NCBI RefSeq assembly: GCF_902652985.1
Contig: NC_047015.1
Span: forward strand, 39,618,001 to 39,682,000
Length of the DNA: 64,000 nt
Direction: 5' to 3'
Origin: Pecten maximus
Lineage: Eukaryota
A program made the translations under genes and the position numbers. The first letter of the stretch is position 1. Each line of letters begins with the position of its first letter. The notes under the pieces are model-generated. The model had not been told where the DNA came from and made no database searches. It worked only from the letters and a program-made list of their open reading frames with translations. Shown here one piece after another: positions 1-64,000 of this stretch.

Positions 1-1307
1 TGCAGATAATTTGCTTAATCAGTAATGCAATAATTTCTTATTATGACATCTAGCCTGATAACCTATCAAATTGGTATTGTTGTAAAGTTTCAGGAAAATG
101 AAAGGGTTTATTTATACGTATGTATGTGCATAGTATAACATAACCTGTTTATATATATTTATTACTTATATAATATTCCTTTACATGGATCTGTCGAAGA
201 CCAGTTATTTGCAACATGATATACAAAATATCTAGCATACCCCAATTATTTTGAAAATAAAATGAATGTTTTCTATGATTTTTTTCATACATACTTCATG
301 AAAAAAAAAAAAACAACAAGCATACAGTATTATGTAACACGAGGTGCAAATTGTTCTACAATTTTTGTTGTTTAAAGAGTCGATACCATGATTTGACTCA
401 CATATGTAATAATTCAAGTTGAAATGTCGTTCTGTAATTAAGTGATTTGGGGAAATTAAGAATTATTTCTTTTCAGACGGACAGCTTCTGGCATTTTCTG
501 TCCAAAATCGTCTTACATGATTGATTATTTATTGTATGAATTGATAACGTGAATAACGCATTGCTCTTTTAACTATAGATTATTTACTATTCTATCAAAG
601 TAACCTTAAAATGATGTCAGTAAGAAATAGCTCTTGGTTTACATTATGTATCATAATTACTGTGGCTAGAAAAATAATATAAAACTATGATATACGAGTT
701 ATCTCTCTTCTCTAAATGAATTGCACCTCTTCTCTAAATGTTAGTTTATAAATGTAGTTTTGTTATTTATTGTCATGTATATTTAGCATGACCTTCATTT
801 TACGTGTGTACACGTTTTGTAAAGCTGAAAAATATAGAGCATCAACGCAGAGAAAATATTCAGAGAGTATTTTGTGAACAGAATTCATGTACATTTAACC
901 AGCATTTAAATATGTTTGATCTGTTTTTATTTACTTTTGTATTCATTTCCCTCCGGCGATTACTACATCTATCACCACTCCATTGTATTGTAGGACAGTT
1001 ATGTGCCGATCGGCTATGCGATACGGCCATGTGGTATGTATTTACGTGCATTTTTATTCTCAGAAACAATCGCCTCTCGGCCACAGATTACTGGAAAATG
1101 TAAGCACACGTTATTCCCTGACAGATATGTGTACTTCATAGGGAATGTGCAAAACCAGCATGTAGCTTTACCATTTTTCGGAAATAAAACTACATTCATT
1201 CATTTCCTTCAAATTGATCAAAGTTATAAGAAATACTTTGACTGTTAGTATATGCTATATGCTATTATATCCTATGTACATTTATCTTATGACTCGAAGG
1301 GATAATT

Positions 1308-1662
1308 TAAGGATTAACATCAATTATTTTTTTCTGTTATACAGTCATAACAAAAAATACTGGAGTGTACTCTAAATAAACCGCGAAGCGGTTTATGAAG
1401 AGAGTACACTCCAGTTTTTTATGTTATGACTGTATAACAGAAAAAATAATTAATGTTAATTCTTATAATTTAATTTCGTCTTTTACACACCAAGATATTT
1501 CACTTTCTTTGGCGACCTCTTTTCTGTGATAAATTATTACGCAACGTCATCAGCCAATCAAAAATGACGTTACATTTCGCAACGTCAAAAATTTTGTTAT
1601 GGAGGTATAACAAAATTATTTCAGCCAATGAAAATACGTGTTTCATACAAAATTAAATTATA
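1308..1662. mobile_element. Non-autonomous foldback element with internal complementary region (tyrosine-recombinase-type, DIRS/Crypton-like architecture)
   Basis: Inverted arms 1308-1373 and 1401-1465 around a central hairpin taaaccGCGAAGCggttta; 1466-1479 (taatttaatttcgt) is the reverse complement of the right end 1647-1660 (acaaaattaaatta, 13/14); extra hairpin at 1590-1617. The superfamily assignment is inference. Confidence 0.6.
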
Positions 1663-2569
1663 TACTAGATATTGACCTTAATGTTTTTTTGAGAAAATGA
1701 TTATACCATGAACTAGTATTGTTAACAGTAGATGGCATCAACACAATATTCCATCAATATAACAAGTATATACTCTCATAGAAAGTGTTCACCCGTTATC
1801 CCAATTGGGGACAAACGAGAAAATCAAACGAATTACCATGTATGAAATAAAAATGACTTGATATATAAAGGAATCAATTTACTGAATTGAATTAGCATTA
1901 TCAACCAGTAGACATTTATTTGCTTTTTATTTTCTTTTTAACTTACGTAATACGTAATATTGATATTTATAAATGAAGCCGAATCAACACAACACACTAT
2001 CGCTTACTAACACGTTATCAGATTAAACAGTTATGAATCTCACCATAGCATTTTATATTGCTACTTATCAAATTTAAGTTACTTAAATTAGAAACGATAT
2101 GTTGGATAGAGCTTATATAACCAATAACAATTTTGTTGTAATATTAACGTATCATATCTTTAAGAAAAGTTAAAGCATGTCTCTGAATTCAACAACTCGA
2201 CTAAATTTCGGATAACATGCATACGAATACAGGGCTTTACTGGAAAATAATATAGATATTAGAAAAACGACTTTAAGGAAGGCAGGGGAGGCCAGAGCGT
2301 GTTGATATAGGTAACCAAGATAAAATATAAACATGGGTTGATAGTTTAACACATGCAATACACAGAAAGCTAAGTAAGAAAATTTGGAAGCATAACTAAT
2401 ACATGTAAATCCAAAATTATTTGATCACACACTGCCAGCGAGCAAAGGGAAATAATTCTTCACTATATGACGAATTTACCTCCCTTGCCTCAAGTTAGTA
2501 ATACATTTTAGTTGGTTTTACTGATATATCTACTAATTGTTTCATTTTTTTTTCAACTTATAAACGCCC

Positions 2570-3420
2570 TCTCCCATCAAACAAATACATTACATGAAAA
2601 TATTATCTGACATAGACACAAGTTTGCAAGAAAGAGTACAAGAATATAGAGCAAAATCTATTTCTGGATTTGATGTAATTTTGCACATGTCGGAACACAA
2701 GAGAGTTTCGGTCTACAGAAAGATATGAATTCCCAAACAAGAGAAGATCTAAAACCAAAACCAAACCAAAGGCATTTTAACTTTGAAACATATTCAATCT
2801 TTCCAATTAATACAATTTGCATTGAAAGAAAAAGTGAAAGGCATTTTCGCTTGGATGTCCACAGGTGCAAAACGGATCATTAATAAGATTTACTTGATAC
2901 AGATCATTTGAAAACACTACATTTGTGCCTCAATGTAAAGTATTTAACTTTCTTTCATTATAACTGTAGTATGTAGGTGGAGATGGTTGTACATTTGAGA
3001 TTAAAGAGTTTTTGAACACATTCGGGGAAGGCAATGGTCGTATAGATAGATCTAATAAGTTCCAGCTACGAATAGTGGAAGGTATAAACGAGAGATTTGT
3101 TAGAGACAGCCCAAAAGGAGGAACTCGATAATCACTATTATTTCTTGGAGCGTATCCGTTATTTTCTGCAACAGTTTGTGGAAGATCATTTAAATACTCC
3201 GGAGATAACATTATGCATTTCATATAAAAGTTGGAGACTTATACGTTTTCGACGATTTAAAAGAGTATCTAAACGAGTTTCAAAATGTAGATTTTCTATA
3301 CGTGCATACGAAGGAAGGCCTGTTATGATACGCACATCTTCCCTTTGACCTTTCTCTAACAATTCAGTTTCAAATCAACTAATTAATTAAATTATTTTCA
3401 GCAGCGTAAGGAATAATATT
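2570..3420 (-). mobile_element. Degenerate non-LTR retrotransposon (CR1/L2-like) ORF2 3' fragment
   Basis: Minus-strand translations, with stops and frameshifts, give VRIITGLPSYARIENL, SFIPSTIRSWNLL, FKNSL...PPTYYSY and a CTCG...HFFFQC zinc-knuckle-like tail, all typical of the region C-terminal to RT in CR1-group LINEs. Confidence 0.8.
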
Positions 3421-4802
3421 TGGTCATTATAGATGAAAATGAACTCAAAGACTTTGAATTGCATCCTTTGAGTTTGAAATAAGAACTCCCAATTCATAGT
3501 AGAGGGGAAAATGATGGCAATGCCAGTATATTTAACAGGATCACTGTTGCATCAACACCTTTAAAGAAGATAAAAAAAACTAACACCGTTTTTTATATAT
3601 CATACTAGTTTATTAGAGTATAATTGAGAAGAAGACTCAGGTATAATACAATATTGTCAAGGATAATCCTAATTTGGCGTCGTGTATGGTGGCATCTTTC
3701 CGTCATAGTACTTCTTCTCTATCTAATCAATCTATGTATTGTTTTCTTCTTTTTCTCAAATCACATATTATCCTTCTAATGATAAATAGTCAAACTTCGT
3801 TACTTTGAAATCTGATAACTCGAAGTCCCTGCTTAACACGAAATAACAATTCAGCTTCGACAGTAGAATTGTTTATATTATACCCAATTTCATTGATTAC
3901 ATGGGATGTGTCGAAAAAAGACTTCGAAATAAAGAGGTTTAACTGTACGTCTGTAATGATGATTGAAAGTAAATGAAATTGTTTAATGATGGATACACAT
4001 ACAAAAGCAAAGCATTCCACCACAAATATACTAATCGTAGAAGGACAAATAACACTTTGTTATCAAACTTTATATGGTTTAAGCAATTCAACAATTACTA
4101 CTTTTAATATAATATAATATACATTGTGTAAGTGAACATGTAAAAAGAGAATGACGCATGCGGTATGTCGCTACTGATAACATATTGTATACACCATGAC
4201 AAAATATAAGTTGATTAGGAGGAAGCACAGCTCCATTCTTCAATACAAGTACAGGATGTAGGAACACAAAAGAAAATTTCCAAACCAGATACATTAACTT
4301 TCTATCAAGGACAAATCATACTCATTTAGCTGCTAGTATGTGGTGTATACTTTGTGTATCTATTATCAAGTGAAGTTCACAATGACCATTATAGACAGAA
4401 AATCTCGATTATGTTGGGTATTTATCGTGATGTACCATACATTTGTATCTGTCTACCACTATCTTCCCATATCTACCCGGTAGTACTAGTGGATATACTA
4501 TCAGTATTTCAGTAACAACAGATAACCTAACAGCACACTGGGGATGACAAATGATAAAGTCTTCGTCCGTTATCAGATAGCAGATACTGTTAATAAAGTC
4601 ACTGGGACAGCTCTCCCGCCACATGATTTATCATATGTTGAACGTTAAACATACATACTAACACATGAGATGATTGAAGGACATTACACAGGTATAAAAG
4701 AGGACAAAAGAAATGTAAATTAAAGTTAATCAGAAAACAAATGTTTAAAACGAGAAACGTTAAGAAAACCCATGAAGCAGGCTTACATTGATTAACTTTG
4801 TA

Positions 4803-7029
4803 TTAAACGAAAGATGAGGCAATGGATACAAACAATAATGTCATGGATAAGACATTAACCCCACTACCAGAATCAGTGGTGTTTGGGTGAACACTCGTTG
4901 TGATGAATACAGAAGTACTAGATGGAAACGGTTTCAGTGATGTCTTAGAACTATTTGCAGGTGGTGTCGGACTAGAAGCAGTAGTTGGACTGGCAGTTGT
5001 CGTATGACTAGGGTCGGTAGCTTCATTGGTAGTTCCCGTCCCACTCTTAGTTGGTGCTGAAGTAGTATTCATTTGGCTACAGAAAATAAAAACAAATACT
5101 TTAGACGGATTATGCCAAAACAAATAATTATTTTGGATTTTAAAAATGTAAAACGTCTTTCTTCTTGTTTTTCTATGAATTAATTGAATACACTTTTTAT
5201 TGTGACCAATGAGATGTGTTAAAAACTCCCATTTTGTGCTGATATTTGGCATGAAGAGAGCCAGAGTATGGTTTTCTTAAGTTAGCAGAAATGAATAACT
5301 TTGATCCGCCTTTATATGACTGAAATCACCTAATAGTCAAGTACATTGAACCAATTCTGAATAAGCATTGACGAATGATATTTTGGTCAGTTGAATTATG
5401 GATGAAAAATCATTTTATTCATGTCATGGTCATGCGATTGAATTTATATATATTTATGCATGCTTCACATAAAACTAAAACCAATGATTGAATTGAAAAG
5501 GCTATCTTATACAAGATGACAATTTATTATAGAAACATGAAAATTATTATCATCAGAATATTTTGAAAAACTCATCATAAGATGGCTAATTCCGCATCAG
5601 CATTAGAACAAAATACAAATTCTATGACAATTTACATCCTTAGGTTGGTATTCGACAGAATTACGCCAGTATTCGAACACAATACAAATTGTATGACAAT
5701 TTACATCATTAGGTGGATATTTGACAGAATTACGCAAAACCGTATTACTTTTATAAGGTCGTAATGAGGGTTGGTTTCAAAATACATTTTTTGTAGCTTG
5801 ATTTTAAGATTTAATGCTAGATGCATTAAAACCAAATGGCGATGATGGAAAAAAAATCCAAGTGAAGGAAAGTTAACAGCCAATCAGCGTCCAGCAAGTG
5901 CTGAATACTCTCGGGGCCCCAAACGGGATACAAAGGCCCCATACAGAATACGATTACAAAAGAAAATCAATGTGTTAAAGCATATTTATGCATGCTCCAC
6001 ATAAAACTAAAACCAATGATTGAATTGAAAATTATTATAGAAACATGAAAATTAGTATCATCAGAATATTTTGAGCTCATAAGCTCATCATAATATGGCT
6101 AATTCCGCATCAGTATTAGAACAAAATACTAATTGTATGACAGTTTACATCTTAAGTTTGGTATTCGACAGAAATACGCCCCACAGCAAACAAGCATTAT
6201 TTGCTGCCCCACATATATGAAATTGCAAAAAAGTTTATAGATATTAGTAACAAGAATGGCATTTTCAATTCTGTAGTGTTCAGACTGACATCAATTGATT
6301 AATGCCAGCATATTTTAAAGGATATGTCGCACAAGTTGGATTTTTTTCTAATTGTTCTGCACATTTTAAGAACACTTCTAGTTATTTTTACAACTGCATG
6401 TATTGCTAGCATGAAATTGACATATTCCCCCGCCCAATATATAATTAGACCGATTAATAAAGCGCATTTGAAAATCCGGAACTGAAATTTCATGTTTTAT
6501 TATATGGTTAATTGAGGCATGCCATTTCCAAAATAACACAAGCAGATACGTTTTTACGTTTATTAGAAAAACAGTAACTTAAAAATCATAACAAATTACT
6601 CCTTTATTCTTAGCTTATGCCAATATCAAAGTCACTTTTTGATATAAAAATGCAAAGATTATCACTAAAAGTAAAATCTAAATAGCTAATACACCATCAG
6701 CGTAATTGCTCTGAAATGTTGACGTTAATGTATAAAGAGACTGATATTGGATAATGTATAACGAGAGTGATATTGGATAGTGTATAACGAGACTGACAGT
6801 AGATTAATGTGTAACGAGAATGATAGTGGATAATGCATAACAAGACTGATAGTGGATAATGTATAACGACTTTGAACGCCCATAAACAGTTAAGTAAAGA
6901 GACATTACATTTAGATATGCTGCTTTAATTGTTGATGGTTTAACAAGATATTTGGTCACCAACTTACCTTACAGCTGTTTGAAGGCAAAGGAGTATGACG
7001 AAAACCGAGAGAAACATTACAGAGGCCAT
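4803..7029 (-). CDS. Small putative GPI-anchored mucin-like protein (111 aa), 2 coding exons: 7029-6968, 5076-4803
   Basis: Exon A encodes MASVMFLSVFVILLCLQTAV-S (signal peptide) and ends AG|GTAAGT. Exon B follows ttttctgtag in matching phase 2 and encodes QMNTTSAPTKSGTGTT...HPNTTDSGSGVNVLSMTLLFVSIASSFV*: S/T/P-rich, then small residues and a hydrophobic C-terminus with no cytoplasmic tail. Confidence 0.75.
5450..6180. repeat. Local ~200-bp direct duplication (5450-5668 and 5982-6180)
   Basis: Both copies read atatttatgcatgct..cacataaaactaaaaccaatgattgaattgaaaa...ggctaattccgcatcag...ggtattcgacagaa; the first copy has a ~24-bp extra segment. Confidence 0.85.
6725..6870. repeat. Short array of the 26-bp gataatgtataacgagactgatagtg minisatellite
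   Basis: About 5 units matching the large array at 7490-10620. Confidence 0.85.
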
Positions 7030-7489
7030 TTTCCTCTTTATTTCTGTTCAATGAAGTAAATCTGCAATGTAATTTAAACATATCTGTCAGTCAAATTATA
7101 TCATATCGCATGAAAAAAACTACTTGGAGATGGACAAGTGTTTAGCAGTGTATATTATGCAACAAACAATCACATTCATGTTTTTCCGTGTCTGATCATA
7201 TACCCTGGTGATTTCAGAAATATTATACATGTGATATACAGCATCATTTAATCCTACATCATTTCGAAGGGATAATTCGCAATGGCTTCTAGATTGCTTA
7301 CAGATATAATCTACATGATGTATTATCACTAATTTGAGCCATGGAATGTTGTGTATTCAACCGGGCAATACGTCAAGAAAATGCATTTTAATCGTTTGCT
7401 AAGATGCATACGATAATCATATTTAGTATTTTCATAAGGTAGTTAATGTTTCAGTAAATAAATGCGAAGAACTAAAAAAACTTTAATGA

Positions 7490-10400
7490 ACGATACTGAT
7501 AGTGGATACTGTATAACAAGACTGATAGTGGGTAATGTATAACGATAGTGGATAACGAAAACGAGAATGATAATTGATAATGTATAAAGAGACTGATATT
7601 GGATAATGTATAACGAGAGTGATATTGGATAATGTATAACGAGAGTGATATTGGATAGTGTATAACGAGATTGACATTAGATTAATGTGTAACGAGACTG
7701 ATAGTGGATAATGCATAACAAGACTGATAGTGGATAATGTATAACGAGACTGATAGTGGATACTGTATAACGATACTCACAGTGGATAATGTATAACGAG
7801 ACTGATATAGGTAATGTATAACGAGACTGACAGCGAATAATGTATAACGAGACTGACAGCGAATAATGTATAACGATACTCACAATGAATAATGTATAAC
7901 GAGACTGATAGTGGGTAACATATATCGAGAATGATAGTGGGTAATGAATAACAAGACTGAAAGTGGATAATGAATATTGAAAATGATACAGATAATGTAT
8001 AACGAGACTGATATAGGTAATGTATAACGAGACTGATATAGGTAATGTATAACGAGACTGATAAAGATAATGTATAACGAGACTGATAAAGATAATGTAT
8101 AACGAGACTGATAAAGATAATGTATAACGAGACTGATACAGATAATGTATAACGAGACTGATAAAGATAATGTATAACGAGACTGATAAAGAAAATGTAT
8201 AACGAGAGTGATATTGGATAATGTATAACGAGACTGATAGTGGATACTGTATAACGATACTCCCAGTGGATAATGTATAACGAGACTGATATAGGTAATG
8301 TATAACGAGACTGGTAAAGATAATGTATAACGAGACTGATACAGATAATGTATAACGAGACTGATATAGGTAATGTATAACGAGAGTGATATTGGATAAT
8401 GTATAACGAGACTGATAGTGGATACTGTATAACGATACTCCCAGTGGATAATGTATAACGAGACTGATATAGGTAATGTATAACGAGACTGATATAGGTA
8501 ATGTATAACGAGACTGATAGTAGATTAATGTGTAACGAGAATGATAGTGGTTAATGCATAACAAGACTTATAGTGGATAATGTATAACGAGACTGATAGT
8601 GGATACTGTATAACGGGACTGATAGTGGATAATGTATAACGAGACTGATAGTAGATTAATGTGTAACGAGAATGATAGTGGATAATGTATAACGAGACTG
8701 ATAGTAGATTAATGTGTAACTAGAATGATAGTGGATAATGTATAACGAGACTGATAGTGGATAATATATAACGAGGATGATAGTAGAAACGGTATAACGG
8801 GACTGATAGTGAAAAATGTACAACGAGACTGATAGTGGGTAACATATATCGAGAATGATAGTGGATAATGTATAACGAAACTGCCAGTAGAAAATCAATA
8901 TTGAAAGTGATAGTGGATAATGTATAACGAGACTGGTAAAGATTTTGTATAACGAGACTGGTAAAGATAATGTATAACGAGACTGATACAGATAATGTAT
9001 AACGAGACTGATATAGGTAATGTATAACGAGAGTGATATTGGATAATGTATAACGAGACTGATAGTGGATACTGTATAACGATACTCCCAGTGGATAATG
9101 TATAACGAGACTGATATAGGTAATGTATAACGAGACTGATATAGGTAATGTATAACGAGACTGATAGTAGATTAATGTGTAACGAGAATGATAGTGGTTA
9201 ATGCATAACAAGACTTATAGTGGATAATGTATAACGAGACTGATAGTGGATACTGTATAACGGGACTGATAGTGGATAATGTATAACGAGACTGATAGTA
9301 GATTAATGTGTAACGAGAATGATAGTGGATAATGTATAACGAGACTGATAGTAGATTAATGTGTAACTAGAATGATAGTGGATAATGTATAACGAGACTG
9401 ATAGTGGATAATATATAACGAGGATGATAGTAGAAACGGTATAACGGGACTGATAGTGAAAAATGTACAACGAGACTGATAGTGGGTAACATATATCGAG
9501 AATGATAGTGGATAATGTATAACGAAACTGCCAGTAGAAAATCAATATTGAAAGTGATAGTGGATAATGTATAACGAGACTGGTAAAGATTTTGTATAAC
9601 GAGACTGGTAAAGATAATGTATAACGAGACTGATATAGGTAATGTATAACGAGACTGATAAAGATAATGTATAACGAGACTGGTAAAGATAATGTATAAC
9701 GAGACTGATAAAGATCATGTATAACGAGACTGATATAGGTAATGTATAAAGAGACTGATAAAGATAATGTATAACGAGACTGATAGTAGATTAATATGTA
9801 ACGAGACTGATATAGGTAATGTATAACGAGACTCACAGTGAATAATGTATAACGAGACTGATAGTGGATAATGTATAACGAAACTGACAGTAGACAATGA
9901 ATATTGAAAGTGATAGTGGATAATGTATAACGAGACTGGTAAAGATTTTGTATAACGAGACTGGTAAAGATAATGTATAACGAGACTGATATAGGTAATG
10001 TATAACGAGACTGATAAAGATTTTGTATAACGAGACTGATAAAGATAATGTATAACGAGACTGATATAGGTAATGTATAACGAGACTGATAAAGATGATG
10101 TATAACGAGACTGATAAAGATAATGTATAACGAGACTGATAGTGGATAATGTATAAAAAGACTGATAAAGATCATGTATAACGAGACTGATAAAGGTAAT
10201 GTATAACGAGACTGATAAAGATAATGTATAACGAGACTGATAGTGGATAATGTTTAACGAAACTGACAGTAGACAATGAATATTGAAAGTGATAGTGGAT
10301 AATGTATAACGAGACTGATAAAGATTTTGTATAACGAGACTGGTAAAGATAATGTATAACGAGACTAATATACGTAATGTATAAAGAGACTGATAAAGAT

Positions 10401-10620
10401 AATGTATAACGAGACTGATATAGGTAATGTATAACGAGACTGATATAGGTAATGTATAACGAGACTGATAAAGATAATGTATAACGAGACTGACAGCGAA
10501 TAATGTATAACGAGACTGATAAAGATAATGTATAAAGAGACTGATAAAGATAACGTATAACGAGACTCACAGTGAATAATGTATAACGAGACTGATAGTG
10601 AGTAATTCATATCGAGACTT
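7490..10620. repeat. Large 24-26-bp minisatellite (gataatgtataacgagactgata[gtg/aa/tag]) with a higher-order ~647-bp duplication
   Basis: More than 100 tandem units. Variant patterns recur at a 647-bp offset (identical ORF starts at 8564/9211, identical ORF ends at 8656/9303). Confidence 0.95.
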
Positions 10621-11164
10621 GGAATGTGTTTATAAGTGTAAAGGTTTTTAGTAGGTCTAAGTAGGGAGAATTTGATGTCAATAATGAAACTTAAAGTTTG
10701 ACAAATAGTTGTATCATTGTCTGGAAAAGGGAAATATCATGTGATCTAACTTCAATAGCTCATTTGAATAGTGACATAACCACAATAGTTATAGCTGGAC
10801 AGTTGGACATCCAGGTTAGAGGTAACTAAATTTGTGCTGAAGTAATGATGACTGGATCAATGGTGACTATATAGCGTTTGCTGTATTAGTGGGGGTGATG
10901 AATTTGTAGTTGGTCAATGAATTAAGTTGATTCGCGATCAGCAGTAAGTGGATTATTGGAGAGAAAGGTTTGAATACGTATGGTGGATTTATTATCCACT
11001 AATCAATGGATAAATGGTGGTCAAATCAACAAATCACTACAGCTGGTAGCACTACAGATTTCAGTTGCCTTTAGCCTCCTACAGAATCATTAGACACCAT
11101 TTATGAATTGGTTAATTGGTTAATTGGTTGCTCTATCGTATCTTAATTCTCAATTTGTACTGTT

Positions 11165-11447
11165 GATAATGTATAACGAGGATGATAGTGGATAATATAT
11201 AACGTTAATGATAGTGGATAATGTATAACGAGAATGATAGTGGATAATGTATAACGTGAATGATAATGGATAATATATAACGTGAATGATAGTGGATAAC
11301 ATATAACGTGAATGGTAGTGGATAATTTATAACGAGGATGATAGTGGATAATATATAACGAGAATGATAGTGGATAATATATAACGAGAATGATAGTGGA
11401 TAATATATAACGAGAATGATAGTGGATAATATATAACGAGACTGAAC
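11165..11447. repeat. Third array of the same 26-bp minisatellite (gataatatataacgagaatgatagtg variant)
   Basis: About 11 tandem units seen directly. Confidence 0.9.
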
Positions 11448-14299
11448 ATTGATGCTAGACTTTGGTACAACACTTCTACTTCTCTGTACGTTTGATGCTA
11501 ATACTTTATATTTAAAACCACTCGCTGTCCAGGTAGACATTGTTATATTTGAGACTGTGTTGTGGTGGAGTATGACACAGGTACACACATTGGGAGGAAC
11601 GCGAGAGATAAAGATAAAGGCAGATGTGGTCAACGGATCAATCGCTGTAACACTTTCGTATTTCAGTGTGCTTGAATTTAGATTTCTACTTTTTACACAA
11701 TAATTTATCTTAGTATATATCATCAGTTTTTTCTGAATATCAGAAAAAAGTTTACAGAGTTATTGAACTACAAATAGACGTTATTGTATCGAAGTATTGT
11801 GAAGTTATTATAAAAAAAACGGGATGTGTATTGTCTGTAAAGCTGTCCGTGCTTAGAGGTAGCCTGGTGGCGTTATCTCTGTTGATGCGTGATAGTGTTG
11901 TATGCAAACTATGATGTCATGTTAAGGGCGTACGGCATTTATAAAAAAAAAATACAAATTCCAAGTCGAGAATCGACCTTCTTCCTTTCCATCTACCCAA
12001 ACTAGACACGAAAACGGTTTATTACTAATAAATTACATAATTCACACACAAACACACCGATACATCTATCACCCTCCCTTCACCAACCACACTCCAGTAA
12101 ACATGGACGATGCCAATGATATAAGGAAGAGCTTTTCTGTTTGTATAGAATGGTCGGCTTTATTCTTTAACAACAGGTATATCCTAAATACAAATTTAGA
12201 TGAAGAATAGATAAATATTACGGTATTTAGTGTCTATTACACTTAATTCAGACAGAAAGATAGTGAGTATTTACCATTGTTAAGTATAACAAAATCTTAT
12301 GTAGTATATGTTTATCCTAGTACAGATAATACATCAAGTTTTACATGTTACAGACATCCTTATGCATAGAAATAAATCAGTTGTATATAAATTGCATTCA
12401 TTAATTTAATAGATTAATTGTACGACCTATAAAAAGGTATACACAGTAGATAAATATGCATTGAACATGTAATCATGTGGCAACGATAGGAATACCAAAT
12501 CACATCCCGCAAGTTGATCACAACAAAAATGACGGCACGTGGGTTGTTTAAATTTTAAAAAGATTTATGTATTTACACATCATATTATTTTCATACATAA
12601 GTGACAATTATCACTTCCTTTGTGAATGGATATCTCAATCGCTTTCATGTTTTCGAGTTTTCCCCACATACCATATTATACCAAAACCAAAGTTGATATT
12701 TGTAGTTAAAATGCATGATTTTAAAAGAAAAAGTGATAATAATACGTACCTGAGAATGTATGACAGCTTCTCCCTGCAGATACAACATAGAATGTCACGC
12801 GATAAAGCTCAAGATATGAATTTATCAGGTTGGTCACTATGACGTTCGTGTCACCGTTTGGGTTACACCCACTTTACGTTTTGGGTAGATTTGTATCGAG
12901 AAAAACACCCCGTCATGGTGGCAATGCAAACACATTGAGGAAATACCTTGGTCTCCTAGCAATTGTTCTTCTCGGAATTGTTTCCCTCTTCCTGCATTTA
13001 ATGTTTATTATCTCCTAACAACGTGATACGAAATATTGATGTATTGATCCTAGTTATCCTTTTCTGCTTAAAATGTCCTTATTGTTTTGACAAATTTGTT
13101 TAACAATCTTACTTTCACAATGATTAATTTTCGCCATTTCACTCTTCTAAGAAGTGAAGGAGGTTTTTTCCCTTTTCCACCTGGACAACAATAGGAAATA
13201 AAACCAGTTGCGATTGATTAATCACGAAAATAAATTGCACACGATATGTGTTGGTTAACAGTATTCATTTTTCCTTTTCACATAGGAACACCTCTGGCCA
13301 TCTCAAAACCTACAACTTAATGTCTTTCGTATACTTTCATCTAGTGAAATAATAGACATGATGTGCATTTCTCACCATGTGATTTCTTTACCGCTTATCT
13401 ATCACCGCTTAAAATGTCTGTTTTTTTCTCTCAGTCTATAATCTAATATTGATACGCCTAGTGGTTCCGTTTTCACTAACATAGTTCTCGTTTTGAAAAT
13501 GGTACTTCATCCGTATTCGACCTAGATTTGTATCCCGGATATCGTCGATAAAGCATAAGACGTATACACTTTTCGGAACACCAGGTCCGTGTTCATTGAT
13601 ATTTCACTACCTACAATCATTTTTAAGTCCTTATAAGTATGACTCAGAGCTTATAATGCACCATTATCGACATAAGCTATATAATTGATACCCCCCCCCC
13701 CCAAAAAAAAGTATATTATAATAATTGTTTGTAACGTGCACGTGGTGCTGTATTAACCCCATTCAAGTTTTTCATTATTTTGTTTTACTTTAGAGTAAGT
13801 ATCTACGATTGTATGACTGTTGATAAAGTATTTTTACATCAATAATAATAATTCTAAGTTGTTCTCCTACATTACCTGGTATGGTAATCTGAACGTGCAG
13901 CCCTATTATGTATATAAATGTAACGCTAAGCTTGAATAAACTTCCATCCTTGAAATTTCAGTGGTTGCGTTTATGACTGAACTTCGACCCCCTAAGAAAA
14001 TATTTCCATATGCTTAATTGTCCAGAAAGTCAGCTCCTCTGCAGTTGATTCGAATCAAATAAATAAATGCATATGGCTTCATGACTGGAAAGTTATTTTA
14101 TTCTACTCCTACAAAAATATCAAATCCACAATACATGCAAGTCCGAAAACAACCTCTTTATTCTACTTTATTGTACAATCAGGTAGAATATCAATCAATA
14201 GTGTTTTGCTGGTTTATACTGACTCAACACTTAATACTATATCTCTCGCATCTAAGTGGTTTATTCTTTACGAAAACGAAAAGTGTCACATGAAACAAA

Positions 14300-14468
14300 T
14301 ATCTCGTTATTACGAGCTAGGCATACTTTATCCGTTATCATGAGTTACGCTCTCTCGTTATCACGAGTTTAGTTATCTCATTTTCACGAGTTATGCTGTC
14401 TCATTATTACGACTTACGCTATCTTCAGTTATCTCGAGATTACAAATTAAGTCATCTCGTTATCTCGC
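14300..14468. repeat. Degenerate ~22-bp tandem repeat (tctcgttatcacgagtt) abutting the CE1 stop codon
   Basis: About 7 imperfect, partly palindromic units. Confidence 0.65.
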
Positions 14469-16753
14469 TTACTGAAGCCATTTCATAATTACACCAGTAA
14501 GACCAAATGTGATGGCATACAATGGTAGGATCGTGAACACAGTCGTCGCTCGTGACAATGCATTGTCAATAATAATCATATTTTGTACGATATCCTTCCA
14601 GAAGCGAATACGTTTGTCGAACATCTTTGTTCTGTTCGTACACGGCGCGTCTAGATCCATGTAAGCACCAGCCATAGGAGTGTAGGAAGGCCATATTACC
14701 TCCGGCGTCCGCCCGACATTAGGATCGCTGTAACGCGAAACAAAATAATGTTATCAGCTAGGACGTTATGGAATGAATTAGAATATACCATGTATAATTT
14801 AAACAGTGTAACTAAATGACCCAAACTAAGTGTAAATATTACCGCTTTCATATTTGCCAAAACTTCAATCTTTACTGGTCAACAATACCAGCAAATTAAA
14901 ATTAATTAAGTGTTTGGATATTTTCGTAAAAGATTCAATTAAATGCATAATATCAAATATCTCAACCAGTTAACTGGTACCCCGAATCGACTTGCCGTTT
15001 CAATTTGTATACCTCAATATGCATAGATTTTAGCTGATCTTTAATTTTGACCAAGAAAGGTTTGGGTGCATACCGACAACTTAACCCGTATAGGATACAT
15101 TATGCTGCAGGCTGTTTAAGTTGTTAACATTAATGCTAGTATACTAGGTCACATTTTCCAAACTATAAAAAAATAAATAAATAAATAATATATATTTTTT
15201 TTAATCCGACAAACTTGTCACATTCGGTATTCCAACTTACCCGCTCCTTGCAAAGTTAGTCCAATAATTGAGCATCTGTATTGATAAAACTACGTCTTCC
15301 TGTTGTACACCGGGCCTGTCCTGGGCTCCAAATAGGTATGGAATTTCGGAATAATGCCCTGGGCCTTCAAGCCAGGAAGGATAGGGCTCACCAACACCCC
15401 ATCCGGCATTTCTGGTCAGTAAGAACTGAAATGTTTTCGACTGTGTGTTTCCCTGTGCATGGACATTCAGAGTGTCTATGGAAGGGACAAAAAAGAAATA
15501 GTCCCCATACATTTCTACTGCCTTATTGCCCTGCTTTCCCCATATTTGTTGTGTTCCCGCCTTCCACGCTATACATAGTGCAAACAGCAGAAGAGACGTC
15601 AGTGTTATTTCCAATCCAGTCACCCGACTATTCCGGGGATGATCAGACCACACAGAATTCGAGAGGGAATTCCAAGCGTTAGATTGTAGTTATAGAAACT
15701 TTGCAATCCTATCAGATTTTGATCTAATATTAACGATCCCTCAGACTGTACGTTTCCTACAACAAAATTTATAGACCGGAAGAATTTATAAGCCGGCGAA
15801 GACTTGTTGCTGAGCAGATTGGATGGTGTATCTGTTAAAAAGAAGCCGTCTACAACAGGGGCCAGAAGCAAAATATAATGCGTCTTATTGTCGCTTGAAA
15901 TGCTAGTATGAAGCGCATTTTGAATTTCCTCGGCGGGTTTTGCCCTTAAACAATTAACAAGTTCATCAGAAGTTGAAGATGTGCACCCAACAGAAGCCCC
16001 TATGTTTCTTGCGGTCTGTTTAGCTAAAGGCGAGGTGGCTAGGACAGAATTTGCCACACCGCTGTGTGCCATGGCCTGGTGGAATATCTGTTTGTTTGGG
16101 GGGTATAGACACTGTAGGGCGACACTGAACCCCCCGGCTGATTCTCCAAATATGGTAATGCGATTAGGATCACCTCCAAACTTGTCAATATGAAGTTTAA
16201 CCCACCAGAGAGCTTTCTGTTGGTCCCAGAGTCCGTAGTTTCCGGATGACGCATTGTCTTGAGTGCTCATGAATCCCATGAAGCCAAGTCGGTAATTCAA
16301 GTTCACCACGATGACGTCACCAGAAATAGCAAGATACGATCCGTCGTAAAGTTGGCCACTTCCCGATATATACGCACCGCCATGTATAAACACCATTACA
16401 GGCTTAGTATCAGATTCTGACGTGTTGACTGGGACATATACGTTTAGAAAAAGACAGTCTTCGGACATGCTTACATTTCTGTTGGTGTTTTGCATGCATA
16501 TTGGTCCAAACTGTGTAGCGTCACGTATACCACTCCATAGCTGTGTATTCATTGGTATCCTGAACCGTAGGTGTCCTATCGGGGGTTCGGCGTATGGAAT
16601 TTTTCGGTACTGATATACGGAACTGTTGAAGGCCGGGACGTTGACCATTATGCCGCGCAACCCAGTATCAGTAGTAAGGTTCACCACCTTTGTATCATTC
16701 TGGCAGAAACACGGCGCAAACAAGGACACGAGGATAAGAAACGTCACAGACAT
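14469..16753 (-). CDS. Type-B carboxylesterase CE1 (~589 aa if repaired), signal peptide and GPI-like tail; two +1 frameshifts in this sequence. Exons 16753-15241, 14727-14469
   Basis: Motifs IPYAEPP, SEDCLFLNVY, HGGAY, NYRLG, GNYGLWDQ, FGESAG (Ser), GNVQSEG (Glu), GHYSEIPYLFG (His). Acceptor tttcacag at 16771, signal MSVTFLILVSLFAPCFC, donor GG|GTAAGT at 15240, acceptor gttacag at 14728 giving GDPNVGRTPEVIWPSY...RIRFW...TILPLYAITFGLTGVIMKWLQ*. Confidence 0.85.
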
Positions 16754-16998
16754 AGTTTGGGGTTGTGTACCTGTGAAAGGAAAATAAGAGTTTGGGCAAA
16801 ATAATACTATTAGTATTACTAAAATAATGCTACCAACGCACATGTGTAGACGTACACAGTGTAATGGCTGAGTATAGAGATCGTTATTATACAATGTCAT
16901 ATTTCTATTCATGATGTACGTTGCATACTCTTTGTAAAGGGAATAATGTATGGCCGTATATTAATAGTTCAAAGGTTTACGTCCATTAATTGTGTCTG

Positions 16999-17710
16999 AG
17001 TATATGTGATCGTAGCCCCTGGGATATTAGTGTATGTGATCGTAACCCCTGGGGTATTAGTATATGCTATCGTTACCCCTGGGGTATTAGTATATGCTAT
17101 CGTTACCCCTGGGGTATTAGTATATGCTATCGTTACCCCTGGGGTATTAGTATATGTGATCGTAACCCCTGGGGTATTAGTGTATGTGATCGTAACCCCT
17201 GGGATATTAGTGTATGTGATCGTAACCCCTGGGGTATTAGTGTATGTGATCGTAACCCCTGGGGTATTAGTGTATGTGATCGTAACCCCTGGGGTATTAG
17301 TGTATGTGATCGTAACCCCTGGGGTATTAGTGTATGTGATCGTTACCCCTGGGGTATTAGTGTATGCTATCGTAACCCCTGGGGTATTAGTGTATGTGAT
17401 CGTAACCCCTGGGGTATTAGTATATGCTATCGTAACCCCTGGGGTATTAGTGTATGTGATCGTAACCCCTGGGGTATTAGTATATGCTATCGTAACCCCT
17501 GGGGTATTAGTATATGCTATCGTAACCCCTGGGGTATTAGTATATGTGATCGTAACCCCTGGGGTATTAGTATATGTGATCGTAACCCCTGGGGTATTAG
17601 TGTATGTGATCGTAACCCCTGGGGTATTAGTATATGCTATCGTTACCCCTGGGGTATTAGTGTATGTGATCGTAACCCCTGGGGTATTAATGTATGTGAT
17701 CTTAACCTAT
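16999..17710. repeat. 30-bp minisatellite (gatcgtaacccctggggtattagtgtatgt), ~24 copies
   Basis: Near-perfect tandem units with an internal acccc-t-ggggt palindrome; lies just upstream of the CE1 coding-exon acceptor. Confidence 0.95.
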
Positions 17711-18619
17711 GTATTATTATGGTTGAAACCTTGAATACTAATGAAGTAAAGAACTAATCAGCCATTTATACTCATTTAAGCTCGAAAACACTCAATCTTG
17801 TTAATCTTACATTACAGATTGGGAATGAAAGGGATGAACTTATTATTGTAATATTGTTTTAATTCGACTTCGTGTTGCTTTTCATAATACTTAGAGGATC
17901 TCAATTCCTTGTCTACCGATTTCCGATTCAGTTACAATGGTAGGTGCCTTCCACATGTCGTATGCTTAAGGACAATTTAAAGATACAGATCGGTCTGACA
18001 TATTTACACAGAGGAATTCTGTGAATTTCTACTGATAAGTTATCTGTTTTCTTGCATAACATACAGGTGACTTTAACCTACCCATTTGTCTTTGTCTTAT
18101 CTGACAGCAAACGACGAAGCTCAAAAATAAACAAATAAATAGATTGCCGCTCCCCCTCTCTAACTGAACACTGGATACAAATATAGAAATACTCAGCTGT
18201 TTTATCAGTTACAGAAATATGTAGTTTTGTTACTAATCTGATTGTAGTGTTAACATGTTATATTGATAATCCAATGACCCAACAAATAATCTATTTAAAT
18301 GCTGGGTAATTGAATATCCGAGATAAAACTATTTACAACCCAAGGTAAATCACAAGCTTTTTAAGTAATCTATCATCGGAGAACATCTTGTCATGATCTT
18401 AATGTGGCTTTTTGTGTGATCTGAAATTTAAAAAATCATATTTTAATGTTGAAAATCGATGTAAACAATAGTATAATCATGGCTGTACTTACAAACCGCC
18501 CACCTGTGCTTCATTGTTGACCCGGCACTGATAGGATAGCTGTTGGTGGATAGAGCGAGTGAACTTACTGACACAGTCTATAGATAAAATGATATCTATC
18601 GGACGGGTACATTTAAGTT

Positions 18620-19066
18620 GGACACACTGTTGTTTGTGTAACATGTATTTATAGATTGACGAAGGACACACTGTTGTTTGTGTAACAAGTATCTATACAT
18701 TGACGTAGGACACACTGTTGTTTGTGTATTCAGTATCTAAACATTGACGTAGGACACACTGTTGTTTGTGTAATCAGTATCTATACATTGACGTAGGACA
18801 TACTGTTGTTTGTGTAATCAGTATCTATACATTGACGTAGGACACACTGTTGTTTGTGTAATGAGTATCTAAACATTGAAGTAGGATACACTGTTGGTTA
18901 TTTAACACATATTTATACACTGACGTAGGACACACTGTTGTTTGTGTAATGAGTATCGATACATTGACGTAGGACATACTGTTGTTCGTGTAACAAGTAT
19001 CTATACATTTACGTAGGACATACTGTTGTTCGTGTAACAAGTATAAGAATATATACATTGACGTAG
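18620..19066. repeat. 44-bp minisatellite (ggacacactgttgtttgtgtaatcagtatctatacattgacgta), ~10 copies
   Basis: Tandem units seen directly. Confidence 0.9.
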
Positions 19067-20464
19067 TTTTTGCAATGGTATTTGTTCGTTGACGTAGGAC
19101 AATATCGTTGATGGGACTACAAATGTTTACTCCGGAGAGTATTCGAACTAGTGACGGCGTATCGATTTACATAGAATAGTATTATGCTTGTTTTTCTCGT
19201 TGAAAATGTTTAAACAAAAATGCTCATATTCTGTTTGGGACAATGATGGTCTTGCTACATCGGGATATAGAACGAACTACTGTGATCTCCATAACAGCCA
19301 TATCAGTAGCATTTCCCCTGTTTATAAGAAGTGCTGTAATATTTTGTTTGCATTAATAAGGTTGGGTTTCACAATGCAACTTGTGCCTGCTTTTAAACCA
19401 ACGAGTGTTTTTATCGTATTGAACAATACTGGTAACATTGCCAAAACAGTGGTCCAACCTTAAAGTGACATGTGTTACACATATAAACACATACGATAAT
19501 TCACAATTACGAATAATAAAGATGTGGCATACATCAAAATTAATATCTTACTGTACATGAAACGAACCATGAGCATAGGCGATGTAAGCGAGAGCCCCTC
19601 AGGATGTTTGACTGATATTTCCATAGTCAGAAAGCAGTTTGGTTTTGGATAGAAATCCAAGATTTTTTATTTGACCCGTTGTCATTGATTTCTGTTCATT
19701 TAACCTCCTAGTTATTTCTGACCAGCCGTCCGGCCAATGATTTATAATGTCGTAAAAAATTATTTTTTTTCTTCCCTTTTTTAAGTGACCTAGAACTTCG
19801 ATTTCATAACCTTGGTTTTGTCAGCTTTCGTCTCAATCTCGTTTACCAGTGACGCAAAAATGGGCATTTCTTTTACTCAAAAATCTTGAAATGCTGTCAC
19901 GGGATTCAAGTTGCTTCCTACCAAGCTACAATATGTGTTTCATCATGCCATACCAAACTGTTCACGACGTCATGTTTGACATTGGCTAGTTGATATCTAA
20001 GTCTTGTTTAGATAATGCCTTGGTGTTTCCAGTAAGTGCATACCAATTTTGACCTTTGGTATGATGACGTCTTGCTTTCAGCTTTATTTCCTAATTTCCT
20101 TTTGAAATGGTGACTTGTGTTAATTCAACGACTTTCCCTCATGATGTCTTAACAACACTTTTTGAAATAAAGGAAAGACAAACAAAATGAAAGATAAACC
20201 AACGAACGGGCAGACAGTTTAACGGACACCTTGATTACTATAGGATTTCCAAATGATCACTTAATTAAAATGCACTGAAACATTCAAAACAAAACAAATA
20301 TAGGATGATGGAAAGAGACACGTAATACGTTGCATTATCTGTAATCTTCAAGACCGCGTCACATGTCAACACCATACGTCAAAATCACAGATCAACGTGA
20401 CAAGCCCACATGACAGGTATACGTCACAAGTCCACACCACATAAGTATCTATGTCACAGAACAT

Positions 20465-21700
20465 AAGAAACCATACTCTGTAATATGACATCAGATACCA
20501 TACTCTATAATCTAAACATCAGATACCATATACTCTATAATCTAAACATCAGATACCATATACTCTATAATCTAAACATCAGATACCATATTCTATAATC
20601 TAAACATCAGATACCATACTCTATAATCTAAACATCAGATACCATATACTCTATAATCTAAACATCAGATACCATATACTCTATAATCTAAACATAAGAT
20701 ACCATACTCTATAATCTAAACATCAGATACCATACTCTATAATCTAAACATCAGATACCATACTCTGTAATCTAAACATCAGATACCATATACTCTATAA
20801 TCTAAACATAAGATACCATACTCTATAATCTAAACATCAGATACCATACTCTATAATCTAAACATCAAATACCATATACTCTATAATCTAAACATCAGAT
20901 ACCATATACTCTATAATCTAAACATCAGATACCATACTCTATAATCTAAACATCAGATACCATACTCTATAATCTAAACATCAGATACCATACTCTATAA
21001 TCTAAACATCAGATACCATACTCTATAATCTAAACATCATATACCATATACTCTATAATCTAAACATCATATACCATATACTCTATAATCTAAACATCAG
21101 ATACCATACTCTATAATCTAAACATCATATACCATATACTCTATAATCTAAACATCAGATACCATACTCTATAATCTAAACATCATATACCATATACTCT
21201 ATAATCTAAACATCATATACCATATACTCTATAATCTAAACATCAGATACCATACTCTGTAATCTAAACATCATATACCATATACTCTATAATCTAAACA
21301 TCAGATACCATACTCTATAATCTAAACATCAGATACCATACTCTATAATCTGAACATCAGATGCCATATACTCTATAATCTAAACATCAGATACCATATA
21401 CTCTATAATCTAAACATCAGATACCATATACTCTATAATCTGAACATCAGATACCATATACTCTATAATCTAAACATCAGATACCATAATCTATAATCTA
21501 AACATCAGATACCATATACTCTATAATCTAAACATAAGATACCATACTCTGTAATCTGAACATCAGATACCATACTCTATAATCTAAACATCAGATACCA
21601 TACTCTATAATCTAAACATCAGATACCATATTCTATAATCTGAACATCAGATACCATATGCTCTATAATCTGAACATAAGATGCCATACTCTATAAATCA
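20465..21700. repeat. 28/30-bp minisatellite (catcagataccata[ta]ctctataatctaaa), ~40 copies
   Basis: Tandem units differing by a TA dinucleotide. Confidence 0.95.
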
Positions 21701-22114
21701 ACGTCACTAATCTACGTCACAGAATTACATCACAAACTACATCTCAGATCTACGTCACAAGTCAACATCAAACATTTATTTTACAGATCTACGTCACAAG
21801 TCAACACCACAGTTTTTTGTCATAGGTCAACATCTATAAGACACGTTAAAGGTCTACATCACAGATTTGCGTCAAAAACACAAGTCGCAAATTAACTATT
21901 GGTTAGTTCATTCACAAGTAACGCGTGTATTTAATTCATTATTATCTTTAATCCAGGTGAATATGGGATCTGTGATGAATAATAATTTTTAGGGAACTTC
22001 ATTTTGTAACAGATAATACTTATGAATGTATAAGAGACAGGCAAGCTTGAGCACATAAGAACAGCTTTGGACGACACAGGAAACAAACAGGCATTGGCGT
22101 GTACATAGTTGATG

Positions 22115-24317
22115 TTACGCTTTTGGCAACACGGACGCCCAGAAACCCACTCTATCTTTGTACATTGCCTCCTCTGTACTTATCGTCGCATTAAGGCTTA
22201 TATAACGGCGATCTTGGACATTGTACTCCGGCCACTGCATCTTCACTGCTAACCCTTTGTTTGGGTTCCTGAAACCGTGAAAAAGTAAAATACCGTTAAT
22301 TCACTCAATCAAACAAAGATGCTACATTATTAGTGTATACAGGACTATTAAACTTTAAAACACAACTGAGACAACACCAAGGCCATTCATTGGAAAATAA
22401 ACAGAACTTATGAGAAATATGCCATCTGCAAGAGGACAGCTCAAATCTCGGGCACAATTAGACATAAGGGAACGCGTAGAAGCTCGGTTCATTAAGCAAA
22501 TTGAGGCTTTCGATTCTAAACTATTGAGTTTTGTTATCCGACAATTCTAAACTCGATAACTACAACATCGTAAGAAAACCATGGTAGCATGAATACATGA
22601 AAAGTTGTTGGTAGGCAATTCAGCACATCCTCAGCATGTTGGTTTTGATCAAAATCTTAACTAGATGTTTCTTGGCAGTCTTAAAATGTACTACACTTAC
22701 TTCTCAAACATTACATGATCGATTTTATATCGAATTTACATTAATCGTAACTAGCAGTACTTACCCTGTTCTTGCGAAGTTGGACCAGTAGGACATCATC
22801 TGTTCCGCTAGAGTTTTGTCTTGGGGTCCACAGTCGGGCCATCGCTCAATTCCGAACAGGAAGGCGATCTCCCCTGCGTGTCCCGCTCCAGTAAACCACT
22901 TTGGATACGGATAACCGAATCCGAACCTGCTCATTCTTGACAAAAGCCATTGGTAGGTACGCCCTGCGCCACCTACATGTGCGTTCAATGTCAATATTCC
23001 AGGTGTGAAAAAGAAGATGTCGCTATAAATGTCAACGGCAAGACGACTCTGTTCGATACCGTCTCCACTTGGAGATTTATATCGGGAGCAGGCAGCATCC
23101 TTCAGTGTACGGTTGTTATGGAAGAACTCCTTCACCATCGTTTCGATAACGTCATCGCATAATATCCTATACGGGATTCCCTCTGACAGGTTAAAATGGT
23201 TCGGCTTTTGAAAAGAATAAAGTGGCTCTTGGAAAATTAGAGATCCTTCTGAATTAACGTCACCGTCTACGAAATCAATTGAACGGAATAACTGCATCCC
23301 GGGACTGGAAGGATCGTTCAAGACTTTTGCAGGATTATCCGTGATAAATTCACCATCAACAACAGGTGCAAGTGGCAATGCGTAATGAAGGTTGTGTTTA
23401 TCACTAAAGGTAATGTTAGCGATTTTGACAGACGCATCAAGTAGTTCTTCGGAGCTTTTTGTTCTCATGCATTTTAAAAACTTAACACTGTTTTCAACAT
23501 CCAGACACTTCAGAAAAATGCCCGTCCCAATTTGTGATAGTTTCGCAAAAGAGGTCTCTGTCACGGCGAAAAATGAGTTAGCTGTGCCACTATGAGACAT
23601 TGCCCTCTTGAACAAGCCCTTGTTGACAGGAGATATAGAATGGATACCGACACTAAAGCCGCCTGCCGATTCCCCAAAAATTGTTATGAGATCAGGATCA
23701 CCACCAAATGCCTGAATATTGTTCTTGGTCCATTGGATGGCTAGTCTTTGATCCCACAGACCGAAGTTCCCCGGGCAGTGAACGTCTGCCGTCGTGAGGA
23801 AGCCCCATATACCAAGTCGGTAATTGATAGTGACAATTATCTGGTCGCCGTGAATGGAAAGGTAGGAACCGTCGTAGAACATGCCCGTGCCTTCCACATA
23901 ACTTCCTCCGTGGATGTACAGCATAACTGGTTTTTTGCTACTCTCTGTTGTATTTGGAGGCATGTAAACATTCAGCACTAAACAGTCTTCAGATAATATT
24001 TTGTTTGGTAATAACGGGTCGTCCGGATTGATGATAGTCTGCATGCAGTTCGGTCCAAAATAGGTGGCGTTAAGAGTGTCTGTCCATGGTGCCATCGGTT
24101 GGGGCTTTGCGAACCGCAGATCACCAACAGGAGGTTTGGCGTATGGAATCCGCCGGAACTGGTAAACAAAGCTACCTAAGGCTGGTGTGTCGACTTTCAG
24201 ACCCATCATTTTTCCAGATGGTGTCACTATAGTCTTTGTCTCCATACATCTGCTTACCGTTGAGGTGATTGCAAGTACACATATCACCTGCAGAAGCCAC
24301 TTTGAAGCAGTCATCAT
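22115..24317 (-). CDS. Type-B carboxylesterase CE2 (568 aa), signal peptide, probably secreted. Exons 24317-22765, 22268-22115
   Basis: Motifs IPYAKPP, SEDCLVLNVY, HGGSY, FGESAG, GDVNSEG, GHAGEIAFLFG. Acceptor ccttcag at 24329; donor GG|GTAAGT at 22764; acceptor gtttcag at 22269 giving GNPNKGLAVKMQWPEY...MYKDRVGFWASVLPKA*. Confidence 0.92.
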
Positions 24318-27300
24318 GAGGTCTTCTCCTGAAGGTAAACAAAGGTTTTAGTAATTTCAATGAGTTTATTTTCTGTTGACCGAGAACGTTTAATTATCTT
24401 AAAAGTTTAAGATCTCCAACAAGGGAGACTAAACAAACACATCATATTTGACGAACATGAAAACGTTGATTTGAGAGGCGTCATTTACTAGATAGTCTCG
24501 TGATCAGCCTTTTTTTACTCCCTTTTAATATCCAATACCTTGTAGTAAACTGAATTATGAAGTTCTGGCATTGCGCAAATGAGACCATCTTTTTGATGAC
24601 TAAAAACTTTTAAGGGTAACTAACTAAATACATTATATTTAAAGCCATTTGATATATAGACAGTATCTTAGGTATGGCATAGCTGTCCTATAATATAACA
24701 CTACTGATAAGTATGCAATTACATAACTATTTGTTTATATCAGACTTATCCGTCGCGTCAAGTTCAGGTACATGTTAACACTTGCTGCCTTTAATAATAT
24801 ATATGTTATCCTCAGTATGTACATTTCTTCGTGATGTTGGTTGAACTTCATATGTCATCCAAAAAAAATCAGCTGTATAACTGCTGGTATTAGATAGTTT
24901 GTCGTCGCCTCCTTTATATTACTGCTTACTTATACTATCATACTACTTAAACCAAATCTGATCAGCTATATGTGGTATGGATATCATTATCAGTGGACAT
25001 AGGTCTTCCTCCATAGTAGCTGTGATAAAATCAATGCTATGTCCACAGCAGTTTATGTCTCATCGTTTGTAAGTATTATCTGCGATGTCAAAATTGACAA
25101 CAAGTGCCTCTATGTACTACCAAATTCCGCCCAAAATAGTTAACCATTTGTCATAAAATACTATAACGACAGGGTTTACACCTAATTTTCTGCCATTAAC
25201 ATCCAAACTTATTTTTGCTACAATTAGTTAATATATTTCGTTTTATGATCGGATATTTTGCTCATAGAAATTATTGTTGTGCTCATTCAGTAGCTGCAAT
25301 CTTCCATTAAAATCATTGACGGGCATGTTTTGTCTTTGTTTATGTACACGTTCTTCAAGTAACCATAATATGCACATTCTGTAACAACATGTGTAGCTAT
25401 ATCTAATAAACAAAAATGCATTGTTCTATAATCAATCTTGGTGTTCTTGCTTGTTGCCCTTCACATCGGTGAAAATTTGCATAACAAAAAAACAATAGAT
25501 ACTCTCTATTTGGTTACTATACGAAGGTATACTGAACACACAATGGTAAGCAACGAGATTTGGACAAGGTTAATCTTTGATCTACAATAGACCTTTGTGG
25601 CGTTCTATAACCACTTATTGTTGTTTTCGTCCTTTTATATTTGATTATTGAATTATGCATATTTTTCATAAAGGGCGATTTAGAAAATTTGCTTGTGTTG
25701 GATATATAACGTTGAATGCTTACAGTATAATTATATATATATATATGTACACCTATACGTGCTATTACTTACCGCAGATATCGTATCCCAGAGATCACCA
25801 ACAATATGCGTTGTCTACATACACAACAAGGGAAGTTAATGTTAGTGATAATACTACATGTGAAATATCAGTGACGACCTAGTTTCCGTATCCTTCATAA
25901 CTATATATGATAGCTTCGTATGATTATTAGTTGATAATAATGTTTTCAGCAATATTTGGCAATTTCATACAATTTCGTGTACATTTCCTAAGTTTGCTTA
26001 TACTTTGTGTTTAGTTTTGTATAGCCTAACCATTTCAGAATATTTATTTTAAGTGATTCAATATCCAAAATGCGAAATTGATTAAGTTATTGGACTTAAG
26101 TATGCTCATCTTGGACTTTCTTTTTTGGTTTTCATATTTTTGGTCCATGGAATTCCTGACGATTCCCAGAAGGACGGATAAGTGTCTGGTAAAATAATTA
26201 CTCAGGTCGTCAGAATAAAGAAATAAACATTAATGTATTTATGATTCATCATAACTCATTATTTAGCATCGAGTCTTCTAGTACTTTAGTCTGCATAATG
26301 GTTATCAAAGTGTGGGTCGTGCATCGTTCCTATTCACAAGGTATGTAAATAAAGTGGATGTTTAAACATTGACGTATTTGCTTTCGGTTTAGAAAAATAA
26401 AAATTGAACCTGAAAAGAATGAATTCCCCTTCTTGTTTTAGTTTGGTGTTATTCTGATTCTCTATTATCATTTTATGCCGATTTCAACATTAGATTTTAC
26501 AAGTTGTGATTGTCTTCTAGCTTCCTTTATACGCATAGACAGTGTTGGGATGTAAGTAGACCGTTATCCCAATGTTATCACTTAAACCTCTTTTACAATA
26601 AGAGCTGCTCTTACATACGTTTTATCTACCAACACACACATATCTTATCCAATAAATCTGTATACATCAGCTCATATCCAGCCTCAGTTCCTAACACTGT
26701 AACTACGCCGTCTTATCTAACTTACCCTCTGTAACACATCCATAGAACGTTGCTATGATATTTTCTTGTTCTGTTTGCAATATAGAATTGTTTTGGTATA
26801 TAATACCGAAACTAGTCATTCATTCATGCACATGTGCTTCAATTCAATATCAGGAAATGTGAATTAATATACATATTGTATACCAGCTAAGCATTCCGAC
26901 AGTATGTACGAGACAAGAGACGATACAAATGCATATATATAGAGAGTAAGTAATTAATAATTAATACAATCAAAATATCGTAAAGATAAAAGATTTTTTG
27001 TCCGTCGTGCTGATAAATCAAACTATCCAAGCATTTATGCTTTATAATATCGCACATAGAAATATCATGACTTAAGTAAATAAACGGTAAATAGCATTCC
27101 CTATTACTGTCAGTGAAATACAGAAAGAGGCGGAGGTAAAGTACTTAAGTATGATTCCTTTCATGTCCCCCAGGGGGCAAGTGATTGAGCGGAGAGGCAC
27201 GCGCACACGCGGTCACGTGGATCAACCGAGGCTCGATATTATCGTCAGCTCACTCTCGATCAATCACCAGGCGGCGTGCTGATCGAAAATACAAATGTCC

Positions 27301-29714
27301 TCTGACGGTTGTTATGTTATGGTTCACAGACCAAAAATACATCACAGTATTAGTGCATTATCAAAGATGTCAGACTCGCATACATCTTATACTGCCATCG
27401 TAAGCATCATTTAATCTATGTTTTATATCACACGTAACATAGCCCCCTTGCACCTTTTCAACGAGTCTGTGTATATCTCACTTTTACTTGTTAATTTTAT
27501 GACTGTTCACCATTTTGATTAAAAGTAACATTTTGGTTAACATCTTGTTGCCCATTTCGCAATTTCATGGTGCTATTATCGTTAAGGAAATATGGTTTTC
27601 GCTCAAAATTTGTGAAAATTAAATGTAAATGTTAAAAGGAGCAGGAATGGTGCACTTAACTAAATATAATGGTATATGACATTCATACATTCATCATTTA
27701 TAGTTGTATTTTTGCATTACACTGTCAATTACGGTTCAGCTTTGTCTAATCAGTGAATTGCTTTATATATTAATTATCATAGTGTTCATTTGACGTTTAT
27801 GTTTATCTTATCAATACTCCATGTTAAGCTTTGAATGTTTTTTTTTCAGATAGCGTTGTCAAAGTCTAGTTTGATTTGACCAGTCTTCAGTTATTCAGTT
27901 CTATGATTGAAGGCACTAACAGTAGCGTCCGTTACGGTTTCTATTTTGATAAAGTAACAAAGTTGGAGATTACAGCTGTGGATTTTGTACATATGTGTAA
28001 TCTATATCTGAATGAGTAATATAGACGCGCCATGCTGTTTACAAATATCATCGTCACTTAATTACCTCAAGCTGATATTTGGCTAGGGGCGAGAACACAT
28101 ATACTATGGCGAGATTACAAAACAAAAGCAAACATAAAAACAAAATGAAACAGTGATAGGAAAACCCACTGTTACAGATACATGTAGGATAGTTCAGTGC
28201 ACAGCTCCCAACTTATCCAACATGCTGAGACACCAGACAAGATAGCCTCCCCACAAATCACATCTACTGATATTCTGTAGTTTGTGTTACTTATTACAGT
28301 GGGTTGTTTCCCCCAGGGTTGGATTGTTACATCACCAGTGATAATAACACAGTAAGATGAGAGGCGTGGTTTTGTTAACACGGACGTGTTATATGTAATA
28401 CCTTAAATTTTACAAAATGGCAAGACTTGTGAGTTTTTACCATTTTGTAAAAACTGATTTTGGTGTGTAAACAAAATAAGTAAAACTATTTCTGATAACA
28501 AAAAAAAATGAAAACTGACTTGTTTACTTATATATGATATACTTTTATATATATACTAAAGTAGGAGCACGTTTATCTGTTTGATATTTTTTCACTTTTT
28601 ATGCATGGATACCCAAAGGGTACAAAAAGAACCAAATTTGTTACTTTTGATTTTTCCGCGAAACAAAATCTTTTAAAACAAACTTGACAGCTCAAAAGAG
28701 TTTGGAGTGTCACAATTATAACGATTTCAAGGAAACGTGTTAACTGATCTATTGTCACACTGAACTGTTTATTAATTAACAATACGACATTTTTCATGAT
28801 GAGGACTGGACTCCCTTAACGGTTTTGACAGGGTTACTATGTCATGGTAGTCATTGGTTTACAAACGGGGGTTGTACATTCAGCTTAACTGGCCCAATGG
28901 TCAACTGTTACTTCAAAATGCTACATGCCAAAAATAGCTGCGATAATTTTAATCAAATACACTCGAAGTGGAAGTAAAATAAGCATATATGCATTGTACA
29001 GGCAATGTGATTTTTAAGGAAACAGCATGTATTCACGTCAGTAGCTTCAGAAATGACAGTCTCTTATAATGATAATGCAAGTTAATATTACCGTACCTGC
29101 TGTATGACTAAGACAGTGATAACCTGTTGGATGAACTTGAGATAACAATGAACAAAAAACAGGGACAGTGTCTGGTTGTAAATAATTTATTTGATGAACA
29201 CTATCTGGATTTACAAAATTGCACTCACACTGACTCCCGTCTCTTTCATATAACAATTCTCACGCAGCTGAAGGCATTTTTACAAGTATATAATCTTAAG
29301 ATCTGCAACAAGCACTCAGGAGTATGGGTTCAATACCATGGTTTGATTTTATATCGGTAATCAAAACAGTTCAGGTAAATAATTCTGATATTGGAAATGT
29401 GATTTGTTGGCATCCAAAATGCCCTATCATGTTTTCATTTACTTTAATTTCTTAAACATATCAACATACAGGCAAATCAATGTCCACCGAATGAAAATGT
29501 CTATCATTTAATATGTAGATAAAGGTCTTTCATCATATAAAGCTACAGAAGCTATCAAATCAATTCTATCTACCAAGTAAATATAAACGGATTTCTATTA
29601 CACTGATTTCCCTGACGATCACATATATTCTTTCTTACGATGGAGTTCAGTCAGATAAGCGAAATTCAGGAGGACGTGATTTTTATCATACAAGGTACAT
29701 TCATAACTTTACAT

Positions 29715-32700
29715 TTAAAGGCAACGGATTAAGTGATAAAGAAATAACATAATAAGTAGAGTCCATTTGACTGACATCAGGGACGCCGCTCTGTCCGTAA
29801 CCGGAGTACTAGCGATCAGTGGAAGGTCTTTCTCCCAGAACTTGACACGATCCCGGAACATTGACTTCTGTTGGGAGATGGAGGACACAGCGAGATCGAT
29901 ATAACTACGGTTTACTTCATCATACTCCGGCCATCGGGTACCATCATCCGCCCCATGGTTAGGATCACTACAACACACAATGATAGAATCACCGTGACTG
30001 TTACTGTAATATATATAGGAACACAAAATGATATGATTATTACAGCTACAACACAAAATAATAGGATTACTGCAAATAAAACACAAAATAATAGGATCAT
30101 TGCAACCCAAAATAATAGGATCATTTTAACTACGTCACACAAAAATAGGATCATTGAACCCAAAACCCCCCAAAATAGGACCACTGCAACTACAACACAA
30201 AATAATAGGATCATTGAAAATACAACAAAAAATGATATGATCACTGCAACTGCTCTTGAAATATGATTATAGGACAACAAAAGGATAGGACTATTTCAAC
30301 CAGAACACAAGATAAAAGGATCACTACAAATGTTCCTGTCAGATGATTTGCAACCCAAACTAATTTAATCACTACAACCACGTCATAATACTATAGGATC
30401 ACTGCAATTACATCACAGAATATTAGGATTATTACAATACATGATGATAGGACTATATGAACAGGAATGAATAAGGATAATAGAATCACGAAATAAAATG
30501 AACACATACAATTTAATACACTCTAATGGACAACTGCAACATGAAAAAAGAGGAGAAACAAAACAATGCGAGAACAAAAACCTAAAATAGGACAGGAAAA
30601 TAGGATTCAGTATAATGGGATTGATAACAAGAGGCAAATGGCTTCGTAGCACGATGGTCCAGTTCATTAATGTTCAATGAATCGTATAGAGTGGTTTCTT
30701 GATTGACCAATTGTCGACAAAAATGTTTATATTAAATGTTGAGAGATTCAAGTAAGTGATCACTGAAATTACTGAGGTCATTATAACGTTTATAACAACA
30801 TACCGAATGAGCCGTAGCCCTAGCTTCAAAATAATCACATACATGGGTATGCCATTCTTAAATGACAAGGGGTCTTTTTGGAAAAAAAAATTCCTTATGA
30901 CAATTTCTTAGACAAACATTGACCTGATTTTGCAAATTTCAAGTTCAGCATTCCATATATCAATTTTGATATTCCAATGAATATTTTTTAATTGGTCTCA
31001 GTGATCATGACCTGATTTTGCAATTTATAGAAAAGTAGGTCACTGCGACCTAATTCTAAACAACAGGATCTACTGTATATCAATATGATTATAAATGTTC
31101 ATTGTTCTGTGGTTGTTTTTCAAATGTAGCTCACAGTGACCTTATTTTGCAAAATTCAAGTTCAGCATCTATTACTCAACCCAGATGTAAATTTCCACTG
31201 TTCTATTGCAATGTCACGAAAAGTAGGTCACTGTAACCTAATTATTTCTAATAAAATCAGATTAAGAATTTATAGGTCACCCAAGATGTTAATTTTCATT
31301 GTTCAGTGGCATTTTTTTTCGAAAAGTAGGTCACAGTTACTCTATTTTCAAAATTCAAGTTCAGCATCTATGATCTATATCATTCCATATACAATTGTAG
31401 GACCTGTTGATACCAAATTGATATATATGTTTTGTATTTTAAAGTTTTCAAAATATGCTCACATTAACTGAATGGGCTACAGAAAAAACTTATCAGGAAC
31501 AAAGCTCTGGAATGTAAGCCCTGCAAAGGGATCTCCATAGAAGAGTACATCAATTCAAACTATCCCCACTTAAAATAACTCGTTTTGTCACCTCCCACAA
31601 CAGAAACATGTGCAGAAACCAGGGCATCTGCCCAGTCTTAGTAGTCGACTGAGATGCTGTCAATGTAATATAAATCATATGTCATAGGTAAATATAATAT
31701 AAAATCACTTAGCATGTCATACATAAGTTTGGAATATTAGTAACAGCATTTTAATATATCATTCATTTTATATATAATAGTTTGAAACGACGGAGAAATC
31801 AGCTACATTATTCCCAGAATGCATTGTGTTTGACAATCAGTTTTTTACAAAACGGAATGAAATTTATTTTAAATCTTTAGACAGTTCATGTCTGTTTGTC
31901 TCAAGATTTTTTTATCAGTTCCGTCCTTATCTTTAACTTTGCGATGGAGCTGCAATGCTCCATCGTGCTAAAACTTAATTGGATCTTGGAAAACAAAATA
32001 ATAAAATCACTATACAGCACAAAAAAATGTCATTGGACTTCTTTGCTGGGTCAACGCCCCATAAAGAACCTTGGTCATTTTGATGCGGGTATCCTTGTAG
32101 AAGATGGTGACTACCTAACTGAACAACATATAAGTGGTATAAAAGGTAAATAAATCATTAACACATAAGGTATTAAAAGATGACTTATACGCATGAAATT
32201 CTAAGAATAAAATACAATGCCCCATAAAAATACAATATATGATATGTTTACCCGTATTTGGCGAAGTTAGCCCAGTACGTTATAATCTGCTTTACGAAGT
32301 CCAAGGTGGAGGAGGATATATTGATGTTCATTGATTTCATTTGTTCGATACCAAATAGAAAAATCAACTCTGTACCATGCTCAGATCCTCGGAACCAAGA
32401 TGGATGTGGTTTCCCAGATAATGACACAAGATTTGGTTCACTAAATAGGTACTGGAAGGTGCTGCTATCTTTATTATTTGAAGCGTGGATATCCAATGTT
32501 TTAATCATTGGCATATAGAAAAAGATATCGCCATACAAATCCATGATTTTTCTTGCCTGGACTTGAATATCACTTGAACCGAACTTGTCAACAATTGCCT
32601 TCCAAACATTACTTTGGTTTTTGTAAAGTTGTTCCGCGACAACCCGCGCAAAATATGACCGAAGTAAAGACGAAGGAACTCCTTCGCTCGTATTGAATCC

Positions 32701-33789
32701 GTAACTTTCTTCCATATATGGATATATATAGGCGTGGAGTAGAGATCCTTCGGCACTTACACATCCTGCAATTACGTCAAGTGATTGAAAGAACGCGTAC
32801 ACATCAGAAGACGTATTTTTCATAGACACCATGGGGGCACGTTTGATGAGTTCACCATCAACGACTGGGGCGCATGACGGACGGAACAGACTATCAGGAG
32901 CTAATAGTCCCATACGAATGGCATTTGTCTGTGTTGGAATGATAAGGTCGGTTGGAATATTTCGGACACAATCAAAAATAGCCTGTGAAGTTTGTACATT
33001 TTTACACTTAGATAGATAGCTAAATGTAATAGCAAAATCTTTCGGTTTTTCGTTAATAGCATACGCGGAACTGTAAGTACCACTCTGCATGATGACTCTA
33101 TGGAACAATCCTTTGTTCTGTGGTATAAGAGCTAGAAGTGAAACACTAAATCCCCCAGCTGATTCTCCAAAGATTGTAACGGAATCAGGATTTCCACCAA
33201 ATGATCTGATATTATTTTTCACCCACTTGAGGGCTTCGATTTGATCCCAAAGACCATAGTTTCCTCTTGCTACTGAGTCTCCAGTGCTAAAGAATCCCAG
33301 AACACCCAATCTGTAATTCGCGGTTACCACAATGACGTCACCATTGAGAGCTAGGCCTGAACCGTCGTATAACTGAGCTTGGCCAGTAACAAACGCACCG
33401 CCATGAAAAAACACCATAACGCTCTTGTTGGTCGTGGAAGACAATCCGCCGGACGTGTAAACATTTAGGTGTAGACAATCCTCCGAAACCTCTTTGTTCT
33501 CCAGCACATTTTTGATTGTTGCGGGAATCGCTTGTAGACAAGACGGTCCATGCTCGGTGCTGTCGTGGATGCTGCTCCATCTTTCAACAGCTACGGGCTT
33601 TTGAAACCGTAACTCACCCACAGGTGGCTTTGCATATGGGATTTTCAGGAACTTATAGACTGTATTTCCTGTACCAACCGGTACCTGACGTCCAGCCACT
33701 TTTCCTAAAGGTGTGTCAAGTGTATGATACTGGACTGGTGCCACCAGAGGCAATACAGGTAGGAGGCAAAGAAGGACCGTGTAGACCAT
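29715..33789 (-). CDS. Type-B carboxylesterase CE3 (~596 aa from Met at 33789; an upstream in-frame ATG lies at 33879), signal peptide and GPI-like tail. Exons 33789-32252, 29967-29715
   Basis: Signal MVYTVLLCLLPVLPLVAP; motifs SEDCLHLNVY, HGGAF, FGESAG, GCVSAEG, EHGTELIFLFG. Donor GG|GTAAAC at 32251; acceptor tgttgtag at 29968 giving GDPNHGADDGTRWPEY...RVKFW...DRAASLMSVKWTLLIMLFLYHLIRCL*. Confidence 0.92.
29960..30430. repeat. Degenerate ~30-bp minisatellite overlapping the CE3 terminal-exon splice acceptor
   Basis: Plus-strand unit aggatcactgcaactacaacacaaaataat; the first unit is the real intron/exon junction. Confidence 0.75.
30915..31400. repeat. Decayed satellite/HINE-type repeat (tgacctgattttgcaaa..caagttcagca; aaagtaggtcac)
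   Basis: Motifs recur at about 30920, 31008, 31137 and 31345, and at 31031, 31220 and 31324. Confidence 0.5.
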
Positions 33790-33997
33790 TGTGCGTTTTA
33801 TGTCCTTGTGATGAATTGCTTTATTTCCGAATACAAAGATGTAGTTTGATTGATGGTTTGTCACGGACACTTTTTTCATCTATTACTCGCTCATCTTTGG
33901 AGATCTGAAACAAATACACAATGGTAGTTTAAGTTCATTAGTCATTAAGCCTATACTACCGATATTTAGATTTGGTTATTTCTGTAATGTTTACTTA

Positions 33998-34156
33998 TGT
34001 AACCCTGGTAAATACTAGCCGCAATATACCGCTCGGCTAGAGAGATCTTCTCTTTAGCTCGATCGGTTGAGCGTAAGACTAGTATGCCAGAGGTCCCGGG
34101 TTCGATCCCTGGTGGAGGCAGTGATTTAAATTTAATTAATCATGCGCTCTGTTACA
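33998..34156 (+). mobile_element. Solo LTR carrying a tRNA-like (Thr-AGT-like) Pol III cassette; Helenus-type TRIM-like
   Basis: TGTAAC...GTTACA termini, 4-bp direct repeat CTTA at 33994-33997 and 34157-34160, A-box TAGCTCGATCGG (34055), B-box GGTTCGATCC (34099), AGT at the anticodon position (34081-34083). Confidence 0.8.
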
Positions 34157-34629
34157 CTTACACAACTTATACAATGTTTTTAATTTTTACAGAGCATGTC
34201 TATTTGCAGTACGTGCTTACTGTGTCCTAAAGACGAAGGCCGATAACGGCCTTGTCTCTTATAAATGCTATCATACTTAAAAGTGTTTTGCTTTTCCATT
34301 TATCAAATGAAATGAAAAATAGATAACACAAAATAACTTATAATAACACAAGGGTAAGGCGAAGCAACTTATGAAAGAAACATTTCACACACTTACACAT
34401 AAGTACATTAATTTCAGTATATATAAACTCATATTTATTTGTAGACTAAGACCATAAGTTCATGGTCATGCATTCACATCTCTCCCTACTTCAGCTAAGT
34501 AAACTGACTGCGAATAAATTGGCGTAAACGCAAAAGGGAGAGATGTTAATATATCAATGTGATGGTTTTTACCACTTTATTATTGGGAGAGATAAATAGA
34601 TGTCCTTTGCCGAATTTTCTGACGATTTT

Positions 34630-35095
34630 GACTATACTGTTAAAGGGTACTGCGTTATATTTTTGTGGTACATATTTGTCTATTATTACTGTTAAAAGGG
34701 TACTGCGTTAAATTTTTGTGGTACACGTTATACTATACTGTTAAAAGGGTACTACGTTATATTTTTGTGATACATATTTGTCTATTATTTTACTGTTAGA
34801 GTGTACCACGTCATGTTTGTGATACATATTTGACTATTTTTTACTATTTAGAGGGTATTCGTTATATTTCTGTGGTACACATTTTATCATTTTTACTGTT
34901 AAAACTGCACTGCGTTATATTTTTGTGGTACACATTTTACTATACTGTTAACAGAGTACCGCGTTTTATTTTGTGGAACACAATTAACAATTTCTACTGT
35001 TTATAGGGTACCACGTTATGTTATTGTGGTACATATTTGACTGCTTTGGCATTTAAAAGGGTACCGCGTTTTATTTTTGAGGATCACGTTTAACT
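34630..35095. repeat. Degenerate ~50-55-bp tandem repeat (tactgttaaagggtactgcgttatatttttgtggtaca)
   Basis: About 9 imperfect units. Confidence 0.8.
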
Positions 35096-36007
35096 ATGTC
35101 AAAGTGCACCGGCCGGTATGGGATATGGTACACTATATTCTTTTGTACTAATAGTTAAGTCAAAACTACAATGACCAGTCAGAGCCAGACAAAATGATAT
35201 GAATGTTTATATCTTTCTGTATGGTACACAAAGATATGTGTATTGTTTTGTACCAAATTAACGGCCGAACACAGTCGTGATACAAACACATGTGAAACCA
35301 GCATTAGAGGTTACAAAGTATGACAAAGTACATCCGGATAAGACTGTCGTCACATGCTATGACATCTTATAACATGTTATGTTAATTTCACCAAAAATAT
35401 GCACGATTTGATAAATACGTTTTGGAAATATGATGATCTAGTTAAACGACTCTTTTACTATCTAAAAATCTATCAAAACAAGGGAAATGACGAAATATAC
35501 AGATGCCCTATTTTTGATCAAATCTGGATTCCAATACTTACCAAATTGACTAATTCTATTTTTCGGTTGATAAACTTCATGTTTTGTGTTAAAGTAATAG
35601 GTAGGGCTTTACTGTCCGGGGTCAGTTATGATCATGCCGACCGAAAGTAAACATTCGGATTATTTAGTGGCTTACTTTTTTCATATATATTATACTGTTG
35701 GAAAAACAAAAAGAAATGAAAAGGGTAACGCGATAAGTAATAATTTGATTTTTTTTTTTTTAAATCTTAGTACCATAATACATTTTTATGGTAGGCAAAT
35801 AGTTCAATTTTCATACATTTGTGCACCATATAAAAGTGTAGCAAAGTGCAAAATGATATGAAATGTCGGCCATCGCATAATTGTTTCCCACGTTACACTT
35901 TTGTGTGGTACATATTGTACTGTACGTTTGAAAACATAAAGTGTGCTGTTCTATGCAGTTAAGTGAAATGTGTATTATGAAAAACTGTAACACTTTACAC
36001 TTTCATC

Positions 36008-36083
36008 ATCTTTGCTAGCCAAGGCCTTTTGATTGCGTTAAACTTCACGTGTAACGCAATCAGAAGCCTTGGCTAGCGAAGAT
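36008..36083. mobile_element. Short palindromic MITE-like hairpin
   Basis: atctttgctagccaaggccttttgattgcgtta / taacgcaatcagaagccttggctagcgaagat imperfect inverted arms; no clear TSD. Confidence 0.6.
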
Positions 36084-39000
36084 TCAATTTTTACTGAAAA
36101 CGTAGCCGTTCTGGTAGACGCTATATTTCTATCACATGGACTTATATATATGGACCGTGGGTTGTACATTCGTGCCAAGTGCCTGTGATATGTATAACCC
36201 CCTGTACACCTGTTCTGGGTAGTGTTCTTATCTACTGAAACACCCCAGTCTTCGAGCATCAGACGTCATCACCAACCTAGTAAAATGGACAGCTTTAGGA
36301 TACGAAACCGCGAACGTTAGATAAAGGAGCCATTCTATTCCAGCGTCTTAACGTTTAAGTATCCCTCCTCTAACCCCTCCTGTCATTCTATCTTATCAAC
36401 CACATTTTATACAAGATCCGATCAGACCAAGTCCTCAATGGCACCGTCCATATTTTTGCACATCTTTCATACGATCCTATCCTCGTTCTATGCATCCCTA
36501 TCTCTACATATACCTAGTCTGGCTGAGTGCCGTATTACGAAGAGGCGTTAGGCTGGTGTTGAAACAATAGAGATTTTTTTAAGCTAGGATATTTACTGAA
36601 ATATCTACCAATATACCTCCTTCGATAGTTGGTTTACCAGGTCCCGGTTTCATCAACGTTCCGTAACTTAAGGAATGCATTAACTCCAAGTGTTCATAAG
36701 CAAACATTATAGGATTTTGGGCCAGGCTAGCATTAAAGCTGTCTACATAAATGATGTAGGCAATGCGTGTCTTTTGTAAAACCGAATACAAACAATTAAA
36801 AGACATCATATTGATGCTTCTGTCATTGTGTCTCTACTTTAATGGTGTAACACATAATAACTAGCATGACCTCCGCTAAAACAGCGTAACGATTAACTAC
36901 AGCCCTGGAACATGTGCATTGATATTCGTTATACTAACATATAAATTCATTGAGATATGAAATAATTCCACGCCTCTTAAATTGGCTAGTCCACACGAAT
37001 TCCAGCTAGACCGGATGTGTTAATGATTTTTCATCCATGTTTACGACAGCGTCTATATACTGCACGTTATGAAGTTTATGCAGCAATATTGATTCATAGT
37101 CTCCAACGGTTAGGCAATGTGGTGACTGCCAGAGCAGGCATGGTGAAATCAATGAACTAAACGAGATTAACAGCAGCCAGTGGACTACCAATCACGTGTA
37201 TATTGTGCTAAAGAAGCAGTAGATAGAGTAAAATTTGATAACAACATCATGTTTCACATGTGCCAGGGGCGTGGACTCGTACAGATAAGACGAGAAACGT
37301 CGTTTTATCATATCATTGACCATCGTTTGTTATGGGGAACAGTGATATTGTGATGCCATGTATATCCATTTACAAAACAACGACCATGGACGGTGTGTAA
37401 TATAGAATGGCTTTGTTGTAATTTATACAGTCACCTAGAATATTGCAATTATTAATTTTACAGAACAAAATTTGAGCATATGCGGTCGACACTATATGTG
37501 ATCTTGTATACATATACACAGTAAGCTGATGCAGCGAGCATCTGGAATTTTAAGTGTCCGTGTACTACCACTCAAAATGTCAACTTGCCGGTCTGATGAC
37601 AAATTGGGCAGACACCGAGAGGCTACACAAGTGGACACTCTTGGAATATAATAATTTGGTCTAGTCTTGCAAGTCGTGATGACCTAGTTCATAATTTCTT
37701 ACATATATTACGGTATACACATGAAGATGGACACTTGCAAAGAAAGCACGGGACTTTCCTGTTACAACAGTAAGACAATGCACAGTGTGTACCTGTACGT
37801 AGAGATATAAATAGAACACATAATACACATCGCATTCCACACATGGCCTCGTACATCACAAGTATCACATGTACCTAGGCATGATATACGTCATACAAAA
37901 TAATTATAAAAACACGTGTTAAAATATACTTCTTAACCAGTTTTAAAATTTTACTTACACACAATTTACAGAGGAACAATTGTTGATTACTTTACCTGTT
38001 TTTTGTTGAAACCCTTTGCATCAAGGCATTAGAACACTGTACTCCTCAGCCGTAAATAACCTCCACAAATTTCACCGGAGTAAACATAATCACACACATC
38101 CTCACTCTCCTTGCTAGCTGACAAACCCCTCCTTACAAAGAGTGATATGGTGCGTGCTGGGCGACTATCTAGTCAGTATCGGATTTACCAGAAGATGCGC
38201 GTGTATTAAAATATATACTAATGTCGTAGCGAGCCTGGAGGGCAATGTATACAACGTGATCCTGTTAATGTAACGAGCATCAGTGTAGGAGTGTCTGATG
38301 GGGATAGACGGATGTATAGTCGATGTTTGGATGTCGAGTGTCTGGTTAGCTTAAAATAAGTCTCGGCGTAATTAATAAGTCTGTGCTAAACAGATGGAAG
38401 TGCTGTGCAAAGAGATTACATCAATATACCGTAAGAAATAAACGACTTACTACATTTATGTATAAGTCCTTGACAGGTAACAGTTTTTGCTAGTCATGTG
38501 CAGCAATAGGCTGCAGACGGCCACACTGGTGTATAATGAAACGATAATATTGTATTGTATTGATGAGTCACTTCATGGTGGGAAAACGGTCCGCTTCCTA
38601 GCTCGTCCCGCGCCGACGCGAGAAGTCCAGTCGGTACTCACGTGCACGTGCAATCCAGCATACCTAATTTCAGAATCTTGTTGAAATATGTCTGCATATC
38701 TTATGTCATTTCAAACATGGAAAATATATATAAAGGAAAAAGAGTTCAGATGTACAAAATTCGTGCATCGATCTATGCCAAGACTGACCTTCAAAGATAT
38801 GTACTGATTGTCGTCTTGGGTAACATGGACAGCTCTCAGCGGGGGGAATTTTGGAGTTCATTTCCACTGTTAAACCAATTACCAAATGCTGATAAAAAGT
38901 TATGGGCGTCTGTTCATTGTATCAAGCCCCACTGGGCCTACTCAGCAATGTATAGAGCGATAATCAATGCATACCTGATACATTTATATCACTCAAATAT

Positions 39001-41358
39001 ACATACATGTGTATATAACTATTACGCATCTTAAATGAACAAACTGCTCAACCACTTCATTTACATATGGTGTTTTAAGCAGTTATACAATACATATCTT
39101 CAAAAGATAATCATTGCCACGCGGCTAGTGATAAGTGTAAGGTGATTTAGAATAATTTGCTTTAATATGAAGTCTAGAAATGTTTTGTTATTTTGGATTT
39201 GATTTAAATTATATATACATTGATTTTGAAATCAACATAAACAAATCTTCTCCGCTGATGTCGTTTAACTTTTATTTTGCCGTCATGTCATACATGTACT
39301 AGGTCGACCGATCTGTCATAGTGTATCTTTTCTCAAGTGACATGTGTCAGCCACTGGTAAACAGGTCTAGTCACCAAACATCCGGATCGGTTTACATAAA
39401 GCTTGTGTATTATATATATTGTAGCGAGTCCCTTGTTCACCAATCCTTAACCCAAGGGAATAGTTTTTGAGTACAAATTTCCGATTGAAAGCTTTACAAA
39501 ATTTAAGGAACATTTTTAATGCCTCAATCTACTAAACATTAGATGTTCATTTTCTACTCTGTAAACTCACAAAAAAATTACTGGTAGATATTGATCATAA
39601 ACCTTTGATAAGATTGATGATGCCTCCCTTTGGAAACTTTAAATTGATAAGCTTCCTAACGCTGAAGAGTAGTAAAATCGAGACATACAATATTTACCCC
39701 AAAAACAACAAGCATTGCTTATATTCACTTCTTCTACAGTACGATTATTTTGATTTGAAAGCTGTCTCAATGATAATTTACTTTTTTGCACAGATTGAAT
39801 ACACAATTTATGGTAAGAATGCTCAGGTTGCAGACTATGAGACCTTCTGTACTAGTTAAGCGGACCAGTTGGAACAATAATCCGAGTTACAACTGAATAT
39901 CAAGTTTCATGGTTAATAATGAATCACGAAAAATAATAACACAAAATAAGCTTAAAAATGCCCACGAATATCTTATGTTACCCGGTATGTGCTGTTGTGT
40001 TGATCAATCTGGATGTTCCAGAAAGAACAGATAGATGTGGTGTGTTCAATGCTAAACGGCTGCCATTGGACCAGCTGTAGTTTTTTACTACAGCATTTAC
40101 TATACTTGGGATATATTAAACTAAATATGTTCTGATCCATCCCCTACCAACTGCTCTTTCTATTAGTGATATAGTCCATATAACGTTAAATGTTGCCAGG
40201 ATGTTAACAAACTAGATATGATATGTGTATGCTATCACAACCAATATATCCCAAGAGTAGTAAAAAGTGCTGAAGTATCTGATCGCAGAGTATTCTCTTA
40301 TAGCTAACGAGGTCAGAAATTGATACGATCAAGGTCACTTTGGTAAAATCATATACGTGTACTTCAGCATCTTTTATAGGAAATATATCTCATCACGCTT
40401 CACATACCATCACATAGCACTTCAAAAATCATCACATTGCACTTAAAAATCATCACATTGCACTTCATGCAAAGTTACAAGGTTAGTTCCCGACGTCGAC
40501 TTGACCTTTTGTTTAAATATCATCGTCAAATGACTAAGCAGAAAAAAATCTATTAAAAATTCAAATTAGCAAGTTTTTCTAGCCATATCATGTGTTTCAA
40601 ATTGTTACAAACCGAGGCATTTCCGTTAAACAATGTTTAATTGAGCAGTTAGGTAGTATAGTATGGATGTTACGTTTTAGTTGCATGCCTGTTGATACTG
40701 TCTGCTATTCTTTCTGTCCTAAATACACAGCGCATTGAAGAAATAACAAATAAAAAATACATAAAACGAAACCAACGTAAAAGATTTAATCGATTGATTA
40801 ATTCTCAAAAAATATATATCAAATGATGACCTTCTCATCAAGCATATGAAAAAAATTCAAAAGATGTATTTTCTAATAATCAAATCTATGATAAACATAT
40901 ATGCACAAACATTTATCAACAAAACAGCAAATTTCGAGACATTTCCTACTTGGCCGAGTGTCGTTGGCAGCAAATCATAACAGTTCTTCAGTATTTTCAT
41001 ATTAATTGCTTATTATTAAGTATAAAATACTCTATATGAAATAAAAAATGAAAACAATATCAAAGTCTACATTTCTTGAATCTGATGTTCTCGAGACAAA
41101 ATTTACAGACGCATATATTTGAAAGTGAAAGCTGACAAAGCTCCTAATTTCCTGCTGGCAAACGGACTGATGTTTAGTTAAAAAACACGTAGCACTTCCT
41201 AACATATTTCTATTTAATAGACATACTAGCTTATGAAACTCATATGGCATAATCATATCATTGATATAAAAATAGCATTGAAAATATCGATAAGATAAAA
41301 AGACGGGTAACACATAATTTGCCTAGACAATTAAATACATATTTGTCATTTAGATCTA

Positions 41359-54288: not shown

Positions 54289-57200
54289 CTACGGTCTTGC
54301 ACAATCTCTTAGCACCCGTAAAGTAGAGAAGCTACCAAACTGTTTAGCAATGTCCTCTGCATTCAAATCTCCCATCTTTAGTGACAAGTCAGCTTTGGCT
54401 TTAACAAGCATTTCAACCACAGTTTTGTGACCTAAAACAGGCAAAATATACAATAATAAATTACATTATAAAATACATCAAGTGAAAAGATCTTAGTTCC
54501 GATTATATACATTTGTGTCTGGAGTAGTCATAATCATGTTGTCTAAAAAAAAAAATCAAAAAAAAATCACGATGTATTTTTAAACAGATATATCGGTATA
54601 CTAGAAGGATAAAATGATTAATGCAGTGACATTCCATTTCTCTATCTTTACAGCTTGAAGAAAATAGGAACTGCTTTTGTAAAAATGTCAAGAAAAGGTA
54701 AAACTACATGTTGCATTGTGTATATATACATGTAGTATACATTATAATTTATTTAATTATGTTATGAAATTTTGACTCAGTTTTCGTAAAATTATTTATT
54801 TAAAGACAGTTTCAGTTGTTTTATTAAATGGCTGATATGTTCTGTACAAGATGATCAATACCGTGCATAACTGCCAGGTGTAGAGGTGTAGAATCTTCAC
54901 ACTGCGGGTTGATGGTGTTTACATTAATGTTGGGACATCGTAACAAAATCTCCACCAGCCGATCGTTACCACTGTTTGCTGCTGCATGTAGGGGAGTGTT
55001 ACCAGTGTCAGATGGCTGGTTCACATCTATCACAGGCTTCACCTAACAAATGAAGAAATTTGTAATTAAGACGGGTCAAATTAAGGTTAAAAGCAATATA
55101 CATCTCAAGGTATGGCACTACAGCATCAAGGCTTTTTATCACTGATTTGGGATGGGACATTTTTGTCTCATGATGGGAAGAAAGCTAAAGAATTGGGAAG
55201 GAGATTTTCAGGAGTTGGGAAGAAAGCTAAAGAGTTAGGCAGGAGATTTTCAGGAGTAAACTGCAAATTTTGGTAATTTGGCTTAGATATGAAATAAATT
55301 TGATTGGAAATGGGACCCATTATTGGTCCCAAAGAGCCCTTAGATAAAGCCCTTTAATTGGCATTTAATTTGAAATTTAAGTTAATTAACAGGGAAAGTG
55401 TACGTGGTCACCTTAGAGTTAACAGCAAATTAGCCCAACATTTCATGCATGGTGATCTCAATATACAGCCCATGGTATATACCTATGTACATGCATGTAT
55501 GGCATTTGATTTCGTGGCAGAATCACAGGAAATTCACATAAATTCTCAACCCAAAATTGTCCATGTACATAATGTATATATACTTGTGTAGAGCTAGGAA
55601 TTTGTGCAGAGTCCAGTGATTTCTTTTGGGTACATTTTTTTGGGGCCGAATAAAGGCCCTTTATCACTGCACTATAGTGAGATTGTGTTGTATTTTGCCA
55701 ATTTCATGTTCATATTAACCCAATCGGAAAATTGTTCAAGAGTCCCTGTAATATCATTTGTATGAAGAAATGTTAATCAGTATGTATTTCAAGAATATGT
55801 ACTTATACTTCTAGTTTCTGTTTTAATATCGAAGCTAAAATTAAATTAGACCTGTTGATAGTACTTCCCCAATTAGCGCAAAAAATACCACCTTGTGTTT
55901 GCCTCCCTGGGGTTGAGGTCTCCTTGTCTTACCCTGAAGGTAATTTTGCAGATTAATCAATTTCAAAACAGTCACTTAAGACAAATGGTGGTTTCCGATC
56001 ACAAATGATAAAAAATATTAGCCCACTACTCCAATCTTAAAACAAGAGCTGTTGGAGAACAGCATAGCTCGTCTCGCAAATGTTTGTCAATAAATGATTA
56101 ATATTTATTAATTGGAATGGTTTCGCAAATTGCATTAATAATATTTATATTGTTTACTTGATCAGATTGTTTTGTGAATTCATGCAATTTTCAAAACCAT
56201 ACCAATTGATATATATATATAAATTATTTATTGACAAATATTCTGGAGACAAGCTATGCTGTTGTAGATTGAATGAATATATTAAATAGAAATGTAATTG
56301 CTTTTGGACATATTTCTTTAATTTTTTGATAAAATATTATCCTTATGAGAGTTGTCTCCCTTGAAAAATGTGGACCGGTATAAATTGTCTAATGTGAGCA
56401 TTTTCACATTGTTTTTTTTTCAGTTTCACTCCAAGAAGGGATAGTGTAACTCCATAGGGACTCTTTTACCAAATATCAGCACCCTAGTACAATCATAAAG
56501 TGATGTGTTAATAGCTTTCAACATTTGCACAAAAATTTTAAAAAATCTGTTTTTTCCCCCAAAAAATATTTCAGTTGAACTCCGGCAAGGGATAGTTTAA
56601 CCCCCACAGGGAACCTAATACCATGTATTGCTATGCCTTTCAACACTCACAACATAAACTTAACACAAAGTCCAAAGATTTAAAAACAAAAAAACAAAAA
56701 AACACAGATTTAAAAAGAAAAAATCCAATTTTTTTAAAAAGGTTTTACTCCAGGAAGGGACTGTCTTACTCCATAGGGACTCTATTGCCAAATATCAGCA
56801 CCCTAGTACAATTATAAAGTGATATATTAAAACCTCTTAACACTTGCACCAAAACCTTAACGCAGAAATATTCTAAATTTGAAAAATCTGGGTTTCTTTT
56901 CAAAAAAATCTTGAAGTTTAACTCTGGCAGGGGATATTTTAACTCCAGAGGGACTCTATTGCCAAATATCAGCACCCTAGTACAGTTATAAAGTGATGTA
57001 TTAATACCTTTCAATACTTGTACCAACAATTTCAAAATTCTGTTTTTTTCCCCAAAAAAATCTTTTAGTTAAACTCCAGCAGGAGGAATTACTATGCCTT
57101 TCAACATTTGCACCAAAAACATAACACTTGAAAAACCAACGCCGACGCTGGAGTGACAACATAAGCTCTGACTCTTCTTCGAAGAGACGAGCTAAAAAAT

Positions 57201-58601
57201 GTTTACAGTAGGGGATGGGGCTTAATTGCGGATCATATTGTATTTCCACATACAATACTTACTCTATTATTAAGGCAGTATTTTATTACTTACCTTGTTA
57301 ATGAGGTATGGTGTCACTATCATATAAAGTATAGAATTATCACTTACTCTGCTGGTGAGGTAGTGTACCACACTACACTGGTTGTACATAACAGCAGAGA
57401 AGATGAAGGTGCGACCATGTGCATCAATGAAGTGTGGTTTAATAAGACCTTCAGTGAAGTAGTAGTGCACCACATCCACAAAACCCAATCTGATGGCCTG
57501 TCCTAGTCGTGTGAGGTTGATGTCCTCGTCTGGAGAGGGACGACTTGAGGACGGCCTTGGTGGCAATACCTTACCCAGTAGATTCCGATAAAAGTTCACT
57601 ACAGCTGACCAAACACTGACTAAGGCAAATGAACGAGTGGCCAGTATCCATTGGGCATATTGTTTGTTTTTTGTAGAACACTTGACATCTGACAACAGCA
57701 TTTTATACTGAGCGTGTTTCTGTGATGACAGAACATCCAAGTGGTTCAAGAACATATTTGGTCCTTTGGTACTTAGCAGTTTGTCTGGATATTCCCTGAA
57801 CAAGGCTCTGATAAAGTTATTGATGTCTCTTTGATTCACTTTCCCCTGGTCTTTCCCCACCGCAAAAGCAAAGCTCATCTCCTCAATTAAAATACTATGC
57901 TCTAAATCAAACAATTCAATTTTCTGGACATCTTCGAAACCAGAAAACCAGAAATGTGCAAATGTCACAAAGTTGTCCTCACTGTTACAGTAGGCAGTTA
58001 TCTCGGAGACCATCTTGTTGGCTCTTTCCAACCAGTTGGAGACAATAGTAGCATCCATATAGCACAGAATGTCATCAAAGTTCCCCTCAGCCTGTGACTT
58101 TGTCATCTGTGAGCTGTATCTGTGCACAGGCCTAGACTCCATATCCACATCAGAGTCATTATCAGAACTTAAGCTTTTCTTGTATTGTGATCGCAATGGA
58201 GGGATTCTTGGTGGTTTTGGTAGTTCGTGTCTAGACGGTTCTGTGCTCAAAACTTTGTGACGAGCCCTCTTTGTCTTTCTTCTAGCCCTGCCCACCTTGG
58301 TAGGGACAGGTGGAGATTTGACAATGATAGGTGTGGTGGATTGGGGTGTATCCTCCTCAATAGGCAGTTCTGGAGGGGTGCTTCCATTGGTAACACACCC
58401 AGAATCTGGAGATATGTGCCTCCCTCCATTAGTTGCCTCTATGCCTCCTACTGAATCGGAACTACTTATAGATAACTGATCAAAGTCTTTGGTTACCACT
58501 TCCTCATCTGTGAGAAATTGGGGTTCTTCGTCATCACTGGTCCGAAAGGTCAGACGGGAAACACATATCAGTTCACGCAAGTCTCTTACACCACGACTCA
58601 T
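54289..58601 (-). CDS. Uncharacterised protein with C-terminal ankyrin repeats (525 aa). Exons 58601-57348, 55042-54862, 54431-54289
   Basis: Long ORF ending TSR|GTAAGT; exon 2 VKPVIDVNQPSDTGNTPLHAAANSGN...DSTPLHLAVMH (ANK TPLH motifs); exon 3 GHKTVVEMLVKAKADL...RDCARP*. Phases 0 and 1 are consistent. Confidence 0.88.
56039..57199 (+). mobile_element. HINE/Helentron-type element (different family) in intron
   Basis: aaacaagagctgtt..aacagc hairpin, subterminal IR tagctcgtctc (56065) / gagacgagcta (57184), 3' hairpin ctcttcttcgaagag, internal repeats of gggactctattgccaaatatcagcaccctagtaca. Confidence 0.8.
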
Positions 58602-60240
58602 TGTCGATAAAATATCACAGGTTGTTTGGACGGAATGTGAAGAAAATCAGTTTTTACTACTGATTACATTATTACAGCTATCAGACTTATTATATTGATA
58701 TTTAAAAGAAAACAGCACAAATTTCAAGACATATTAGATTATCCTACATTTTGAAATTCAATCTCTACTCGAACACGAATATTAAGTGTCCATGCTGTTA
58801 CAAGGATGCTTGGTAATGTGAATCTAGAATGCCAGGCAAAGCGAAAGAAAAACATCAAAACTGATGAAAGTCTCCCTGCCAGCATCATATACTTTTCACA
58901 CAAATTTGTTGCAATGGCAATCATCAGTAAAACGTTTTCAGTCAAAATAATTACAGTTTGTTTACAGACAATTTTGAATAAACAAGTGCTTCTACTGCAG
59001 AGAGGAGTGGTAGAAAATTGTCCATTTTGGTGAAGCTTCTTTCATGTAACTTGAATCTGAAATTAAAGTACAAAAAAAGTTCATGTATGGTTTACTCTAT
59101 GTTCACAGCAGTAGAGTCTGCAATAATAAATTTATAATAAGAGCACAGCTCTTCTTGCAGCGTAGCCACAAGAGGCTCTTTTCCAGTAACATGTACAAAC
59201 AATTGTAGTCATGGTAACATTGAAATACTATGCTCCCAGAATCCTTTGTCACACAATTAGCAAGCATATAGATCTAGAGCTACCACAGTCTTTAACATTT
59301 ACAATACTAATAATTTTTTCCATACTTTCTAAAAATATCTCTATAATGTGAAAGTGATTTTTTTTACTTGAGATAAGTAAAATTTGTGCTTCTTTAAAAA
59401 CAGAAACCAAAGATTCTTTGAACTTTTCTGTTTTCCCCTCACTGCAAGAAGCTTTGTTTCTTTTTCTACACGATTAAGCGTGATAAATTAAGAATATAAT
59501 GTCAGGATATATATGAAAGTTAATTACCAATAGACTTTTTATAATACAGAAAGCATTTTATAATTGATAATTATAATGCATCCAAATATGAAGTTCCTTT
59601 GCTGTCCCTATTTTTACCACACCAATAACATTACAACAAGCTAAGGCCACAGACAGGTCTAAAATAATCTTTATTTCTTTTGAACTACATATATTAATCA
59701 TTCAAATACTTTTATCTTCATTCCTATTTATTTTACATCAGTCTGTTTTATCGAAAAAAAAAAAGTAACTGCAGTGCACTATAGTCTATATGTGTGTACA
59801 GTTAGATGCTGCATTTGTGTCAGGCAATACCTGTTTTTATATTATTAATCAAAAGAGTGGAGATCAACATAAACATTGAACTGAGCATTATGTTACATTG
59901 ATCTGAACATTTTTTCTTATCATTACAAACCCTATACACATGCTATATGCTACATTGTATCTATATGTGTGAAGAACATCCTCTGTTTTTTCTTTTGTGA
60001 TGCAAGATATTCCTACCTACATATTCTTAACATAATTTGACCATGTCCTTTAAAATATATATACATTTTTTTTCGTCAAATTAATTATGTGTGAAAATGT
60101 CGGTGTATCCTACAAAAAAAACTGTAATTTCTTCAAATGAATATCGCTTGTTCTACTCCAGTGCCAAGGCATCCAATATTTACTCTGTTCAGAGACTTGT
60201 ATATATCAGGATGATATACACGTCTCTGCTCTGTTGCATG

Positions 60241-61809
60241 AACAAGAGGCCCATGGGACCTGTATCGCTCACCTGGTTGGATTTGACCAAATGTCAAAAT
60301 AATGTTCATGTTCAATTCATTTTGTTTGTCAACCTCAAACAGTGCTATATATGGTTATAGTGTGGGGATCCCAGCTGCTTTAAAGAAATAATGAAGTCCA
60401 GACTCTGAGTCTCTAAGTTTACAACATGCATTCATAACTTTATGACTAGTAGCGATTTAAAAGGAATTACCATTATTTACCCTATGGGGCCCCATCCCTT
60501 TGGTCCCACGGGGGTCAAAGTCATTTTCCAAGGATGTTTCTGATCAAATTGGGTTCAAATCCATTCATAACTTAATGACTAGTAGCGATTTAAAGGAATT
60601 ATCTCTATTTCCCATATTGGGCCCCGCCCCTTTGGCCCCTTGGGGGTCAAAGTCATCATTAATGCAAAATCTGTTTTGCTTTATATTTAATTTATATTCT
60701 CCAAGGATGTTTCTGACCAAATTGGGTTGAAATCCATTCATAACTTTATAACTAGTAGTAATTTAAAGGAATTACCTCTATTTCCCCTTATGATCCCCGC
60801 CCCTCCGGCCACTTGGGGGTCAGAGTTGCCATTTATGCAAAATCTGTTCTTCTTCCCACAAGGATGTTTCTGACTTAATTAAGTTCAAATCCATTCAAAT
60901 CTTTATTATTTGTAGCCATGTAAAGGAATTACAACTATTTCCCCTATTGGGCCCCGCCCCTTTGGCCCCTGGAGAGTCAGAGTCACGAATTATGCAAAAT
61001 CTGTTCCCCTTCCCCCAAGGATGTTTCTGACTAAATTGGGTTGAAATCCATTCATAACTTTATGACAAGTAGCGATTTAAAGGAATTACCTCTATTTCCC
61101 CTATTGAAACCCGCCCCTTTGGCCCCTTGGGGTCAGAGTCACCATTTATGCAAAATGTGTACCCCTTCCCCCAAGGATGTTTCTGACCAAATTCATTAAT
61201 TGGGATCAAATCCTTTCATAACTTTATGACAAGTGGCGATTTAAAGGAATTACAACTATTTCTCCTATTGGGCCCCGCCCCTTTGGCTCCTTGAGAGTCA
61301 GATCAGTCACCATTTAAGCAAAATCTGTTCCCCTTAAGCTTCCCCCAAGGATGTTTCTGACCAAATTGGGTTTAAATCCATAGATAACTTTATGATTAGT
61401 AGCGATTTAAAGGAATGCCTCAATTTCCCCTATTGGGCCCCGCCCCTCTGGCCCCTTGAGAGTCAGAGTCACGAATTATGCAAAATCTGTTCCCCTTCCC
61501 CAAGGATGTTTCTGACTAAATTGGGTTGAAATCCATTCATAACTTTATGACAAGTGGCGGTTTAAAGGAATGACCTCTATTTCCCCTATTAAAACCCGCC
61601 CCTTTGTCCCCTTGGGGGTCAGAGTCACCATTTATGTAAAATCTGATCCCCAAGGATGTTTCTGATCAAATTTGGTCAAAATCCAACAAGAACTTTTTGA
61701 CTAGTAGCGATTTGAAGCAAATGTTGATGGACAACGGACGGACGACGGACGCCGCACCATGACATAAGCTCACCGGACCTTTCTACCTTCGGTCCAGGTG
61801 AGCTAAAAA
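60241..61809 (+). mobile_element. HINE/Helentron-type element with ~8 x ~160-bp satellite units
   Basis: aacaagaggcccatggg start, subterminal IR gctcacctgg / ccaggtgagc (61794), (gacg)n tract, tandem units containing caaggatgtttctgac..aaattggg..aaatccattcataacttt. Confidence 0.88.
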
Positions 61810-62023
61810 TGTAAATATATAATCTTCATGATCATGATCAGTTGCCCGAGTTTCCTCTGGCCCGGACATCATGTCTGGTATACAGCCAAACCCACCACTA
61901 TATGAAAACGTGGAATTCTTAGACTTACATTAACATAGATTCAGAGCTAGAGGAAACCACTCGGGCTAAATCTTCAGAAGACATGCACATATGACTGAAA
62001 ATATTCTAGTTCTAGCCTACGAT

Positions 62024-62147
62024 CACAGGCGTCTGAAGTTCTGACAGTAAACTGAGATATAATACCATAGAAAAAATAATAGTAGATACTCTTATTTTTT
62101 CTATGGTATTATATCTCAGTTTACTGTCAGAACTTCAGACGCCTGTG
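62024..62147. mobile_element. Intact palindromic MITE, 7-bp TSD CTACGAT, P-superfamily-like
   Basis: ~55-bp near-perfect inverted arms cacaggcgtctgaagttctgacagtaaactgagatataataccatagaaaaaataa; ctacgat at 62017-62023 and 62148-62154. Confidence 0.9.
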
Positions 62148-62425
62148 CTACGATCGCGACTACGGGTACGGTATGCTTTTTTCAAATGCATCACCTGTGT
62201 CAGGTACAGTGTAATTGATTTTATCTATATATCTGTCAAACAATATTTATGTGCGATCCATCTCATATATAAAATATTTTTAAACGCACCCCAGTGGTCA
62301 AACTGTCAAAATACTCGACTTTAGCTGCCTGAGCCTGGGTCCAGTCTCCAGACGAAACTCGTAATTTATAAACTTGAAAATCTAGAGAATTTCGTATAAA
62401 TGAAGAATGTGTTATGTAAACTTAC

Positions 62426-62758
62426 TCTAGATGACTTCTTTCGTTTTACTTCCATCAGTTTTTGGCTTTTCTTTTAAATGAGAAAATCGAATGCATACTG
62501 CAAAGTTTGTTGTAGACGAATAAACCCTAGCGTCAAGGCATTTTCCTATTCATCCATGTCAACAAAAGGTTCTCTATTTTTCACTACTAGAAACGCACAG
62601 GGGATCCTGATCATAATCATAATAGAGCAGATGCTTCTTTTCAAGTTCGATGAAATCACGTAGCCTACAAGCATTTCAACGACTCGATTTAAAAGTCATT
62701 TTGGCTTCGTCTGCAGACTGCAGCTAATTTGAGGGGGGAATCGTTTCACACATCATCA
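62426..62758. promoter_or_regulatory. Putative bidirectional promoter region, including a candidate non-coding first exon of the ankyrin gene
   Basis: Minus-strand donor GTAAGT at ~62425 and acceptor tttcag at ~59057 would link to the ankyrin-gene exon; the DCXR ATG lies ~330 bp away on +. Inference only. Confidence 0.4.
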
Positions 62759-62810
62759 ATGGAAATAGCTTTTCACGGCAAACGGGCACTTGTGACAGGT
62801 GCCGGTAAAG
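62759..62810 (+). CDS. DCXR: L-xylulose reductase / dicarbonyl reductase (SDR), first coding exon; gene continues beyond the window
   Basis: MEIAFHGKRALVTGAGKG then AG|GTAATT; closely resembles the human DCXR N-terminus MELFLAGRRVLVTGAGKG, including a 52-nt first coding exon. Confidence 0.8.
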
Positions 62811-63084
62811 GTAATTTTTTTACTTGTTCTACAATTCGGAAAGTGCGACAGACGATAGGAAATTGACGTTCTATCATTCTGTAACGTGGAACAACTGGAA
62901 CTGTGCTAGGTACAGGCAGAGACATATATACAGAGAGATTAGTAACATCGCTATTTCCCCGTACACGTAGTGGCTCCCTTTATTCGTGACAACTCAAGCA
63001 TATCCCTTATCGAGAGCGTCTTGTCTCCTATCAAACACACGCGAGCGCAGGTAAATCGGGCTTTGCGCATGTGTGTATCGTAGT

Positions 63085-63720
63085 ATTGGAACTTATTCGA
63101 CATGTTCTGGTTAATCCGCCATTACGTCAGACCAAAACATCGTCATTTTAAATACACACAGAAAGCACATCGTTTTATTTTGGCCACTACAAAAGTTACC
63201 ACATTAACCAAAAACTATCAAACTTATGGGATATGGTCTTATTGATCATGCATATTGTTGTCATTTATCCGTATTTTCGAAAATCCATTGGGTCCTATTC
63301 GATATGTCCAAGTTTGTAATTAAGCCGCCATTACGTCAGACCAAAACATCGTCAATTTTAAACGCACACAAAAAGCACATCGTTTTATTTAGGCCACTAC
63401 AAAAGTTACCACATTAACCAAAAACTATCAAACTTATGGGATAAAGTCTTATTGATCATGCATATTGTTGCCATTTATCCGTATTTTCTAAAATCCATTG
63501 GGTCTTATCGACATGTCCAAGTTTTGTAATTAAGCAGCCATTACGTCCGACCAAAACATCGTCAATTTTAAACGCACACAAAAAGCACATTGTTTTATCT
63601 AGGCCACTACAAAAGTTACCACATTAACCAAAAACTATCATACTTATGGAATGTGGTCTTGATTATCATGCACATTGTTGTCATTTATCCGTATTCTCGA
63701 AAACCCCATAGGGACTTTTC
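63085..63720. repeat. 210-bp tandem repeat, 3 copies, in DCXR intron 1
   Basis: gccattacgtc.gaccaaaacatcgtc recurs at ~63116, 63326 and 63536. Confidence 0.9.
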
Positions 63721-64000
63721 GAAAATTGGAGATTCCCGCCGATCTTTCCTGCGTTGTGCTTGACTTTCATACTCAAAATACAAACACTTGGACAGCAAAT
63801 TGTGATATATTTCATATTGATGACACTTCTGCACTTTGATATTAATAAAATTAAAGCACATAATTGGATCTTGGTGATGATTTCAAATAGAAATTATCGA
63901 TAATTATGTGTCTGGTTTTCAAGTTTTCTCCAATATATGGCGTCTGGTGAAGACTGAACCGAGCGACTGCAAAGGATTGTGGGAAGGTCAGGGGCCACTA

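What the first reader, a model, noticed from the sequence alone, without database searches (positions are those of the whole stretch)
33994..34160. tRNA-containing solo LTR with exact 4-bp TSD, ~90 bp from a carboxylesterase exon
Seen: a 159-bp unit with TG...CA ends, 6-bp terminal IR (TGTAAC/GTTACA) and CTTA duplicated on both sides. It encloses intact Pol III A and B boxes and a good T arm, but poorly paired acceptor and anticodon stems (AGT). It has no poly-A tail, so it is not a simple SINE. Known from recall: Cassandra TRIMs carry 5S rRNA in their LTRs, and Helenus TRIMs carry tRNA-like sequence with 4-bp TSDs in animals. Inference: a recombined solo LTR of such a Pol III-driven miniature LTR element, pointing away from (antisense to) CE3 inside its upstream intron; it could act as a TFIIIC site or small-RNA source.
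Basis: partly seen in the sequence, partly recalled or inferred. Interest (0 to 1): 0.7.

Follow-up and report, generated by a model that had tools for sequence, protein, structure and literature searches.

The report
Solo LTR of scallop Helenus-1
This 159-base piece is a copy of the end repeat of Helenus-1_PeMa, a small parasitic retrotransposon family with a tRNA look-alike published in 2024, likely left behind by recombination and likely a harmless insertion, absent from one other sampled animal, in an intron of a carboxylesterase gene.

Summary
Real, but already known. Window 33998-34156 is a 159-bp TG...CA unit with CTTA on both sides and no PBS or PPT beside it. It matches the published Helenus-1_PeMa LTR (Kojima 2024) at 156 of 159 bases (by eye; the same three differences computed against genomic copies). 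The genome holds two-LTR copies with PBS, PPT and varying 4-bp TSDs. The unit lies antisense in a 4.1-kb 5'-leader intron of a carboxylesterase gene, 92 bp from the acceptor; one other DNA sample lacks it. Nothing shows an effect on the gene. Three additions not found in the parts of the paper read: the PBS is an exact 18-21-nt match to the host's tRNA-Lys(UUU), not Lys(CUU) as filed; intact Gypsy-type elements share that PBS, one also the PPT junction; and the LTR's 5' third is predicted to fold back on the tRNA part (z -6.4). The scan noted Helenus-type solo LTRs before on other DNA (flatworm, two notes).

The parts
33998..34156 (+). Solo LTR of Helenus-1_PeMa (159 bp; 6-bp terminal inverted repeat at 33998-34003 and 34151-34156)
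33994..33997 (.). Left target-site duplication CTTA
34157..34160 (.). Right target-site duplication CTTA
34048..34120 (+). tRNA-like segment, below the Rfam threshold; 46-48 identical columns of 74-75 to host tRNA-Lys genes
34055..34066 (+). Pol III A box, same as the family majority
34099..34109 (+). Pol III B box, same as the family majority
34001..34095 (+). Imperfect inverted repeat: LTR bases 4-48 are complementary to the 5' two-thirds of the tRNA-like part (predicted fold-back hairpin, 3-nt loop at about 34046-34048)
34177..34181 (+). First run of 4 or more T downstream of the LTR (possible Pol III stop; the LTR has none)
33905..37995 (-). 4,091-bp GT-AG intron of the carboxylesterase gene, upstream of its likely start codon; holds the LTR in antisense
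32252..33904 (-). Large carboxylesterase exon (likely start ATG at 33789; PF00135)
37996..38250 (-). Upstream exon joined to the large exon in transcript-type contigs

Best explanation
[quoted passage not shown] Shown: family identity, two-LTR copies with PBS and PPT, 4-bp TSDs, an 18-21-nt match of the PBS to host tRNA-Lys(UUU), Gypsy-type elements with the same PBS, intron position, one empty allele. Inferred cycle: a full-length copy is transcribed by Pol III from the A/B boxes of its 5' LTR (the LTR has no T4 stop); the RNA is packaged by a Gypsy helper; tRNA-Lys(UUU) primes the minus strand and the PPT the plus strand; integrase inserts with a 4-bp stagger; LTR-LTR recombination then removes the 105-bp interior. 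The solo copy has no PBS or PPT and so cannot move again by this route.
For: 156 of 159 identical to Helenus-1_PeMa-LTR (by eye); the three differences are the three places where the window base is the minority among 73 other copies and in four sequencing runs. 268 exact LTR-PBS junctions, 0 in the reversed control. Of 30 other distinct elements in the loci, 16 carry an exact 4-bp TSD (6 solo, 8 two-LTR, 2 three-LTR; 15 different tetramers); of the other 14, 11 abut a PBS or PPT and 3 are truncated or rearranged. The two LTRs of L009 and of L028 are identical, so activity is recent. PBS vs tRNA-Lys(UUU): 18 of 18; vs Lys(CUU): 13 of 18, run of 9. The minor PBS variant matching the second Lys(UUU) isodecoder occurs in 6 of the first 100 listed junctions (of 142), against 0 of 300 T-to-C changes at three control positions (counted by eye; Fisher p 2e-4), as expected if the PBS is recopied from the primer. 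Five long elements with the same PBS have RT-RNaseH-integrase in Gypsy order; L102 also shares a 15-nt PPT/LTR junction and has a 4-bp TSD. In run X8 one contig crosses the site with 25 letters where the window has 176. Four of four transcript-type runs splice the intron.
Against: Pol III transcription was not shown for this or any copy; only assembled contigs were available. A and B boxes vary about as much as the rest of the LTR among copies (5.1% and 3.6% vs 4.5%), so the copies give no sign of selection on them. A clean empty site would have 13 letters, not 25, and the letters were not shown. The helper link rests on PBS, PPT junction and TSD length; no longer similarity to any long element was found. 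In a position-ordered sample only 13 of 26 other elements kept a 4-bp TSD (many are truncated or diverged). The PBS variant lies at a CpG-type site and only 1 of its 6 cases is on the second internal background.
Confidence: 0.9

Rival explanations
1. Same origin, but this copy acts on the carboxylesterase gene, as a TFIIIC-bound barrier or as a source of a roughly 135-nt antisense Pol III RNA ending at the T run at 34177.
For: Both promoter boxes match the family majority; a T5 run lies 20 bp past the LTR; the LTR is 92 bp from the splice acceptor.
Against: The site is empty in X8. X3 and X5 (probably one data set) hold both a contig leaving the LTR into this intron and an exon contig that ends at the normal acceptor. 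CpG positions vary 9.2% vs 3.8% elsewhere, which fits methylation of the family.
Confidence: 0.07
2. The single LTR was inserted as such (for example from a one-LTR intermediate) rather than left by recombination.
For: A solo LTR with a TSD looks the same either way; no allele with the full element at this site was seen in the four runs laid.
Against: Solo, two-LTR and three-LTR forms all carry 4-bp TSDs, the usual products of LTR-LTR recombination; Kojima 2024 reads Helenus solo LTRs the same way.
Confidence: 0.02
3. A SINE, a MITE or a decayed tRNA gene with chance TG...CA ends.
For: A tRNA-like core; the end signature alone occurs 3 times in the window.
Against: Copies occur as direct-repeat pairs around a PBS and PPT; no tail; fixed ends in hundreds of contigs.
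Confidence: 0.01

Closest known systems
Helenus-1_PeMa (Pecten maximus; Kojima 2024, PMC10886601, Data S1, Table S1, Fig. S2)
   Same: LTR 156 of 159 identical; LTR 159 bp, interior 104-105 bp, 4-bp TSD, same PBS and PPT.
   Different: Three private substitutions in this copy. The paper files the PBS under tRNA-Lys-CTT with a gap, using Aplysia tRNAs; host tRNA-Lys(UUU) matches exactly. A second internal subfamily of 104 bp exists that by eye is nearer Helenus-3_MiYe-I.
Helenus-3_MiYe and Helenus-2_ArIr (other scallops, same paper)
   Same: Near-identical LTR layout and ends, same PBS and PPT (by eye).
   Different: More substitutions, mostly in the 3' part of the LTR; other species.
Cassandra (plant TRIM with 5S rRNA in the LTR)
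   Same: Pol III promoter inside the LTR, tandem LTR-interior arrays; self-complementary LTR folds are predicted there too (PMC7215508 passages).
   Different: 5S type-1 promoter instead of tRNA A/B boxes; plants; Pol III transcription reported for Cassandra, not for Helenus.
biv-TRIM (Satovic 2019, PMC6934838)
   Same: Miniature non-autonomous LTR element of bivalves.
   Different: No canonical PBS; its hairpin is in the inner domain, not in the LTR (passages).

Membership tests
Helenus (TRIMp3), animal type | Full element under 1 kb with two LTRs and no coding capacity | tested here: met
   422-423-bp two-LTR copies
Helenus (TRIMp3), animal type | tRNA-like sequence with A and B boxes inside the LTR | tested here: met
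Helenus (TRIMp3), animal type | PBS complementary to a tRNA 3' end just after the 5' LTR | tested here: met
   18 of 18 to host tRNA-Lys(UUU) in two-LTR copies; absent from the solo copy itself
Helenus (TRIMp3), animal type | PPT before the 3' LTR | tested here: met
Helenus (TRIMp3), animal type | 4-bp TSD | tested here: met
   16 of 30 other elements, all those with both outer ends intact; 13 of 26 in a position-ordered sample
Helenus (TRIMp3), animal type | Transcription by Pol III | not testable with these tools
   only assembled contigs were available; also unvalidated in Kojima 2024
Helenus-1_PeMa | Over 90% identity to the published LTR | tested here: met
   156 of 159 by eye, supported
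Functional tRNA gene | Cloverleaf above tRNA-model thresholds | tested here: not met
   17.6 bits vs 29; no ARAGORN call; anticodon stem 2 of 5
tRNA-derived SINE | Single unit with a 3' tail and variable-length TSD | tested here: not met
   no tail, paired LTRs, fixed 4-bp TSD

The most novel reading that the evidence does not exclude
Bivalve Helenus LTRs have traded the tRNA cloverleaf for a long fold-back hairpin between the 5' third of the LTR and the tRNA part. Because Pol III would start near the loop, the hairpin could form only in the 3' LTR of the transcript, where it would serve as the stop, packaging or strand-transfer signal that lets a Pol III RNA use a Gypsy particle. The 53-bp satellite units that break at LTR base 48 would mark that start boundary.
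Probability: 0.25. Interest if true: 0.5.

Novelty: already known. Interest (0 to 1): 0.2.

Why it matters
As a locus it matters little: one of roughly a thousand copies of a named family. The family-level details are modestly useful. The exact primer (tRNA-Lys UUU, two isodecoders mirrored in the PBS) and Gypsy-type elements with the same PBS narrow the helper question that Kojima 2024 leaves open, and recent, polymorphic copies make the untested Pol III model testable in scallops.

Tried and rejected
Bona fide tRNA: rejected. SINE or MITE: rejected. Selection on A/B boxes among genomic copies: no signal. My script's D-stem, anticodon-stem and first T-stem offsets were wrong; stem counts are taken from the Rfam alignment. 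Longer similarity between Helenus-1 and long LTR elements: none beyond PBS and PPT junction. Locus-specific expression of the LTR: cannot be told from contigs; LTR-matching contigs in transcript-type runs have many different flanks. The fold-back test gave z at or below -2 in only 1 of 8 Helenus-4-type loci, all tandem arrays. Earlier scan notes by sequence: none. A search for 'TRIMp3' found only the Kojima paper as relevant. Repbase and Dfam are not available here.

Full report
Observation. The sequence shows a 159-bp unit at 33998-34156 with TGTAAC/GTTACA ends and CTTA on both sides. The tRNA-like core at 34048-34120 scores 17.6 bits on the Rfam tRNA model, below the 29-bit threshold, and ARAGORN calls no tRNA in the window. 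A and B boxes lie at 34055-34066 and 34099-34109. The end signature by itself is not rare: 3 stretches of 100-400 bp in the window meet it.

Genome-wide copies. A search of the own genome gave 2,319 first-look candidates, of which 40 were scored; 40 full-length matches were 97-100% identical. The exact 22-nt LTR start occurs 1,356 times, tandem arrays of a partial unit included, and the exact LTR-PBS junction 268 times; both reversed controls gave 0. In the 30 loci my script listed 34 rows; after dropping 3 duplicates and the window, 30 elements remain. Sixteen carry an exact 4-bp TSD (6 solo, 8 two-LTR, 2 three-LTR), 11 abut a PBS or PPT, and 3 are truncated or rearranged. In a position-ordered sample 13 of 26 kept a 4-bp TSD (3 duplicates and the window dropped from 30). 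The window copy has genomic DNA, not PBS or PPT, on both sides, so it is a solo LTR.

Identity. Kojima 2024 (PMC10886601; read: main-text parts 1-4 and 6 of 6, supplement parts 1 and 10 of 11, and searched passages) lists Helenus-1_PeMa from Pecten maximus with LTR 159, interior 105, TSD 4. Its LTR differs from the window at LTR bases 88, 114 and 116 (by eye). These are the only three places where the window base is the minority among 73 other full-length copies, and the three dominant differences in four sequencing runs. The host is therefore likely P. maximus (inference from the family match).

Gene context. The neighbouring frame at 32248-33879 on the minus strand is a carboxylesterase (PF00135). 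Four of four transcript-type runs join 33907 to about 38000; the sequence gives a GT-AG intron of 4,091 bp at 33905-37995, with 92 bp between its end and the LTR. The LTR is antisense to the gene. In run X8 a single contig (depth 27.9, equal to its flank depth) covers 33300-33997 and 34174-34892 with 25 letters between, so the LTR is missing there; a clean empty site would have 13, and the letters were not shown. X1, X3 and X5 have contigs running from the LTR into these flanks. The insertion is thus most likely polymorphic. Contigs cannot show whether this copy is transcribed.

Primer. The paper files this PBS under tRNA-Lys-CTT with a gap. A pattern search found host tRNA genes ending in the exact complement; ARAGORN calls them tRNA-Lys(TTT). 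The match is 18 of 18, running to 21 in one subfamily; Lys(CTT) gives 13 of 18. Two Lys(TTT) isodecoders differ at one base of that stretch and both versions occur in the PBS: the minor one in 6 of the first 100 listed junctions of 142, against 0 of 300 at control T positions (counted by eye; p 2e-4). This fits recopying of the PBS from the primer, a known step of LTR reverse transcription (recalled). An old sublineage is not excluded: 5 of the 6 are on one internal background.

Helpers. Thirty-six places carry the same 18-nt PBS after a different upstream base; 20 were read, and 13 of these are not Helenus-1 interiors. Eight were fetched at 10 kb; seven showed a pol-sized frame of 1,330-1,494 aa, and the five pol frames scanned have RT, RNase H and integrase in Gypsy order. 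The family of L102 also shares 15 nt across the PPT/LTR junction and has a 4-bp TSD. No longer similarity was found, so which family helps is open.

Fold-back. LTR bases 4-48 are an imperfect inverted copy of the tRNA part. The whole LTR folds with z -4.5 and bases 1-98 with z -6.4; 0 of 300 shuffles reach the inverted-repeat score. Of 24 loci from a second pattern, 20 distinct ones were folded: 9 of 12 Helenus-3-type LTRs reach z at or below -2 with a different distal sequence, 1 of 8 Helenus-4-type array units does, and 0 of 6 true tRNA-Lys genes (family labels by eye). The pattern itself held the inner palindrome, so only the distal pairing is independent. The paper's main text has no occurrence of 'hairpin'; searches found no other paper on it, though figures and subscription papers were not seen. 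Self-complementary LTRs are predicted for Cassandra (PMC7215508, passages). The function is untested.

Verdict. A solo-LTR copy of a published family, probably neutral. Already known; interest 0.2. The scan's earlier notes describe Helenus-type solo LTRs in flatworm DNA; they were not checked here and did not change the reading.

Noticed in passing
L101:313-1250 (G000:C2:4352100-4353050): Tandem array of 53-bp units made of Helenus-1 LTR bases 1-48 plus 5 more letters; the same joint appears in several sequencing runs. A satellite that breaks at the predicted hairpin loop.
   Followed up: partly
L109, L111, L112, L122-L127, L130-L132: 66-68-bp tandem arrays made from part of a Helenus-4-type LTR.
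   Followed up: no
L100, L102-L108: Several Gypsy-type families with near-identical LTR pairs (95-100%) share the tRNA-Lys(UUU) PBS; L102's gag has a PNMA-like domain.
   Followed up: partly
L073, L074: Tandem tRNA gene clusters (Lys-TTT, Gln, Arg) with periods of about 1.2 and 2.8 kb.
   Followed up: no
L011:23-331: Two LTRs of another tRNA-bearing element, by eye Helenus-2_PeMa, near a Helenus-1 array.
   Followed up: no
window 22761-24347 and 32248-33879 (-): Two tandem carboxylesterase genes, each with most of the coding sequence in one large exon.
   Followed up: partly
window 48225-49578 and 60426-61741: Arrays of 155-173-bp related repeats with short inverted flanks (47719-47787, 49653-49719, 62024-62150), like satellite-bearing non-autonomous elements of bivalves (label recalled).
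   Followed up: no
window 41614-42267 (-): 217-aa frame with a Thr/Glu-rich 8-residue repeat and a C-terminal membrane-like segment.
   Followed up: no
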